From positions 68,667-132,666 of the forward strand of contig CADEDY010000004.1 of the NCBI GenBank assembly GCA_902826215.1: a stretch of 64,000 bases of DNA, in the 5' to 3' direction. Shown piece after piece: positions 1 through 64,000 of this stretch (its first letter is position 1; each line of letters starts with the position of its first letter). This DNA comes from an uncultured Bacteroidota bacterium (GTDB lineage: Bacteria > Bacteroidota > Bacteroidia > Flavobacteriales_F > PHOS-HE28). Position numbers and translations under genes: made by a program. Below the pieces are notes generated by a model that was not told the origin of the DNA, made no database searches, and worked only from the letters and a program-made list of their open reading frames with translations.

Positions 1-339
1 AACGGCTTTGCTGGAACCACCGGTGGACCCGCGATCGCGATCCAGACCATCGATGCCACGAGCATCGGCATCAACGAAAACGCGAACCGCGTAGAGATCA
101 CACCATACCCGAACCCGACAACCGACTACCTCCGTATTCCGATGAAGGGCTTCGCGGGCAAAGCAACGTTGCAGATCTTCGACCTGAATGGTTCAAAGGT
201 CGCTGAGCGCACGCTTGCGGTGGGTGGCAACAGCATCGCCACGGTGGACATGACCGGCATCGCAGCTGGTACCTACATGTTCCACATGGAGTTCGAGAAC
301 GGTCAGCGTTCCGATTTCCGTGCAGTGGTCGTGAAGTAA
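1..339 (+). CDS. C-terminal end of a T9SS-secreted protein (Por secretion C-terminal sorting domain); the 5' part lies upstream of the window
   Basis: The open frame runs from the window edge to a TAA at 337-339. The translated tail '...LQIFDLNGSKVAERTLAVGGNSIATVDMTGIAAGTYMFHMEFENGQRSDFRAVVVK' has the beta-sandwich pattern typical of T9SS type-A C-terminal domains (D.xG..V....., GxY, terminal K). Confidence 0.7.
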   Translation, partial: NGFAGTTGGPAIAIQTIDATSIGINENANRVEITPYPNPTTDYLRIPMKGFAGKATLQIFDLNGSKVAERTLAVGGNSIATVDMTGIAAGTYMFHMEFENGQRSDFRAVVVK

Positions 340-360
340 TTCAGTGCAGTCCGACCGAAT

Positions 361-395
361 GGCGGCCGCTCCGAAAGGGGCGGCCGCTTTTCATT
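361..395 (+). terminator. Rho-independent terminator hairpin
   Basis: GC-rich inverted repeat ggcggccgctcc-gaaa-ggggcggccgc followed by ttttcattc, immediately downstream of the stop at 339. Confidence 0.75.
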
Positions 396-491
396 CTGGG
401 AATGGTAGGTTGGTTCTGTGAGCAGGTTCGACCGGGATGCATACCGATCGCAGGATCCGAACGTTAGGCATCGAGATAAACCACCACGACC

Positions 492-2426
492 ATGTTCCGG
501 TATGCACTTCTGCTCGGCCTATTGTTCACCTCGCACCTGACCACCCACGCACAACAGGATGACCCCGACCACAGCCTTGCACCGCATTTCATCGTTCGCG
601 ATAGCACAGGCGCCCCGATAGAGGGCATCGACCTTCCCTTGATCTCGACACGCGCTGAAGTGCGGATCATCGGAACGATCGCGAATGTGACCATCCACCA
701 GTCCTATCGCAACGATCATCCCTCAAAACTTCAAGCCGAATACGTCTTTCCGGCGAGCACCCGTGCCGCTGTCCATGGCATGACGATGCGCGTCGGTGAG
801 CGCGTGATCGAAGCAAAGGTGAAGGAACGCGAAGAGGCCAAGAAGGAATTCGAGGAAGCACAGAAGGCGGGTAAGAAAGCGTCACTGCTCGAGCAGCACC
901 GGCCGAACGTATTCCAGATGAGTGTGGCCAACATAAGCTCGGGGATAGCGATCGACGTGGAGCTGCGGTACACCGAGAACATCATCCCGGAAGAGGGTGT
1001 GTACGAATTCATCTACCCCGTGGTGGTTGGCCAACGCTACGATGCCGGGCCACACGCATCCAACGAGAAATGGGCCCAGAATCCGCACACACAAACCTTG
1101 CAAAAGGACTTCGCTCAAGCTCGCCCGCGATTCGACTTCCACGCTACCATCGACGGTCCCTTGCCACTGAAGGACGTAGTGGTCCCGACCTACCCGTGCG
1201 ACATCACCTTTCCGAACGCGCAGCAAGCGGAGATCACCTTGAAGTCCAACGGCGCTAAGCATGACCATAACAATGACCTTGTGCTCCGATACCGGCTGAG
1301 CGATGAAGCCATCTCCACAGGTCTACTCACTGGCAGTAGCGGTGGCGAGAGTTTCTTCCTCCTGATGGCGGAGCCACCGAGGCGAGTACAAAGCACGCAA
1401 GTGGTGCCGCGCGAGTACGTGTTCATTCTTGATGTTTCGGGTTCCATGAACGGGTACCCGATCGACGTGGCGAAGAAAATGATGAAGCGGCTGTTCCGCG
1501 ACTTGCGTCCTCAGGACAAGTTCAATGTCATCCTCTTCGCAGGTGGATCAAGTCAATTGGCCGAGCGATCTCTGCATGCTACACCCGACGAACTGGCCGA
1601 AGCGTTCAGTTTTATTGCACAGCAGACCGGAAAAGGGGGAACAGAACTCCTGCCTGCCCTGGAGCGCGCCTTGAAGATCCCGCGTACCGAGGGCATTTCC
1701 CGCAGTTTCGTGATCGTGACGGATGGTTATGTCACCGTTGAGCGCGAGGCGTTCCAGCTGATCCGCGAGAACCTCGGGAATGCCAACGTATTTCCCTTCG
1801 GGATCGGGACGAGCGTGAACCGCTACTTGATCGAAGGATTGGCTCGTGCGGGACAGGGGCAGCCATTCATCGTGCTGGGTCAGAACGAAGTGGATGAAAC
1901 GGCCGAACAATTCGCGCAGTACGTGGAGGCGCCGGTGCTCACCGATATCTCCGTGAGCTATGAGGGTTTCGAGGTGGCCAAGGACGCCCCTGTGCACGTC
2001 GCCGACCTCTTCGCACAACGCCCGATCACACTGTATGGCAAGTACACGGGCAAGACCACAGGCATCATCGTCGTTCGCGGCACCACGGCTTCTGGAGCGT
2101 ACGAAAAGCGCATCGATGTGGCTTCCGCAACAGCACCCAAGGATGCCGATGCCCTGCGCTACCTGTGGGCACGGAACAGGATAGCGGAACTCGATGATGA
2201 CCAACAAACGACCAATGATGAGGACACCAAGGAGCGCATTGTCGAGCTCGGATTGAAGTACAACCTGCTCACCCGCTTCACGTCCTTCATTGCTGTGGAA
2301 GAGGACAAGGAGGTTGAAGAAACGACGATGCCTCCTGGTGCCGTTCCCGAGCCCCACGAATGGGCCATGATCGTGCTGGCCGGCCTCACGCTCCTATGGT
2401 TCGTACATCGTCAGCGCGCGGCTTGA
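492..2426 (+). CDS. XrtN-system VIT + von Willebrand A domain protein with a C-terminal PEP-CTERM sorting signal
   Basis: N-terminal signal peptide (MFRYALLLGLLFTSHLTTHAQ). A VIT-like region comes next, then a vWA MIDAS motif (VFILDVSGSMNGYPI...FNVILFAGGSS). The extreme C-terminus is VPEP-HEWAMIVLAGLTLLWFV-HRQRAA, i.e. PEP motif, TM helix and basic tail, the classic exosortase recognition signal. Confidence 0.85.
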   Translation: MFRYALLLGLLFTSHLTTHAQQDDPDHSLAPHFIVRDSTGAPIEGIDLPLISTRAEVRIIGTIANVTIHQSYRNDHPSKLQAEYVFPASTRAAVHGMTMRVGERVIEAKVKEREEAKKEFEEAQKAGKKASLLEQHRPNVFQMSVANISSGIAIDVELRYTENIIPEEGVYEFIYPVVVGQRYDAGPHASNEKWAQNPHTQTLQKDFAQARPRFDFHATIDGPLPLKDVVVPTYPCDITFPNAQQAEITLKSNGAKHDHNNDLVLRYRLSDEAISTGLLTGSSGGESFFLLMAEPPRRVQSTQVVPREYVFILDVSGSMNGYPIDVAKKMMKRLFRDLRPQDKFNVILFAGGSSQLAERSLHATPDELAEAFSFIAQQTGKGGTELLPALERALKIPRTEGISRSFVIVTDGYVTVEREAFQLIRENLGNANVFPFGIGTSVNRYLIEGLARAGQGQPFIVLGQNEVDETAEQFAQYVEAPVLTDISVSYEGFEVAKDAPVHVADLFAQRPITLYGKYTGKTTGIIVVRGTTASGAYEKRIDVASATAPKDADALRYLWARNRIAELDDDQQTTNDEDTKERIVELGLKYNLLTRFTSFIAVEEDKEVEETTMPPGAVPEPHEWAMIVLAGLTLLWFVHRQRAA

Positions 2427-3790
2427 TGGTCTTGCGCGGATCCATCCTTACTTCCGGAAAGTGGCGTGCAGGGCTCCTTTGTGTCGTGCTCTTCCTCTGT
2501 CTCTGGCCTGGACTGAGCGACCACGTGAGCGTGGAATGGGGCATGCGCTACTTCTGGCTCCTGCTACTACCGGTGATCATACGTGTCCGTGAGCCAGGGA
2601 ACTTTTCCTTGCGCTACCTCTTCGTCCTCGCTCCTTTGTTCGCGCTGGCTTTCTGGCTGCCACATCCGCTGTTCCGATTCGGTGTGCTGTTCGCTGCGAT
2701 CTTCCTGGTGATCGAAGCCTTCGTGGGCAAATTGGATCGCTTGGCTCCGGTCTTTGCTGTCCTCGTGGCACCCATCACCCATTACTTCATCAACACCTTC
2801 GGGTTCCACGTGCGATTGAGCATCAGCAAGGTCGTCGCTCGAACATTGAAGAGCATCGACCCGGAGGCGATGGACATCGGCAATGCGCTCATGTACCAGG
2901 GGCAGGAATTCCATGTGGACCCGGAATGCATGGGACTTCGGATGATCACCACTTCCTTGATCGTGACCATGGCGCTCATCGCCCTCCGCGAAAGACGCTT
3001 GAAGACCTCGCTTTCCGAGTTCGCGCTACCTGTTCTCCTGCTCGTGACCTTCGTGTTGGTCGCCGTTTCGAACTACGTGCGCATCCTACTGTTGGTGGTC
3101 AGTGCCGCGCCTGCGGGTGGTTTCTGGCATGAAGTCATCGGGTTGATCAGCTGGCTGCTCTTCGTGTTGCTACCCATGATCCACATTGTGGAGCGTTGGG
3201 ACCGGGTTCGATCCGTTGCCTCAATGACCAAGACCGTGTGGCCGATCTGGAAACAACGTCTTGTCACCACCGCGCTTCTCCCGACCATGCTGGTCGGGAT
3301 GATCCACCCGGTGGTACCAGTGGAGGATGAACGCGACCTCTTCGCTGAGCAATTGAACATACCCGGCTGTGAACGGACCATCCTTCCCAACAACGTGGTG
3401 AGCTTCACCAGTGATCATCTGCAGATCTTCATGAAACCCGGAAAGGCATTCTACAGCAACGACCACCACCCGATGAGCTGTTGGATCGGGAGTGGCTACC
3501 ACTTCACGCACGAAGTCCTCGAACCCTTCCGTGATGGCACGATCTGCTTCGGGCAATTGAGCAATGGCGCATCCACACGGTACTCCGCATGGTGGTATGA
3601 CAATGGTTCCACCCGCACCTGCGGTCAGTTGGAGTGGCGTTGGCTTGCCGCACTTGGCGAAGGTCCGTTCCGGTTGATCAATGTCACGGCCGACACGCCT
3701 CAAGAATTGATGCGGGAGGTATCGCGGCTTTACCGACCGTTGGAGGCTGAAGGGCACCTACTGAAAGGAACGCAGATGACGCTGATGTAG
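2426..3790 (+). CDS. Exosortase (XrtN-like) with a ~170-aa Cys/Trp/His-rich C-terminal extension
   Basis: Polytopic membrane protein (about 8 TM). It contains the exosortase catalytic motif ECMGLRMITTSL (Cys-x-Gly-Leu-Arg), and conserved Arg/His lie downstream. The ATG at 2426 overlaps the TGA of the upstream VIT gene (TGATG), indicating translational coupling. The six-frame track starts the ORF at 2360, but 2426 avoids the gene overlap. Confidence 0.8.
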   Translation: MVLRGSILTSGKWRAGLLCVVLFLCLWPGLSDHVSVEWGMRYFWLLLLPVIIRVREPGNFSLRYLFVLAPLFALAFWLPHPLFRFGVLFAAIFLVIEAFVGKLDRLAPVFAVLVAPITHYFINTFGFHVRLSISKVVARTLKSIDPEAMDIGNALMYQGQEFHVDPECMGLRMITTSLIVTMALIALRERRLKTSLSEFALPVLLLVTFVLVAVSNYVRILLLVVSAAPAGGFWHEVIGLISWLLFVLLPMIHIVERWDRVRSVASMTKTVWPIWKQRLVTTALLPTMLVGMIHPVVPVEDERDLFAEQLNIPGCERTILPNNVVSFTSDHLQIFMKPGKAFYSNDHHPMSCWIGSGYHFTHEVLEPFRDGTICFGQLSNGASTRYSAWWYDNGSTRTCGQLEWRWLAALGEGPFRLINVTADTPQELMREVSRLYRPLEAEGHLLKGTQMTLM

Positions 3791-3870
3791 CGGATCAACG
3801 CTGATCCGCTCAATCCCTCTCTATCTCAGATCTGCGCTCATCAAAACGATCCGCGTCATCCGTGTTCCAT
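3790..3870. repeat. Copy of the ~45-bp 'GAACGC-GATGACGCGGATC' intergenic repeat family, preceded by a near-palindrome GCGGATCAACGCTGATCCGC
   Basis: The sequence tcatcaaaacgatccgcgtcatccgtgttccat is the reverse complement of atggaacacggatgacgcggatcgttttgatga. This matches the copies at 7888, 7968, 8421, 9328, 9444 and 10279. Confidence 0.6.
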
Positions 3871-3871
3871 C

Positions 3872-4315
3872 CTACTCCCCGATATCCTCGTTCCACAGCT
3901 CCGGCTCGGCTGCGATGAACTCCTCCATCATCTGCACACACTCCGGCAGGTTCAGGTCGATCACCTCCACGCCGTGGCTCTCCATGAAGGCCTTGGCACC
4001 AGCGAATGTGCGGCTCTCGCCCACGATCACCTTCTTGATCTTGAACTGCACGATGGTGCCCGCGCACATGTAGCAGGGCATCAGCGTCGAATAGATCGTG
4101 GTGCCCTTGTAGCTGCCGATGCGGCCCGCGTTGTTCAGACAGTCCATCTCGCCATGCAGGATCGGGTTCTTCTCCTGCACGCGCTTGTTGTGCCCCCGTG
4201 CGATGATCTTGCCGTCGCGCACCAGCACCGAGCCGATCGGGATACCGCCCTGTGAACGGCCCAAGCGGGCTTCGTCGATGGCGGCTTGCATGTGGGGGTC
4301 CATGGTGTAGGTCAT
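3872..4315 (-). CDS. CDA-fold nucleoside deaminase, Fcy1-like; probably a cytosine deaminase feeding the pyrimidine catabolic pathway
   Basis: Zinc-ligand motifs HGE (…NPILHGEMDCLNNAG…) and PCYMCAG. About 147 aa, comparable to the ~158-aa yeast Fcy1 as recalled. Located inside the pyrimidine-catabolism operon. Confidence 0.7.
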   Translation of the reverse strand: MTYTMDPHMQAAIDEARLGRSQGGIPIGSVLVRDGKIIARGHNKRVQEKNPILHGEMDCLNNAGRIGSYKGTTIYSTLMPCYMCAGTIVQFKIKKVIVGESRTFAGAKAFMESHGVEVIDLNLPECVQMMEEFIAAEPELWNEDIGE

Positions 4316-4584
4316 TTATCCGTTACATCAGCCCGAAGCACTCCAGCGTCATTCTTTCCACACATGCCGCAATACTCGGACTCATTCTTCTTGTTGTCAC
4401 ACCACTTACATCCCTTCGGATTCTTCAATGGAAATAGATGAACTATGAAGTAGCCGAATATGGGCGTGGCCAAGACGCAAATGGCCAAGGCCCCTGCAAA
4501 ACCACATGTTCGCGGTCGTCCATCCTGCCACGCCATCCCAACAACTAAGACAAGGAAAATGACACCTATGATGTAGTCCATCAA
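4312..4584 (-). CDS. Small membrane protein with a C-terminal CxxC..CxxC zinc-ribbon (hypothetical)
   Basis: Two predicted TM helices are followed by CKWCDNKKNESEYCGMCGK. Its stop overlaps the start of the deaminase (ATGA), and it sits between preA and the deaminase gene. Confidence 0.45.
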   Translation of the reverse strand: MMDYIIGVIFLVLVVGMAWQDGRPRTCGFAGALAICVLATPIFGYFIVHLFPLKNPKGCKWCDNKKNESEYCGMCGKNDAGVLRADVTDK

Positions 4585-4597
4585 ACTTGTGATCTGG

Positions 4598-5947
4598 TTA
4601 CCCTTTGTAGTGCCTTGGCTTCTTCGTCACCAACGCCTCCGCTGGCTCCGGCACCCAATGATGCAGCCCACCAGCCAGCGGATCGTCAAACGTCTTCGGA
4701 ATGTTCCCTGCCGCCGTGCGCTCACCCCAAGTCAGTTGCTCCTTGCCGTCATCGCGGCGCTCCATGGTGATGCACTCTTCCACCGGACAAACGATGGAGC
4801 AGAGGTTGCAGCCCACGCAGTTCTCCTCGATGATGCTCGGAATGCGGATCAGCGGGTCGCTGGATAGACCGATGGCCTGGTGCGCACCGTCCTCGCAGGC
4901 GGTGTAGCACAGCTGGCAGCCGATGCACTTGTCGGCGTTGATCTCCGCGACGACCTTGTACTTCAGGTTGAGGTCCTCCCAATGCACGATGTTCGGCAGC
5001 GCCTTGCCCCGGAAATCATCCAAGGTCTTGAAGCCCTTCTCGTCCATGTAGCGCTCTAGGCCTGACTTGAGATCGCGGATGATGCCGAAGCCGTAGTGCA
5101 TGACCGCAGTGCAGACTTGCACCGAGGTGGCACCGAGCAGAATGAACTCCGCCGCATCGCGCCAGTTCTCGACACCACCTATACCGCTGATGGGTATTCC
5201 CACTTGCTTGTCCTGCGCACAGTTCTTCAGCATGTTCAAGGCGATCGGCTTCACGGCCGGACCGCAGTAGCCGCCGTTCGTGCTCTTGCCATCCACGTTG
5301 GGGTATGGCACGAAGGTGTCCAGGTCCACGCCCACCACACTTTGGATGGTGTTGATCAAGGAGATCGCATCGCTCCCACCAGCCCTGGCCGCGCGCGCCG
5401 GACGCGTGATATCCGAGATGTTCGGTGTGAGCTTCGTGATCACGGGGATCTTGGCCACTTCCTTCACCCACTCAACAATGGTCTGCAACACCTTCGGCTC
5501 CTGCCCCACCGCGCTGCCCATGCCGCGCTCGCACATGCCGTGGGGGCAACCGAAGTTCAGCTCGATGCCATCGGCGCCAGCGTTCTCCACGTCGCGGACG
5601 ATCTGGTGCCATTCCTCCTTCGTCTCCACCATCAGCGAGGCGATCACCGCATGGTCAGGGAAACGCTTCTTCACCTCGCTGATCTCGCGCAGGTTGTCCT
5701 TTAACGGCCGGTCGGTGATCAGCTCGATGTTGTTGAAACCCACCATGCGCTTGTCCCGGTAGTTCACAGCGCCGTAGCGGCTGCTGACATTCACCACTGG
5801 CACGCCGAGGGTCTTCCACACGGCACCGCCCCAGCCCGCGTCGAAGGCTTTCATGATCTGGTAGCCGCTGTTCGTGGGTGGCGCGGAGGCCAGCCAGAAA
5901 GGGTTCGGGGATTTGATACCGGCGAGATTGGTTCGGAGATCGGCCAT
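4598..5947 (-). CDS. preA: NAD-dependent dihydropyrimidine dehydrogenase subunit PreA (DHOD-like TIM barrel + 2x[4Fe-4S])
   Basis: N-terminus MADLRTNLAGIKSPNPFWLASAPPTN. FMN/DHODH-like core (GADGIELNFGCPHGM). Two C-terminal ferredoxin motifs, CIGCQLCYTACEDG and CVGCNLCSIVCPVEEC. Confidence 0.9.
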   Translation of the reverse strand: MADLRTNLAGIKSPNPFWLASAPPTNSGYQIMKAFDAGWGGAVWKTLGVPVVNVSSRYGAVNYRDKRMVGFNNIELITDRPLKDNLREISEVKKRFPDHAVIASLMVETKEEWHQIVRDVENAGADGIELNFGCPHGMCERGMGSAVGQEPKVLQTIVEWVKEVAKIPVITKLTPNISDITRPARAARAGGSDAISLINTIQSVVGVDLDTFVPYPNVDGKSTNGGYCGPAVKPIALNMLKNCAQDKQVGIPISGIGGVENWRDAAEFILLGATSVQVCTAVMHYGFGIIRDLKSGLERYMDEKGFKTLDDFRGKALPNIVHWEDLNLKYKVVAEINADKCIGCQLCYTACEDGAHQAIGLSSDPLIRIPSIIEENCVGCNLCSIVCPVEECITMERRDDGKEQLTWGERTAAGNIPKTFDDPLAGGLHHWVPEPAEALVTKKPRHYKG

Positions 5948-5949
5948 TT

Positions 5950-5986
5950 GATTAGCTGATTAGCTGATGTGACGATTAGCTGATGG
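5950..5986. repeat. Left terminal inverted repeat of the four-helix-bundle gene cassette (GATTAGCTGAT x3)
   Basis: gattagctgat-tagctgat-gtgac-gattagctgatgg. Its reverse complement, CCATCAGCTAATC, recurs at 6549-6561. Confidence 0.65.
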
Positions 5987-6000
5987 TTGGCGGGCGACAG

Positions 6001-6528
6001 CTACTTGGTGGACTTCGTTCGTTCGATCAAACGTTGCTTACTCGTTCCGATGATCTTATTGAGGATGCGCATGACACGTTGGATGCGGGCGATGAGGTCC
6101 TCATCAATGCCTTTGTCTTGGGTCGCGGCGATGAGGTAATACCAATATTCGGCTTCGTCGGCTTCCTTCAACGCGATCTTCAGCTTGTGAATGAAGTCCT
6201 TCAGGCTTTCGGCATTCTGGGCTTCCTTGGAATTCGCTCCTGGCGAACATGCCGACCGCTCGAACTGGTCGATCAACCATGCGCGCTCACAACCGAGTTG
6301 GTTCACGAATCGGATTGTGCGAACGGACAATTCAAAAGTCTCCTTGAGCAGCAGGTTCTCGCGATACAACGGGCTACCGGAATAGCTGGCCTGCGGCTCG
6401 TGAGCGACCATTGCGTCAAGCTGCTCCACACGATCTTCCTCGATCACAGCATCGCAGATCGCCAGCCAATCGGAGCGATCCCCAGTGATAAACTCATCAT
6501 GCTCTTCCATCATGCCAGGCATTTTCAT
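6001..6528 (-). CDS. Four-helix-bundle protein (TIGR02436-like; 23S rRNA intervening-sequence protein family) inserted between preT and preA
   Basis: The C-terminal half, SKEAQNAESLKDFIHKLKIALKEADEAEYWYYLIAATQ, matches the hallmark of this family. A possible shorter start lies at the ATG at 6411-6409 (MVAHEPQ...). Confidence 0.75.
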   Translation of the reverse strand: MKMPGMMEEHDEFITGDRSDWLAICDAVIEEDRVEQLDAMVAHEPQASYSGSPLYRENLLLKETFELSVRTIRFVNQLGCERAWLIDQFERSACSPGANSKEAQNAESLKDFIHKLKIALKEADEAEYWYYLIAATQDKGIDEDLIARIQRVMRILNKIIGTSKQRLIERTKSTK

Positions 6529-6561
6529 CAGCTGATCCGCTAATCATCCCATCAGCTAATC
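6527..6561. repeat. Right terminal inverted repeat of the four-helix-bundle cassette (ATCAGCTGATCC...CCATCAGCTAATC)
   Basis: It is the reverse complement of the left-hand GATTAGCTGATGG. It contains the cassette gene's start codon (6526-6528) and the preT stop codon (6560-6562). Confidence 0.65.
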
Positions 6562-7882
6562 ACTTCCCCAAGTAGGTATCGATCCCATGCGCCGCCTTCT
6601 TCGCTTCAGCCGCCGCGTTCACCACTTCCACACCACCGTTCATCGCATCCCCTGCAGTAAAGTATTTGGCGTTGGTCGTTTGGAAGCGCTCATTCACCAC
6701 GATGCGCCCTTTCTGATCCAACATGAGGCCTGAGACCTGCTTCAACAGTTCCACTTGTTTTCCTTGACCGGTCCCCAGCAACACCATATCACAAGGTTCC
6801 AGGAACTCGCTGCCCTTGATGGCTTCCAGCTTCCCATTGGCGGAACTGTTCCGGATGAACTTGACCCCGGTCACGGAGCCATTGCCCATCACTTCAACGG
6901 GCGTCACATTGAACAGTGCCTTCGCACCGCTCTTCTTCGCCAGATCGAACTCGAAGGTGTACGCACCCATCTCTTCCGGACCACGACGATAGGCTATCGT
7001 CACGCTCTCCGCGCCCATCCGGCAGCTTTCGCTCGCGGCATCCATCGCTGTGTTTCCGCCCCCGAGCACGATCACCTTGTTGCCGACCGGCGTTGCTTGG
7101 TGCTTGTTCCGCAGTACTTCCACGAACTCAAGCGCACCCATCACGCCTTTCTTGTCTTCGCCGGGAATGCCTAGCGCCGAAGTGCCGCCCAAGCCGATGC
7201 CGATGAAGATGGCGTCATAGTCCTTCTCCAAGCGCTCAAAGTCAACACGACCGGTCACTGGCTTGTTGTAGTGGGCGTTGAAACCGAACTGCTCCTGCAA
7301 GTAAGCGATCTCATCAACCGCTTCTTCGTTGGTGAGCTTGTACGGTGCGACGCCATAAACACACAAGCCACTTGGCTTTTCGCGCGCCTCGTAGATATCC
7401 ACCGCGTGGCCCAACATCCGCAATTCACACGCACAGGAAACACCCGCTGGCCCCGCACCGATCACAGCTACCTTCTTGCCTGTCGGCTTCCCGGTGATGA
7501 AGAGCTTCTTCTTCGCGTGGATCACCTTGTCCGTGGCATGTGCCTGCAAGCGCCCGATCTCGATCGGCTTCACATCGCTTTTGGTGTACACGCAGGCCCC
7601 TTCGCACAGTTCCTCCGTCGGACAGACGTTCCCGCAGGCATGTCCCATCCAGTTGCTGTCGTAGATCGTCTTCGCGGCCCCGTCCTTGTTGTCGTTGTTG
7701 ATCTGCCGGATGAAGGTCGGGATATCGATCCCCGTGGGGCACGCGTTGATGCACGGCGCATCGTAGCAATACAGGCAGCGCGAACTCTCGTAGTACGCCT
7801 CGGTATCGCTCATCAGCGGCTTCTTCGGGTGGAAGTTGGCTGTGAACTCGGCTTCGGTGGTGGGTCGTTTGTATTCTGCCAT
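6560..7882 (-). CDS. preT: Dihydropyrimidine dehydrogenase subunit PreT (glutamate synthase small-subunit-like, FAD/NAD(P) + [4Fe-4S])
   Basis: MAEYKRPTTEAEFTANF...YCYDAPCINACPTGIDIP...CGNVCPTEELCEGAC, followed by Rossmann motifs VAVIGAGPAG and VIVLGGGNTAMD. The six-frame track starts this ORF at 8110, but the 76 codons upstream of 7882 merely translate the tandem DNA repeat, so the start is placed at 7882. Confidence 0.88.
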   Translation of the reverse strand: MAEYKRPTTEAEFTANFHPKKPLMSDTEAYYESSRCLYCYDAPCINACPTGIDIPTFIRQINNDNKDGAAKTIYDSNWMGHACGNVCPTEELCEGACVYTKSDVKPIEIGRLQAHATDKVIHAKKKLFITGKPTGKKVAVIGAGPAGVSCACELRMLGHAVDIYEAREKPSGLCVYGVAPYKLTNEEAVDEIAYLQEQFGFNAHYNKPVTGRVDFERLEKDYDAIFIGIGLGGTSALGIPGEDKKGVMGALEFVEVLRNKHQATPVGNKVIVLGGGNTAMDAASESCRMGAESVTIAYRRGPEEMGAYTFEFDLAKKSGAKALFNVTPVEVMGNGSVTGVKFIRNSSANGKLEAIKGSEFLEPCDMVLLGTGQGKQVELLKQVSGLMLDQKGRIVVNERFQTTNAKYFTAGDAMNGGVEVVNAAAEAKKAAHGIDTYLGK

Positions 7883-7887
7883 GGGGA

Positions 7888-7934
7888 ATGGGACGCAGAT
7901 GGCGCGGATCTTTATGATTTCCGCTGATATGATT
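7888..7934. repeat. ~47-bp repeat element, copy 1 of a tandem pair with 80-bp period (gggacgcagatggcgcggatctttatgatttccgctgatatgatttg)
   Basis: Direct repeat of 7968-8015. Member of the GATGACGCGGATC family. Lies immediately upstream of the preT start. Confidence 0.7.
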
Positions 7935-7967
7935 TGTCGGTGTGGTGCGTGGGGTGCTTCATGCGAT

Positions 7968-8015
7968 GGGACGCAGATGACGCGGATCTTTATGATATCC
8001 GCTGATATGAGTTTG
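7968..8015. repeat. ~47-bp repeat element, copy 2; left inverted repeat of the GxxExxY cassette
   Basis: gggacgcagatgacgcggatctttatgatatccgctgatatgagtttg. The reverse complement of its core is found at 8421-8449. Confidence 0.7.
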
Positions 8016-8409
8016 TATGGACCTTCCTTTTGACTTGGGGCTTCTTGCCGAAGTTCAGGAGCAAGCCGACTTCCACATCGGTGGCTTTGAGGTAGTTGAT
8101 CAACTGGCACTCGTGCTCTTCGCAGATGCTCTCCGCAGCTTTGAGTTCCACGATGACCAGTCCCTCGACGATAAGGTCGGCATAGTAGCTACCGACCTCC
8201 ACGCCATCATAGAACACCGTGATCGGTTGTTGACGCTTTACCTCGAGCCCAGCGGAGATTAACTCATGGAACATGGCGTTCTCATAGACCTTTTCCAAAA
8301 ACCCGTAGCCCAAGGCGTTGTAGACCTTGTAGAACATCTGAATGACCTGCTCGGTCAGTTCAGAATGCATGTAGTTCTCTTTATTCAGATCAGGCATGGC
8401 AATTCGCAT
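7990..8409 (-). CDS. GxxExxY protein (TIGR04256-like, PD-(D/E)XK-related) inserted between the beta-ureidopropionase gene and preT
   Basis: YKVYNALGYGFLEKVYENAMFHEL ... VIVELKAAE ... GLLLNFG match the family signature. The 3' end of the ORF runs into repeat copy 2. Confidence 0.75.
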   Translation of the reverse strand: MRIAMPDLNKENYMHSELTEQVIQMFYKVYNALGYGFLEKVYENAMFHELISAGLEVKRQQPITVFYDGVEVGSYYADLIVEGLVIVELKAAESICEEHECQLINYLKATDVEVGLLLNFGKKPQVKRKVHTNSYQRIS

Positions 8410-8420
8410 TGATCCGCGCT

Positions 8421-8449
8421 CATCATAAAGATCCGCGTCATCAGCGTTC
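8421..8449. repeat. Right inverted repeat of the GxxExxY cassette (catcataaagatccgcgtcatcagcgttc)
   Basis: It is the reverse complement of gaacgctgatgacgcggatctttatgatg, which is copy 2 at 7968. Confidence 0.7.
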
Positions 8450-9315
8450 TACAACTCCGTCAGCCGTCCATACGTCTCCGGCCTCCGATCCCTGAAGAAC
8501 TGCCATGTGCTCCGCACCTCCTCGATCATGTCCAGGTCGAATTCTGCGACGAGCAGTTCATCGTCATCACGCGAGGCTTGCTTGAAGATCTGTCCGCGCG
8601 GATCCACGAAGTAGCTCTGCCCATAGAACTTGCCGAGGTTCCAAGGCTTCTCCTCCCCTACACGGTTGATGCAGCCCATGAAGTAGCCGTTCGCCGCAGC
8701 GTGCGCGGGTTGCTCCAGCTTCCAGAGGTATTCGCTGAGACCAGCCACGGTGGCGCTGGGGTTGTAGACGATCTCGGCACCGTTGAGGCCAAGGCAACGC
8801 GCGCCATCGGGGAAATGGCGGTCGTAGCAGATGTACACGCCCACCTTGGCGTACTTCGTCTGGAACACCGGATAGCCGAGGTTGCCGGGCTTGAAGAAGA
8901 ACTTCTCCCAGAAACCGCTCGTGTGCGGGATGTGGTTCTTGCGGTACTTGCCCAGGTAGGTGCCATCCGCATCGATCACCGCGGCGGTATTGTACAGCAC
9001 GCCGGCCTGCTCCTTCTCGTAGATCGGAACGATGATCACCATGTTGTACTTCTTCGCGTACTGCGCCATCAGCTCCGTGGTGGGACCGGGCACGCTCTCC
9101 GCGCTCTCGTACCATTTCCGGTCCTGGCCCGGGCAGAAGTAGGGCGTGTTGAAGATCTCCTGCAAACACAGGATCTGCACGCCTTGCTGGCCGGCCTTCT
9201 CGATGTACGGGATGTGCTTCTGCACCATCGCATCGATGATCTCCGGTATGGTGCCTTCGCCCTCCGTCTTAGGGAGGCTCATCTGGATAAGGCCGCTCTT
9301 GATGTTCCTCGGCAT
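8449..9315 (-). CDS. Beta-ureidopropionase (N-carbamoyl-beta-alanine amidohydrolase), nitrilase/CN-hydrolase superfamily
   Basis: CN-hydrolase fold with the catalytic Glu-Lys-Cys context (…ILCLQEIF…, …YRKNHIP…, …VGVYICYDRHFPD…). Sits in the pyrimidine-catabolism operon. Confidence 0.85.
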   Translation of the reverse strand: MPRNIKSGLIQMSLPKTEGEGTIPEIIDAMVQKHIPYIEKAGQQGVQILCLQEIFNTPYFCPGQDRKWYESAESVPGPTTELMAQYAKKYNMVIIVPIYEKEQAGVLYNTAAVIDADGTYLGKYRKNHIPHTSGFWEKFFFKPGNLGYPVFQTKYAKVGVYICYDRHFPDGARCLGLNGAEIVYNPSATVAGLSEYLWKLEQPAHAAANGYFMGCINRVGEEKPWNLGKFYGQSYFVDPRGQIFKQASRDDDELLVAEFDLDMIEEVRSTWQFFRDRRPETYGRLTEL

Positions 9316-9327
9316 GGGTTGAATGAT

Positions 9328-9370
9328 TGGAACGCTGATGACGCTGATTTAGGTGATCCGCGCTGATGGG
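9328..9370. repeat. ~45-bp repeat family copy (atggaacgctgatgacgctgatttaggtgatccgcgctgatggg)
   Basis: Direct repeat of 9444-9491. Located immediately upstream of the beta-ureidopropionase start. Confidence 0.6.
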
Positions 9371-9443
9371 TCTTGGGTTGCTGGAACCAATGTTAAGAGG
9401 AAGTACGCGCATTTCCTAGACTGGTCCAGGTGGGTGCGGAAGG

Positions 9444-9491
9444 ATGGAACGCTGATGACGCGGATTAGGCTGATCAACGCGGATCTAAGGG
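9444..9491. repeat. ~45-bp repeat family copy (atggaacgctgatgacgcggattaggctgatcaacgcggatctaaggg)
   Basis: Shares the GAACGCTGATGACGCGGAT core. Confidence 0.6.
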
Positions 9492-9519
9492 ACTGTTGGG
9501 TTGGACTAGGGTGATGTTT

Positions 9520-9610
9520 GGGCGTGCCCCTCGCAAAAGCCTCGGGTCGGGCTATCCGCTATACTCCTCGCTCGTTCCTCGCTGCGGGGTGCCGCTTCTA
9601 TCCCTCAGGC
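9520..9610. repeat. ~95-bp intergenic repeat family, copy 1 (GGGCGTGCCCCTCGCAAAGCCTCGGGTCGGGCTATCCGCTATACTCCTCGC...CTGCGGGGTGCCGCTTCTATCCCTCA)
   Basis: Near-identical to 11771-11897. Matches 14836-14933 and 10136-10262 in reverse complement. Confidence 0.7.
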
Positions 9611-9632
9611 AAGCGCTATAATATCAACCATA

Positions 9633-10121
9633 TCACCGGACTGGCCTATCCAATACTCGCAATGCCGCATCCGTAAGATTCGTCCGAGCAGGATGCCCCA
9701 TTCCTAAGAAGACCTTGAGCTTTTCGCCTAGAGTTTCTGGGGCAAGATCCTCCACGCTCCACATTGCTTGTCCCATCACTTCCGGAGGCCACAGCAACAT
9801 TGTGTCCCACCTTGCTGAACCCGTAAGTCTCGATGCAATTTCAGTCCCCAAGTACTCCGTGAGCAACTGCAACATGACCTCTCTTCCCTTTGCGTAAAAG
9901 GAGACCTGTTTGCAGTCCTTCTTCGACATGTAGAAGACGATAAACCAATCATCAATAACAGGTCCTTCCGCCGTCGTGTATTCTCCGATCAGGCGAACAT
10001 CGCTCAACACGATTTCCCCCACACGTTCGCCTTGGATCTCCCAAATCAGCTTACCACCCTCGCTGAAGACTCTACCCGAGAGTTCGGCTTCATCTCGCTC
10101 GGTCTTGCTCTTGACAGTCAT
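9633..10121 (-). CDS. Hypothetical cytoplasmic protein (no recognisable domain), start placed at MTVKSK
   Basis: 162-aa ORF between the beta-ureidopropionase and dihydropyrimidinase genes, flanked on both sides by copies of the ~95-bp repeat. The longer 198-aa ORF in the track would begin inside a repeat copy. Confidence 0.4.
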   Translation of the reverse strand: MTVKSKTERDEAELSGRVFSEGGKLIWEIQGERVGEIVLSDVRLIGEYTTAEGPVIDDWFIVFYMSKKDCKQVSFYAKGREVMLQLLTEYLGTEIASRLTGSARWDTMLLWPPEVMGQAMWSVEDLAPETLGEKLKVFLGMGHPARTNLTDAALRVLDRPVR

Positions 10122-10135
10122 CCTTGAGGAGTTAT

Positions 10136-10262
10136 GGATTTCGCGTGAGCGATTGCAGCGGAAAGCCCACAGCGCGGTAATCCGCGCGAGGACTTGCAGG
10201 CCCGGGTCGGAGCCCGGGCTGAACTCCAAGCGCGACGGCGAGTCTTCGAGCCGGCACGCCCA
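10136..10262. repeat. ~95-bp repeat family, diverged copy (reverse orientation)
   Basis: The reverse complement ggttttgggcgtgccggctcgaag...gtcctcgcgcg...cgctgtgggctttccgctgcaatcgctcacgcgaaatcc aligns with the copy at 14836-14933. Confidence 0.5.
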
Positions 10263-10278
10263 AAACCTTCCTCATCTG

Positions 10279-10328
10279 CATTTCATATCAGCGTTAATCT
10301 GCCCGATCCGCGTCATCTGCGTTCCATC
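10279..10328. repeat. ~45-bp repeat family copy (reverse complement: gatggaacgcagatgacgcggatcgggcagattaacgctgatatgaaatg)
   Basis: Same GGAACGCAGATGACGCGGATC ... GCTGATATGA organisation as 7888-7934. Confidence 0.6.
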
Positions 10329-10331
10329 TTT

Positions 10332-11711
10332 TCAAAGCATCCCGCTCACCTTGTTCCGCTTCACAAAGCTCCCATACCCCTTCTTGATCCGCACTTCGCC
10401 GTTGTGTACCGCCACCTGGCCGCGGAGGATGGTGGTCTTCACCTTGCCGGTGAGTTGCATGCCTTCGTAGCCGCTGTAGTCCACGTTCATGTGGTGCGTT
10501 TTGGCGCTGAGGGTGTGGCGCTCGTTGGGGTCGAGCAGGATGATGTCCGCGTCGCTGCCGATTCCGATGGTGCCTTTGCGCGGGAACATGCCGAAGATCT
10601 TCGCCGGGTTGGTGGCGGTGACTTCCACGAACTTGTTCACGGTGATGCGCTTCTTGTTCACGCCTTCGCTGAAGAGCAGTTCCATGCGGTGCTCGATGGC
10701 GGGGTGACCGTTCGGGATCTTCGAGAAATCGGCCGAGCCCATGGCCTTCTGCGCCATCATGAAGGGGCAATGGTCGGTGGCCACCACTTGCAAGCTGCCT
10801 TGTTCGATGCCGGCCCAGAGCTGCGTTTGATCCTTTTTCTCGCGTAGCGGCGGGCTCATCACCCACTTGGCGCCGTCGGCCCGTTCGTAGAGCGAGGCAT
10901 CGAGCAGCAGGTATTGGATGCAGGTCTCGGCGAGCACGCGCTGGCCCCGGCGCGCAGCATCGCGCACGGCGTTGAGCGCGCCTTCGCAGGTGAGGTGTAC
11001 GATGTACGCGGGCACGCCAGTGTAGCTGGCCATGTCGCAGAAGCGGTGACTGGCCTCGGCTTCGGTGATCTCCGGCTGGCTGAGGTAGTGGTACAGCGGC
11101 GAGAGCTTGCCTTCGCTGCGATGCTTCTGCACGAGGTAGTCGATCATGTCGCCGTTGGTGGCGTGTACGATCACCATGCCGCCGTGCTCCTTCACCTCCT
11201 GCATCAGGCCCACCATCTGGCGGTCGTCGATCATGAGCGCGCCCTTGTACGCCATGAAGGTCTTGAAGCTGGTGATGCCTTCCTGCTCGATCATCGTGCG
11301 CACTTCCTTCTTCGTGTCGTCGTTGAAATCGGTGACGGCCATGTGGAAGCTGAGGTCGCCGTAGAGGTTGCCGTTCATGCGGCCCTGCCAGCTTTCCAGC
11401 GCGTGGCGCAGGCTCTTGCCTTGTGTTTGCAGGATGAAGTCGATCACCGTCGTGGTGCCGCCATGCAGCGCGGCCAGCGTGCCGGTCTCGTAGTTGTCGC
11501 TGCTGAAGGTGCCCATGAAGGGCATGTCCAAATGCACGTGCGGATCGATGCCTCCAGGGAGCACGAACTGGCCTTTCGCGTCGATCACTTCGGCGTCGGG
11601 TGCATGCAGATCATGCCCGATGGCCTTGACGTGTTCGCCTTCGATGAGGACGTCGGCGCGGTGGAAGTCGGCGGCGGTGACGACGGTTCCGTTCTTGATG
11701 AGGAGGCTCAT
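10332..11711 (-). CDS. Dihydropyrimidinase / D-hydantoinase (cyclic amidohydrolase)
   Basis: MSLLIKNGTVVTA...VLPGGIDPHVHLDMPFMGT...: metal-binding HxH and the amidohydrolase-superfamily pattern. 459 aa. Confidence 0.9.
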   Translation of the reverse strand: MSLLIKNGTVVTAADFHRADVLIEGEHVKAIGHDLHAPDAEVIDAKGQFVLPGGIDPHVHLDMPFMGTFSSDNYETGTLAALHGGTTTVIDFILQTQGKSLRHALESWQGRMNGNLYGDLSFHMAVTDFNDDTKKEVRTMIEQEGITSFKTFMAYKGALMIDDRQMVGLMQEVKEHGGMVIVHATNGDMIDYLVQKHRSEGKLSPLYHYLSQPEITEAEASHRFCDMASYTGVPAYIVHLTCEGALNAVRDAARRGQRVLAETCIQYLLLDASLYERADGAKWVMSPPLREKKDQTQLWAGIEQGSLQVVATDHCPFMMAQKAMGSADFSKIPNGHPAIEHRMELLFSEGVNKKRITVNKFVEVTATNPAKIFGMFPRKGTIGIGSDADIILLDPNERHTLSAKTHHMNVDYSGYEGMQLTGKVKTTILRGQVAVHNGEVRIKKGYGSFVKRNKVSGML

Positions 11712-11770
11712 GGATCAGAAAATCAGATGATCAGACGATCAGTTGATCGAATGCGGTTCCAAGATAATGA

Positions 11771-11897
11771 GGGCGTGCCCCTCGCAAAGCCTCGGGTCGG
11801 GCTATCCGCTGTACTCCTCGCAGGGGCGATGCATGCTCTTCCTTCGGGCGAAGCATGCTTCGCCCCTACTGCGGGGTGCCGCTCCTATCCCTCACGC
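11771..11897. repeat. ~95-bp repeat family, copy 2, carrying an internal 16-bp perfect palindrome GCGAAGCATGCTTCGC
   Basis: gggcgtgcccctcgcaaagcctcgggtcgggctatccgctgtactcctcgc...ctgcggggtgccgctcctatccctcacgc. The 3' end of the element supplies the last codons and the TAG stop of the NCS1 permease. Confidence 0.7.
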
Positions 11898-13552
11898 AGC
11901 ACACGTTTACCCTTCAACGCCCAATACACGGCGAACGCCACACCCGTTCCGCTGAACCACGAGAGCGTGTAGAGGACCTCCAGCGGCTTCACCCAATATC
12001 CGATGATGGCAACGAACACACCAGCCACCAAAGCCACGATGGCTGCTCTGTTCACACCCGCGTGCGGTCCATCCTCCATGTACAGGTCAGCGATCACCAA
12101 CGTGCGCTTGCGGATGATAAAGTAGTCGCAGAGCAGGATGCCGAGCACGGGGCCGAGCAGTCCGCTGATGAAGATGAGGATCCCGCTGATCTCGTTCATC
12201 AACCACCACGGGCAGATGATGATGCCAACGAGTCCCGCCATAACACCACCAACACGGAAGCTGATCTTCTTCGGGAACAAATTGCTGAACGCATTCGCCG
12301 GTGCGATCACGTTCGCCGCGATGTTGGTGCTGAGCGTAGCGATGAGCATGGCGATCTGCGCGAAGATGACCACACCCGGGCTCTTGAACTTGTCCACCAG
12401 CGAGACCGGATCCCACGGCGCATCCTCGGCGATGAGCACATCATCGAAGGCCACCACGGCCGCGCTGGTGACGAAGATGCCCACGAACGAATAGAAGAGC
12501 ATGGTTCCCGGTAGCCCGATGAACTGTCCGGCTAACTGGTCCTTCTGGCTCTTCGCATGGCGTGTGATGTCGGAAATACTGATGGACATGGTGGCCCAGA
12601 AACCGACCATGGCGGTGAACCACATCAGGTATTGCCAATAGCCGACCTCGCTTGCACCGGCACTGTCGGCCTTGAACTCCAGCTTGGCCGACTCATGACC
12701 TTCCGCATCCTTGAACTGGATTTGCACCTGCGCATCCATGCCGATGTTGATTGCGGTCATCGGCGCGGTGATCGGCATCCATTCGCCCGGCCTGGTTTCG
12801 TTTTGCCTTGGATAGCTCAACCGATAGTGTGTGGCCTTCGGCGTGCCATCGGTGTTCAAGAGCGGTGACAATTGTAACGTGCGGCCGGGCGCATCGGCGT
12901 AAGGCAACTGCGTGATCGTGCTTTGCTGTAATTGCTTCCCTTGCTCCAATGCATTGGCAAAACCACCCGCACTATTCGCGCCCCACACGATCAGCACGAT
13001 GCCGATCAGGATCAATATCGGCGCACTCCAGTCCTCGAGCCAACGGATGCTCTCGGTGCCTTTCCAGATGAACCAGATGTTGATGAGCCAGAACACGCCG
13101 AAGCAGATGAACTTGCCGATGCTCAGCGCCACATCACCTTCCTGACCTGTTGCCGCGTTCCAGATGGAGTAGATCGCCAGCCCACCGATCCACGTCTGCA
13201 CACCGAACCAGCCGCAGGCGACGATGGCGCGGAGCAGACTCGCGATATGGATGCCTTGCGTCCCGAAAGCCGCTCGCCCTTGCACGGGGAACGGGATACC
13301 GTACTTCACGCCCGCATGACCGTTCAATACCATCGGTATGGTGATCACCAAGTTCGCCAGGCCGATGATCACCAAGGCCGCCCGCCAGCTGAGGCCCGCA
13401 CGCATCATGTACGAAGCGAGCAGGTAGGTGGGGATGCACACCGCCATGCCCACCCACAGCGCGGCGAGGTTCCACTTGGTCCAGGTGCGCTGCTCGGGCG
13501 GGATGGGCGCGAGGTCCGGGCTGTAGAGCGGGGAACGGGTGATATCTTCCAT
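11885..13552 (-). CDS. NCS1-family nucleobase:cation symporter (cytosine/uracil/hydantoin permease-like) with a ~95-aa hydrophilic insertion
   Basis: 12 predicted TM segments with the NCS1 pattern (…WNLAALWVGMAVCIPTYLLAS…, …GIPFPVQGRAAFG…). Start assigned to MEDITRSP at 13552. An alternative ATG 15 codons upstream at 13597 is not excluded. Confidence 0.8.
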   Translation of the reverse strand: MEDITRSPLYSPDLAPIPPEQRTWTKWNLAALWVGMAVCIPTYLLASYMMRAGLSWRAALVIIGLANLVITIPMVLNGHAGVKYGIPFPVQGRAAFGTQGIHIASLLRAIVACGWFGVQTWIGGLAIYSIWNAATGQEGDVALSIGKFICFGVFWLINIWFIWKGTESIRWLEDWSAPILILIGIVLIVWGANSAGGFANALEQGKQLQQSTITQLPYADAPGRTLQLSPLLNTDGTPKATHYRLSYPRQNETRPGEWMPITAPMTAINIGMDAQVQIQFKDAEGHESAKLEFKADSAGASEVGYWQYLMWFTAMVGFWATMSISISDITRHAKSQKDQLAGQFIGLPGTMLFYSFVGIFVTSAAVVAFDDVLIAEDAPWDPVSLVDKFKSPGVVIFAQIAMLIATLSTNIAANVIAPANAFSNLFPKKISFRVGGVMAGLVGIIICPWWLMNEISGILIFISGLLGPVLGILLCDYFIIRKRTLVIADLYMEDGPHAGVNRAAIVALVAGVFVAIIGYWVKPLEVLYTLSWFSGTGVAFAVYWALKGKRVLREG

Positions 13553-13621
13553 GCGACTTGTTCGGTACAGCAATGTAATCGGAATCGAACGTTCCATTCG
13601 GAAGCGTGTACTTCGTACTGC

Positions 13622-14338
13622 ATGGGCCGCCTCACCACCCTACTCCTTATTTGTACACTCCTGTGCGTTTCGACCGTTCGCGCACAAAAGACAGTCTACT
13701 TCCCCGTGCGTGGTGTGACCTGGCCGGTATGCGAAAGCGTACCCGATGCCTTTGTCCATCGCGTACGCCACGTCCTCGCCGATAGCGCGAAGATGTTCCC
13801 CGAATATCCGGACCCGGTGCCCTTCACCTGCGACCTCCTCAAAGGCCTTCAAGAAGCGATGACCGATGATTCCGTACGCTACCACTTCGAGCGTCTGTCG
13901 CAGCGCTATTGGTCGGTCGGTCCCCACTATAACAACGTAGAGCGCTACATCGATCGACACATTGACTTTCACTTGGCCATCGCATGCACAGGGCACTTCT
14001 TCTGCGACGTGCGCATCATGGGCCTGAAGAAGCTCTACGACTACCGACGCATGCGGCCGATGGTTTGCGCGACGCAAGAGCACTACGTCCAATTGGAAAA
14101 GCAGGATCGGCAAGCCGTGCGCTACCTGATCCATGTGCTGGAGAACACGCCGTGGAGCATCAGTGGCAGCGAGAACGCGACCATCCACGAGGTCTACATC
14201 CGGGAGATCGCCAAGACGCTCGATCTGTTCACCGGACAAGAACACGTCGACCCCAAGGATCTGCGGCAGTACCTGCCGCTCACCGATGAGAAGTTGCGCG
14301 TAGCGCTGATCGATTGGCGGAAATGGCTCGACCCATGA
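13622..14338 (+). CDS. Secreted hypothetical protein (signal peptide MGRLTTLLLICTLLCVSTVRAQ)
   Basis: The longer track ORF 12932-14338 overlaps the permease on the opposite strand. The first ATG followed by a signal peptide is at 13622. Confidence 0.5.
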   Translation: MGRLTTLLLICTLLCVSTVRAQKTVYFPVRGVTWPVCESVPDAFVHRVRHVLADSAKMFPEYPDPVPFTCDLLKGLQEAMTDDSVRYHFERLSQRYWSVGPHYNNVERYIDRHIDFHLAIACTGHFFCDVRIMGLKKLYDYRRMRPMVCATQEHYVQLEKQDRQAVRYLIHVLENTPWSISGSENATIHEVYIREIAKTLDLFTGQEHVDPKDLRQYLPLTDEKLRVALIDWRKWLDP

Positions 14339-14832
14339 GGTGTTTGTTGATCCTTGCATTCTGTACCGCGAACGCCTTGTGCGCGCAGGATGCTGATGCC
14401 CTGGCACGAGCACTTGAACGCAAGAGTCCACGCGCATTGGACCGCTGGATGAAGCGCGAACTGCATGAGCACCGCAAAGGCACGCGGATAACCTCACCGG
14501 GTAGTAGCTACACGAGCCACTCCGCTACCTACGACACCCTTGTCGCTTGGCTGCGGCTACAACCCGGCGTGGTGGATGCCGAATGGGACCGCTGCATCGG
14601 CAAGCTCGATCTCTGGCCAGGGCACTCCACCATCGGTGTGCAGGTGCGGCTTGGTGGTGTGGTGCGCGAGCGCTGCTACACGTTGCAGGAAGGACGGCCC
14701 GGCACCATCAAACTACCCGGCTGGCGGCCGAAAGTGCGGAAGACGCGGGAAGAGTTGAAGCTGGTGGGGATAAGGGAATGCGCGGGGTTCGTGACGGAGC
14801 AGCGAGGGTATTGCGCGGGGTTGTCGCGATGA
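14335..14832 (+). CDS. Secreted hypothetical protein (signal peptide MRCLLILAFCTANALCAQ)
   Basis: Its ATG overlaps the upstream stop (ATGA at 14335-14338), indicating translational coupling with the preceding gene. Confidence 0.45.
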   Translation: MRCLLILAFCTANALCAQDADALARALERKSPRALDRWMKRELHEHRKGTRITSPGSSYTSHSATYDTLVAWLRLQPGVVDAEWDRCIGKLDLWPGHSTIGVQVRLGGVVRERCYTLQEGRPGTIKLPGWRPKVRKTREELKLVGIRECAGFVTEQRGYCAGLSR

Positions 14833-14835
14833 AGG

Positions 14836-14933
14836 AATTCGCGTGAGCGATCGAAGTGGAAAGCCCACAGCGAGGCACGAGCGAGGACTTGCAACGAAGA
14901 GCGCGACCCGAGGCTTTGCGAGGGGCACGCCCC
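14836..14933. repeat. ~95-bp repeat family, copy 3 (reverse orientation)
   Basis: The reverse complement ggggcgtgcccctcgcaaagcctcgggtcgcgctcttcgttgcaagtcctcgctcgtgcctcgctgtgggctttccacttcgatcgctcacgcgaattcc matches the 9520 and 11771 copies. Confidence 0.65.
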
Positions 14934-14935
14934 AA

Positions 14936-15313
14936 TTAGAAAGATGGATCACCGCGACGCTGCAAATCCGCAACAGCTCCTGTGCATGAGAGAATCCAGG
15001 AGCCCATTTTGGCAAAGTCCAAGCTGAAGGCCACAGTATCCTTACCAGTTTCGATATCGAACATCTCAGGCCGCGAAATGGAGAGAAGCCATCCACCAAC
15101 AACCGAACCGGCTTCAGTTCCGTTTGATTCGACGATCTCGGCTTGAGAGAACGTGAGCTTCAGTCGACGATGTTCTGAAGTTAGGATAATCACGATCGTA
15201 GGACCCATGCGAAGGTCTTCGATCACGAAGTCCCGAATGTCCAGTTCCTCCTCGTTGATCACGAAGTCCACGACTGGAACGAAACCTACGACGTCGATGA
15301 GATCAAAGACCAT
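14936..15313 (-). CDS. Hypothetical acidic protein, last gene of the beta-alanine/pyrimidine operon
   Basis: Open frame abutting the aminotransferase stop. No recognisable motif. Confidence 0.35.
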   Translation of the reverse strand: MVFDLIDVVGFVPVVDFVINEEELDIRDFVIEDLRMGPTIVIILTSEHRRLKLTFSQAEIVESNGTEAGSVVGGWLLSISRPEMFDIETGKDTVAFSLDFAKMGSWILSCTGAVADLQRRGDPSF

Positions 15314-16665
15314 CACACACACGCTTCATCCGCGATCGCTATCGCCTTGCTCAAGATCTCCATCCCCTCATCCACCCCCGCCTTGTCGATGCACAGCGGC
15401 GGCGCGACGAAGATCCAGTTCCAACGCACGAAGGTGAACATGCCCAGCTCGTTGATCTTGGCGGCCACCTTGTTCATCACTGTCATTTCCTCGGGCTTCG
15501 CGTTCCACGGCGCCATCGGCTCCTTGGTGTCGCGGTTCTTCACCAGCTCGATGCAACCCAGCAGGCCGGTGTTGCGGAAGTCGCCGATGCTCGGGTGCTT
15601 CTCTGCCAGCTTCGCCACGCTCTCGTCCACGTAGCGACCCATGTTGGCGGCGTTGGTCACGAGGTGCTCTTCCTTGTAGATGTCGATGACGGCGTTCGCG
15701 GCGGCGCAGGCCACGGCGTGCGCGCTGTAGGTGAGGCCGATGGGCAGCGGCTTGTCGTCGAAGTGTTTGATGATCTCCTCGCGCACGATGAGGCCGCCAA
15801 GCGGGATGTAGCCGCTGGTGATCCCCTTCGCCATGCACAGGATGTCCGGCACCACGCCGTGGTGGTCGATGCCGAACCATTTGCCGGTGCGCCCGAAGCC
15901 GCTCATCACCTCGTCGCAGATGGTGAGGATGCCGTAGCGGTCCGCGATGGCCTTCACGCCTTTCCAGTAGCCCGGCGGGTATTTGATGCAACCGCTGCTG
16001 CCGCTCTCGCCTTCCAGCATGATCGCCGCGATGTACTGCGGGCCTTCATACTTCACGATGCGCTCCAGGTGCGACAGCGCGTTCTCCGTGCATTCCTCCG
16101 GCGTTTTGCTGTTCCACGGGCAGCGGTAGAAATACGGGTTCTCCACGTGGATGATGTTCGGCACGCCCTGGCTGTCGTGCGGCAAGCCGCGCGGATCGCC
16201 ACCGGCGCTAAGCGCTCCGTACGTGGCACCGTGGTAGCTCTGGTACAGCGTGATGATCTTGTGCCGGCCGGTGTACAAACGCGCGAGCTTCATCGCGTGC
16301 TCCACCGCCTCGGTGCCGCCGTTGGTGAAGAAGGTGCGGTTGAGGGACCCAGGCGTGATCTCCGCCAACGTCTTGCCCAGTTTACCGCGCGCCTCGGTGA
16401 TCATGCCCGGATGCACGTAGCTCACCTCGGCCATCTGCTTCGCCACCGCCTCCGCCACTTTCGGATGCCCATGCCCGATGTTCACGTTCATCAGCTGCGA
16501 ACTGAAGTCGATGTAGCGTTTGCCGCTTCGATCGTGCAGGTAAATGCCCTTGGCGCGCTCGATGTTCAGCGGGGCCAGACCGCTCTGCTTGCTCCAGGAG
16601 AAAATGGTGTGCTCGAGATTGTCCTTGAGGATCTCGGCGGGGTTCACCCGAAATGAAGTTTCCAT
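15313..16665 (-). CDS. Class-III (omega) aminotransferase, likely beta-alanine:pyruvate transaminase
   Basis: PLP fold-I class-III pattern (…TNGGTEAVEHAMKLAR…, …DEVMSGFGRTGKWFG…) with the lysine context CMAKGITSGYIPLGG. Co-operonic with the semialdehyde dehydrogenase. Confidence 0.85.
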   Translation of the reverse strand: METSFRVNPAEILKDNLEHTIFSWSKQSGLAPLNIERAKGIYLHDRSGKRYIDFSSQLMNVNIGHGHPKVAEAVAKQMAEVSYVHPGMITEARGKLGKTLAEITPGSLNRTFFTNGGTEAVEHAMKLARLYTGRHKIITLYQSYHGATYGALSAGGDPRGLPHDSQGVPNIIHVENPYFYRCPWNSKTPEECTENALSHLERIVKYEGPQYIAAIMLEGESGSSGCIKYPPGYWKGVKAIADRYGILTICDEVMSGFGRTGKWFGIDHHGVVPDILCMAKGITSGYIPLGGLIVREEIIKHFDDKPLPIGLTYSAHAVACAAANAVIDIYKEEHLVTNAANMGRYVDESVAKLAEKHPSIGDFRNTGLLGCIELVKNRDTKEPMAPWNAKPEEMTVMNKVAAKINELGMFTFVRWNWIFVAPPLCIDKAGVDEGMEILSKAIAIADEACV

Positions 16666-16668
16666 GCT

Positions 16669-17160
16669 CTAATTCTCAACTGGTCCGACATCCATGCCGT
16701 CGTATGACTCCAACCCCAATTCATCCGCAAGCTTGTACAGTTCGCCATTTCGGATGTGCAAGGACTGCGGTGTATGTGTCTCGATTCGCTCCACGTGGAG
16801 CCAATGTGTGCTCATATCATCCGCCTGATACACTTTAACGAAATGATAACCTCGCCCACTAAGTTCCTTAGCAGCACTCTCCAACTTCTCAGGGTTTGGA
16901 TCAGTGAAGAAATAGCCCCAAAGCATGTCTCCATCAACGTTCCATTTGGTTTCAGCGCGCATGTTCGCAAACATGTCCTTCATCTGCTCAAGGGTCATCT
17001 TCTCTTTCTGTTTCTGGGTCGTGCTATAGTCGCCTGCAACTTCGGTTGTACACGCACTGAAGACCGCAGCGCCAACCATCGCAGTGGCCAAGTGCAAGAT
17101 TTCGTTCGGGAATACTCGACTAGTCACGACATCCAATTGGTTTTGCCTTCCGGATTCCAC
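16669..17160 (-). CDS. Putative lipoprotein with an RraB-like (regulator of RNase activity B) domain; hypothetical
   Basis: Lipobox-like LATAMVGAAVFSAC. C-terminal segment WGYFFTDPNPEKLESAAKEL...GYHFVKVYQ resembles RraB/DUF695 proteins. The start is uncertain (17160 or the ATG at 17079). Confidence 0.4.
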   Translation of the reverse strand: MESGRQNQLDVVTSRVFPNEILHLATAMVGAAVFSACTTEVAGDYSTTQKQKEKMTLEQMKDMFANMRAETKWNVDGDMLWGYFFTDPNPEKLESAAKELSGRGYHFVKVYQADDMSTHWLHVERIETHTPQSLHIRNGELYKLADELGLESYDGMDVGPVEN

Positions 17161-18596
17161 TTCGTCGTGGTCTTCTTCAACTGCGTCCAGAACTCGATGC
17201 TGCTCTTTCCGGTGATGTCACAGGTACCGAACTTGCTGTCGTTCCAACCACCGAAGCTGAAGGGCTCGCGCGGCACGGGAACACCGATGTTCACGCCGAT
17301 CATGCCGGCGCTGGCGCGTTCCATCACTTGGCGGGCTTGTCCGCCACTTTGCGTGAAGACCGCGGCTGCGTTGCCATAGGGATTCTCGTTCTCGATGGCG
17401 ATGGCGGCGTCCAGGTCCTTCGCCCGCACGATGCTTATCACCGGTCCAAAGACCTCTTCCTGAGCGATGCGCATGTCGGTGGTCACGTGATCGATGATCG
17501 TGGGTCCGAGGTAGTAGCCGTCCTTCGCACCGCCTTCAACAGAAGGGTTGCGACCATCAAGGATGACCTTGGCCCCGGCCTTTTCCGCTTCAGCGATGAA
17601 ACCGGTGATGCGTTCGTACGCAGCCTTGCTGATCACCGGTCCCAGGTTCTTGCCGGGGATGAGCTTCTTCGCTTCGATGATCATCTGGTCGATGATGTGC
17701 TCCACGCCCCCTACACCGACCATCTGCGCAGCGGCCATGCAGCGTTGTCCCGCGCATCCGCTCATGCTGGCGACCACGTTGCTTGCGGTCATCTCCAAGT
17801 GCGCGTCTGGCAACACGATCAGGTGGTTCTTCGCGCCACCGAGGCAGAGTGCACGCTTCAAAGTGCTGGTCGCACGGACGTATACGATCTTGGCCACCTT
17901 GGTGCTTCCCACGAAGCTCACCGCCTTGATACCCGGATGATCGCAGATCGCTTCCACGATCTCGCGGTCACCGTTCACCACGTTGAAGACGCCATCGGGT
18001 AATCCTGCTTCCTTCAACAGTTCCGCAATGCGGATAGCGCTGATCGGCACCAATTCGCTTGGCTTCAGGATCATCGTATTCCCGAGCATCAGCGCGTTCG
18101 GGATGGTCCAATGCGGCACCATGTTCGGGAAGTTGAACGGCGCGATGCTTGCCACCACGCCCAACGGCTTCCGCTCAATGCGGCACTCCACCCCTTTGCT
18201 CACCTCCAGCACTTCACCCTGGATCAGCTGCGGCAGGCTGCAGGCGAATTCGGTCAGTTCCATGCTCTTATCCACCTCGGCGTACGACTCGTCCATCGTC
18301 TTGCCGTTCTCGGTGTGGACCAATGTGGCAAGCTCTTCACGATTCTTCCACAGCAGCTCGCGGTAGCGGAAGAAGATCTGCGAGCGTTCCTTGATCGGTG
18401 TGCCGCTCCAACCGGGGTAAGCAGCCTCTGCGGCTTTTACGGCTCTATCCAGATCATTGGCATTGCTGAGCGGGACCGTTGAGATGATGGAACCATCCAA
18501 AGGTGATCGCACATCCATCTTCTTCTGCCCGTTCACTTCGGGCTTACCCGCGATGTAGTTCTTGGTCTCGGGATAGGATAGGTCGGTGGTTGCCAT
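17124..18596 (-). CDS. mmsA: CoA-acylating methylmalonate/malonate-semialdehyde dehydrogenase (MmsA/IolA family)
   Basis: Aldehyde-dehydrogenase motifs (…KPSELVPISAIRIAELLKEAGLPDGVFNVVNG…, catalytic LGGAKNH...Cys region) and MmsA-type N-terminus MATTDLSYPETKNYIAGKPE. Start placed at the ATG at 18596 rather than the overlapping longer ORF in the track. Confidence 0.85.
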   Translation of the reverse strand: MATTDLSYPETKNYIAGKPEVNGQKKMDVRSPLDGSIISTVPLSNANDLDRAVKAAEAAYPGWSGTPIKERSQIFFRYRELLWKNREELATLVHTENGKTMDESYAEVDKSMELTEFACSLPQLIQGEVLEVSKGVECRIERKPLGVVASIAPFNFPNMVPHWTIPNALMLGNTMILKPSELVPISAIRIAELLKEAGLPDGVFNVVNGDREIVEAICDHPGIKAVSFVGSTKVAKIVYVRATSTLKRALCLGGAKNHLIVLPDAHLEMTASNVVASMSGCAGQRCMAAAQMVGVGGVEHIIDQMIIEAKKLIPGKNLGPVISKAAYERITGFIAEAEKAGAKVILDGRNPSVEGGAKDGYYLGPTIIDHVTTDMRIAQEEVFGPVISIVRAKDLDAAIAIENENPYGNAAAVFTQSGGQARQVMERASAGMIGVNIGVPVPREPFSFGGWNDSKFGTCDITGKSSIEFWTQLKKTTTKWNPEGKTNWMS

Positions 18597-18698
18597 TTGG
18601 ATGTCGCTCTTTTGCCCGTCGAAGATAGCGTGAGCGACCTCTGAAGGACCTATTCGCGCACGGATCCTACCTTCGCCGGAGACCGATCCACACCAACC

Positions 18699-19190
18699 AT
18701 GCCCTCCGTAGATATTCTCTCCAAGGTCGACCTGCAAATGCTCGACAATGCCATCAACGTTGTGAAACGCGAGATCGAGAGCCGGTACGACCTACGCGGG
18801 ACCAACAGCACGGTGGAAGTGGACAAGAAAGCACTGACCATCAAGATCAGCACCGAGGACCATATGAAACTGGACGCGGTGCTCGATATCCTGTTGGAAC
18901 GAAGCGGCAAACAGAAGGTGGACGTGCGCAGTTTCGACCTGAAGGAAGAGCCGGTGCCGAGCGGAAAGACCCTTTACCGCATCATCAAAGTGAAGCAAGG
19001 GATCGAACGCGAGACAGCTAAGAAGATCGTGAAGGCGATCAAGGATAGCGGGCTCAAGGTCCAACCACAGATCATGGACGACCTGATCCGTGTAACGGGC
19101 AAGAAGATCGATGACCTCCAAGCTGTGATGGCTGTTTGCAAGGAGAAGGATTTCGAATTGCCCCTGCAGTTCGACAACATGAAAAGCTGA
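18699..19190 (+). CDS. yajQ: YajQ-family (UPF0234) nucleotide-binding protein
   Basis: MPSVDILSKVDLQMLDNAINVVKREIESRYDLRGT... Full-length match to the YajQ family pattern (~163 aa). Confidence 0.85.
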   Translation: MPSVDILSKVDLQMLDNAINVVKREIESRYDLRGTNSTVEVDKKALTIKISTEDHMKLDAVLDILLERSGKQKVDVRSFDLKEEPVPSGKTLYRIIKVKQGIERETAKKIVKAIKDSGLKVQPQIMDDLIRVTGKKIDDLQAVMAVCKEKDFELPLQFDNMKS

Positions 19191-19193
19191 TCC

Positions 19194-20153
19194 GTGGCAC
19201 GCGAACGGGCAAAGCGCCTGGACTGCCCGAATTGCGGGCGTTCCATGACCGCAGAGGACTACTTCTGCGGCACCTGCGGACAGGAGAACCATACGCACAA
19301 GCTCCCTGTTCGACATTTTGTGGTCGAATTGCTTTCCGGGCTCTTCAACTTCGACACGAAACTTCTCCGCACGCTTCGTGATCTGTTCTGGCCACCCGGA
19401 CTGGTGATCCGAGAATTCAACGCGAACAAGCGTGCGCGCTACGTGCATCCTTTGCGCTTATACCTCTTCACCAGCGTCCTGTTCTTCCTGTTCCTTGCTT
19501 GGACCACGGCGAACCTCGAGAACGATGAAGGCCCAGTGCTGGTGGTCAGTGGGGATCTAACGGAAACCAACGATGATCCTGGCCTCACCGTGGAACTCGA
19601 GAACGGAAGTACGGTTACTGATAGCATGCTCACCGAACTATCCGCAAGACCACAGGTGACCGATGCCATGATCGACAGCATGCTCGTCGGGATCGGCAGC
19701 GAACCTTCCGTTATCACTCGCATCGTTGTTCGCATGGCCATGAACGCGAGCGGTAACAGTGTGCGCAAGGAAGCCTTCATAGCGCGGTTGTTCGCGGCAT
19801 TCAGCAAACTGCTTTTCCTACTGCTTCCGATCTTCGCACTTCTGCTCTATCTGTTGCATCGGCGCTCGGGCTACTACTACACGGAGCACCTTGTATTCGC
19901 CTTGTACTTCCATACAGTGGCCTTTCTTTTCATCGGTATTCGCATGCTCATCGGGCAGTTCATGGACATCGGAATACTGAGCCCGGCGGTGATCATTTTC
20001 GTGGCGTTCTATCTCGTTTGGGCGGTGCGAACGGTTTACGGCAAGCCTTGGTCCCGATCCATCCTCAACATTTTCGTTCTTCTCTTCCTTTACGGTATCC
20101 TCATCGTGTTGGGCTTCGGCGCGGCCGCAGTGATGGGGGCACTTCAGGATTGA
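19194..20153 (+). CDS. DUF3667-like membrane protein with an N-terminal zinc ribbon
   Basis: CPNCG...CGTCGQENHTH...VHPLRLYLFTSVLFF, followed by several TM helices. The gene begins 4 nt after the yajQ stop. Confidence 0.7.
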   Translation: MARERAKRLDCPNCGRSMTAEDYFCGTCGQENHTHKLPVRHFVVELLSGLFNFDTKLLRTLRDLFWPPGLVIREFNANKRARYVHPLRLYLFTSVLFFLFLAWTTANLENDEGPVLVVSGDLTETNDDPGLTVELENGSTVTDSMLTELSARPQVTDAMIDSMLVGIGSEPSVITRIVVRMAMNASGNSVRKEAFIARLFAAFSKLLFLLLPIFALLLYLLHRRSGYYYTEHLVFALYFHTVAFLFIGIRMLIGQFMDIGILSPAVIIFVAFYLVWAVRTVYGKPWSRSILNIFVLLFLYGILIVLGFGAAAVMGALQD

Positions 20154-20218
20154 CCCGAACGACAAGCAGCCTTTTTTGGCTTCAACGCGTCATCATCCTA
20201 TCATACAACCCAGTCACC

Positions 20219-21496
20219 ATGATCCGGACCCTACTCTCCGCCATTCTATTGGTCACTTCCTTGCACAGCGGTGCGCAGACGTATTTCTACATCGACGCGA
20301 TCACCGTATCGCCATCGGCACCAACAACGAGCGATGCGATCACCGTATCACTCACCGGGAACCTGAGCAGCAGCGGTGCGTACATCGTTTCCGCGAACTA
20401 CATGCTCATGGGGAACACGGTGCACCTGACCGTGGAGGCGGCCGATCCCGGTGGTTTGGCTGTTCTGGTTCCGCATACCGAAGTCATCCCCATCGGCAGT
20501 CTTGCAGCTGGCGACTATACCATTCTAGTTGATGGAACAGGTCTGCTCGACTCTGCATCGCCTTTACAGCACCAATTCACCGTCACTGGCGGAGGGTCGC
20601 CATGCGATGACCTGATCATCGACTTCGTACGTTGGGGTGCCTTCAGCGATACGGCCGTGCTCGTTCACGTATACAACAACAGCACGGAACTGTTCGACTA
20701 TCCAGGCTTCGTTCTGCTGGATGGAAGTGGGGACACCTTGGCGAACGAAACGGTGAACTTCTTCGGCATCGGACAAGAGAGCTACCACACGCTGGCCATT
20801 CACCCGGATGCAGTGTTACCCAACGGGTCTTTCACCGGGGGGCTTCACTTATGGACCGGTTTCTACGACGTACAAGCCTGCTCGTGGGAGTTCGAGATCG
20901 ACCTGTGCCCGCCTTCATCGTGCGACACTGTTATCGTCGGCCTGGAAAACTTCGGAAACGCCTTGACCTTGGGCGATTTCGACTGGACCCTGCTCGACGA
21001 GGCACTCGAAACCGTGGCTGCAGGACAGCTGACCTTGACGGCGAACATGCAATTCGACCGGGACACATTATGCCTTCCTCCCGCCCATTATACGTTCAAC
21101 TTGACCCCGGCCCAACCTTCCACTGGTGGCCAACCATACCTGACAGTGGATCGGACAGGCTGGCTTGGAGGCCCTTCCACTCCCTTGCTCTCCGACGAGC
21201 TGAATTCCTTGGAATTCGACTTCTATCCGAATTGCTTTGATGGAACGAACAACATTCCGGCATTCACGAAGGGCGAAGGACTTCGGATCCAGCAGCACGT
21301 GAATGGATTCGAGCTTACGAACCTGAACGGATCAACTATCGGTACGGTTGAAGTCTTCGACGCCGGAGGGCGACTCGTTCGATCGGAGCGCACCATGTCT
21401 AGCAACGTATACATCGATCTGCGTGGCACCCCGAATGGCCTAGTGATCGTTCGCGCAGCTGGTGAAGCCCGACGATTCCCTTGGCTGGCGCAATAG
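20219..21496 (+). CDS. T9SS-secreted hypothetical protein (signal peptide + Por C-terminal sorting domain)
   Basis: Signal peptide MIRTLLSAILLVTSLHSGAQ. C-terminus ...VEVFDAGGRLVRSERTMSSNVYIDLRGTPNGLVIVRAAGEARRF matches a T9SS C-terminal domain. Confidence 0.7.
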   Translation: MIRTLLSAILLVTSLHSGAQTYFYIDAITVSPSAPTTSDAITVSLTGNLSSSGAYIVSANYMLMGNTVHLTVEAADPGGLAVLVPHTEVIPIGSLAAGDYTILVDGTGLLDSASPLQHQFTVTGGGSPCDDLIIDFVRWGAFSDTAVLVHVYNNSTELFDYPGFVLLDGSGDTLANETVNFFGIGQESYHTLAIHPDAVLPNGSFTGGLHLWTGFYDVQACSWEFEIDLCPPSSCDTVIVGLENFGNALTLGDFDWTLLDEALETVAAGQLTLTANMQFDRDTLCLPPAHYTFNLTPAQPSTGGQPYLTVDRTGWLGGPSTPLLSDELNSLEFDFYPNCFDGTNNIPAFTKGEGLRIQQHVNGFELTNLNGSTIGTVEVFDAGGRLVRSERTMSSNVYIDLRGTPNGLVIVRAAGEARRFPWLAQ

Positions 21497-21755
21497 TCCA
21501 GAAAATGAAGTGGCTCTGGTGAGCGACCGGACCAAAGAACGGGTTCAGCTCCATCCGGTTCATCCTCGAACATCAAGTGCAATAACGGGCGAAGCCCGCC
21601 TTACGGGGCGGGCTTCTTAGTATCCCGATCTCCAGGCTTACGGGCTTGGACGAGGACTTTTAACGCCGCAAGGCTGATGTCCCCTGTGATCAGGTGTGCC
21701 TGTGGCTTGCTGAAAGCAAACCTCTGACTGTTGTAACGCACGGTTCTGGAGAATG

Positions 21756-21932
21756 TTACGTCTTCTTGATCTTTTCCTTCTCATACGCTTCCAGGAAGGA
21801 TTCGGCCTCGGCTCTTTTGAGATCACTGGCCTTTCGGTCGATCGTACTCAGCCTGTGCGATTCCGCCAGAAGTCCGCGATAATGATCCATGGCCTTTTGC
21901 TCTGGATCTTTCTTCTTGAAGAAATTGAACAT
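21756..21932 (-). CDS. Possible 58-aa small protein (MFNFFKKKDPEQKAMDHYRG...EKEKIKKT) in a lower-GC spacer
   Basis: ATG-to-TAA open frame not present in the >=60-aa ORF track. The region between 21500 and 22200 is otherwise non-coding. Confidence 0.25.
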   Translation of the reverse strand: MFNFFKKKDPEQKAMDHYRGLLAESHRLSTIDRKASDLKRAEAESFLEAYEKEKIKKT

Positions 21933-22208
21933 GCCTTTTGGGAACTAGAACACGCGCGGGAGATAAAGGTTCCATGATCGACCTATTCGCTAGTACACAA
22001 GGTGGGCACTTGTCAAGAAAAAGTACCAGTAGCTCGTGGAGACCTGTACCTGAAGATCAACTGGCCAAATGGGATGAGCAGTTCAATTTTCTTGCACTTG
22101 AACACCTCTGCGCGAGCGATCGGGCAACGAACAACAGGTACACTTCCAGACATTCACGACGCGGACAAGAAAAAGGAATAGGCCAGGTCAGAGCTGCCAA
22201 GCTGAACC

Positions 22209-22553
22209 TCAGAACATCGTCTCCCCTTTCAAGAAGAGCACGAAGATGAAGGTCATCAAAAAGTGATGGAACAACAGCAGTGCAGTGACAAGGGTCAGCA
22301 CCGTTTTCCCACTGGGCGTAAGCTCTGGGAAGAGTTTCTTATTGTTCACCGCGATGATCGGCAATGGGATCGTGGCCAGTAGAAAAGTGATCGCCAAAGC
22401 CTTGAACATGACCACATTGCTCATAAGTCCGAAGAACAAATGAGCGTAGTAGAAAACAAAGCCCACGAAGGACAATAGTCCCAGGCGGACGAAGAGCCGC
22501 GCTTCTGCTACCATTTTACCTCTGCTATCCATGACAAAAGACGCACGGTTCAA
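22209..22553 (-). CDS. Hypothetical integral membrane protein (3-4 TM)
   Basis: Hydrophobic ORF. Last gene of the 27238->22209 minus-strand cluster. Confidence 0.45.
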   Translation of the reverse strand: MNRASFVMDSRGKMVAEARLFVRLGLLSFVGFVFYYAHLFFGLMSNVVMFKALAITFLLATIPLPIIAVNNKKLFPELTPSGKTVLTLVTALLLFHHFLMTFIFVLFLKGETMF

Positions 22554-22612
22554 ACGGGGTTGCGTCCTCTGTGGTTACACATTATCCACAAGACCGGGTT
22601 CGGATCGGGATC

Positions 22613-23332
22613 CTATCCCACTGCACGGGCCCTCTGAAAGCAACGCAGCACGGCCAATATTCCGATGATGCATCCACTTACGAACCATTCCCAAGGAAAA
22701 TGCACTGGTATGTATGATCGGCCTCGCTGCAGGGCCATTGCTTGACTTTGCTGCACACCATCCGACAGCAGAAGGTCCTTTCCACTGAAGGAATTCAGGA
22801 GTGGATCCAAGGTGAAAGAAATGAAGATCAGCACAGCGGACAAGCCCAAAAGACTCCATGTCCACACATCTACGAGGCCAACAGGGCGTTTGGATCGTCC
22901 ATAGAGCAAGGTCAGGGCCAACACGATCAGTCCCAAGGACACGATGCACGGTGCCCATACAGGACCTACCCACGGCACTGGGATCAGGAACAAAAGGTCG
23001 CGACTGGAGAGGCTTTCTGGCCAACCCAGCAACACCTTAAGCCATACGTAGTAGAAGATGTCCCAAACGCCGAATCCGAAGCAGAACCAAGCGAACCGAG
23101 CCAATGCGCTCCGCGCCACAAGTGCACCAGGAACCAGCAGCATCAACAACGTGGCTGCCTCTCTTGCCACTTCCGTTGTGACCAGGTTCCGATCCATCGG
23201 CACCAACGGAAAATCGAAACCCGTCGGGTAATACAACGCCCGCAAATAGACCACCACCGCGCTTTCCAAGAATGCCATGGCCGCAAAAAAGATGGTCATC
23301 CAGATCACATGGCGGCGGAATTCACTGGGCAT
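22613..23332 (-). CDS. Hypothetical polytopic membrane protein
   Basis: About 7 hydrophobic segments. Overlaps the upstream EEP gene by 11 nt. Confidence 0.5.
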   Translation of the reverse strand: MPSEFRRHVIWMTIFFAAMAFLESAVVVYLRALYYPTGFDFPLVPMDRNLVTTEVAREAATLLMLLVPGALVARSALARFAWFCFGFGVWDIFYYVWLKVLLGWPESLSSRDLLFLIPVPWVGPVWAPCIVSLGLIVLALTLLYGRSKRPVGLVDVWTWSLLGLSAVLIFISFTLDPLLNSFSGKDLLLSDGVQQSQAMALQRGRSYIPVHFPWEWFVSGCIIGILAVLRCFQRARAVG

Positions 23333-24254
23333 GCTGCGGAAATTGTATCTCGGCGATAAGCCCTCGATGATCGCTTCCTGGAATATCGACCGTTCTCAAC
23401 GATCGAAGTGCTAGCCCATTGGAGACCAACACATGGTCCAGCGGGATGAATGCGAGCGGCCCCAAGGACGGCCAAGTGCGCTGTTGAAATGGCGTGGTCG
23501 AAGACAAGCCTGTTCGATAGCAAAATCGCTGATAGGTCCCATCCCAAGGCACCGTGTTCAGGTCGCCGACGACGATGGTTGCCGTATCACAGTTCATCAA
23601 GTGTCGGGCAAGGATCTCGAACTGCTCATTCCGTTGTTGGAAATGGCCGTAACTGACCGGTGAAGTGGTGTGTACAGTGACCAATCGAACGGTTCCACCC
23701 TCCAATTCGAACAAGGCTTCGATGACCGGAGTGCCTGCCAGATCAAACGTACAGATCTGCTTGAACGGCTGCTTGCTGAAGAAAGCGATCCCATGATAAC
23801 GCGCACCGGGGATCAAGTGGGCAAAAGGATAGGCTCCGCACAGACCGGTCTGCAAGGCATCGGCCCAATCCTCGCTTACTTCTTGCACAGAAACCACATC
23901 AGCACCACTTTCCAATGCCTCCGTGATCGCCTCATCGAATCGACGGTTCGGTTGGAGCACGTTCATGTGGAAGACACGCAGCGAAGGGCCGCGCTCCAAA
24001 TTGCTCATCGGCAGGACCGGGGTGATCATTTGGCCAGCAAGTAGCAATGCCCCGAACAGTGCCGTCCAGAAGGTCCATTGGTACTTCTTCCAAAGCGCAA
24101 GTCCTGAAATGAGCAACATGGTCAATGAAATGGGAAGCATGAATGCACGCGCCAGCATGGGCAGGTATGCATCAGGGGCGAAGGCCAGGGCGACAGAAAC
24201 GACCAACAGCACAGCGGTGTATCGAAAGTCGCGGTAGGGAATGGAGAGTATCAT
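23322..24254 (-). CDS. Membrane-anchored endonuclease/exonuclease/phosphatase (EEP)-family protein
   Basis: Three N-terminal TM helices, then EEP motifs (…RVFHMNVL…, …DVVSVQEV…, …GDLNTVPW…, …SDHRGLIAEI…). Start at the ATG at 24254 (MILSIPY...). Confidence 0.7.
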   Translation of the reverse strand: MILSIPYRDFRYTAVLLVVSVALAFAPDAYLPMLARAFMLPISLTMLLISGLALWKKYQWTFWTALFGALLLAGQMITPVLPMSNLERGPSLRVFHMNVLQPNRRFDEAITEALESGADVVSVQEVSEDWADALQTGLCGAYPFAHLIPGARYHGIAFFSKQPFKQICTFDLAGTPVIEALFELEGGTVRLVTVHTTSPVSYGHFQQRNEQFEILARHLMNCDTATIVVGDLNTVPWDGTYQRFCYRTGLSSTTPFQQRTWPSLGPLAFIPLDHVLVSNGLALRSLRTVDIPGSDHRGLIAEIQFPQHAQ

Positions 24255-24733
24255 GACCTGATCGTTGGAGTTGAAATAAGGCGATCGATACGGCGAAGCA
24301 CCATCCAAAGTGGAATGGCGCCGAGCACACCGAAAGAGGCATCCACGCAACGCCAGAAGAACGGGATACCGCGAACCGGAGCCCACAGGAAGGCCAAGGG
24401 TAGAACCAACAAGCAACACCAAAGTCCCCATTGGATCACCCAGCGGTTCTGCACCGGGTCACGGTAAGGCCCAACAAACGCCAAAGCGATCACCACATGC
24501 GCGAAAGCCAACCAATCTGTTCCATAGAACAGGAAGGGATACGTGGAACCAACATGGGCGACAGCCTCTGCCGCATGCGCGGACCAACCCGCCCAAGGAT
24601 CACCCCAAGAAACGGTGATCCCGGCCAACCATTCGGTGCCCCATTCCAGCGGTACAGCGGTCAGACCACTGATCACGAGGGCGACCATGAAGAACATGAT
24701 CCATCGCCGAATGAACCGAAGGTCCATACTCAT
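24251..24733 (-). CDS. Hypothetical membrane protein (4 TM)
   Basis: ATGA overlaps with both neighbouring genes. Start at MSMDLRF. Confidence 0.5.
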   Translation of the reverse strand: MSMDLRFIRRWIMFFMVALVISGLTAVPLEWGTEWLAGITVSWGDPWAGWSAHAAEAVAHVGSTYPFLFYGTDWLAFAHVVIALAFVGPYRDPVQNRWVIQWGLWCCLLVLPLAFLWAPVRGIPFFWRCVDASFGVLGAIPLWMVLRRIDRLISTPTIRS

Positions 24734-26292
24734 TGTGCTTCGGATAGTTCGTGAAGTGCGTTCGCCGTTCGCTGGTCGGCGAGGTTCCATTCTTGCCAAT
24801 GCTGTTCAGCGTAGCGCTGTTCGAACCGATCACGCTTCGCATCGAGTTCCATTCGAAAGGTCTGCGGATCGAGATGATCGACCCAGCGCACCGTTTTGGA
24901 TCTGTGTTGGGCCATTTGCGCTTCCACCTTGTCGATATCAGCATACAAAAGCGGCAGCACCTTGTCCGACATGGCCAGATAATTGTCCACGTCGATCTCG
25001 CCTTGGTTCCAGTGGTTCAAGTTGAACCGAACGATCACGCTGTCCCAATCAACAGTGGTCGAGGCGACCAGAATGGCGAATGCGGCCCAGCCATTGATGC
25101 GCGCGAGGTAGAATAGGCTCTTCTTGTCGCGCACTTTGAAATAGAGCGTCACCAAGCCCAACAAGACCAGACCCAAGAACACGATCACACCGATGCGCTT
25201 GTACGCCAATCCATGGAATGCGATGTAATGGTAGTTGCGCAAGAACACCGAGATCCCGAGCACCAGATTCTGACCGACCCACAGCAGAGCCAATGTTCTC
25301 AAGCCTTTGGATCGAGCATAGAAATTCAGGTTGTTGCGAAAGAGAACCATCAGGATCACCATGCTCAACAGAATGCTGATGATCAACATCCAGGTCCCTT
25401 CATGGACGAATTGCTTCAAACTGAAATCGACCGGGACCTCGAAGCCGAACCATATCCATTGAATGTCGATCACGTTCACGACGATCAATAAAAGGTTGAC
25501 CATCAATAGGAGGATGACACCCATTCGTCGTTCACGTTCGAGCCCGTCCATGTTCCGTGGTGATGCCCGATCAGGCAACCGTCGACGCGTTCGGACCAAT
25601 ACGTCCCTCCATTGCTCTTCCATGTCGACCACCGCTCGAGGCGCGAAGCGGTAGATCAAGCCTGCACAGACCAGAAGACCGAACGACAGAAAGAGCGTAT
25701 GCGCAGTAGGGATCCAGGAAAGTGCATCGCCGAGGAACTGCAATAGGCCATCCATGAATCCTGCTGTCAAATGATCGAACTTGGGGTTGCCCGCGCGGTA
25801 GAGTTGGGTGAAGAGAGAAAGCAGCAATAAGGGCATCGCACCCAACTTCACCCAGCGCCAACCTGTCCGTGGCACTCCATGGACCTTAGGCAACTGATCA
25901 AGGCTGCCTATGGCGATGAAAGGGGCAACCAGGAAGTTGGTGAAGGCGTGGAGCAAGGAATAGAACAAGGATCGCAAGCGTGCTTCCTGAGCGGTAGCCG
26001 AAGTCACCAGAAGAGCGACCATGGCTACCACAATGGCAAGAACACTATGGTGGACGTAAACCATGATCCCAGCCAACAACGAACCGCCCATGGTCATTCG
26101 GGCCGTGTCTGAAAGCCCGGTCCAACCTGCATTTCCCACAAGAACAAGCAATACAAGGATGATGAATACGAGGAGATCAAGGCCGAGCTCACGCTCCCAG
26201 AACAATTGGTCGAACGCCAATGTCAGGCACACCAACAACAGCGGTTGCCGCCACGCACGCAAAAAGGAGTCATTTACAGTTAACATATGCAC
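24730..26292 (-). CDS. DUF4173-like large polytopic membrane protein
   Basis: 520 aa and 12+ TM. The N-terminus (MHMLTVNDSFLRAWRQPLLLVCLTLAFDQLFWERELG) is typical of the DUF4173 family widespread in Bacteroidota. ATGA overlap with the downstream gene. Confidence 0.6.
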   Translation of the reverse strand: MHMLTVNDSFLRAWRQPLLLVCLTLAFDQLFWERELGLDLLVFIILVLLVLVGNAGWTGLSDTARMTMGGSLLAGIMVYVHHSVLAIVVAMVALLVTSATAQEARLRSLFYSLLHAFTNFLVAPFIAIGSLDQLPKVHGVPRTGWRWVKLGAMPLLLLSLFTQLYRAGNPKFDHLTAGFMDGLLQFLGDALSWIPTAHTLFLSFGLLVCAGLIYRFAPRAVVDMEEQWRDVLVRTRRRLPDRASPRNMDGLERERRMGVILLLMVNLLLIVVNVIDIQWIWFGFEVPVDFSLKQFVHEGTWMLIISILLSMVILMVLFRNNLNFYARSKGLRTLALLWVGQNLVLGISVFLRNYHYIAFHGLAYKRIGVIVFLGLVLLGLVTLYFKVRDKKSLFYLARINGWAAFAILVASTTVDWDSVIVRFNLNHWNQGEIDVDNYLAMSDKVLPLLYADIDKVEAQMAQHRSKTVRWVDHLDPQTFRMELDAKRDRFEQRYAEQHWQEWNLADQRTANALHELSEAQ

Positions 26293-26294
26293 GG

Positions 26295-26582
26295 TCAGGG
26301 TTTGGGGATCAAGCGTTCAATGGCATCCAAATGGGCACGAAAGGCTTTGGTTCCGGGAATGGTGGACCGGTAACTCGTGTTGGGTCGTTTACCGATGAAT
26401 CGCTTTCGGACCTGCACGTACTTCAACTCTTCCAATGCAGCTAAATGACTTGCCAGATTGCCATCGGTAACGCCCAAAAGCTCCTTGAATTGCGCGTGAT
26501 CCACCCACTCGTTCACCACGAGCACCGCCATGATGCCCAAACGCACACGACTCTCGAACGCTTTGTTCAGATCCTCGATCAT
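26295..26582 (-). CDS. Small winged-helix (PF13601-like) transcriptional regulator
   Basis: RLGIMAVLV...FKELLGVTDGNLASHLAALEELKYVQVRKRFIGKRPNTSYRSTIPGTKAF: the common Bacteroidota ~95-aa wHTH regulator. Its stop abuts the next gene's start. Confidence 0.7.
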   Translation of the reverse strand: MIEDLNKAFESRVRLGIMAVLVVNEWVDHAQFKELLGVTDGNLASHLAALEELKYVQVRKRFIGKRPNTSYRSTIPGTKAFRAHLDAIERLIPKP

Positions 26583-27238
26583 TCTGCAGATGAAGTGGCT
26601 TCCCGCTCGTAGCGCAGATACATGAGCGCCCCATAAATGATATGCAGCACGCCGAACCCAAGTGCCCAGAACAACAAGCCTGCTTCCAACCAGAAGATCG
26701 CAACAAGCCCAAGAGCGAGTTCACTGAAGCCCAACCAGCGTATCTCGTCTAGCGTGAACTTGCTGGCGTTGAACAAGGCCAAGCCATAGAAGATCAGGGT
26801 TGCTGGAGGCACAAGACCGGGGAGACCGTAGAAGAACAGTGCCAAGCAGAAAATGCCCCCAACGGCCAATGGTATGAGCATGTTCCACATCAACCGACGT
26901 GCGCTGGCATCCCAGAGGTATTGGCCTGCCTTGGTGCTACGACGCCAAGTGAACCAGCCTGCACCGAGCAGCGCCACGAGGAGCACCAATGCCGCATCGG
27001 TGATCAACGTGATGAGCAACGCATCCTCCGCGGTGAACGACCCACCGGTCCCGTACGTGAGCACATCGCGCGCTGGCCCGAGCGCTGCGTTGATATGGTA
27101 GCGCGCCAACACGGCTCCTGACAAAGCCACGCAGCCAGCGAACACGCCGCTAAGTCCACTTAGGCTCAAGAAACGGGTGCTGCGATCCATCAGCCCACGG
27201 ATGTGGGCGAGTTCCTTCAAGTGGTCGTTCTGATCCAT
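26579..27238 (-). CDS. Hypothetical membrane protein (first gene of the operon)
   Basis: 6 TM. Start at MDQNDHLKELAHIRGLM (27238). Confidence 0.5.
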   Translation of the reverse strand: MDQNDHLKELAHIRGLMDRSTRFLSLSGLSGVFAGCVALSGAVLARYHINAALGPARDVLTYGTGGSFTAEDALLITLITDAALVLLVALLGAGWFTWRRSTKAGQYLWDASARRLMWNMLIPLAVGGIFCLALFFYGLPGLVPPATLIFYGLALFNASKFTLDEIRWLGFSELALGLVAIFWLEAGLLFWALGFGVLHIIYGALMYLRYEREATSSAE

Positions 27239-27268
27239 TACAAAGTACTTTGCAGTACAAAGTAACGA
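27238..27268. promoter_or_regulatory. Candidate operator: ttACAAAGTACTTTGcagTACAAAGTAac (12-bp perfect palindrome CAAAGTACTTTG inside a TACAAAGTA direct repeat)
   Basis: Located in the 78-bp gap immediately upstream of the operon that encodes the wHTH regulator. Confidence 0.4.
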
Positions 27269-27316
27269 GATCAAGAAAGAAACATTGCATGCTGAAGTTA
27301 TTTCCCTTGGAAAGGC

Positions 27317-28015
27317 TCAGTGCATCGACACCATTGCAAGCGCCGCTCCCACCAGCACAGCCACGAACCGGGCGGCATTGAACCGATGCTCAGGGGCACT
27401 TTCAAAGATGATGGTGGTGCTGATGTGTAACAACATCCCAATGGCCAAGCCCAGCATATCATGCAGGAAGGCATGCCCTAGACCCTCTCCTACCAGCAAA
27501 CCTGTACCGATCCCCAAAGGCGCAGCAGAAGCGAACACCAGGATCATGATCCAACTGGAAGCGGTTCCAGTTCCTGATCGGAGCAGGACAGTAGCCAGTG
27601 CTATGGCCATGGGCATCTTGTGCAACAACACCCCGATGAGGAACGGGAGATCACCTGCGACCTTCGGATCGGCAAAAGGGATCCCTTCGGCGTAGGAATG
27701 CAGGCACAAGCTCACCAAGGTCACCAAGGGAAGAGCCTTTCCAGGTGTGGTATGTACGTGGCCATGCTCAATGCCATGGCTGAAGAACTCAAGCACTACT
27801 TGAAGGAGAAAGCCTCCAAGAACCCAGAAACCGATACGCATGCCTTCCTCGGCATACAGTTCCGGCAACATGTGCAGGAACACCACACCGAGCAGGAAAG
27901 CACCACTGAAGGAGAGCAGGATGCGCAACCAACGCGCTTCAGGGCGTAACACACGCACCAAAGCAGCAGCGATCAAAGGCAAGAGAAAGAAGGCAAGAAC
28001 GGTGATCCTGGTCAT
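27317..28015 (-). CDS. ZIP-family divalent-metal transporter (ZupT-like)
   Basis: 8 TM. Histidine-rich loop HGIEHGHVHTT. Conserved HSYAEG and HKMPMA motifs. Confidence 0.8.
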   Translation of the reverse strand: MTRITVLAFFLLPLIAAALVRVLRPEARWLRILLSFSGAFLLGVVFLHMLPELYAEEGMRIGFWVLGGFLLQVVLEFFSHGIEHGHVHTTPGKALPLVTLVSLCLHSYAEGIPFADPKVAGDLPFLIGVLLHKMPMAIALATVLLRSGTGTASSWIMILVFASAAPLGIGTGLLVGEGLGHAFLHDMLGLAIGMLLHISTTIIFESAPEHRFNAARFVAVLVGAALAMVSMH

Positions 28016-28740
28016 TGCACGGGTTTACGCATCCAAAGGACGAATCGGTCCGATCGCTCGGGATCGAACGGGGTCAGCACAGGTCCGTTCGTGCGATCCT
28101 CGATAAGGAAGCCTGCTTCCAGAGCCATGGACTCCAGTTCCAAAGGTGTCAACGTCTGAACGCGTTCCTCGAATTCGTGCACCTCGGCGCCATCCTTCAC
28201 ATGAATGCGTTTAACAAGGATCCCGTCTTCACAGGCTCGGTCGATGCGGAACCCAATTCCAGAACGTTCCAATGTCTCTGCTGCGACCAAGTCCCGGACA
28301 ACAAGGTCAGAATTCATGAAATCCAGCACAAAGCGCCCACCGGGACGCAGTGCATCGAATACGGCACGGAACACGGCCCGGTCATCATCCAAGGTTTCGA
28401 AGTACCCCAGGCTGGTGAACAAGCAGCATCCGAGATCAAAATCCTCATGAGCAAAAGGCTCGCGCATATCATGCACATGGAAGGTGGCGTCCGGAACAGA
28501 CACACGTGCCTCGCTGATACTGGTCTCAGAGATGTCCACCCCGGTGACTTTCAAGCCCTGTTCCGTGAAATAGCGGGCATGACGTCCCCTACCGCAGGCC
28601 AGATCCAGGATACGATCACCGGAGGAGGGGCTCCATTGGCTCATGATGGCGTCCACCCACAGCTCCGCATCTCCTTCGTCCCGATGGCCATACAGCAGGG
28701 CGTAGTACCGTGTTCCGAACCAGTGTTTGAACCAACCCAT
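28012..28740 (-). CDS. Class I SAM-dependent methyltransferase
   Basis: Motif I ILDLACGRGRHARYF. Start at MGWFKHWF (28740). The stop overlaps the ZIP start (ATGA). Confidence 0.75.
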   Translation of the reverse strand: MGWFKHWFGTRYYALLYGHRDEGDAELWVDAIMSQWSPSSGDRILDLACGRGRHARYFTEQGLKVTGVDISETSISEARVSVPDATFHVHDMREPFAHEDFDLGCCLFTSLGYFETLDDDRAVFRAVFDALRPGGRFVLDFMNSDLVVRDLVAAETLERSGIGFRIDRACEDGILVKRIHVKDGAEVHEFEERVQTLTPLELESMALEAGFLIEDRTNGPVLTPFDPERSDRFVLWMRKPVQ

Positions 28741-28881
28741 TTGCGACCGACGAACGGACGGCGAATGTACCGGCTGCCGGGCGGGTTGACAATTCCGTGG
28801 AAAACTCCTGCTGGGCCGACCCCTCTGGGCTGAACCGGTACTTGTTCTTTGTAGGACAAGTACCGAACAGGCCCAAGATCC

Positions 28882-29439
28882 ATGTTGAACCGCATCCACG
28901 ACCTCTACGACGAGTTGGAACGCGAGCGTGTGATGCTGTCCTTCAAAGGCGCTTTGACACCGGAACTGGTGACTGCGCTGCTCGGCGCGGTGGAGAGGAA
29001 GGTGGGATCCTTGGAACCCGATCCACGTACCCGGAAAAGGGTATTCAACGTCGTGATGGAGTGTCTCCAGAACCTGTATCACCACAATGCCGAGCCTAAG
29101 TTGGAGAACAGCGATCCCGGTGCGGCGATCGAGCCACACGGCGTGGTAATGATCGTCCATACGGAAAAGGGCTACTCTGTGCTTACCGGCAACTTCATGG
29201 ACGGAGCAGAAGTTGAACGTCTGAAGACCCACCTGGACAGGATCAATTCCTTGCAGGTGGAAGAACTCCGCGAATTCTACCGCGCCACCTTGGCCGATGG
29301 GAAATACGGTCGCAATGGCGGCGGGGGTTTAGGTATGATCGATATCGCCAGGAAGAGCGGCGGAAAGTTGGAATACGGCTTCGTGGCCTACGACAAGGAC
29401 AATGCATTCTTCAGTTTGAACGTGAACGTGACCTCATAG
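28882..29439 (+). CDS. SiaB-like GHKL-ATPase serine kinase / anti-sigma-type partner-switch protein
   Basis: GHKL ATP-lid NGGGGLGMIDIARKSGG. About 185 aa. Confidence 0.6.
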   Translation: MLNRIHDLYDELERERVMLSFKGALTPELVTALLGAVERKVGSLEPDPRTRKRVFNVVMECLQNLYHHNAEPKLENSDPGAAIEPHGVVMIVHTEKGYSVLTGNFMDGAEVERLKTHLDRINSLQVEELREFYRATLADGKYGRNGGGGLGMIDIARKSGGKLEYGFVAYDKDNAFFSLNVNVTS

Positions 29440-29449
29440 ACCGCAAAAC

Positions 29450-29842
29450 ATGGCACCGCTACAATTGGAAGGAAGTCCGAAGACACCCACCGTGAACTTC
29501 GATCCCGAGACCGGCTTGCTCGAACTCAAGGGCCGATCCATCCCTGAGAACTCCATCGACTTCTACAAACCATTGATCGATTGGTTGGACAAGTACGGGC
29601 GTGAGCCCAAGCCAAAGACCGCTCTGCACGTGCAGCTGGAGTACTTCAATACAAGCTCCTCGAAGTGCATTCTGGACGTATTCAAGAAACTCGAAGGGGT
29701 GCGAGCAACGGGTAACGAGGTGACCGTGCTTTGGCACTACGAGGCTGATGACGAGGATATGTTGGAAGCCGGCGAGGACTATGCGGGGATAATCAATATC
29801 CCTTTCAAGATGATCCAGATCGAAGAGGTGGACGGAAATTGA
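29450..29842 (+). CDS. DUF1987 (SiaC-like) protein, putative substrate/partner of the upstream kinase
   Basis: MAPLQLEGSPKTPTVNFDPETGLLELKGRSIPENSIDFYKPLIDWL matches the DUF1987 family. Begins 10 nt after the kinase gene. Confidence 0.6.
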   Translation: MAPLQLEGSPKTPTVNFDPETGLLELKGRSIPENSIDFYKPLIDWLDKYGREPKPKTALHVQLEYFNTSSSKCILDVFKKLEGVRATGNEVTVLWHYEADDEDMLEAGEDYAGIINIPFKMIQIEEVDGN

Positions 29843-29891
29843 AATCCACGCACTTTCTAGGAAAGCCCTGGCTTCGGTCGGGGCTTTGCCG

Positions 29892-32800
29892 TTAGTGGGT
29901 CCGACGGGTAGGAATGGCGCGCATCAGTCGAGGGAAGACCTCGGCATACAGTGTTGCAGCTAGCAACAGCGCCATACCCCAAAGCACGAGCACATTGGCC
30001 CAAAGCGTCGGTATGCGGATACCAACAAGCCATTTTGCCGGTGCGTAGAAGTGCGCGCCGAAGAAACCATTCTCCACGGGCTCGAGATAGATCGGATCGC
30101 TTTTCTGAACGAGTTCCCCTTTGTCCACCACGATCACATTCACATCGTTCTTATTGGTCACCACGTCGGCAAGGCTCTCGTTGCGGTAGGAGTCGAGAAG
30201 CATGAAGTAGTTCGTTCGAAGTTCAGGAGTAGCGGTCATTTCGGCGATGCGTTTCTCCTTATCCGCTTCTGCAACCTTGTAGGTATTCCGGAAATGCTGT
30301 GTGAGCAGTTCCAAACTGGACTCCACCTCAACGAGCAGATCCGGTGTCACTTTCTCAGGGTTCAGTTCTTGGAGCCTGTCGAAACGGAATCCACTGATCT
30401 GCTTTTGGGCTTTGGTCAATTCTCCACGGATCAATTGAAGCTCGAACGATACATCCACCCCCTCAGGATGCCCATTGATCGCCCTGCGCACGTTGCCTAC
30501 GCTGTTCTCCAATTCGCGTACCCAAAGATCCTTCTTCCAATTGGCCGATTTCATGCGCTGATCCATCCCATAGAACAGACGCTCGTAGTCATTGTCCATG
30601 AACTGCGTTACGGCGAGGCCTTCGTACGCCCATCGCGAGGCCATCACATTCCCAAGCAAGGGCACACTGCGCTCAGATGCGAACCACGGATGCAGTTTAT
30701 CGAATTTGACGATGATACCACTGAAGAGAAGCTGCGGAATGATGAGCACCGGGATCATGATGTAGATCACTTTGGCGCTGTTGAAACTGGCGCTGACATT
30801 CAGGCCGAGCACATTGGCGAAACAAGAAGTGCTGAACAACAACAGCCAATGCTGCATATGCAGCCCGTGTATGCCCAATACCCCATGTCCGACAAGCACG
30901 AAAAGGAATGTCTGCATCGCGGAGATAAGGAAGAGGATCCCGATCTTACTGAGCAGGTAGCTCATCCAGCTTAGGTCAAGGAATTTCTCGCGTTGCAGGA
31001 TCTTGCGGTCACGGATGATCTCCTCAGCGCTCACGGTCAGTCCTAGGAAAAGGGCCACGATCACTGCGATGAACAAATATTGCGGGATGTTGTCGTTCTG
31101 GCGAAAGATGTAAGTCCCCGCTGTACCGTGTCCTACCCGATAGAACTTCAGGAAGAACGCCATCAAGAAAGCAAGCGCTGGTGCTTCGAGCAAATTGATG
31201 AGGACGTACTGACGATTGGCCAATTTGCTGAGTAGGTCACGTTTGAAATAGACCTTGAGCTGCCGGAGCTTGTCGGGTACGGCGAAGGTGCTCTTGGGCA
31301 CGCTTCGTTCCTCTGCTACCAGTGCAACACGACCATCCATCTGCGCGCGGAACACTTCATTCCAAGCCTCTGGACTGATGCGCCGCTGATCGGTCTCGTT
31401 ACCGTACTCGTCCACCAACTTGGCTTCGAGGATATTGAAGATCTGTTCGGGATTCACGTTCCCGCACGCGCCGCATTGGCCCACCTCGCTGTTCACCTGG
31501 CCGGTGACACGCTTGAAGTAGACCACGGCATCCACTGGATCGCCGTAATAGACAGGATGCCCTTCCTGATCCATGAGCAACAACCGATCGAAGAGCTTGA
31601 AGATGTCCGATGAGGGTTGGTGGATCACCACGAACACCAGCCTGCCCTTGAGCGCGAGCTCCTTCAGCAGATCCATGATGTTCTCGGAATCACGGGAACT
31701 GAGGCCACTGGTGGGCTCATCCACGAACAATACACTCGGCTCCCGGATGAGTTCCAACGCGATGTTCAAACGTTTGCGCTGGCCGCCGCTGATGGTCTTC
31801 TCCAGTGGGCTGCCCACCTTCAGGTCCTTGGTCTCATACAGACCAAGCGTTTGAAGCATGCGCAATACGCGCTCTGCCACCTGCTCGTTGTTCTGATCGC
31901 CGAAGCATAACTTGGCATTGTAGAAGAGGTTCTGGAAGACCGTGAGTTCCTCGATAAGCAGATCGTCCTGGCTTACGTGCCCGATCACACCGCGAATGCG
32001 GGCACGCTCCGAATGAACATCAATACCGTTGATGGTGACGTGTCCACGGCTCGGTTTCAGATTACCGTTGAGTATGTTCAGCAGGGTGCTCTTACCGCTC
32101 CCGCTCCCGCCCATGATGCCGATCAGCTTTCCACCGGTCTCTGCCAGCTTCAATTCGTGAAGACCCAATCGTCCGTTCGGGAAAGCATACTCGATGGCAT
32201 CCGCCTTGAAAACGATCCGAGACCGGCCGCCCTTGTTCATGAAGGCGCCGAGGATGTCGCTGTAATAGATGGGGGCACCATTCGGTGGCCGTACGCTCGT
32301 ACCATTGCTGAGAACGTAGTGGCTGTCGTTGCCCATGCGCTGACCGTTCAGGAGCACTTCGTCCTGCCCGGTGTAACGCATCACGTACAAATTCACACTC
32401 GGCACATGGAGCACACGGAGTTCACCTTGCAACCCGTGTGCATGGATGTGACGAGCCTTGTCCATCCCGTTCTGAACGGCAGCGTCGATGTACAGCAAGT
32501 TCGCCGCGTCCACGCGCTCGGACTGTTGCGTTTCGACGAACCGACGACATTGCGCGAAATCCTCCTGACCGATGTTGAAGGTCTCTGCAACGGTGGAGAC
32601 GAACTCGGCCTCCTGCTCGGACACTTCATCGTTGGAGCGAATGAATTCCAAGAGATGGACAAGCACCACGAACTTCTGATGTTGGTTGAGCTCTTCGTTG
32701 ACCTGCGTGCAGATCTTGAGAACCTTCACCGAATTGAGCGAAGTTCGCTTCCGTCCGCTGCGGCTTTGACCACCGCTCGCATGGAACGCCTGCACGAAGG

Positions 32801-32966
32801 CCTGATAGCGTGCCATATGGGCCGCAGCCAGTTCAGAACTGAACTGCTTCCGCAGGAACCGCTCCAGGATCGCCGCATTGTCCGGACGCGCACCTTCGGC
32901 CACGGCATCGCCTTTGGCGATGATGGCGAACAGTTGCAGTAAAGCCTTGAGTATCTTCTCGCTCAT
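29892..32966 (-). CDS. FHA-domain-containing ABCG-type (ABC-2) transporter: N-terminal helical domain + FHA-like + ABC ATPase + 6-TM permease
   Basis: Walker A GGSGSGKST. ABC signature ISGGQRKRLNIA. Walker B LFVDEPTSGL. FHA-like GNDSHYVLSNGTSV. C-terminal ABC-2 membrane domain. Start at MSEKILKALL (32966). Confidence 0.8.
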   Translation of the reverse strand: MSEKILKALLQLFAIIAKGDAVAEGARPDNAAILERFLRKQFSSELAAAHMARYQAFVQAFHASGGQSRSGRKRTSLNSVKVLKICTQVNEELNQHQKFVVLVHLLEFIRSNDEVSEQEAEFVSTVAETFNIGQEDFAQCRRFVETQQSERVDAANLLYIDAAVQNGMDKARHIHAHGLQGELRVLHVPSVNLYVMRYTGQDEVLLNGQRMGNDSHYVLSNGTSVRPPNGAPIYYSDILGAFMNKGGRSRIVFKADAIEYAFPNGRLGLHELKLAETGGKLIGIMGGSGSGKSTLLNILNGNLKPSRGHVTINGIDVHSERARIRGVIGHVSQDDLLIEELTVFQNLFYNAKLCFGDQNNEQVAERVLRMLQTLGLYETKDLKVGSPLEKTISGGQRKRLNIALELIREPSVLFVDEPTSGLSSRDSENIMDLLKELALKGRLVFVVIHQPSSDIFKLFDRLLLMDQEGHPVYYGDPVDAVVYFKRVTGQVNSEVGQCGACGNVNPEQIFNILEAKLVDEYGNETDQRRISPEAWNEVFRAQMDGRVALVAEERSVPKSTFAVPDKLRQLKVYFKRDLLSKLANRQYVLINLLEAPALAFLMAFFLKFYRVGHGTAGTYIFRQNDNIPQYLFIAVIVALFLGLTVSAEEIIRDRKILQREKFLDLSWMSYLLSKIGILFLISAMQTFLFVLVGHGVLGIHGLHMQHWLLLFSTSCFANVLGLNVSASFNSAKVIYIMIPVLIIPQLLFSGIIVKFDKLHPWFASERSVPLLGNVMASRWAYEGLAVTQFMDNDYERLFYGMDQRMKSANWKKDLWVRELENSVGNVRRAINGHPEGVDVSFELQLIRGELTKAQKQISGFRFDRLQELNPEKVTPDLLVEVESSLELLTQHFRNTYKVAEADKEKRIAEMTATPELRTNYFMLLDSYRNESLADVVTNKNDVNVIVVDKGELVQKSDPIYLEPVENGFFGAHFYAPAKWLVGIRIPTLWANVLVLWGMALLLAATLYAEVFPRLMRAIPTRRTH

Positions 32967-33078
32967 GCGTCCTTCCTTCCACGCTCCCTTGGATCGTTCC
33001 AAAAAAGAGCGCCCCTCTTTACGGGAGGAGCGCTTGAAAGTTGCGTTCGGAAAGGAAAAGGGCCCAGCCCCGAGAGTC

Positions 33079-33498
33079 CTACTTCTTGAAGCCGATCAAC
33101 ATCACGGCGCAGCCACTACCAGCCTTGGAGGGATCCAATGAAGCCTCCACCTTCACATCAATGGTGTTGGTGACAGCAAGATCCCAATAGGGTGCGTTAC
33201 CTTGGTCCCTGTTGGTGAAGAGCACGTGGTCATCCTTGTCCACGACACTGAACACCAGGATGCCATCCGTGTCCCCGCTACACGCTGCAACGCGGTACGT
33301 GGTGCCTCCGAACAACGTAAGGTTGAACTCTGCTTGTTCATCGCCCTGCAACAGTGCCCGGTAGAACTGCCCATCGGGAATGTACTGGGTGGTGATGTGC
33401 TTTTCGCAGCGATCCGCGATGGTGCCGCACAATTCCTGAGCTGGGGCTCCGATGCCCGCTGCCAAAGTGAGTAGAAGGATGGTCGAGCGCATGTTCAA
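33079..33498 (-). CDS. Secreted hypothetical protein
   Basis: Signal peptide MNMRSTILLLTLAAGIGAPAQ. Confidence 0.4.
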   Translation of the reverse strand: MNMRSTILLLTLAAGIGAPAQELCGTIADRCEKHITTQYIPDGQFYRALLQGDEQAEFNLTLFGGTTYRVAACSGDTDGILVFSVVDKDDHVLFTNRDQGNAPYWDLAVTNTIDVKVEASLDPSKAGSGCAVMLIGFKK

Positions 33499-34397
33499 GC
33501 AAGCATCATGTTACGAATGGCAGTGACTTTGGCCACGATGGCGGTCAACTTCTCTGCTGGAATGTTGACGGAACTTGTGCTGTTGATGAAGGTGGTTTTC
33601 TTCGCCGCGTCGGTAACTGGCTCTTGGAACGTATAGGTGCTGCTCACACCGGAGAACAGACCCTGCAATTCCTTCAACGCTGCCAACAATGGTCCGGCGG
33701 CCTTTTCCTTGTCGCTGTTCTCCAATACTTCCACCAGTGCATTGAGACCGGCCTTCTGTTCGCCAACACGGTTCATCAACGCCTGATCCTTCACCGCTTC
33801 CGGGTCGGAAACAGTGAGGTACAGCGATTCGATCCAGCCTCCAGCAAGGACCAAGGCGCTTACGTCATCGCGGTCGTTGTTCTTGAGATATTGATCCGCA
33901 GCGCGGAACGCCGTACCGCTCAACTGTAACAGGCTGTCCTCGCTACCCAAGTTGGTTTTGAAACGATCCAGCATCGAACGATCGAACGAATTGGTGAGTT
34001 CCAACTTTCCCCCCAACTTCTCGATGGCTTGCATCGTGGCCATGGCACGCTGTCCGTCCTTGTGTACGGCTGCGTATGCGAGGTCTGCACCGAAAAGACC
34101 AAGTCGGGTGCTTTGCGAAACCTTGTCCACGGCAGCCTCCCCTTTCTCCAAAGGCGCGGTCATGTCCTTCTTATAGGCCAGCCCGGACTTCCGGATAGCC
34201 AGCGCGGCTTGTACCGGCGAGGGAATGCTGAAGACCTTCCCGCCCACGTTGAGCAGCTGGTTCTCCGATGGGGAGGTTTCCACGGCGAGTGTGTCCGTGT
34301 GGTCAGTGGTATCGGTGGTGCCCGAACCGCCACAGGCCACCAAAAGGGAACCTAGGCTGAGTAGGAGAACCGGTCTCCAAGTGGTTGACGATGACAT
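33495..34397 (-). CDS. Hypothetical lipoprotein
   Basis: Lipobox LLVACGGSG. Helical, Ala/Leu-rich. Confidence 0.45.
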   Translation of the reverse strand: MSSSTTWRPVLLLSLGSLLVACGGSGTTDTTDHTDTLAVETSPSENQLLNVGGKVFSIPSPVQAALAIRKSGLAYKKDMTAPLEKGEAAVDKVSQSTRLGLFGADLAYAAVHKDGQRAMATMQAIEKLGGKLELTNSFDRSMLDRFKTNLGSEDSLLQLSGTAFRAADQYLKNNDRDDVSALVLAGGWIESLYLTVSDPEAVKDQALMNRVGEQKAGLNALVEVLENSDKEKAAGPLLAALKELQGLFSGVSSTYTFQEPVTDAAKKTTFINSTSSVNIPAEKLTAIVAKVTAIRNMMLA

Positions 34398-34515
34398 GGT
34401 GTACGCAATGAACGTTCGTTATCCGGGTGTCGAAGGTAGGGTCCGAGGTATGCGAGCACCTCCCGGGCCCTTTTCAGTTTTCAACACCCAACCGGGGTAT
34501 TGACTCACCGGAACC

Positions 34516-35769
34516 TCACCAGCGCGCTATAAGTGCACCTTTCAGCGCATACCAGAGGATGAAGAGGTAGCATGGTATCATGACCCAATAGGCCTGTTGC
34601 GGGCCGATCGACGCATGTGCCGAGAGTGATCCATATACCAAGGGTAGAATGGCACCACCCGCGATGGCCATGATCAGGAATGCACTTCCCGTCTTCGTAT
34701 GCACGCCCAGTCCAGATATGGCCAAAGGCCAAATGGCTGGCCATACCAATGCATTTGCCAAACCAAGTATGGCGATGCAGTACACGCTGATCGGGCCGTT
34801 CAAGAAGATCGCAGCGATCGTGAATACCACGCCTAGTATCGCTGAAGCGGCCAGTGCTTGGGATTGGCTGAACAAACGAGGAATACCAATGATGCCGATC
34901 ACATATCCGACCACCATGCAGCCCAAGGTGTAACTGGTCAGCACTTTCGAGGCTTCCAAGGACATTCCTTGTGACTGGCCATACAGACCGATGGTGTCAC
35001 CTGCCATCACTTCGACCCCAACATAAAGGAACAAGGCCAACGCGCCGAGCAACAGGCCAGGGAACGAGAATACACTGCGGCCGTCCGAAGTTGGAAGATG
35101 CGTATCCACCTCCGGATCCAATTCCGGCAGCGGCGAATAAAGCACCATGAAACCCAAACCCACCAGCACCACGGCCATGATGCCATAGGGCAGGATGACA
35201 CGAGACGCCACCTCGTCCAGGCGTGTAGCGTACGCGTCCGGTGTCAGCGAAGCCAACTCCGATTGGAGCGTATCGGCATCGCCAAGGAGGACGAACCCCA
35301 AAATGATCGGAGCCAACACACCGGCCATCTTATTGCAGATGCCCATGATGCTGATGCGAACCGCGGCACTCTCGATAGGACCTACGACCGTGATGTATGG
35401 GTTGCTCGCCGTTTGCAGGAGCGAAAGACCGGTCCCGATGACGAACAGGCCCACGAGGAACAACGGATACGATCGCGCCTGCGCCGCGGGGACGAATAAC
35501 AAGGCACCTAGCGCCATGGTAAAGAGCCCATACATCATACCGCGCTTCATCCCTGTTCGGCCAAGAACAGCGGACATGGGCAAGGCCGTCACAAAGTAGG
35601 CGATGTAGAAGGCGAAGGTCACGTAGAACGGTTCTGCCCCATCCTTCAACTCGCAGATGATCTTCAAATACCCGATCAATGGCCCGTTGAGCCATGTGGT
35701 GAAGCCGAACAGGAAGAACAACGCACCGAGCACGGCGACCGCCGCAGCGGTATGGGAAGAACGGGACAT
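34516..35769 (-). CDS. MFS sugar transporter (FHS family; fucose/glucose/galactose:H+ symporter-like)
   Basis: 12 TM. N-terminus FGFTTWLNGPLIGYLK and GxLxxxxGRK(R) motifs. Confidence 0.75.
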   Translation of the reverse strand: MSRSSHTAAAVAVLGALFFLFGFTTWLNGPLIGYLKIICELKDGAEPFYVTFAFYIAYFVTALPMSAVLGRTGMKRGMMYGLFTMALGALLFVPAAQARSYPLFLVGLFVIGTGLSLLQTASNPYITVVGPIESAAVRISIMGICNKMAGVLAPIILGFVLLGDADTLQSELASLTPDAYATRLDEVASRVILPYGIMAVVLVGLGFMVLYSPLPELDPEVDTHLPTSDGRSVFSFPGLLLGALALFLYVGVEVMAGDTIGLYGQSQGMSLEASKVLTSYTLGCMVVGYVIGIIGIPRLFSQSQALAASAILGVVFTIAAIFLNGPISVYCIAILGLANALVWPAIWPLAISGLGVHTKTGSAFLIMAIAGGAILPLVYGSLSAHASIGPQQAYWVMIPCYLFILWYALKGALIARW

Positions 35770-35861
35770 GGGGTGAAAGTACCGGGCCGCCAACTATGTT
35801 GCACGGCAGCCAGCCCAAGGTCGCGAACAGCGGTCTGTGAATGTCGGACGGCAGGTCGAAC

Positions 35862-36047
35862 CTACCAGTTCAACGAACGCTTGTAGTAGCGCGGAAAGCG
35901 GATGCTCTTTCGAACTTCCTTGTAATATTTCGCCCACAACGGCGTCGACAGGTCGTAGGCATCCTTGGTGACTTCTTCACCCTCCTCTTCGCGCACCAAC
36001 CGGGCCTTGGCAGTGGCGTTGTTGAATTCTGCACGCTTACGTTTCAT
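35862..36047 (-). CDS. Possible small basic protein (MKRKRAEFNNATAKARLVREEEGE...)
   Basis: Open frame only. Low confidence. Confidence 0.2.
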   Translation of the reverse strand: MKRKRAEFNNATAKARLVREEEGEEVTKDAYDLSTPLWAKYYKEVRKSIRFPRYYKRSLNW

Positions 36048-36152
36048 GCCTATAGGACAAGCTGTTCGGTGGAATTGTTGCCCACCGTTCCTCGTTCTGC
36101 ACGCGCCTGACACTTCGGTGACAACGACCGGTGATCCCTACATGCCCCACCT

Positions 36153-38618
36153 TTGTGTCCGATCCTCCCCACCGTGTTCGTAGATGTGATCCTTCCTTTG
36201 GCCGTTCCCGGCGCCTTCACCTACGCCATTCCAAACGACTTGGCAACGGTGGAACCTGGCATGCGTGTGGTGGTGCCGTTCGGTAGGGGTCGGAAACTTT
36301 ACAGCGGAGTAGTGCACCGTGTTCATGAGGAAGCACCTCCTCACCGGAACGTGCGTTCCATTCTTTCCGTGTTGGATCTCGCCCCCATCATCAGGCCTGA
36401 GCAACGTGCACTCTGGGATAGGATCTCCACGCACTATCTGTGCATGCTCGGCGAGGTGATGATCGCAGCGCTGCCAGGTCCGCTCACCCTTTCGAGTGAA
36501 ACGCGATTGGTCGCAGGCCCACACATTGCCTTGGATGTCGACCACCATGCTCGTGCCTCGGTGCTTCTGCAAGTTCTGGAAGAGCAGCAGGTGATCACCT
36601 TGCAGCAAGCAGGCGAATTACTGGGGCTGAAGGACCCCTTACCCGCTGTGAAACGCTTGATGGAAAGCGGTGCTCTGCACTTGGAGGAGCAGCTGAAGGA
36701 TGACTGGAAGCCACGCATGGCGACGTACGTGCGTTTGGTGCCGGAAGCAGCGAACGAAGAAGCCTTGCACGGGTGGTTCGACCGGTTGGAACGAGCGCCG
36801 AGGCAATTGCAGGTATTGATGCGTTTCGTGGAGTTGAGCCGTTGCCTCAGCGATTCACCGAAAGAAGTGGAGCGTGCCAAGCTGGTGCACGCCAGTGGAT
36901 CCACGACTGCCGTGGTGAACCAGTTGATCGAAAAAGGATTGTTGCAGCGCTACGAGCGAGAGGTCGGCCAACCCGATCCGACCGCTCCGCTCCTTTCCAT
37001 GCCGGATCTCTCGAGCGCACAGTTCGACGCATTGCTCTCGATCCGAAAGCAGTGGGATGCGCACGACGTGGTGCTACTGCGCGGCGTCACCTCATCCGGG
37101 AAGACCGAATTGTACATCACCTTGATCGCAGAAGCACTGGAACGCGGCGAACAGGTCTTGTACCTCTTGCCGGAGATCGCCCTTACCACGCAGATCATCG
37201 CCAGGTTGCGGCAGCGCTTCGCGGATCGTATAGCTGTTTTCCATTCGCGCATGGCACAGCACGAGCGCACCGCCTTGTGGATGCGATGCACGAAGGACGA
37301 CGGGCCAAGTGTCATCATCGGTGCGCGATCAGCACTCTTCCTTCCTTTCGCGGAACTCGGCCTGGTGATCGTCGATGAAGAGCACGACCCGAGCTACAAG
37401 CAGCATGATCCGGCCCCGCGTTACCATGCTCGCGACATGGCAGTGGTGCTAGCGGATCTACACAAAGCCAAAGTGCTCCTCGGTTCCGCTACACCGAGCA
37501 TGGAAAGTCAACACAATGCCCGTACCGGCAAATACGGGCATGTGGAATTGCTGGTTCGTTTCGGTGAAGTGCAGATGCCGGTGATCACACGTGTGGACCT
37601 GCGCGATTCGGCGAAACGGAAATTGATGCGTGGGCACTTCACGAGCACCCTGATCGATGGGATCCAGCAAGCCCTGGATCGGCGGGAACAGGTGATCGTT
37701 TTCCAGAACCGCCGCGGCTACGTGCCCGTTTGGCAATGCGAAACATGCAGTTGGGTGCCCGAGTGCGACCAGTGCGACGTGAGCTTGACTTATCACAAGC
37801 AGCAGCACCAGTTACGCTGCCACTATTGCGGAAGGCATTACACACCGCCGACCCATTGTGGAAGCTGCGGCAGCCCTCGTTTGCGCATGTTGGGGTTCGG
37901 CACCGAGAAGATCGAAGAGGAGATCGGCGAACTCTTCCCGAATGCGAAGGTGGCCCGCATGGATCAGGATACAACGCGGGGCAAGCATGCACTCGAACGG
38001 ATCCTCACCGCTTTTGGGCAAGGTGCGGTGGATATCCTGGTCGGCACACAAATGGTGACCAAGGGCTTGGACTTCGACCATGTTAGCACCGTGGGGATCC
38101 TGAATGCCGACAATCTGATGCGCTTTCCTGACTTTCGAGCACACGAGCGGGCATTTCAATTGATGGCACAAGTGGCGGGTCGTTCAGGGCGCCGGAAGCA
38201 TGCAGGCTCCGTTATCATACAAGCCCAGGATGTGCAGCACCCGGTATTGGAATTGGTCGTCCACCATGACGTGGATGGCATGTACGAGCGCGAGATCCAG
38301 CATCGCATGGCGCACGGGTATCCACCCTTCACCCGGTTGGTGCAATTGACCTTGAAGCACCGGAATGAGGAACGCGTTGCGAACACCGCCAGTTACTTGG
38401 CTGCGGCGCTGCGTGAAGGTCTCGGCGACAACGTGCTCGGTCCTGAGATCCCCATCGTTTCCAGGATCCGTGACAAGCACCTTCGACGTTTGCTGGTCAA
38501 GCTCGGGCGTTCGCAACACCATACAGCGAAGGCATTCGTTCGCGAAACCATCGACCGTGTCTTCGGTGACCCAGCGCACTCACCGGTGCAGTTGGTGACG
38601 GACGTGGATCCGATGTGA
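36153..38618 (+). CDS. priA: Primosomal protein N' (PriA helicase)
   Basis: 3'-DNA-binding N-terminus FVDVILPLAVPGAFTYAIP. Walker A TSSGKTELY. DEEH box IVDEEHD. Cys-rich zinc-binding insertion CETCSW...CDQC...CHYCG...CGSCGS. Confidence 0.93.
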   Translation: MCPILPTVFVDVILPLAVPGAFTYAIPNDLATVEPGMRVVVPFGRGRKLYSGVVHRVHEEAPPHRNVRSILSVLDLAPIIRPEQRALWDRISTHYLCMLGEVMIAALPGPLTLSSETRLVAGPHIALDVDHHARASVLLQVLEEQQVITLQQAGELLGLKDPLPAVKRLMESGALHLEEQLKDDWKPRMATYVRLVPEAANEEALHGWFDRLERAPRQLQVLMRFVELSRCLSDSPKEVERAKLVHASGSTTAVVNQLIEKGLLQRYEREVGQPDPTAPLLSMPDLSSAQFDALLSIRKQWDAHDVVLLRGVTSSGKTELYITLIAEALERGEQVLYLLPEIALTTQIIARLRQRFADRIAVFHSRMAQHERTALWMRCTKDDGPSVIIGARSALFLPFAELGLVIVDEEHDPSYKQHDPAPRYHARDMAVVLADLHKAKVLLGSATPSMESQHNARTGKYGHVELLVRFGEVQMPVITRVDLRDSAKRKLMRGHFTSTLIDGIQQALDRREQVIVFQNRRGYVPVWQCETCSWVPECDQCDVSLTYHKQQHQLRCHYCGRHYTPPTHCGSCGSPRLRMLGFGTEKIEEEIGELFPNAKVARMDQDTTRGKHALERILTAFGQGAVDILVGTQMVTKGLDFDHVSTVGILNADNLMRFPDFRAHERAFQLMAQVAGRSGRRKHAGSVIIQAQDVQHPVLELVVHHDVDGMYEREIQHRMAHGYPPFTRLVQLTLKHRNEERVANTASYLAAALREGLGDNVLGPEIPIVSRIRDKHLRRLLVKLGRSQHHTAKAFVRETIDRVFGDPAHSPVQLVTDVDPM

Positions 38619-39218
38619 TCAGTTCACGACAAATCGGCCATTCAGCCTTCTACCATCTGCAATGGCTTGATAGATGTAAACGCCTGCCGGCCAGGTTGCG
38701 GCGGGCACATCCAAACGACCACCTCGACCCACCACATCATGGACCAAGCGGCCTTGCGCAGACCAGATCCGAAGGACCACGCGCGTCTCTGGATCCACCC
38801 GCAACAACAAGGTGCCATTGTCGAGCATAGGAGACGGGAAGACCCGATGCTCAGCCATGAACAACCGCTTCAAGTCGATGCGTTGAATGGAAGAGAAGCC
38901 ATTCGTGCCCAGTTGCAAGCGATAATAGACGGTGGTGAGTTCGGGTGGGTCACTATCCTCGTGATGGAAATAGGTGGGCGTTGAAATGGACCCACAAAGG
39001 CCGCTGAGCGATCCGATCTCCACGAAGTTCAGGCTGTCCAGAGAGCGAAGGATCCGCGTTCCGTCGCAGGTATTCCCACTCTCCATGGTCCAATCCAAAA
39101 AGACCTGCCCATCGCCTTCCGTGATATCGAACCGGGACAGGTACGGATGCTCCTGAGCATGAACGACCAAACTTGCCCAAAGAGCTAGGGACAGAGTCCC
39201 GGTGCGCAGGTCCATCAT
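38619..39218 (-). CDS. T9SS-secreted hypothetical protein
   Basis: Signal peptide plus C-terminus ...WPAGVYIYQAIADGRRLNGRFVVN (T9SS C-terminal domain). Confidence 0.6.
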   Translation of the reverse strand: MMDLRTGTLSLALWASLVVHAQEHPYLSRFDITEGDGQVFLDWTMESGNTCDGTRILRSLDSLNFVEIGSLSGLCGSISTPTYFHHEDSDPPELTTVYYRLQLGTNGFSSIQRIDLKRLFMAEHRVFPSPMLDNGTLLLRVDPETRVVLRIWSAQGRLVHDVVGRGGRLDVPAATWPAGVYIYQAIADGRRLNGRFVVN

Positions 39219-39895
39219 GATCCGAAAGTGCTATTGGTGCGCTGTGCCATGAATATCTGCCAGATGGTCGTCAGTGGTGGTTCAGCATGACAGGTATTTC
39301 GGGTCGTACTTCCAGGCAACCAGAACGTTATCGATCGGGCATGTAGCGCAATGCTCCGATCCTTTTCGCCACGTCGGGCACCGTATTTCACATCACCCTT
39401 GATCGGAAACCCGGCGGCAGCGAGTTGCGCACGGATCTGGTGAAAAGCGCCACCCTCGGGCTTCAGTTCCAAAAGACTGTATCGATCACCTTGTGCCAGA
39501 ACGCGCACCTTCAGGCTTGCCCCTTCCTCATCGGAAACGGCCACTTCCTTCGCACGCGCCTTGTGCGCCTTGGCGTCGTGGACGAGAACGTGCCTCAGGT
39601 TCCGATCCCCAGGAAACCGGCCTTCTACGATGGCCCAGTACACCTTCTGGATCGTCCGCTCCCGGAACTGCGCACTCAACGTCGCTGTGGCGGCTGCTGT
39701 CCGCCCGAAGAGCATCACCCCGCTCACCGGTCTATCCAAACGATGGATCAATCCGAGGAGAGGTTCATTGCGCTGTGATCGCAGAAGGGTGAGCACATCC
39801 GGATCACCGGTCGGGTCGGGCTGTGAAGGCATTCCGCCGGGTTTGTATGCTGCGATGACCGTGTCATCGAACCACAAGACCTCAACCGCCCCCAT
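39215..39895 (-). CDS. RluA-family pseudouridine synthase
   Basis: Catalytic motif HRLDRPVSGVMLF with conserved Asp. Confidence 0.8.
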   Translation of the reverse strand: MGAVEVLWFDDTVIAAYKPGGMPSQPDPTGDPDVLTLLRSQRNEPLLGLIHRLDRPVSGVMLFGRTAAATATLSAQFRERTIQKVYWAIVEGRFPGDRNLRHVLVHDAKAHKARAKEVAVSDEEGASLKVRVLAQGDRYSLLELKPEGGAFHQIRAQLAAAGFPIKGDVKYGARRGEKDRSIALHARSITFWLPGSTTRNTCHAEPPLTTIWQIFMAQRTNSTFGS

Positions 39896-39900
39896 CCTAT

Positions 39901-40719
39901 TCAGTACTGCTCCTCTGCGTTCGGGAAATCGGTGGACCGCACATCGCGAACGTAGCTCGAGACCGCATCGGTGATCACGCCATGCAGATCGGCGTAACGG
40001 CGCAGGAACCGTGGATTGAACTCATGATTGATACCAAGCATGTCGTGCACTACAAGCACCTGACCATCTACGCCGCCACCTGCACCTATACCGATTACGG
40101 GTATGCTGACACTGCTCGCCACCTCCTTCGCCAATGCCGCTGGGATCTTCTCCAGCACAAGGGCGAAGCAGCCCGCTTCTTCCAGCAACTTGGCATCGGA
40201 CCGCAGGCGATCAGCTTCTTCCTGCTCCTTGGCCCGCACCACGTAGGTACCGAACTTGTAGATGCTCTGCGGGGTCAAGCCCAAATGTCCCATAACGGGA
40301 ATTCCGGCGGTCAGGATCCGTTGGATCGATGTGATCACTTCACGACCGCCTTCCAATTTCACAGCATGGGCACCGCTCTCCTTCATGATGCGGATGGCGG
40401 AATTCAAGGCGCCCTTGGAGTTCCCTTGATAGGTGCCGAACGGCAGATCCACTACGATCAGTGCGCGTTCGCTGCCTCGCACCACACCACTGGCATGATA
40501 GATCATCTGGTCCAGCGTGATCGGCAAGGTGGTCTCGTGGCCGGCCATCACATTGCTGGCACTGTCGCCCACGAGGATCACATCGATACCTGCACCGTCA
40601 ACCAGCCGAGCCAATGAGTAATCATAGGCCGTGAGCATGGCGATCTTTTGGCCATTCGCCTTCATCTCCTGCAACACGTGGGTGGTCACGCGCTTCACAT
40701 TCTTCAAGCTGGTGCTCAT
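39901..40719 (-). CDS. panB: 3-methyl-2-oxobutanoate hydroxymethyltransferase
   Basis: [10 protein letters not shown]...[15 protein letters not shown]...HAVKLEGG...[11 protein letters not shown]. Start at MSTSLKN (40719). Confidence 0.92.
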
Positions 40720-40925
40720 AGGCTGGGCGCCGGTGTTGATGCACTGACGATGGGCCAAAACTAAGCGCTTGGTGACCGGAACAAGCGCTTCCAACGATTC
40801 TGAATTGCAATGTTGACGGTTGCTTTGGCATTCGAAGGAGCATCGGGCATGCTGAGCCTTCTATCTTTGGCCTCCTTCCCCCTATCAATGGTTCGGGAAG
40901 TGAACTGAAGTCGATCGAAACACGC

Positions 40926-42002
40926 ATGAAACGAGCCGCCATCATCATTGGTGCTGCCGCCACGCTTTGGGGCTGTAGCACGGATCTGGACATAAACGCA
41001 CCCTACAAGGACATTACCGTGGTGTATGGCCTGCTGAATACAAGGGACTCAGTTCAATACGTGAAGATCAATAAGGCCTATCTCGGCGAGGGCGATGCGT
41101 ATGTCTTCGCACAGATCCCGGACTCGAACGAATGGGGCAATTCGATCAACCTGGCCAAGGTTCATCGGGTAGTGAACGGGGTGCGTCAAGCTTCATTCGA
41201 CTTGCGCGACACGCTCATTACCAACCGCGAACCAGGGGACTTCTATTCACCGGAACAAACTGTGTTCAAGTTCGAGGATACGTTCCGGGAAACGGTCCTT
41301 CAGAATGGTCAGCCGGTTACTCTCTACTTGGATGAGGATGCGGACTATGAACTCGAGTTGGAGGTCAAAGGACAACCTGTTTCTTCCACGACCAGTATTG
41401 TGAACGACTTCAGTTTTCAAGCTGCGGATCAGAGCCTTACGATCCCAGTGAACCTGATGAACGGAAGCAATTACAGCAGCTTCGAACTGAACTGGAACAG
41501 CAACCGCGACGGTAAGCGCTATGTAGCCGAATACCGCTTCAACTACAAGGAGGTGCGAGGATCCGACACCACGGAACTACTGACCATCACTCAACGGCTT
41601 GGAACCCAAGTTAGCACGAGTTCGACCACGAACCAACCCATGGCCGCTACGGTGGAGGGCTTGCAGTTCTTCAATACCCTCATCAACGTTATCCCTGATG
41701 ATCCAACAGTCAGCAAAAGGATCTTCCTCGGATTGGATTTCGTCGTCAGCGTTGCCAATGACGAGTTCCATACCTACCTCACCTTGACGGAGCCCGTATC
41801 CGGGATCATCGAGGACCGCCCGACCTACTCGAACGTGACGAACGGATATGGGATCTTCGGTAGTCGATACAACAAGTACATCATCGGAAAGAACCTAGGG
41901 CCGACCACGATGGCTGAACTCGTTGACGGTAACATCACTGCCAATCTCCGGTTCTGCACAGCAATACCGATCGATGTGAACAGTCCGTACTACTGTCCCT
42001 GA
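40926..42002 (+). CDS. DUF4249-like lipoprotein
   Basis: Lipobox AATLWGCSTD. Length and composition are typical of DUF4249 proteins in Bacteroidota. Confidence 0.45.
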   Translation: MKRAAIIIGAAATLWGCSTDLDINAPYKDITVVYGLLNTRDSVQYVKINKAYLGEGDAYVFAQIPDSNEWGNSINLAKVHRVVNGVRQASFDLRDTLITNREPGDFYSPEQTVFKFEDTFRETVLQNGQPVTLYLDEDADYELELEVKGQPVSSTTSIVNDFSFQAADQSLTIPVNLMNGSNYSSFELNWNSNRDGKRYVAEYRFNYKEVRGSDTTELLTITQRLGTQVSTSSTTNQPMAATVEGLQFFNTLINVIPDDPTVSKRIFLGLDFVVSVANDEFHTYLTLTEPVSGIIEDRPTYSNVTNGYGIFGSRYNKYIIGKNLGPTTMAELVDGNITANLRFCTAIPIDVNSPYYCP

Positions 42003-42153
42003 CGATCTGTCCTTTTGGCAGTCATGAAGCCCGCTAGATCAGCGGGCTTCATACGTATTGGCAGTCCCCATGCCTCTGGAAGCCAATGGCATGGACCTTG
42101 ACAACTGCGGGCGTCGCCCGTAACAGTACGGGTTGATGAACGCAACAAAGAGC

Positions 42154-44067
42154 ATGAGCAAGATCATTGGCATCGACCTGGGAACCACCAACAGCTGTGT
42201 AGCTGTCATGGAGGGCAATGAGCCGGTCGTAATCGCGAACAGCGAAGGCAAGCGGACCACACCAAGCATTGTGGCCTTCGTGGAAGGTGGCGAGCGCAAA
42301 GTGGGAGATCCCGCCAAGCGTCAAGCCATCACCAACCCGACCAACACCATCTTCTCCATCAAGCGCTTCATGGGCAATACCTACGAAGAGGATGCGAAGG
42401 AGATCGCTCGCGTGCCGTACAAGGTGGTGCGCGGAGGGAATGGCATGCCTCGGGTGGCCATCGGAGACCGCGAGTTCACTCCGCAGGAGATCAGTGCGAT
42501 GATCCTGCAAAAGATGAAGAAGACAGCTGAGGATTACCTCGGCACCACGGTGACTGAAGCGGTGATCACCGTACCAGCCTACTTCAACGATGCGCAGCGC
42601 CAAGCCACCAAAGAGGCTGGTGAGATCGCGGGCCTGAAAGTGCGCCGTATCATCAACGAACCGACCGCTGCTGCCTTGGCCTATGGCTTGGACAAGAAGC
42701 ACATCGACCAGAAAGTGGTGGTGTTCGACTGCGGCGGCGGAACACACGACGTCAGCGTACTCGAATTGGGCGACGGTGTCTTCGAAGTGAAGAGCACCGA
42801 TGGCGATACACACCTTGGTGGCGACGACTTCGATCAGGTCATCATCGACTGGTTGGCCGATGAGTTCAAGAATGACGAAGGCCTCGACCTCCGCAAGGAC
42901 CCGATGGCCTTGCAGCGTTTGAAGGACGCGGCTGAGAAGGCCAAGATCGAGTTGAGCTCCACGACCAGCAGCGAGATCAACCTGCCCTACATCATGCCGG
43001 TGAACGGAATGCCCAAGCACTTGGTGCGCTCCCTCACCCGTGCCAAGTTCGAGCAATTGGCCGATAGCCTGATCAAGCGGACCATCGCCCCTTGCGAAAG
43101 CGCATTGAAGAACGCAGGACTGAAGGTTTCCGACATCGACGAGGTCATTCTTGTTGGTGGAAGCACCCGTATCCCTGCCATTCAGGAGGCCGTGAAGAAA
43201 TTCTTCGGTAAAGAACCAAGCAAAGGTGTGAACCCGGATGAAGTCGTTGCCATTGGCGCGAGCATCCAAGGTGGCGTGCTCACCGGCGAAGTGAAGGACG
43301 TGTTGCTTCTGGACGTTACCCCGCTGAGCCTCGGTATCGAGACCATGGGCGGCGTGATGACCAAATTGATCGAAGCCAACACGACGATCCCTACCAAAAA
43401 GAGCGAGACCTTCAGCACGGCGAGCGACAGCCAGCCGAGCGTGGAGATCCATGTACTGCAAGGCGAGCGCCCCATGGCGAACGGCAACCGCACCATTGGT
43501 CGTTTCCACTTGGACGGCATCCCACCTGCACCACGTGGTACGCCACAGATCGAAGTCACTTTCGACATCGATGCGAACGGCATTCTGCACGTTGGTGCTA
43601 AGGACAAAGCCACCGGCAAAGAGCAGAGCATCCGTATCGAAGCGAGCAGCGGCTTGAGCAAGGAGGACATCGAAAAGATGAAGAAAGAGGCCGAGTTGAA
43701 CGCTGATTCCGACAAGGCCGCACGTGAGCTGGTGGACAAGCTGAACCAAGCGGACAGCCTCATCTTCCAGACCGAGAAGCAACTGAAGGAGTTCGGCGAC
43801 AAGATCCCTGCAGATAAGAAACAACCGATCGAGGACGCCTTGGCCAAATTGAAGACTGCCCACGCTGCACAAGACATCGCAGGTGTGGACAGTTCCATAG
43901 CTGAACTGAACAGCGTGTTCTCAGCAGCAAGCGAAGAGATGTACAAGGCTGCCCAAGAAGCGCAAGCAAGTGGCGCTTCTGGAGGAAGTCAGGACAACAC
44001 CTCTTCCACCGCTGACGCCGAAGTGACCGACGTCGACTTCGAGGAAGTGAAGGACGACAAGAAATAA
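42154..44067 (+). CDS. dnaK: Molecular chaperone DnaK (Hsp70)
   Basis: [25 protein letters not shown] and the rest match Hsp70 throughout. Start at the ATG at 42154. Confidence 0.98.
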
Positions 44068-44082
44068 GAGGCAGAACCAAGA

Positions 44083-44118
44083 AGGAAGCCCCGCTGCGGA
44101 GAACCGCAGCGGGGCTTT
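44083..44118 (+). terminator. Rho-independent terminator downstream of dnaK
   Basis: ccccgctgcgg-agaa-ccgcagcgggg followed by ctttttcatt. Confidence 0.85.
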
Positions 44119-44141
44119 TTCATTCTCGAATGATGGCGGGC

Positions 44142-44879
44142 TTAGTGGACCATGGCCACCTTTCCTTCTTCATAGTCCTCATGCCTCACAACACCGCCGA
44201 CAAGGTCATAGTAGGTCCAAGTTCCGATGCGTTGGGAATCCATCCGTCGCGGGTCGTATCGGGCACGGCCTTCGCACTTGAGCGCACCACCAGGGTGGAA
44301 TTCCTTCTGAACGAATTCGACGCGCTTCTTGTCGACCAATTGCAATTGGCTGACCGGCTTACCATCGGCGGCGAAGAGATCCATTCGGATGTAGTACGGT
44401 TCACTCTTGTGTCGCTCCTCGGCATAGCGCAATCCCCCATTCACATAGTGATCCTCATAGGAAACGGAAACGCCATTGACATAGCGCGTCGCGGAACGTA
44501 ACTGGCCATTGTCGTGGTAGGTGCGCTGCATGCTCTTCACGGCATCGATCGCCTTGTACTCACGTTCAATCGTCCCGTTCTTGTGATAGTTGCGGTAAAC
44601 GGTCAATTGGCCATTGTCATAGTAGCCTCGGTGCTTCAATGTTCCGTCCAAGTAATGATCTTCCACCCAGCCGATGCAGGGGTGACCTCCGCACGTTCGG
44701 ACAGAATCACCTCCCAGCGTTCGGTTCAGCGCCTCGTAGGCGAACAGTTCCGGCGATGGATCCTCACCCACATCGCCCATGGCGAAATGCTCGTCCTCGT
44801 TGATCAATTCAGGTTGGGCGATGGCGGGTTGAGCCAAGACCAGAAAGACCAGCAATGCGGTCCGGAAACAGGGTAACAT
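44142..44879 (-). CDS. MORN-repeat (YwqK-like) secreted protein
   Basis: Signal peptide. Repeated G.W..Y..NG.L...G.Y.NG...G-type MORN-variant motifs. Confidence 0.6.
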   Translation of the reverse strand: MLPCFRTALLVFLVLAQPAIAQPELINEDEHFAMGDVGEDPSPELFAYEALNRTLGGDSVRTCGGHPCIGWVEDHYLDGTLKHRGYYDNGQLTVYRNYHKNGTIEREYKAIDAVKSMQRTYHDNGQLRSATRYVNGVSVSYEDHYVNGGLRYAEERHKSEPYYIRMDLFAADGKPVSQLQLVDKKRVEFVQKEFHPGGALKCEGRARYDPRRMDSQRIGTWTYYDLVGGVVRHEDYEEGKVAMVH

Positions 44880-44911
44880 GGTCCGGTTGAACGGAACCAT
44901 GGCCTCAGGGG

Positions 44912-46357
44912 TTACTCTGGACCTTTGTTACGAAGCTTGGCTATCCGGAACCCGATGGCCCCTTGGAATACTGTCATCAGCGGACTCAATAGGTTGAAGA
45001 AGCAGAACGGCACGTAGGCAAGGGTTGCTACACCAAGAACGGACCCCATGTACGCTCCACAGGTATTCCACGGAACCAGAGCGGAGGTAACCGTCCCACT
45101 ATCCTCCAAGGTCCGGCTCAGGACCCGTGGATCCAGGCCCCTGTCCTGGAACACGGGTGCGAACATGCGCCCGGGAAGCACTATGCTCAAGTACTGATCA
45201 GAAGCGGTCGCGTTCACGAAAATGCAGCTACCCGCCGTTGTCGCGATCAAAGCCCCATCGCTGTGGACCCTCGATATCAATGCGGAGGTGATCCGTTGCA
45301 ACAGCCCTGCTCCCTCCATGGCCCCACCGAAGACCATGGCGCAGAGGATCAACCAGATCGTCTTAAGCATACCGTACATACCGCCAGCAGAAAGCAATTC
45401 ATCCATGGCCGCATTGCCCGTGACGACAGAAATGCCTGAACCCATTGCGGTGAGCACCACTTTGTACGCTTTGTAGCCATAGTTACCCTGCGAGCCGGCC
45501 AGTTCAGAGATCAGTTGCGATTGAAAGACCAAGGCGAAAACGCCACCAAGAACTGCTCCTATGAACAAAGCGGGAATGGCCGGCACCTTGCGCCAGATCA
45601 TGACGATCACTGATAGCGGGACCAGATAGAGCCACCAACCCAGTTCGAACTTGGTAGCCACAGCAAGTCGGAAAACAACCACATCCGTCGCCTGCGAGCC
45701 GCTTCCCGAGAACAGACCTATTCCAATGAATATCAGCAAGGTGATCGCCATCGTGGGAACCGTTGTCAACAGCATATAGCGGATGTGGGTGAAGAGATCG
45801 GTACCCGCTACGGCCGGGGCCAGGTTCGTGGTGTCACTCAATGGGCTGAGTTTATCGCCGAAATAGGCACCACTGATCACAGCGCCGGCCACGAGGCCTT
45901 CGGAGAAGCCCAGCGCGCGTCCGATTCCCATAAGGGCGATACCGACCGTGGCCGCTGTACTCCACGAACTTCCAGTAGCCAAGGAGATCACCGCACAAAC
46001 AGCGCAGCTAGCGACCAGGAAAACCTTGGGCGAAAGCAGTCGCAGCCCATCGGTGATCATCATGGGCACCACGCCACTGAGCAACCACGTGCCAGCCAGC
46101 GCCCCGATCAAGAGAAGAATCAGCAAGGCACCCAACGCTGTATGGATGCTACGGAGGATGTGATCAAGCAGATCGCTGAAGGAATGACCATTGATCAAGC
46201 CGATCAACAGCGCACTGGCCGCTGCAAAGAGCAAAGCCAATTGGTTCGGGCCATCCAAGCCCCCATCCCCGAAGACAAAGAGGTTCGCCGTCAATAGCCC
46301 CATCAGGAGACCGATCGGCAAGAAGGCTTGAAGAAGGGATGGAGTGCGACCCGGCAT
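44912..46357 (-). CDS. nhaC: Na+/H+ antiporter NhaC family
   Basis: 481 aa and 12 TM. NhaC-type sequence throughout (…GSSWSTAATVGIALMGIG…). Confidence 0.8.
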   Translation of the reverse strand: MPGRTPSLLQAFLPIGLLMGLLTANLFVFGDGGLDGPNQLALLFAAASALLIGLINGHSFSDLLDHILRSIHTALGALLILLLIGALAGTWLLSGVVPMMITDGLRLLSPKVFLVASCAVCAVISLATGSSWSTAATVGIALMGIGRALGFSEGLVAGAVISGAYFGDKLSPLSDTTNLAPAVAGTDLFTHIRYMLLTTVPTMAITLLIFIGIGLFSGSGSQATDVVVFRLAVATKFELGWWLYLVPLSVIVMIWRKVPAIPALFIGAVLGGVFALVFQSQLISELAGSQGNYGYKAYKVVLTAMGSGISVVTGNAAMDELLSAGGMYGMLKTIWLILCAMVFGGAMEGAGLLQRITSALISRVHSDGALIATTAGSCIFVNATASDQYLSIVLPGRMFAPVFQDRGLDPRVLSRTLEDSGTVTSALVPWNTCGAYMGSVLGVATLAYVPFCFFNLLSPLMTVFQGAIGFRIAKLRNKGPE

Positions 46358-46772
46358 GCGCTGGAGCCGAAGATAGATGGCTTAATGTTCAACCTCGAAG
46401 CCTCCTCTATTCGTCAAGGAGGATGACAGAAGCCGAATTGCTCCGGCAGATCATCGCTTCATGGGGTCCATAGCCACTATCCTAAACACAGCTATCGACG
46501 ATAAAACAACGTTCATCGACAATCAGGACTCATCCATGCATACCGGACAAACTCCGACAAGTTGACCGGATTCAGGTATATCTACTTGATATTCAGAACA
46601 TTAGCCCTACAATACCCCACTTCTTTCGCCCAATGGTCAATTCGCACTTGAACGATATTGGTCGACGATATTTAGACATTCATGGGATGTATTTTGAACT
46701 TGGACGACATAAAGGGCTTGACAAATGAATGTCACTTCTCTCAAATTGCATTCAGAAACACGAAAAACAAGT

Positions 46773-49700
46773 TACATGAAGCACTCTCCTCATCAATCGT
46801 TACTAAGCAGTATCTGTTCGCGGATCCTGTTAGTGGCTGGTCTGTTCTTGGCGCAGATCGCCGAAGCTCAAGTTGTGAGCACATTTACAAGCTCTGGCAC
46901 GTTCACGGTACCTGCGGGTGTAAGCCAGGTGACCGTTGAATGCTGGGGTGCAGGTGGCCGCGGTGGGATGCGCACGAACAATGGAAGAGGCGGTGGAGGT
47001 GGAGGAGGTGCCTATTCACGCTCGGTGATCTCGGTCATTGAAGGAAATTCGTATACGGTTACGGTGGGTAGTGGTAGCTCTGATACCGACCCAGGTGAAG
47101 ACTCTTGGTTCGGCACCGCCACCACGGTCATGGCCAAAGGTGGTGCATCGGCTGGCAACAATAGTTCCAGCGGAGCCAATGGCGGTAGCGCCGGAGCTTC
47201 TATCGGAACGGTGAAATTCAGTGGTGGAAATGGCGCGAATGCACCTGGCAGTACGGGTGGCGGAGGAGGATCCTCAGCCGGTACCGCAACGAACGGCGCC
47301 AATGGCAGTAACCAATCCGGTGGTAATGCACCAGCTGGGGGTGGGGATGGTGGAGATGGCGGAAATGGAACATTTGACGCTGGCGATGCGGGTAGTGTTC
47401 CTGGTGGTGGTGGTGGTGGCGCAGAGCGCGGCTGCTGTATCACTGTGAATGGTGGTGCCGGTGCCAATGGCCGCGTTATCCTGACCTATACACCCTGCAG
47501 CGGACCCATTGTGTCCGTTCTGCCAAGCGCCCCATCGATCTGTAGTGGTTCAAGCATAGTGCTAACAGCCTCTGGTGCAAGTGCTGGATACACTTGGTCT
47601 CCAGCTATTGGTCTTAGTGGAACTAGCGGTGCAGTAGTTACGGCCAACCCGACCACGACCACGACCTATACTCTTACCGGTACGAATACGGGATGCTCGA
47701 TCACGGGGTCTGCCACAGTGACCGTGACTGTTGATGAGGCGCCTACGGCCCCGGTGATGAGCCCGACGAGTGTCACCACTTGTTCTGGTTCGTCCACTGT
47801 GCTGGGTGCAGCCTCTAGCACGAACGCAACGCTGTCCTCCTCACCGTTCAACAGTACAGGCGGACCAGCTACGACAACCACTGGAGCGGCCCAAAATGCC
47901 TCTATCTATCCTTGGAACATCAGCGTGAGCGGCTTACCGACCACTGGAGTCACCGTTGAATCCGTAACGATCAACGGCATTACGCACACCTTTCCGGATG
48001 ACCTGGACATTCTACTTCAGTCTCCAACTGGCACGAACGTGATCTTGATGTCTGATGCTGGAGCAGGAGATAACATCACGGGCCTTACATACACCTTCAA
48101 GGACGGAGAAGTGTCACTTCAGGACGCTGTCACCAACCCGAGCGGAACTTACAGCCCATCGAACTACACCGGCACAGGCGATGAAACATGGTCAGCACCG
48201 GGTCCAGGGGGATTAACTCAACCTAGCCCTGCTTTGTCCATGTTCACTGGGAACGTGAATGGCGTATGGAAACTCTTGATCCGTGATGATGAAACTGGAG
48301 ATGCTGGTTCCATCGGAAGTTGGAGCATCACCTTCACGATACCCGCGACCGTATCCTACACCTGGAGCCCCAATGTCGCGTTGAGCAGTACAACAGGTCC
48401 TAGTGTAACAGCTTCACCAACAAGTGACCAATCCTATACGGTAACTGTGTCGCACAACGCGAACGGGTGCACAAGTCAAGGTACGGTGGTTGTCACAGCA
48501 GTAGCGCTTCCTGATGCCGGAAGCAATGGCACCATGGCCATCTGCAGCAACGGTGCTGCGATCGGTCTTCTCTCCCAATTGGGCGGCTCACCTGACGTTG
48601 GTGGCACGTGGTCCGGTCCGAGTGCGGTGATCAGCGGGCTGTACGACCCTTTGACAATGGATCCTGGTACTTATACCTACACGGTTACAGCAGCACCTTG
48701 CACGAACGCCACCGCCGATGTGGTCGTCTCCGAGAACATGGCTACCGCATGGTATGCAGATGATGATGGCGATGGTTTCGGCGACGTCGGCGATGTGCTT
48801 ATGGCTTGCTCGCCTCCTGTAGGGTATGTGGCCAACAACACCGATTGCAACGACAGCCAGATCACTTACGCCGACGCAGATGGCGACGGATTCGGAGCAG
48901 GCGCCCCTACCCCATGTGGTGTGGCGAACAACAGTGATTGCAATGATTCCGCGATCCTTCACGCCGACGTGGACGGTGATGGATTCGGGGCTGCAGCCAA
49001 CGCGCCATGCGGCATAGCGGACAACAGTGATTGTGACGATATGCAATTCCTGTATGTGGATGGCGATGGTGATGGCTACGGAACAGGAGTACCGGTCGCA
49101 TGCGGTGTTCCGAATAACACCGATTGCAACGACACCCAGATCCTCTATGCTGACACCGATGGTGATGGCTACGGGGCCGGAGCACCTGCCGCGTGCGGTG
49201 TGACGAACAACGGTGACAACTGCCCGAATATCGTTGGACTCCAAGGCGATTACTGCGACGTGAACAACGGCTCTGGTCCGTTCCTCTTCGGTCAGATCAA
49301 TGGCAGTTGCCAGTGTGTTGCCGTTCCATGCACCGAAACAGTGACCATGGAGCTACGCACCGATGCGTTGAGCAGTCAAGCTTCTTGGCAGATCCTGTTG
49401 CAAGGCACCAACCAGGTTGTTTGCCAGTTCAGCATTCCGATCAATGGCATCACGAGCCCGATAACCGATAACTGCTGCTTGCCCGTTGGTTGCTACCGAC
49501 TGCGTGTGAACGATAGCGGTGGAGATGGTTTCGTAAGCGGTGGCATCACCGGTGGCTATCAACTGCGTGAAAGCGGACCGACCGGAAGTCGTATCATCGA
49601 CAACCTCGGCAACTTCACCAGCGGATCGACCAGTGCTTTATCATCGACCTATGGCGATGGCGCATTCTGTGTACCCGTTGGAAGCGACCGTCCGATCTTC

Positions 49701-50783
49701 AGCAGTTGCGATAAGATGGATTGGGTGAATGACAAATTCATCGTTGCCACAGAGAACACGGCCGTGAGCGCTCAATATGGCATCACCAACACCACGAGTG
49801 GCTACCAGTTCTGGTTCTTCGATCCGAATGGAACCTATAGCTATCGTCGCTTCCGCAACCACGCAACGAGCGACGGCTTCGGATCGGGTGCATTGCGGGC
49901 CAACCACTTCCGTGTGAACGGTTGGTCGAATACCATGACGACTCCGCACATTCCAAGCGACATTCTGCTGAACGTGCGTATCCGCGGCCGTGTAGCCGGC
50001 GTGGATCAACCATTCGGTCCTGCATGTCTCTTCAAGATCGACGCGGTCCGTGCCGCTGCTCCATTAGTGAAATTGCAGGACAACCCGCTGAGCAACGACT
50101 TCAGCTGTGGCGTAACGAAAGTGTTCGGCGGCAGCAACAGCGCTGCCAACCGGATCACGGTGAACCCGCCGCAACCTGTTCCTGCTGTGAGCAGCGGCAA
50201 CGTGCGCTACCAGTTCCGCTTCCGCCTGCCTGGCGAGGTACCGAACCCCGGTTCTTGCATCGTACGCCCAATGCAGACCAGCCCAACTCTTTACTTGAAC
50301 TGGGCGACCGGTGACAAGCTCAAGTGCAATACCCAATACGAGGTGGATGTACGTGCCAGCCTCGATGGTGGCTTGACCTGGAACATCGCGAATGCGGAAG
50401 CTGAGTGCGATCCGAACCCGACACCATGGGGTAAGGTGTGCATGGTGAACATCAGTTCCAGCACCTACTGCCCTGGTTCGTTGCAAGGATCGAGCAGCAG
50501 CATGGCGCAGCAAACGAACGGCGACCTCACCATGTACCCGAACCCGAACCGTGGCGAGCAACTGTTCATCAACCTGAGCTCCGTGGAGAGCAACGTGAAT
50601 ACCGTTAGCGTGGACATCTATGACCTCACCGGAAAGCGCGTTGTGGCTCGCACCATCGCCGTGAACGAAGGCTTCGTAAAGACCACACTCGATCTGAACG
50701 GTGACCTGAACAGCGGTATGTACCTAGTGAATGTCACCTCCGGTAGCAAGACCTACACCGAACGACTGGTGATCCAGAAGTAA
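46773..50783 (+). CDS. Very large T9SS-secreted protein: Gly-rich N-domain, Ig-like region, proprotein-convertase P-domain, 5 tandem MopE-like metal-binding repeats, T9SS C-terminal sorting domain
   Basis: Signal peptide MKHSPHQSLLSSICSRILLVAGLFLAQIAEAQ. TVECWGAGGRGG...GGGGGGGAYS. P-domain segment PDDLDILLQSPTGTNVILMSDAGAGDN...GVWKLLIRDDETGDAGSIGSWSITF. Five copies of D.DGDG(F/Y)G...CG..NN.DCND. C-terminal YPNPNRGEQLFINL...GMYLVNVTSGSKTYTERLVIQK. Confidence 0.85.
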   Translation, partial: YMKHSPHQSLLSSICSRILLVAGLFLAQIAEAQVVSTFTSSGTFTVPAGVSQVTVECWGAGGRGGMRTNNGRGGGGGGGAYSRSVISVIEGNSYTVTVGSGSSDTDPGEDSWFGTATTVMAKGGASAGNNSSSGANGGSAGASIGTVKFSGGNGANAPGSTGGGGGSSAGTATNGANGSNQSGGNAPAGGGDGGDGGNGTFDAGDAGSVPGGGGGGAERGCCITVNGGAGANGRVILTYTPCSGPIVSVLPSAPSICSGSSIVLTASGASAGYTWSPAIGLSGTSGAVVTANPTTTTTYTLTGTNTGCSITGSATVTVTVDEAPTAPVMSPTSVTTCSGSSTVLGAASSTNATLSSSPFNSTGGPATTTTGAAQNASIYPWNISVSGLPTTGVTVESVTINGITHTFPDDLDILLQSPTGTNVILMSDAGAGDNITGLTYTFKDGEVSLQDAVTNPSGTYSPSNYTGTGDETWSAPGPGGLTQPSPALSMFTGNVNGVWKLLIRDDETGDAGSIGSWSITFTIPATVSYTWSPNVALSSTTGPSVTASPTSDQSYTVTVSHNANGCTSQGTVVVTAVALPDAGSNGTMAICSNGAAIGLLSQLGGSPDVGGTWSGPSAVISGLYDPLTMDPGTYTYTVTAAPCTNATADVVVSENMATAWYADDDGDGFGDVGDVLMACSPPVGYVANNTDCNDSQITYADADGDGFGAGAPTPCGVANNSDCNDSAILHADVDGDGFGAAANAPCGIADNSDCDDMQFLYVDGDGDGYGTGVPVACGVPNNTDCNDTQILYADTDGDGYGAGAPAACGVTNNGDNCPNIVGLQGDYCDVNNGSGPFLFGQINGSCQCVAVPCTETVTMELRTDALSSQASWQILLQGTNQVVCQFSIPINGITSPITDNCCLPVGCYRLRVNDSGGDGFVSGGITGGYQLRESGPTGSRIIDNLGNFTSGSTSALSSTYGDGAFCVPVGSDRPIFSSCDKMDWVNDKFIVATENTAVSAQYGITNTTSGYQFWFFDPNGTYSYRRFRNHATSDGFGSGALRANHFRVNGWSNTMTTPHIPSDILLNVRIRGRVAGVDQPFGPACLFKIDAVRAAAPLVKLQDNPLSNDFSCGVTKVFGGSNSAANRITVNPPQPVPAVSSGNVRYQFRFRLPGEVPNPGSCIVRPMQTSPTLYLNWATGDKLKCNTQYEVDVRASLDGGLTWNIANAEAECDPNPTPWGKVCMVNISSSTYCPGSLQGSSSSMAQQTNGDLTMYPNPNRGEQLFINLSSVESNVNTVSVDIYDLTGKRVVARTIAVNEGFVKTTLDLNGDLNSGMYLVNVTSGSKTYTERLVIQK
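48750..49215 (+). repeat. Five in-frame tandem ~93-bp coding repeats (MopE-like units) inside the large T9SS gene
   Basis: Periodic tggcgacgga/tggtgatggc...gattgcaacga(c/t) units. Confidence 0.8.
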
Positions 50784-50851
50784 CTACCACGACCGACCAA
50801 GAGAAGCCCCGTTCATCGAAAGGTGAGCGGGGTTTCTCGTTCGATGCACGT

Positions 50852-52096
50852 TCAATGATCGAAGTCCGGATACAACAGATACTTCGCTCGGATCGGAAGG
50901 AAAGCCTTCAAGCCATTCTCCCAAGAAGTACGGATCGCTAACTCATCCGCCCCGGCGATGATCTGCTTCTTCAACTCCGCGGTGCCCGCCAACTTGTCGA
51001 AATAGGGCGTGAAGAAAAAGGCCTTATCAGGTGCTTTGACAAACATCTCGATCAGCCAATCCAGTTCGATCCTCCGATCCAACCGGGCTTGAATCCGACC
51101 GTATTCGCGCAAGTCGAAACCGGTGAACAACAGATCCTTGTGTGGTGGTGTCTTGGAGGCCGACGTGGAATGCGGGGTGAATTCGAACTCACCGATCGGA
51201 CAACCCGGATAACCAATGCATTGGAAGGGAAACTCCGTGCCTCTCCCTACACTGACGATCGTTCCCTCGAAGAGGCCCAGAGAAGGATACAGAAGTACGG
51301 CGGCATCGTTCGGCAGGTTCGGCGAAGGGCGAACCGGAAGTGAATACAGCGTAGCGTGATCATATCCCTGGCACGGGACCACGGTCAAGTTGCACTGCAC
51401 CCCACCCTTCAACCACCCCTCTCCATTGATCATTCCGGCCAGTTCACCGATCGTCAAACCGTGCACGAGCGGAATGGAATGCATGCCGACGAAGGAAGCG
51501 TACGCCAGATCCAAGACCGGCCCATCCACATAGAATCCATTCGGGTTGGGGCGGTCCAGCACGATCACCTCCTTCCCATTCTCAGCCGCCGCCTCCATCA
51601 CGAGATGCAGGGTGCTGATGAAGGTGTAGAATCGAACACCCACATCCTGGATATCGAAGAGCAGCACATCCACATCCTTCACCTGTTCCGATTCGGGCTT
51701 CTTGTTCGATCCATAGAGCGAGATCAACGGCAGACCCGAGCGCTCATCCACCTCGTTCTTAACATGCTCACCATCCGGCGCTTCTCCCCGAAAGCCATGC
51801 TCCGGCCCGAAGACCTTCACGATGTTCACCTTCAAAGTGAGCAGCGAATCCACGAGATGTGCATTCCCGATGCGGCCGGTCTGGTTGGTGACCACAGCGA
51901 CGCGCTTCCCATTCAAGAGGGGCAGGTATTCACCAGTTCGATCAGCGCCCACTTGGATCACGGATGCCCCGATCGTTCGCACCTTCGGGGACTGGGTGTG
52001 ACCGCATGCGGAAAGCAGTAAGGCCGCCCAGAGGGTCGCTCCTATCTTCGCCGCAGCCTGTCCAATCGGCAACTGTTTGAACCTATCGCATTTCAT
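50852..52096 (-). CDS. DUF1343 / NamZ-like exo-beta-N-acetylmuramidase family protein
   Basis: …GKRVAVVTNQTG...VKVFGPEHGFRGEA...LLFDIQDVGVRFYT... Lipoprotein-like signal ...AALLLSACGH. The start is uncertain (52096, 52108 or an in-frame TTG at 52073). Confidence 0.7.
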   Translation of the reverse strand: MKCDRFKQLPIGQAAAKIGATLWAALLLSACGHTQSPKVRTIGASVIQVGADRTGEYLPLLNGKRVAVVTNQTGRIGNAHLVDSLLTLKVNIVKVFGPEHGFRGEAPDGEHVKNEVDERSGLPLISLYGSNKKPESEQVKDVDVLLFDIQDVGVRFYTFISTLHLVMEAAAENGKEVIVLDRPNPNGFYVDGPVLDLAYASFVGMHSIPLVHGLTIGELAGMINGEGWLKGGVQCNLTVVPCQGYDHATLYSLPVRPSPNLPNDAAVLLYPSLGLFEGTIVSVGRGTEFPFQCIGYPGCPIGEFEFTPHSTSASKTPPHKDLLFTGFDLREYGRIQARLDRRIELDWLIEMFVKAPDKAFFFTPYFDKLAGTAELKKQIIAGADELAIRTSWENGLKAFLPIRAKYLLYPDFDH

Positions 52097-53597
52097 CGCA
52101 CGTCGCATCCTTGTCGACAAGGACCGGGCTGAACGCTTTTCGCGGCCGATCGTGAGCATTGCGGTATTGGGCATCGTCATCGGTATGGCGGTCATGATCG
52201 TCACCGTGGGCATCACCACGGGCTTCCAACGTGAAGTGCGGACGAAGGTAACCGGCGCGGGCGGGCACCTCCAGATCACGGCCATCCGACAAGTGGACCC
52301 GAAGGAGACGCCACGCATCGTGATCGGTCAACCGTTCTATCCGTCGCTGGATACGGTGCCTGGGATCGCGCATATCCAGGTCTACGCCACGCGACCGGGC
52401 ATCATCGAAACGGAACAGGACATCGAGGGTGTGGTGCTGAAAGGCGTTGGTGCTGATCACGACTGGAGCTTCTTGGCGCAACATCTGGTTGCTGGATCAG
52501 TCCCTGCGATCGGAGACACGACACGCCCGATCGACCTGCTGCTCTCCAAATACCTCGGCGAGCGCTTACTGATCGGCGTGGACGATACGATCACGGTCTA
52601 CCTCGTGAAAGGTCGTGATGACATCAGGCCACGTAAATTCAGGGTGAGCGGCTTGTATGAGACCGGCTTGGAGCAGTTGGACCATCAGTTGGTCTACGTC
52701 GATATCGACCATCTGCAGCGGTTCGCGCAGTGGGGCTTGAAAGCCGAGATCCTTGTGGGTGATCCGGACGAAAATGGCTTCGCGAGCGTGGAGGCGATGG
52801 CGTATGGCGGCGATCGTATCTACACCTACACGTGGCCGGGATCCGATGTGCGCGGCAAAGGACCACACCTTTTTCGCCCGAATGGCGACACAACGATCAC
52901 CGTGATCGTCAGCGATGCAGACCACACCATTCCGGATACCGCATGGGTGCACCTGACCTTCACCGGAGCGTCTGAAAAGGGGGAAGCCATGGCTGTATTA
53001 CGAGGTGGTAGTGGTGGCAGCCACACCAAGTATTGCGGTGGTTTTGAAGTAGAGTTGGATCACTTCGAAGATCTTATGGCCATGGACGACCTTGTCTATC
53101 GCCGTTACTTGGACATCGGCTTGCGGTCGTTGAGCGTGCGTGATCGCTTCCCGGAGATCTTCGCTTGGCTGGAACTGCTGGACACGAACGTCATGGTCAT
53201 CATCCTGCTCATGATCATCGTGGCCATCATCAACATGACCTCGGCGCTGCTCATCATCATCCTGGAACGTACACCCATGATCGGCGTATTGAAAGCACTC
53301 GGCAGCAGCAGCGGTGCCATCCGCAGGATCTTCTTGATCGATGCGGCCTACATCCTTGGCATCGGCATCATCCTCGGGGACCTGCTGGGCATCGGCCTCT
53401 GCTTGCTCCAACAGCAATTCGGGATCGTGCGACTTCCGGTACAGAGCTACTATGTGGATGCCGTGCCGGTCCAGTTGGAATGGATGCCGATCCTGCTGCT
53501 GAACGTCGGCACCATGCTCATTTGCGTGCTCGCACTGCTGATCCCGAGCATGTTGGTCACGCGCATTGCGCCGGCCAAGGCCATTCGGTTCGATTGA
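52077..53597 (+). CDS. FtsX-like ABC permease (LolC/E family) with an enlarged periplasmic domain
   Basis: N-terminus MNLSHFIARRILVDKDRAERFSRPIVSIAVLGIVIGMAVMIV and C-terminal FtsX 3-TM block. About 100 extra residues relative to the ~410-aa LolE recalled. Confidence 0.75.
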   Translation: MNLSHFIARRILVDKDRAERFSRPIVSIAVLGIVIGMAVMIVTVGITTGFQREVRTKVTGAGGHLQITAIRQVDPKETPRIVIGQPFYPSLDTVPGIAHIQVYATRPGIIETEQDIEGVVLKGVGADHDWSFLAQHLVAGSVPAIGDTTRPIDLLLSKYLGERLLIGVDDTITVYLVKGRDDIRPRKFRVSGLYETGLEQLDHQLVYVDIDHLQRFAQWGLKAEILVGDPDENGFASVEAMAYGGDRIYTYTWPGSDVRGKGPHLFRPNGDTTITVIVSDADHTIPDTAWVHLTFTGASEKGEAMAVLRGGSGGSHTKYCGGFEVELDHFEDLMAMDDLVYRRYLDIGLRSLSVRDRFPEIFAWLELLDTNVMVIILLMIIVAIINMTSALLIIILERTPMIGVLKALGSSSGAIRRIFLIDAAYILGIGIILGDLLGIGLCLLQQQFGIVRLPVQSYYVDAVPVQLEWMPILLLNVGTMLICVLALLIPSMLVTRIAPAKAIRFD

Positions 53598-53662
53598 CGA
53601 CCGGCCGCCGGTCCGAAAGCACCGAGGTACATTTGCGCACCGGGCAAGGCCTGCAACCTGAC

Positions 53663-55018
53663 ATGAAGATCCACGACAACATCCTCACCACCATCGGCAA
53701 CACGCCCATGGTGCGCCTCAACAAGATCACCAAGGACGTAGCTGCCACCGTACTCGCCAAGGTCGAAACCTTCAACCCTGGCAACTCGATCAAGGACCGC
53801 ATGGCCATCAAGATGGTGGAGGATGCGGAGAAAGCGGGCCTACTGAAGCCCGGCTATACCATCATCGAAGGCACGAGCGGCAACACGGGCATGGGCCTCG
53901 CGATCGCGGCCATCATCAAAGGGTATAAGTGCATCTTCACCACTACGGACAAGCAAAGCCGGGAGAAGGTGGACATCCTGCGCGCCTTCGGTGCCGAGGT
54001 GATCGTGTGCCCCACCAATGTGGATCCGGAAGATCCCCGCTCCTACTATTCCGTATCGTCGCGTTTGGTGAATGAGACACCGAATAGCTGGAAGGCCAAC
54101 CAGTACGACAATCCAAGTAACGCACAGGCCCACTACGAAAGCACCGGACCTGAGATCTGGGACCAGACCGACGGCAAAGTGGACCACCTCGTCGTAGGCG
54201 TTGGCACGGGCGGCACCATCAGCGGCACCGCGAAATACCTGAAGGAGAAGAACCCCAACTTGAAGGTCTGGGGCATCGACACCTACGGCTCGGTATTCAA
54301 AAAGCTGAAGGAGACCGGCATCTTCGATAAGAACGAGATCTACCCCTACATCACCGAAGGCATCGGCGAGGATTTCGTACCCGCCAACGTGGACATGGAC
54401 CTGATCGACCACTTCGAAAAGGTGACCGATCGCGACGCCGCCATCTTCACCCGGAAGATCGTGAAGGACGAAGGGATCTTCGTAGGCAACAGCGCGGGGA
54501 GCGCCATGGCGGGCTTGCTGCAACTGAAGGACAACTTCAAGAAAGGCGAAACGGTGGTGGTGATCTTCCACGACCACGGCACGCGCTACGTGGGCAAGAT
54601 GTTCAACGACGATTGGATGCGCGAACGTGGTTTCCTCGTGGAAGAAAAGCCGACAGCTGGTGATCTCCTCAAAGGCAAGGACCTTCAGTTGCTGAGCGTA
54701 GAAGCCGACGAACCAGTGCTCAATGCCATCGACAAAATGCGGGCGCACAACATCGATCAATTGCCCGTATTCGAAGGTGGCAAACCGGTTGGAACCATCA
54801 CCGATGCTCGCCTGTTCGATGCGATCCTCGAAGATGCCGAAGTGCGCCACCAAAAGGCGCGTGTGGTCATGGGTCCTGCCCTGCCCGTTGTCGGATTGGA
54901 CGCAACCTTGGAAGAAGTGGCGAAGCGTCTAGGCAACGGAAGTCCTGCGGTTCTTGTGGAACAGGTGAATGGTTATGGGATCCTGACAAAGCAGGATATC
55001 ATTGGGAAGCTGAAATAG
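53663..55018 (+). CDS. Cystathionine beta-synthase-like PLP enzyme (cysteine-synthase fold + tandem CBS domains)
   Basis: PLP lysine motif NPGNSIKDRMA. Glycine loop GVGTGGTISG. C-terminal CBS pair. Start at MKIHDNIL (53663). Confidence 0.85.
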   Translation: MKIHDNILTTIGNTPMVRLNKITKDVAATVLAKVETFNPGNSIKDRMAIKMVEDAEKAGLLKPGYTIIEGTSGNTGMGLAIAAIIKGYKCIFTTTDKQSREKVDILRAFGAEVIVCPTNVDPEDPRSYYSVSSRLVNETPNSWKANQYDNPSNAQAHYESTGPEIWDQTDGKVDHLVVGVGTGGTISGTAKYLKEKNPNLKVWGIDTYGSVFKKLKETGIFDKNEIYPYITEGIGEDFVPANVDMDLIDHFEKVTDRDAAIFTRKIVKDEGIFVGNSAGSAMAGLLQLKDNFKKGETVVVIFHDHGTRYVGKMFNDDWMRERGFLVEEKPTAGDLLKGKDLQLLSVEADEPVLNAIDKMRAHNIDQLPVFEGGKPVGTITDARLFDAILEDAEVRHQKARVVMGPALPVVGLDATLEEVAKRLGNGSPAVLVEQVNGYGILTKQDIIGKLK

Positions 55019-55024
55019 GAGGTC

Positions 55025-55201
55025 ATGGAAGACCTCCTGAACCTTTTCTATTGGGTCGGAGACTTCGCACGCAGGGCATTTAGCCGTGCGCGGAATGGAC
55101 CAAAGGACGACTACTTCTATTGGAGCAATCTACTGATCGGGCCCGCTGTCCTTCTAGCAGCGTTCTTCCTTATTTACGTCATCTTCGAGATCGCCCATTG
55201 A
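55025..55201 (+). CDS. Possible 58-aa small membrane protein (MEDLLNLFYWVGDF...LLAAFFLIYVIFEIAH)
   Basis: ATG 7 nt after the CBS stop. One TM helix. Below the ORF-track size cut-off. Confidence 0.3.
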   Translation: MEDLLNLFYWVGDFARRAFSRARNGPKDDYFYWSNLLIGPAVLLAAFFLIYVIFEIAH

Positions 55202-55211
55202 CCAGAGCAAC

Positions 55212-55991
55212 ATGGAAAGCGTTGACCAGATGGGCCGCCAGGTCCCAGTGCCTTCCGCCCCGCAGCGCATCGTCTCCCTGGTCCCCTCCAAAACCGAACT
55301 CCTCTATGACCTCGGCCTTGGCGAGCGCGTCGTAGGCATCACCAAATTCTGCATCCATCCGGAAACGTGGTTCAAGACCAAGCACCGAGTAGGCGGAACC
55401 AAGAAGGTGGACATGGAGAAAGTGCGTGCTTTGAAGCCCGACCTGATCATCGGCAACAAGGAGGAGAACGATCGCAGCGACATCGAAGCACTGTCCGCAG
55501 AATTCCCGGTCTGGATGAGCGATGTGCGCGACCTGCCGGGTGCACTGGAGATGATCGAAGGCATCGGCGCATTGACCGGGACGCAAGAGAAGGCAGCAAG
55601 CTTGACGAAGGGCATCGATGCTGCGTTCGAAGGTCTCGGCAAGCGTGAAGAGCCAAGGACCGTGGCCTATCTGATCTGGCGGGAACCCTTCATGGCCGCA
55701 GGTCATGGCACCTTCGTGGATGATATGCTGCAACGATGCGGTCTGGTGAACGTATTCGACGAGGGAGACGCGCGCTATCCGGAGTTCAGTGCGCAAGGTT
55801 TGGCCGAAGCCGATCCGGAGGTTGTACTGCTCTCCTCCGAGCCCTACCCGTTCCAGGAAAAGCACATCGCCGAGATCAACATGATCCTGCCGGGGACACC
55901 GGTTCGGCTGGTGGATGGCGAACTCTTCAGCTGGTATGGCAGTCGCTTGTTGAAGGCCCCGGGATACTTCAACGGTCTGTCCATCGTTTGA
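55212..55991 (+). CDS. BtuF/TroA-like (class III) periplasmic-binding-fold protein without a signal peptide (cobalamin-binding-protein-like)
   Basis: IVSLVPSKTELLYDLGLGERVVGIT...LKPDLIIG: the BtuF-like pattern. Confidence 0.6.
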   Translation: MESVDQMGRQVPVPSAPQRIVSLVPSKTELLYDLGLGERVVGITKFCIHPETWFKTKHRVGGTKKVDMEKVRALKPDLIIGNKEENDRSDIEALSAEFPVWMSDVRDLPGALEMIEGIGALTGTQEKAASLTKGIDAAFEGLGKREEPRTVAYLIWREPFMAAGHGTFVDDMLQRCGLVNVFDEGDARYPEFSAQGLAEADPEVVLLSSEPYPFQEKHIAEINMILPGTPVRLVDGELFSWYGSRLLKAPGYFNGLSIV

Positions 55992-56041
55992 GCGGGGGCG
56001 CTGGGTGGCCGATGCGGCTACTTTTGCCTTGCCTACTGCCC

Positions 56042-58324
56042 ATGTCCCGATCCATCCTCTCCATGCTACTTTGCCTCAGCCTCTCGGCAGGCCTGGCACA
56101 GCGCGTGGGTCTGGTGCTCAGCGGTGGCGGTGCCGTAGGCCTCACGCATATCGGCGTCATGAAGGCGTTGGAGGAGAACGAGATCCCCATCGACTACATC
56201 ACGGGCAGCAGTATGGGTGCCTTGATCGGTGCTCTGTACTCCTCTGGATGGTCACCGTGGGAGATCGATTCCTTGTTCCGCACAGAACAATTCCGGGTCA
56301 TGGCCGAAGGCGGCATCGAACCGCGCTATCAATACTTCTTCAAGCAGGATCAGATCGATGCTTCGCTGATCAGCCTGAAGCTGGACCTGGATACCGCCCT
56401 GACCACTTCGTTGCCCACCAACCTCCGCAGTCCTGCCCTCATCGACTTCGAGCAGATGCGCAGTTACGGGCCGGTCACGGCGTTGTGCAATGGGAACATG
56501 GATAGCCTTTTCGTGCCGTACCGCTGCGTGGCTTCGGACATCACCGATCAGCGCTCGGTGGTCTTCAGCAAAGGCGATCTAGCCCAGGCCGTGCGAGCGA
56601 GCATGAGCTATCCGTTCTACTTCAAGCCCATTCGAGTAGATGGTCATTTGATGATGGATGGCGGCCTGTATAACAACTTCCCGAGTGACGTGATGTACAA
56701 CGATTTCCTGCCGGATTTCATCGTCGGCAGCAACGTCTCGTACAACTCTCCACCGCCCAGTGAAGATGACCTGGTCAGCCAGTTGCGCGCCATGATGCAA
56801 GAGCGCACGGACTATTCGATCGAGTGCGAGCACGGCGTGATCATCGAGCCGAGAACGGCTACCTCGCTCTTCGATTTCAGCGACCCCGCACTGCCCATTG
56901 CCGATGGCTATGCAGCAGCCATGGCACGCATGCCGGAGATCCTTGCTCAAGTGAAGCGAAGGGTACCACGTGAAGAGCTCGCCGCCAAACGCAAGGCATT
57001 CCGTTCGCAGCGGCCTCCGATGATCTTCGATGAACTGCGGATCCATGGATTGACCCGATCCCAAACGCGTTACGTGGAGCAGAGCTTGGACCGCGGAGTT
57101 GGCTTGCTCACTCCCGAACTCTTGAAGCCGAAGTACTTCCGATTGATCGCGGATCGCAACATCGCCATGCTCTATCCGAAAGCGACCTGGAAGCCGGAAA
57201 TGCAGCGCTTCGATCTGGACCTGTATGCCAAAACGGAGAAGGACCTGATGGTCCGCTTCGGTGGCATGTTCTCTTCTCGTCCGATCAATACAGGTATGAT
57301 CGGCCTGCGCTACAACTTGTTCGGTCGATCCTCGGCGCACGTGGAAGCGCTTTCCTATTTCGGGAAGTTCTACGCAGCAGGTCAGCTCAGCCTGCGGGCT
57401 TACCTGTCCACTAAGGCTCCTATCTATTTGGAACCGCAGTTCACCCTGCACCGTTGGGATTACTTCCGCAGCTTCAGCACCTTCTTCGATGAAGTGAAAC
57501 CATCCTTCATCGTGACCCGTGAAGCGTTCGGAGGCGTGAACGTGGGAATGGGTTTGGGCAACAAAGGACTGCTGCGACTGGACGTCAAATTGGCGGAAAC
57601 CTTGGACAAGTACTACCAGAGTCCGGATTTCACCGGTCAGGATACGGCGGATGCGACGACGTTCCGGCACTTCACCACCGGCTTGATGACCGAGCGGAAC
57701 TCGCTCAACCGCAAGCAGCATCCGAATACCGGCGGCTCGTTGAAGGCTTCGTTGCGTTACGTGACAGGCGATGAACTAACGGATCCGGGCTCTACGCGGA
57801 TCAACAAGGACATCGATTACCGGGAACACCATGACTGGGCTAACGCGAAAGTCACCTTGGATCAGTACTTCCTTCCGCGTGGGGTATTGCGCTTCGGGGT
57901 CTTGGCGGAAGGGGTCTTCAGCACCATGCCAACCTTCCAGAATTACACGGCCAGCATCATCCGATCCCCGGCGTTCCAACCGACACCGGAAAGCCGTACG
58001 TATTACATGGAGCAGTTCCGATCACCGAAGTACGTTGCTGGTGGCGTTCGGGCGATCATCGCAGTAGCACGCGAGAAGTTCGATCTGCGGCTGGAAGCTT
58101 TCGTGTTCCAGCCCTACGAACCCTTTGTTCGAGGTGAGGACAATGAACCGTTGCGCGCTGCAGCCTTCACGCAACGCTATTACCTCGGTTCGGGATCGTT
58201 GATCTACCAAAGCCCGCTCGGTCCGGTCTGGTTCAACCTCAGCTATTTCGACGGGCTGAAGGAGCCGTGGGCCTGGAGCCTGAACTTCGGGTACATTCTC
58301 TTCAACCAGAAAGCGCAGGATTGA
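56042..58324 (+). CDS. Patatin-like phospholipase fused to a C-terminal Omp85/surface-antigen beta-barrel (PlpD-like, type Vd secretion architecture)
   Basis: Signal peptide MSRSILSMLLCLSLSAGLAQ. GGGAVG oxyanion loop. GSSMG serine lipase motif. DGG catalytic Asp. C-terminal beta-barrel ending ...LNFGYILF. Confidence 0.8.
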   Translation: MSRSILSMLLCLSLSAGLAQRVGLVLSGGGAVGLTHIGVMKALEENEIPIDYITGSSMGALIGALYSSGWSPWEIDSLFRTEQFRVMAEGGIEPRYQYFFKQDQIDASLISLKLDLDTALTTSLPTNLRSPALIDFEQMRSYGPVTALCNGNMDSLFVPYRCVASDITDQRSVVFSKGDLAQAVRASMSYPFYFKPIRVDGHLMMDGGLYNNFPSDVMYNDFLPDFIVGSNVSYNSPPPSEDDLVSQLRAMMQERTDYSIECEHGVIIEPRTATSLFDFSDPALPIADGYAAAMARMPEILAQVKRRVPREELAAKRKAFRSQRPPMIFDELRIHGLTRSQTRYVEQSLDRGVGLLTPELLKPKYFRLIADRNIAMLYPKATWKPEMQRFDLDLYAKTEKDLMVRFGGMFSSRPINTGMIGLRYNLFGRSSAHVEALSYFGKFYAAGQLSLRAYLSTKAPIYLEPQFTLHRWDYFRSFSTFFDEVKPSFIVTREAFGGVNVGMGLGNKGLLRLDVKLAETLDKYYQSPDFTGQDTADATTFRHFTTGLMTERNSLNRKQHPNTGGSLKASLRYVTGDELTDPGSTRINKDIDYREHHDWANAKVTLDQYFLPRGVLRFGVLAEGVFSTMPTFQNYTASIIRSPAFQPTPESRTYYMEQFRSPKYVAGGVRAIIAVAREKFDLRLEAFVFQPYEPFVRGEDNEPLRAAAFTQRYYLGSGSLIYQSPLGPVWFNLSYFDGLKEPWAWSLNFGYILFNQKAQD

Positions 58325-58328
58325 AACG

Positions 58329-58571
58329 ATGATCCACCACGCCTTCCTTGATGTGTACGAAGCTGCCGCCGGTGATCCGGACAGGTTATCGGCTGCCGAT
58401 CGCCGGTTGATCGGTGCAGATTGGACCACCGTGGATGAATTGCTCTTGGACCTGCACATGATCAAGCACGGCTATACCTCGGAAGGATACGAACGCCACG
58501 TCGATCGCCGGTTGAAAGAGGTTTGTGCCGATGAGAGTGTTGTCGAGCGGATGAAAGGGCTACGATTGTGA
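58329..58571 (+). CDS. Hypothetical small protein
   Basis: Open frame 5 nt after the patatin stop. Confidence 0.3.
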   Translation: MIHHAFLDVYEAAAGDPDRLSAADRRLIGADWTTVDELLLDLHMIKHGYTSEGYERHVDRRLKEVCADESVVERMKGLRL

Positions 58572-58683
58572 TCCGGACCGGATCGCATTCCGGTCAGTCC
58601 CGGGACGTTCGTTATGAATGACTTCATGGAATGCGAAAAGCCCTCCGATCCGGAGGGCTTTCCCTTTTGTGGTATGAAAACGT

Positions 58684-59004
58684 TCAAGCCTGCGCGGTAG
58701 GTCCACCGAAATTCATCGGGATCTCGGGCATCTCCGATTCGTGGATGCTTCCGTGCACGCTCTCGAACTTCTGGATATTGTCGGCCAAAGCGCGCATGAG
58801 GCGCTTGGCGTGTTGCGGTGTCAAGAGCACACGGGCGCGCACCTTGGCTTTGGGTACACCGGGCATCACGCGTACGAAGTCCAGCACGAACTCCGAATTG
58901 CTGTGGGTGATGATCGCGAGGTTGCTGTAGATACCGTCCGCTACCTCTTCGCTGATCTCGATGTTCAACTGGTTCGGGCGGGGTTGATCCTTCTGGTCTG
59001 CCAT
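58684..59004 (-). CDS. DUF3467-like protein (conserved downstream partner of rpoC in Bacteroidota)
   Basis: MADQKDQPRPNQLNIEISEEVADGIYSNLAIITHSNSEFVLDF... Confidence 0.75.
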   Translation of the reverse strand: MADQKDQPRPNQLNIEISEEVADGIYSNLAIITHSNSEFVLDFVRVMPGVPKAKVRARVLLTPQHAKRLMRALADNIQKFESVHGSIHESEMPEIPMNFGGPTAQA

Positions 59005-59094
59005 TTTGTAGGGGTTCTATGAGCTTGGAACCGAAACGGCGAGTAGCACCCGAAGATGTACTCGCCGCTTCTATTCACGTTCCAACACCCGGTT

Positions 59095-62000
59095 TCAATC
59101 GTTCACCTCTTCGGTCTCAACGTTCTCCGCGAGCATACGCTGGTATTCGTCCTTGTTCGCTACAATGATGTTCTGGTACGAACGCGCTCCGGTACCTGCA
59201 GGGATCAAGTGACCAACGATCACGTTCTCCTTCAGGCCGTTCAAGTGATCCTCTTTCGCGCTCACGGCAGCCTCGTTCAACACCTTGGTGGTCTCCTGGA
59301 AGGAAGCCGCTGAGATGAAGCTCTCGGTCTGCAACGATGCACGGGTGATCCCTTGCAGCATGGTGCGAGCAGTCGCCGGATTCGCCGTGCGCGCCTCCGC
59401 GAGCTTGGCATCCTTGCGCTTCAGGCCGCTGTTCTCATCACGAAGTTTGCGCATGGTCACGATCTGGCCCACTTTCAAGGTGGCGCTGTCACCGGACTCG
59501 GTGATCACCATCTTGTCGTAAACCTGATCATTCTCCTCCATGAACTCCGTCTTGTTCACGCTCTGGCGCTCGAGGAACTTGGTATCACCTGGGTCCTCGA
59601 TCTCCACTTTGCGCATCATCTGACGCACGATCACTTCGAAGTGCTTGTCGTTGATCTTCACACCCTGCATACGGTACACCTCTTGGACTTCGTCCACGAG
59701 GTATTCCTGCACACGTGTCGGACCTTGGATATCGAGGATGTCACCTGGGGCGATGCTACCATCGCTCAGCGGCTGACCGGCCTTGATGAAGTCGTTCTCC
59801 TGCACGAGGATGTGCTTGCTCAAAGGCACCAAGTAGAACTTCTTCTCCCCAGTGCGGCTTTCCACGATGATCTCGCGGTTACCACGCTTGATCTTGCCGT
59901 AGGAGATGATACCGTCGATCTCACTGACCACAGCGGGATTGCTCGGGTTACGTGCTTCGAACAATTCGGTAACGCGGGGCAGACCACCGGTGATGTCACC
60001 ACCCTTGCCGGAGCTACGGGGGATCTTCACCATGACATCGCCCGCTTCGATCTTCTTACCGTCCTCCACGATGATGTGCGCTCCAACAGGCAGGCTGTAG
60101 CTCTTCAGCTCTTCCTTGCCTTTCGGATCCATGATCTTGATGGTCGGATTCTTCCGCTTGTCGCGGCTCTCCACGATCACCTTCTCGGCGAAACCGGTCT
60201 GTTCGTCGATCTCTTCACGGTAGGTCGCATTCTCTTCGATGCTCTCGAATTCGACCTTACCGGCCATTTCGGAGATGATCACCGCGTTGTAAGGATCCCA
60301 AGTGCAGATGAGATCGTTCTTCTTGATCTTCTTACCCGCCTTGTTGTACATCATGGCGCCGTACGGGATGTTGCTCGTGGTGAGCACGATACCCGTGTTG
60401 CCGTCAACGATGCGCATCTCCGTGCTACGACTGATCACCACTTCGGCATCCTCGCCTTTGCGATCCTTCTTCTTCACGGTACGCAGTTCATCGATCTCGA
60501 GAACTCCATCGTACTTCGCGCGGATCTCGTTCTCTTCGGTGATCTTACCGGCCACACCACCCACGTGGAAGGTCCGGAGGGTAAGCTGTGTACCTGGCTC
60601 ACCGATGGATTGCGCTGCGATCACACCGACTGCTTCGCCCATCTGCACCAGACGGCCTGTGGCGAGGTTACGTCCGTAGCACTTCACGCACACGCCCTGC
60701 TTCTGCTCGCAGGTGAGTACGCTGCGGATCTCCACTTCTTCGATCGGGCTGTTCGCGATCGCCTTGGCGGTATCCTCGTTGATGTTGTCTCCGCTCGCAA
60801 CCAGCAGATCGCCGGTCTGTGGATGGTACACATCGTGCACAGCCGTACGGCCGAGCACACGGTCGTAGAGGCTCTCCACGATCTCTTCGTTCTTCTTCAG
60901 CGCGGTCGCGATCAATCCACGCAGGGTACCACAGTCCTCGGTGGTGATCACCACGTCCTGGGCAACGTCCACGAGTCGACGTGTGAGGTAACCCGCATCC
61001 GCTGTCTTCAACGCCGTATCCGCAAGACCCTTACGGGCACCGTGGGTGGAGATGAAGTACTCAAGAATGGACAATCCTTCTTTGAAGTTGGAGAGGATCG
61101 GGTTCTCGATGATGTCCTGACCGCCGCCGCCGCCGCTCTTCTGGGGCTTGGCCATCAGACCACGCATACCGCTCAACTGACGGATCTGCTCCTTGGAACC
61201 ACGAGCACCCGAATCCATCATCATGTAGATGGAGTTGAAGCCTTGGCGGTCGTTCTTGATCTGCTCCATCAAGGTGAAGGTCACCTTGCTGTTGGTGTGT
61301 GTCCAGATGTCGATGGTCTGGTTGTAACGCTCGTTGTTGGTGATCAGGCCCATGTTGTAGTTGCCCGTCACTTCGTCCACTTCGGTCTGCGCGGCCTTCA
61401 CCAGCTTGTCCTTTGCTGGCGGAATGACCACGTCGTCCAAGTTGAAGCTCAAACCACCACGGAACGCACTCATGAATCCGAGGTCCTTGATGTCGTCCAA
61501 GAACTGGGCGGCGCGTGCCGTACCTGTTTCCTTGGTCACCAGTCCGATGATGTCACGCAGCGCTTTCTTGGTCAACACCTCATTGATGAAGCCCACTTCC
61601 TTCGGCACCACCTCGTTGAAGAGGGTACGGCCACAGGTTGTTTCGATGATGCTGGTCTTGCCATTGATATCGGCCCAACGCAATTTGACATGCGTGTGCA
61701 GATCCAACTGACCCTCATTGAATGCGATGATCACTTCCTCCGGGCTGTAGAACGTGCGGCCCTCACCTTTCATGGTGCGCTCTGCATCGGTCTTGCGGCC
61801 TTTGGTGATGTAGTAAAGGCCCAACACCATGTCCTGGCTCGGTACCGCAATAGGTGCACCGTTCGCAGGGTTCAAGATGTTGTGGCTGGCGAGCATCAAC
61901 AGCTGCGCCTCCAGGATCGCGGCGTTGCCCAAGGGCACGTGCACAGCCATCTGGTCACCATCGAAGTCAGCGTTGAACGCCGTACAAACCAGAGGGTGCA

Positions 62001-63390
62001 ACTGGATCGCCTTGCCCTCGATCAGCTTTGGTTGGAAAGCTTGGATACCGAGGCGGTGAAGGGTCGGTGCACGGTTGAGTAGCACAGGGTGGCCACGCAA
62101 TACGTTCTCGAGGATATCCCACACCACAGGTTCCTTCTTGTCCACGATCTTCTTGGCGCTCTTCACCGTCTTCACGATGCCGCGCTCGATAAGTTTGCGG
62201 ATGATGAACGGCTTGAAGAGCTCAGCGGCCATGTCCTTCGGCAGACCGCACTCGTGCAATTTCAGCTCAGGTCCGACAACGATCACGGAACGTGCGCTGT
62301 AGTCCACACGCTTACCGAGCAGGTTCTGACGGAAGCGGCCTTGCTTGCCCTTCAGTGAATCGCTCAAGGACTTCAGCGGGCGGTTGCTCTCGCTCTTCAC
62401 AGCGCTGCTCTTCCGGCTGTTGTCGAAGAGGCTATCAACGGCCTCTTGCAACATGCGCTTCTCGTTACGCAGGATCACTTCCGGCGCTTTGATCTCCATC
62501 AATCGCTTCAAGCGGTTGTTGCGGATGATCACACGACGGTAAAGATCATTCAGATCGGAGGTTGCGAAACGGCCACCATCCAAGGGGACCAATGGGCGCA
62601 GTTCGGGTGGGATAACAGGAACCACCTTCACGATCATCCACTCCGGGTTGTTGCTCCGGCGGCTGATCGCATCGCGGAAAGCTTCCACGACATTCAGTCG
62701 TTTCAATGCTTCGTTCTTCCGCTGCTGGCTGGTCTCGGTGTTCGCTTTGTGGCGCAGGTCGTAGCTCAAGGTGTCGAGGTCCAAACGCTTCAGCAGATCA
62801 TGCAGGGCATCGGCCCCCATTTTCGCGATGAACTTGTTCGGATCACTTTCATCCAAGTGCTGGTTCTCCTTGCCCAAGGTCTCGAGGATGTCCAAATACT
62901 CTTCTTCCGTGAGGAAGTCGAGGTGTTGAACAGCGACGCCTTCCTTGTTCATGGCAGTACCGGCCTGGATCACCACGTAACGCTCGTAATAGATGATCTG
63001 ATCGAGCTTCTTGGTGGGGAGGCCCAACAGGTAACCGATCTTGTTCGGGAGGCTGCGGAAATACCAGATGTGGGCCACAGGCACCACCAACTGGATGTGA
63101 CCCATGCGCTCGCGACGCACCTTCTTCTCGGTCACTTCCACTCCGCAACGATCGCAAACGATCCCTTTGTATCGGATGCGCTTGTACTTTCCGCAGTGGC
63201 ATTCGAAATCCTTCACAGGACCGAAAATGCGCTCGCAGAAGAGGCCATCACGCTCCGGCTTGTACGTCCGGTAGTTGATCGTCTCCGGCTTGATCACCTC
63301 GCCATGGCTGCGCTCGAGGATCTGCTCGGGGCTGGCCAGGCTGATGACGATCTTATTGAAGTTGCTGTTCAGCTTTACTTCCTTCTTCAT
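59095..63390 (-). CDS. rpoC: DNA-directed RNA polymerase subunit beta'
   Basis: 1431 aa. Zinc finger [23 protein letters not shown]. Active site [12 protein letters not shown]. Trigger loop and C-terminal Bacteroidota-type extension. Confidence 0.98.
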
Positions 63391-63441
63391 GTTCTCGCGT
63401 TGCTTGCTTCCGTTCGACGTTCAAATTCTACTACCCGCGGA

Positions 63442-64000
63442 TCACTCGAGTGAAACGTTCAGTGCCAAGCCACGGAGTTCGTGGAGCAACACGTTGAACG
63501 ATTCCGGAATGCCTGGCTGTGGGAGTGGCTCGCCCTTCACGATGGCCTCGTAGGCCTTGGCGCGGCCGATCACGTCATCGCTCTTCACGGTGAGGATCTC
63601 CTGCAGGATGTTGGCGGCACCGAAAGCCTCCAACGCCCACACTTCCATTTCACCGAAGCGCTGACCACCGAACTGCGCCTTACCTCCCAACGGCTGCTGG
63701 GTGATCAAGCTGTACGGTCCGATAGAACGAGCGTGCATCTTATCGTCCACCATGTGCGCGAGCTTGATCATGTAGATCACGCCCACCGTAGCAGGTTGGT
63801 CGAAGCGAACACCCGTGCCACCATCGGTGAGGTAGGTCTTACCGTTGCGCGGTACACCGGCCTCATCGGTCTCGGCATTGATCTGATCGTGCGTTGCACC
63901 GTCGAAGATCGGCGTTGCGTACTTGCGACCCAGGTTCTTACCAGCCCATCCAAGAACGGTTTCGTAGATCTGACCCAGGTTCATCCGGCTTGGTACACCC
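63442..64000 (-). CDS. rpoB: DNA-directed RNA polymerase subunit beta, C-terminal part (gene continues beyond the window)
   Basis: ...[47 protein letters not shown]... is the conserved RpoB C-terminus. Confidence 0.95.

Follow-up and report, generated by a model that had tools for sequence, protein, structure and literature searches.

Comparison of related loci indicates that a nearly invariant operator-like motif, a membrane protein of the g1 family, and a small HTH_34 winged-helix regulator, g2, make up a conserved unit in the Bacteroidota and that the membrane-protein genes carried with this unit are interchangeable cargo. In the 64-kb stretch of DNA analyzed here (the window), the unit heads a block of minus-strand genes. 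We propose that g1 to g6 form an operon autorepressed by g2 bound to the motif, that a signal enters through g1, and that the operon serves membrane or envelope homeostasis, a reading toward which we lean on balance. No description of the module was found in the published literature, and no solved homologue of it was found.

Organization of the gene block

The open reading frame (ORF) list of the window contains seven ORFs between 22209 and 27238, all on the minus strand and here called g1 to g7 in the direction of reading. The first, g1 (26579..27238), encodes a 219-aa inner-membrane protein made of an N-terminal amphipathic helix and six transmembrane (TM) helices. Its start was set at ATG 27238, 3 nt past the motif, on the basis of homologue lengths (217 to 220 aa) and the onset of conservation; the upper boundary of 27274 given in an earlier, sequence-only reading is a TTG that places the palindrome of the motif within g1, and we discard it. 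ATGA start/stop overlaps join g1 to g2 (26582/26579), g3 to g4 (24733/24730), and g4 to g5 (24254/24251), and g5 and g6 overlap by 11 nt (ATGCCCAGTGA). Of 63 orthologous loci, 60 preserve the 4-nt g1/g2 overlap. A fourth ATGA overlap had been reported at 26295/26292, but the g2/g3 junction reads TGAccGTG, a short gap of 2 nt to the GTG and of 8 nt to ATG 26286; the exact 518-aa g3 product from that ATG is recorded in a public protein collection with NCBI among its sources. The overlaps support translational coupling and are no demonstration of the stoichiometric co-translation previously read into them.

The regulator gene, g2 (26295..26582, minus strand), encodes a 95-aa winged-helix protein and presumed autorepressor that matches HTH_34 (PF13601; E = 1e-24, 86.7 bits against a cutoff of 27) over profile positions 1 to 80 of 80. 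It contains no Cys and no extra domain. Among proteins of solved structure, the nearest to it in sequence is PH1061 of Pyrococcus horikoshii (PDB 1UB9; E = 1e-5, residues 11 to 91), which is archaeal and uninformative on the g2 operator or signal. In fold and size g2 is like the ArsR/SmtB metalloregulators; unlike them, it has neither Cys nor a complete alpha-3 or alpha-5 (Asp/His/His/Glu-type) metal site, and in its last helix only H84 and E89 are conserved. Moreover, its match to the NCBIfam ArsR/SmtB model NF033788 (E = 1e-4, 22 bits) lies below the 55-bit cutoff, and we rejected its assignment to that family. Close relatives of g2 carry the JGI label "predicted ArsR family." Among PADLOC anti-phage defense models, no system was detected, and the only match was a generic winged-helix one between g2 and Csa3 (E = 1.5e-5).

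Four genes follow g2 in the tightly packed block. The first, g3 (24730..26286, minus strand), encodes a 518-aa polytopic membrane protein with a C-terminal helical domain that matches DUF4153 (PF13687; E = 4e-37, 128.7 bits against a cutoff of 27) and whose relatives are named "DUF4173" by NCBI. It is followed by g4 (24251..24733, minus strand), encoding a 160-aa membrane protein of an unnamed family, and by g5 (23322..24254, minus strand), encoding a 310-aa protein with three N-terminal TM segments and an EEP phosphoesterase domain (Exo_endo_phos, PF03372; E = 3e-28, 99.3 bits). Pfam thus bore out the earlier protein identities: the 95-aa protein is HTH_34, the ~520-aa protein is DUF4153, and the 310-aa protein is Exo_endo_phos. 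The catalytic residues N98, E125, D231, N233, D295, and H296 of g5 are invariant in 42 orthologues, and its EEP domain is predicted by the positive-inside rule to face the periplasm. Profile matches of g5 in the PDB were all weak and generic (ExoIII type, 3e-5; SMase C, 1e-3; nocturnin, 2e-3; TDP2, 1e-2) and singled out none of the sphingomyelinase, inositol phosphatase, and nuclease subfamilies. The last gene of the block, g6 (22613..23332, minus strand), encodes a 239-aa polytopic membrane protein of an unnamed family; it was compared with DUF1361 and found to be unrelated.

The block had been described as a seven-gene operon, and seven ORFs on one strand are indeed present. However, g7 (22209..22532, minus strand), which encodes a 107-aa protein with three TM segments whose exact product is in the public protein collection, lies behind a spacer of ~80 nt (40 to 90 nt in nearly all loci measured). 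The spacer carries a different promoter-like element, TTGTGGATAA..GTAACC..GCAACC-N13-GCGTCT (22539..22591, minus strand), which casts doubt on a seven-gene operon. The element is conserved in nearly all orthologous loci, and its resemblance to an ECF sigma promoter suggests that it may function as one. In addition, g7 stays beside g3 at loci where g4 to g6 are absent (L039, L060, and L066). We conclude that the block more likely consists of six genes and a separate seventh than of a seven-gene operon and that g7 is probably its own transcription unit.

Conservation of the motif, g1, and g2

The composite motif TTACTTTG-TACTG-CAAAGTACTTTG-TA, present exactly at 27239..27265 on the minus strand, contains three hexamer half-sites, ACTTTG (forward), CAAAGT (reverse), and ACTTTG (forward). 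As the sequence-only reading had noted, a 12-bp perfect palindrome, CAAAGTACTTTG (27241..27252), sits inside a direct repeat, TACTTTGTA, at 27239 to 27247 and 27256 to 27264. The palindrome is its own sole match in the window at up to 1 mismatch (0.04 matches expected by chance; 0.06 for the direct repeat), and TTACTTTG-N5-CAAAGTACTTTG occurs once in the 64 kb even when 3 mismatches are allowed. Across loci, the 7-bp arms of the inverted repeat TACTTTG-N5-CAAAGTA (27246..27264) are invariant and its N5 spacer is variable.

When orthologous promoters were checked for the palindrome, no orthologous locus with g1 lacked the motif upstream of that gene. Nearly all of the palindrome matches in 1.35 Mb of locus DNA sit at the g1 start, and the few off-site matches include motif copies before g3 (L039 and L080) and two 1-mismatch matches elsewhere. 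Two relatives (L048 and L060) have neither g1-g2 nor the motif. Counting against a strict association, one locus (L039) has lost g1-g2 and kept the motif, which is either read there by another factor or left over from a recent g1-g2 deletion.

The association extends beyond close relatives. At eight distant loci, from Cytophagales, Saprospiraceae, other Bacteroidota, and the gut species Coprobacter fastidiosus, a g1-like gene is directly followed by an HTH_34 gene in all eight, and in all eight the pair is flanked by two motif copies, one before the g1-like gene and one before cargo genes. Moreover, an exact-pattern metagenome scan placed at least ~27 sites directly before g1-like genes and at least ~23 directly after HTH_34 genes and before cargo genes. 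The g2 helix TDGNLASH and wing FxGKxPNT are likewise invariant across the phylum loci, the counterpart of an invariant operator. Since all eight distant loci have the motif at the g1-like gene and the DNA-reading helix is invariant, the earlier suggestion that the embedded winged-helix protein autoregulates the operon through the upstream palindrome gains strong comparative support.

The membrane protein g1 had no Pfam or NCBIfam hit, a Pfam scan at E ≤ 10 gave nothing beyond a spurious DUF5362 match, and no sensor fold was recognizable. Its relatives fall into 1,299 clusters at 50% identity, and its AF2 model has a pLDDT of 84.7. The best-conserved part of g1 is an N-terminal juxtamembrane motif, IRxxMxRSxRFxSLSGxSG, and at two loci (L162 and L166) nonhomologous small TM proteins with a similar N-terminal helix stand in for g1 before HTH_34; at a third (L089), g1 is probably replaced in the same way. 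These comparisons indicate that g1 founds a large family without a Pfam model and that it is the constant partner of the HTH_34 regulator.

The cargo differs from locus to locus. CreD stands directly behind the motif in 10 loci (E = 7e-151), and DAGK_prokar, DUF1361, DUF4153, a radical-SAM enzyme, and DsbD_2 are also found in that position; the operon in the window has no CreD. Homologues of g4 recur as cargo in L080, L083, L084, L085, and L087, and those of g6 recur in L083 and L085 and directly after the motif in L164. EEP recurs among the variable cargo, and it is missing from ~10 close relatives and most distant loci, so the conserved module of regulator, DUF4173, and EEP that had been proposed does not hold. 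Nor is DUF4173 a fixed member, as DUF4153 stands alone in other Bacteroidota; g5 is best regarded, from its distribution, as an accessory cargo gene. We conclude that the gene neighborhood is conserved across Bacteroidota for the motif, g1, and HTH_34 and varies in its cargo, and that the envelope and membrane proteins encoded with the trio apparently belong to a regulon not described before.

Models for regulation at the motif

In the model that we favor, g1 to g6 (26579-27238 down to 22613) would be transcribed as one operon from a promoter of the Bacteroidetes sigma-A type, and the left arm of the 27-bp composite palindrome would serve as the −7 box of this promoter. The left arm, TTACTTTG (27258..27265), resembles the −7 box TAnnTTTG at 5 of 6 specified bases, which predicts a start site at ~27252 to 27253 and a 5′ untranslated region (UTR) of ~14 to 15 nt; the palindrome overlaps the predicted start and the early transcribed region. 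The inverted repeat is likely the dimer-binding core, as its half-site centers lie about one helical turn apart, and g2 would most likely occupy 27239 to 27265 as a dimer or two dimers. A protein bound there would cover the −7 box, the predicted start, and the short 5′ UTR and would thereby obstruct the promoter and silence the operon, the g2 gene included. Since g2 has no ligand-binding domain, the signal is proposed to enter through g1, which would sense membrane or envelope perturbation and capture or release g2 at the membrane. The products so regulated would be DUF4153, two unnamed families, and a putatively periplasm-facing EEP phosphoesterase here and CreD, DUF1361, and a DgkA-type lipid kinase elsewhere. 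That these are inner-membrane proteins suggests a role in membrane or envelope homeostasis. With nearly all of the cargo families uncharacterized, any such role is a guess, and lipid remodeling or stress, as first suggested, is a reasonable one.

Three observations count against parts of this model. The −33 region of the window, GCAATG, is a poor TTG/TTTG match, where a sigma-A promoter was taken to combine the −7 box with a −33 TTG/TTTG ~19 nt upstream. In favor of the model, TAACTTTG or TTACTTTG at distant loci has a TTG 17 to 21 nt upstream at 24 of 32 sites preceding g1-like genes; against it, sites before cargo genes have a T7 run instead of the −33 TTG. Finally, the third half-site lies 6 bp from the second, and a single winged-helix dimer does not account for it.

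One alternative is that g2 represses at the motif and senses the signal itself, or through an unlinked partner, such that g1 is simply the first cargo gene. ArsR-like winged-helix proteins often sense ligands themselves, g2 retains a weak similarity to NF033788, contact between g1 and g2 is inferred, and g1 shows no recognizable sensor fold. However, g2 is a bare winged-helix protein lacking Cys and a complete alpha-5-type site, and g1 does not behave like cargo: its adjacency to HTH_34 persists at all eight distant loci while all other cargo varies, its 4-nt overlap with g2 is widely retained, and it is replaceable by nonhomologous TM proteins with a similar N-terminal helix. We therefore consider direct sensing unlikely, though a serious competitor.

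A less probable alternative, and one that we doubt, is that HTH_34 does not bind the motif, which would then be no more than a strong promoter or would be a target of another global factor. The −7 box of Flavobacterium psychrophilum lies at −12 to −5, and a promoter variant, TAnnTTGY, has been reported for that species (PMC9723704). In addition to the fit of the left arm to the −7 box consensus, TACTTTGT fits this variant, and L039 retains the motif without g1-g2. A promoter, however, has no need of a 7-bp inverted repeat and a third half-site that are invariant across orders, and two boxes just 10 bp apart are too tightly spaced for a −33/−7 pair. Moreover, copies on both sides of the regulator gene at distant loci are expected of a local autoregulator, and motif and g1-g2 were lost jointly in L048 and L060.

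It is very improbable that the motif acts as RNA, for example, as a 5′ UTR hairpin ACUUUG-N5-CAAAGU that controls translation or termination. A stem of 6 to 7 bp followed by CUUU(U) is possible, and the motif lies 2 to 26 nt from the start codon, but the stem is A/U rich and weak, and the left arm is upstream of the predicted start site. The arms are invariant rather than covarying, and a recurrent T-to-C change in the right arm, seen in more than 10 loci, unpairs the stem with no compensating change in the left. No Rfam covariance model matched at E ≤ 1, either at the motif or at the g7 leader. Least credible of all is that the gene order is inherited synteny without functional meaning: unrelated upstream ZIP and methyltransferase genes are syntenic in the same Flavobacteriales metagenome-assembled genomes (MAGs) and more distant DUF4153 homologues stand alone, but the start/stop overlaps are conserved, and g1-g2-motif and cargo g3, g4, g5, and g6 recur in other orders in unrelated neighborhoods.

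Known systems and significance

The proposed autorepression with signaling through g1 most resembles SdpR/SdpI of Bacillus subtilis, in which an ArsR-type autorepressor is sequestered by a polytopic membrane protein. Both systems combine a bare winged-helix protein of ~90 aa, a presumed autorepressor here, with a 6-TM membrane protein of ~200 aa in one operon, autoregulated in B. subtilis and putatively so here, and SdpR/SdpI offers a route by which a membrane signal could reach a repressor without a ligand domain. In the Bacteroidota, however, the membrane protein gene comes first, reversing the order, and the phylum is different; g1 has no sequence similarity to SdpI (no Pfam SdpI hit even at E ≤ 10), there is no toxin gene, the cargo consists of variable membrane proteins, and the g1-g2 interaction is a proposal. 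In BlaI/BlaR1 and MecI/MecR1, a small winged-helix repressor acts on palindromes that overlap its own promoter and is encoded with a membrane sensor. The window has the same elements, a small winged-helix gene, a putative promoter-overlapping palindrome, and a co-encoded membrane protein, with binding and control presumed. Unlike BlaR1, with its zinc-protease and penicillin-binding sensor domains, g1 is only an N-terminal helix and six TM helices, and g2 belongs to HTH_34 rather than to the Penicillinase_R family. The CreBC-CreD system of Proteobacteria is an envelope stress module in which a two-component regulator controls inner-membrane CreD as an output. CreD lies directly behind the motif in many Bacteroidota loci, but the regulator there would be g1 and HTH_34, not a two-component system.

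What is known of envelope stress signaling in Bacteroidota concerns chiefly ECF sigma/anti-sigma pairs and hybrid two-component systems. We tentatively raise the possibility that g1 and HTH_34, with an ACTTTG-N5-CAAAGTACTTT operator, are an unrecognized, phylum-wide, one-step transmembrane signaling module for an envelope or membrane-lipid stress regulon. If so, a 6-TM protein would sense the condition of the membrane or envelope and use its conserved N-terminal helix to control a bare winged-helix repressor, and a mobile regulon of CreD, DUF4153, DUF1361, a DgkA-type kinase, a periplasmic EEP phosphoesterase, and others would respond. It would be a third circuit, recognizable in sequence as a 22- to 27-bp operator, a small repressor, and a membrane partner in Flavobacteriales, Bacteroidales, Cytophagales, and Saprospiraceae, and would provide the first regulatory context for DUF4153/DUF4173, DUF1361, the g1, g4, and g6 families, and Bacteroidota CreD. 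Because the operator is nearly invariant, such regulons could be predicted genome by genome. The response would extend to human gut Bacteroidales, and the presence of the module in the gut commensal C. fastidiosus may bear on how gut Bacteroidales cope with membrane-damaging stress.

Gene layout of the operon and its flanks

Seven minus-strand genes, g1 to g7 from upstream to downstream, occupy positions 27238 to 22209 of the window, which derives from an uncultured member of the Flavobacteriales. The first two encode a 219-aa membrane protein (g1, 26579-27238) and a 95-aa HTH_34 protein (g2, 26295-26582), followed by a 518-aa protein assigned to DUF4153 by Pfam and labeled "DUF4173" by NCBI (g3, 24730-26286), a 160-aa membrane protein (g4, 24251-24733), a 310-aa protein with three transmembrane (TM) segments and an Exo_endo_phos domain (g5, 23322-24254), and membrane proteins of 239 aa (g6, 22613-23332) and 107 aa (g7, 22209-22532). 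A sequence-only reading had proposed ATGA overlaps at four junctions; those at g1/g2, g3/g4, and g4/g5 were present, but the sequence at the fourth, 26295/26292, is TGAccGTG. The exact 518-aa g3 product from ATG 26286 is recorded in a public protein collection, and the overlap between g5 and g6 is 11 nt. The nearest genome locus to the window, L001 from an activated-sludge MAG, shares 78 to 97% protein identity with it. In a comparison of 80 related genome loci, 60 of 63 retained the g1/g2 overlap, the remaining junctions were mostly −4, −11, or a few nucleotides, and the g6-g7 gap was 40 to 90 nt in nearly all.

The start of g1 had been placed at TTG 27274, which was incorrect, as homologues have 217 to 220 aa and sequence conservation starts from ATG 27238. 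With the start codon at 27238, the palindrome described below lies upstream of g1, 3 nt from the start codon. The region directly upstream of g1 (27317-28773, minus strand) encodes, in the same orientation, a ZIP-family metal transporter and a SAM-methyltransferase, with synteny preserved in nearly all related MAGs. The ZIP stop codon is only 78 nt away from the g1 ATG, so transcriptional read-through into the operon is possible.

An element at 22539-22591 (minus strand), TTGTGGATAA..GTAACC..GCAACC-N13-GCGTCT, was conserved in nearly all orthologous loci, ended 6 to 7 nt before the g7 ATG, and was unrelated to the motif upstream of g1. The element looks like an ECF sigma promoter and is a candidate for driving a near-leaderless g7 transcript. 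Moreover, g7 remained in place where g4 to g6 were absent. Based on the ECF-like element and the retention of g7, we conclude that g7 is probably a separate transcription unit. A 58-aa Lys/Glu-rich open reading frame (MFNFFKKKDPEQKAMDHYRGLL...; 21756-21932, minus strand) lies just downstream of g7.

A composite element upstream of g1 and its distribution

The sequence-only reading had noted a palindrome, CAAAGTACTTTG (27241-27252), and a direct repeat, TACTTTGTA; each was found exactly and once in the window, where 0.04 to 0.06 matches were expected by chance. The composite site, here called the motif, spans 27 bp (27239-27265, minus strand) and contains three half-sites with the core pattern ACTTTG-N5-CAAAGTACTTT. 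The palindrome, expected in orthologous promoters, occurred within cgTTACTTTG-N5-CAAAGTACTTTG before g1 in every orthologous locus retaining g1, including L080, a Bacteroidales MAG locus with a g3 identity of only 36%, and the distance from motif to ATG was 2 to 4 nt in most. When 1.35 Mb of locus DNA was scanned, almost all palindrome matches were at g1 starts. Two relatives without g1-g2, L048 and L060, were also without the motif. The related locus L039 (9775-10000) has lost g1-g2 and has kept a perfect motif, with approximately 200 nt of noncoding DNA before g3, which could indicate either a recent deletion or regulation of the site in trans by a paralogous regulator.

Across orthologous loci the arms of the motif were invariant, the spacer was variable, and a recurrent T-to-C change had no compensating change, a pattern that argues for protein recognition and against an RNA stem. 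An Rfam search of the g1 motif region and the g7 leader returned no match.

The regulator, DUF4173, and the EEP (endonuclease/exonuclease/phosphatase) protein had been regarded as a module with conserved gene order. The order methyltransferase-ZIP-g1...g7 was indeed kept within the Flavobacteriales clade, but unrelated flanking genes were kept too, and thus synteny there is weak evidence when taken alone. The three-part module was not upheld, as g5 was missing from about 10 loci and DUF4153 can stand alone, as do homologues at 37 to 39% identity. Furthermore, g4 was absent from about 5 related loci and g1-g2 from 3.

The g1 family comprises 1299 clusters at 50% identity and has no Pfam model. 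An HTH_34 gene directly followed the g1-like gene in 8 of 8 distant family members examined (one from Fulvivirgaceae, two from Saprospiraceae, four from other Bacteroidota, and one from the human-gut Coprobacter fastidiosus). The motif occurred twice in each of these loci, before the g1-like gene and before the downstream cargo (genes behind the motif other than g1 and HTH_34), and in most the two copies flanked the g1-HTH_34 pair. An exact-pattern metagenome scan gave at least about 27 sites directly before g1-like genes and at least about 23 directly after HTH_34 genes, with the copies approximately 950 to 1010 bp apart where both were on one contig. Outside the window's clade, the motif was doubled at loci L081 to L087 and L208 and at metagenome loci L124, L131, L132, L135, L141, L143, and L153. 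At L208 (C. fastidiosus; 5962-8330), the order is motif, g1-like gene, HTH_34, motif, and CreD, and the cassette is immediately preceded by an RND efflux operon.

Predicted promoter and proposed regulatory pair

The left arm of the motif, T(T/A)ACTTTG, resembles the −7 box of Bacteroidetes sigma-A promoters, TAnnTTTG, and a TTG was found 17 to 21 nt upstream of the left arm at 24 of 32 sites in distant loci. As the −7 box in F. psychrophilum spans −12 to −5 (PMC9723704), the transcriptional start site in the window is predicted at about 27252-27253, approximately 5 nt after TTACTTTG. The operator would then span roughly −12 to +13, a classical repressor position. The proximal TACTTTG was also considered as a −7 box for a leaderless mRNA but was rejected, since a box at −12 to −5 would put the start inside or after the ATG. 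The motif did not occur among the entries listed in the F. psychrophilum start site tables, and scanning the operon for sigma-70 promoters and terminators gave nothing above chance. The second motif copy of distant loci lacks the −33 TTG and instead has a T7 run 6 to 9 nt upstream; candidate roles are a second promoter, a roadblock, or looping.

The g2 product is a bare winged helix-turn-helix protein, with no cysteine and no extra domain, and PH1061 (PDB 1UB9) is its nearest relative of solved structure. The recognition helix TDGNLASH and the wing FxGKxPNT are invariant in HTH_34 proteins of these lineages, which matches the invariance of the predicted operator. In the g1 model (pLDDT 84.7), an amphipathic helix at the N terminus is followed by six TM helices, and conservation of the protein is highest in its N-terminal juxtamembrane motif, IRxxMxRSxRFxSLSGxSG. 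Small TM proteins not homologous to g1 occupy its position ahead of HTH_34 in a few metagenome loci. On contigs L089, L162, and L166, the motif is followed by a small TM protein of 123 to 200 aa with HTH_34 downstream, directly adjoining in L162 and L166. Homology of these proteins to g1 was undetectable, and they have a similar N-terminal helix (..EL..IK..IE.S..). That nonhomologous replacements share such a helix suggests that it is the functionally important part.

The best-supported reading is autorepression, in which g2 would bind the predicted operator over the promoter and repress its own operon. Since g2 lacks a sensor domain and has g1 as an invariant, translationally coupled neighbor, we propose that a signal from the membrane or envelope may reach g2 through g1. 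The closest mechanistic analogue of g1/g2 is SdpI/SdpR, although g1 falls outside the SdpI family.

Membrane proteins behind the motif

The g3 model (pLDDT 81) is all-helical, and no solved structural relative of it was found. The g5 protein retains all EEP catalytic residues, and no EEP subfamily was assignable in a profile search against the PDB. Its charge distribution and the three TM segments at its N terminus suggest a periplasmic location for the EEP domain. Searches of Pfam at an E value of ≤10 and of NCBIfam gave no family for g1, g4, g6, or g7, kinship of g6 with DUF1361 was ruled out (hhalign probability, 0.1), and PADLOC reported no defense-system match.

CreD was located directly behind the motif in at least 10 loci. 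Other cargo in this position included DUF4153, DUF1361, DAGK_prokar, a Coq4-like family, the g4 and g6 families, VIT-domain proteins, a B12-radical-SAM enzyme, and DsbD_2, nearly all of them inner-membrane proteins. One distant locus with the cassette, L083 (11663-13810), encodes a DUF4153 domain fused to leucine-rich repeats (715 aa).

Nothing functional was found in the literature on the motif sequence, HTH_34/PF13601 regulons, DUF4153/DUF4173 function, or CreD in Bacteroidota, and the only relevant statement was that neither DUF4153 nor DUF4173 is related to Cache domains. The logic of a small autorepressor with a membrane partner is familiar; we found no description of these protein families, the operator, or the phylum-wide regulon. 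As the cargo consists of membrane proteins, among which other lineages have CreD and a DgkA-type kinase, our guess is that the system may serve envelope or membrane homeostasis.
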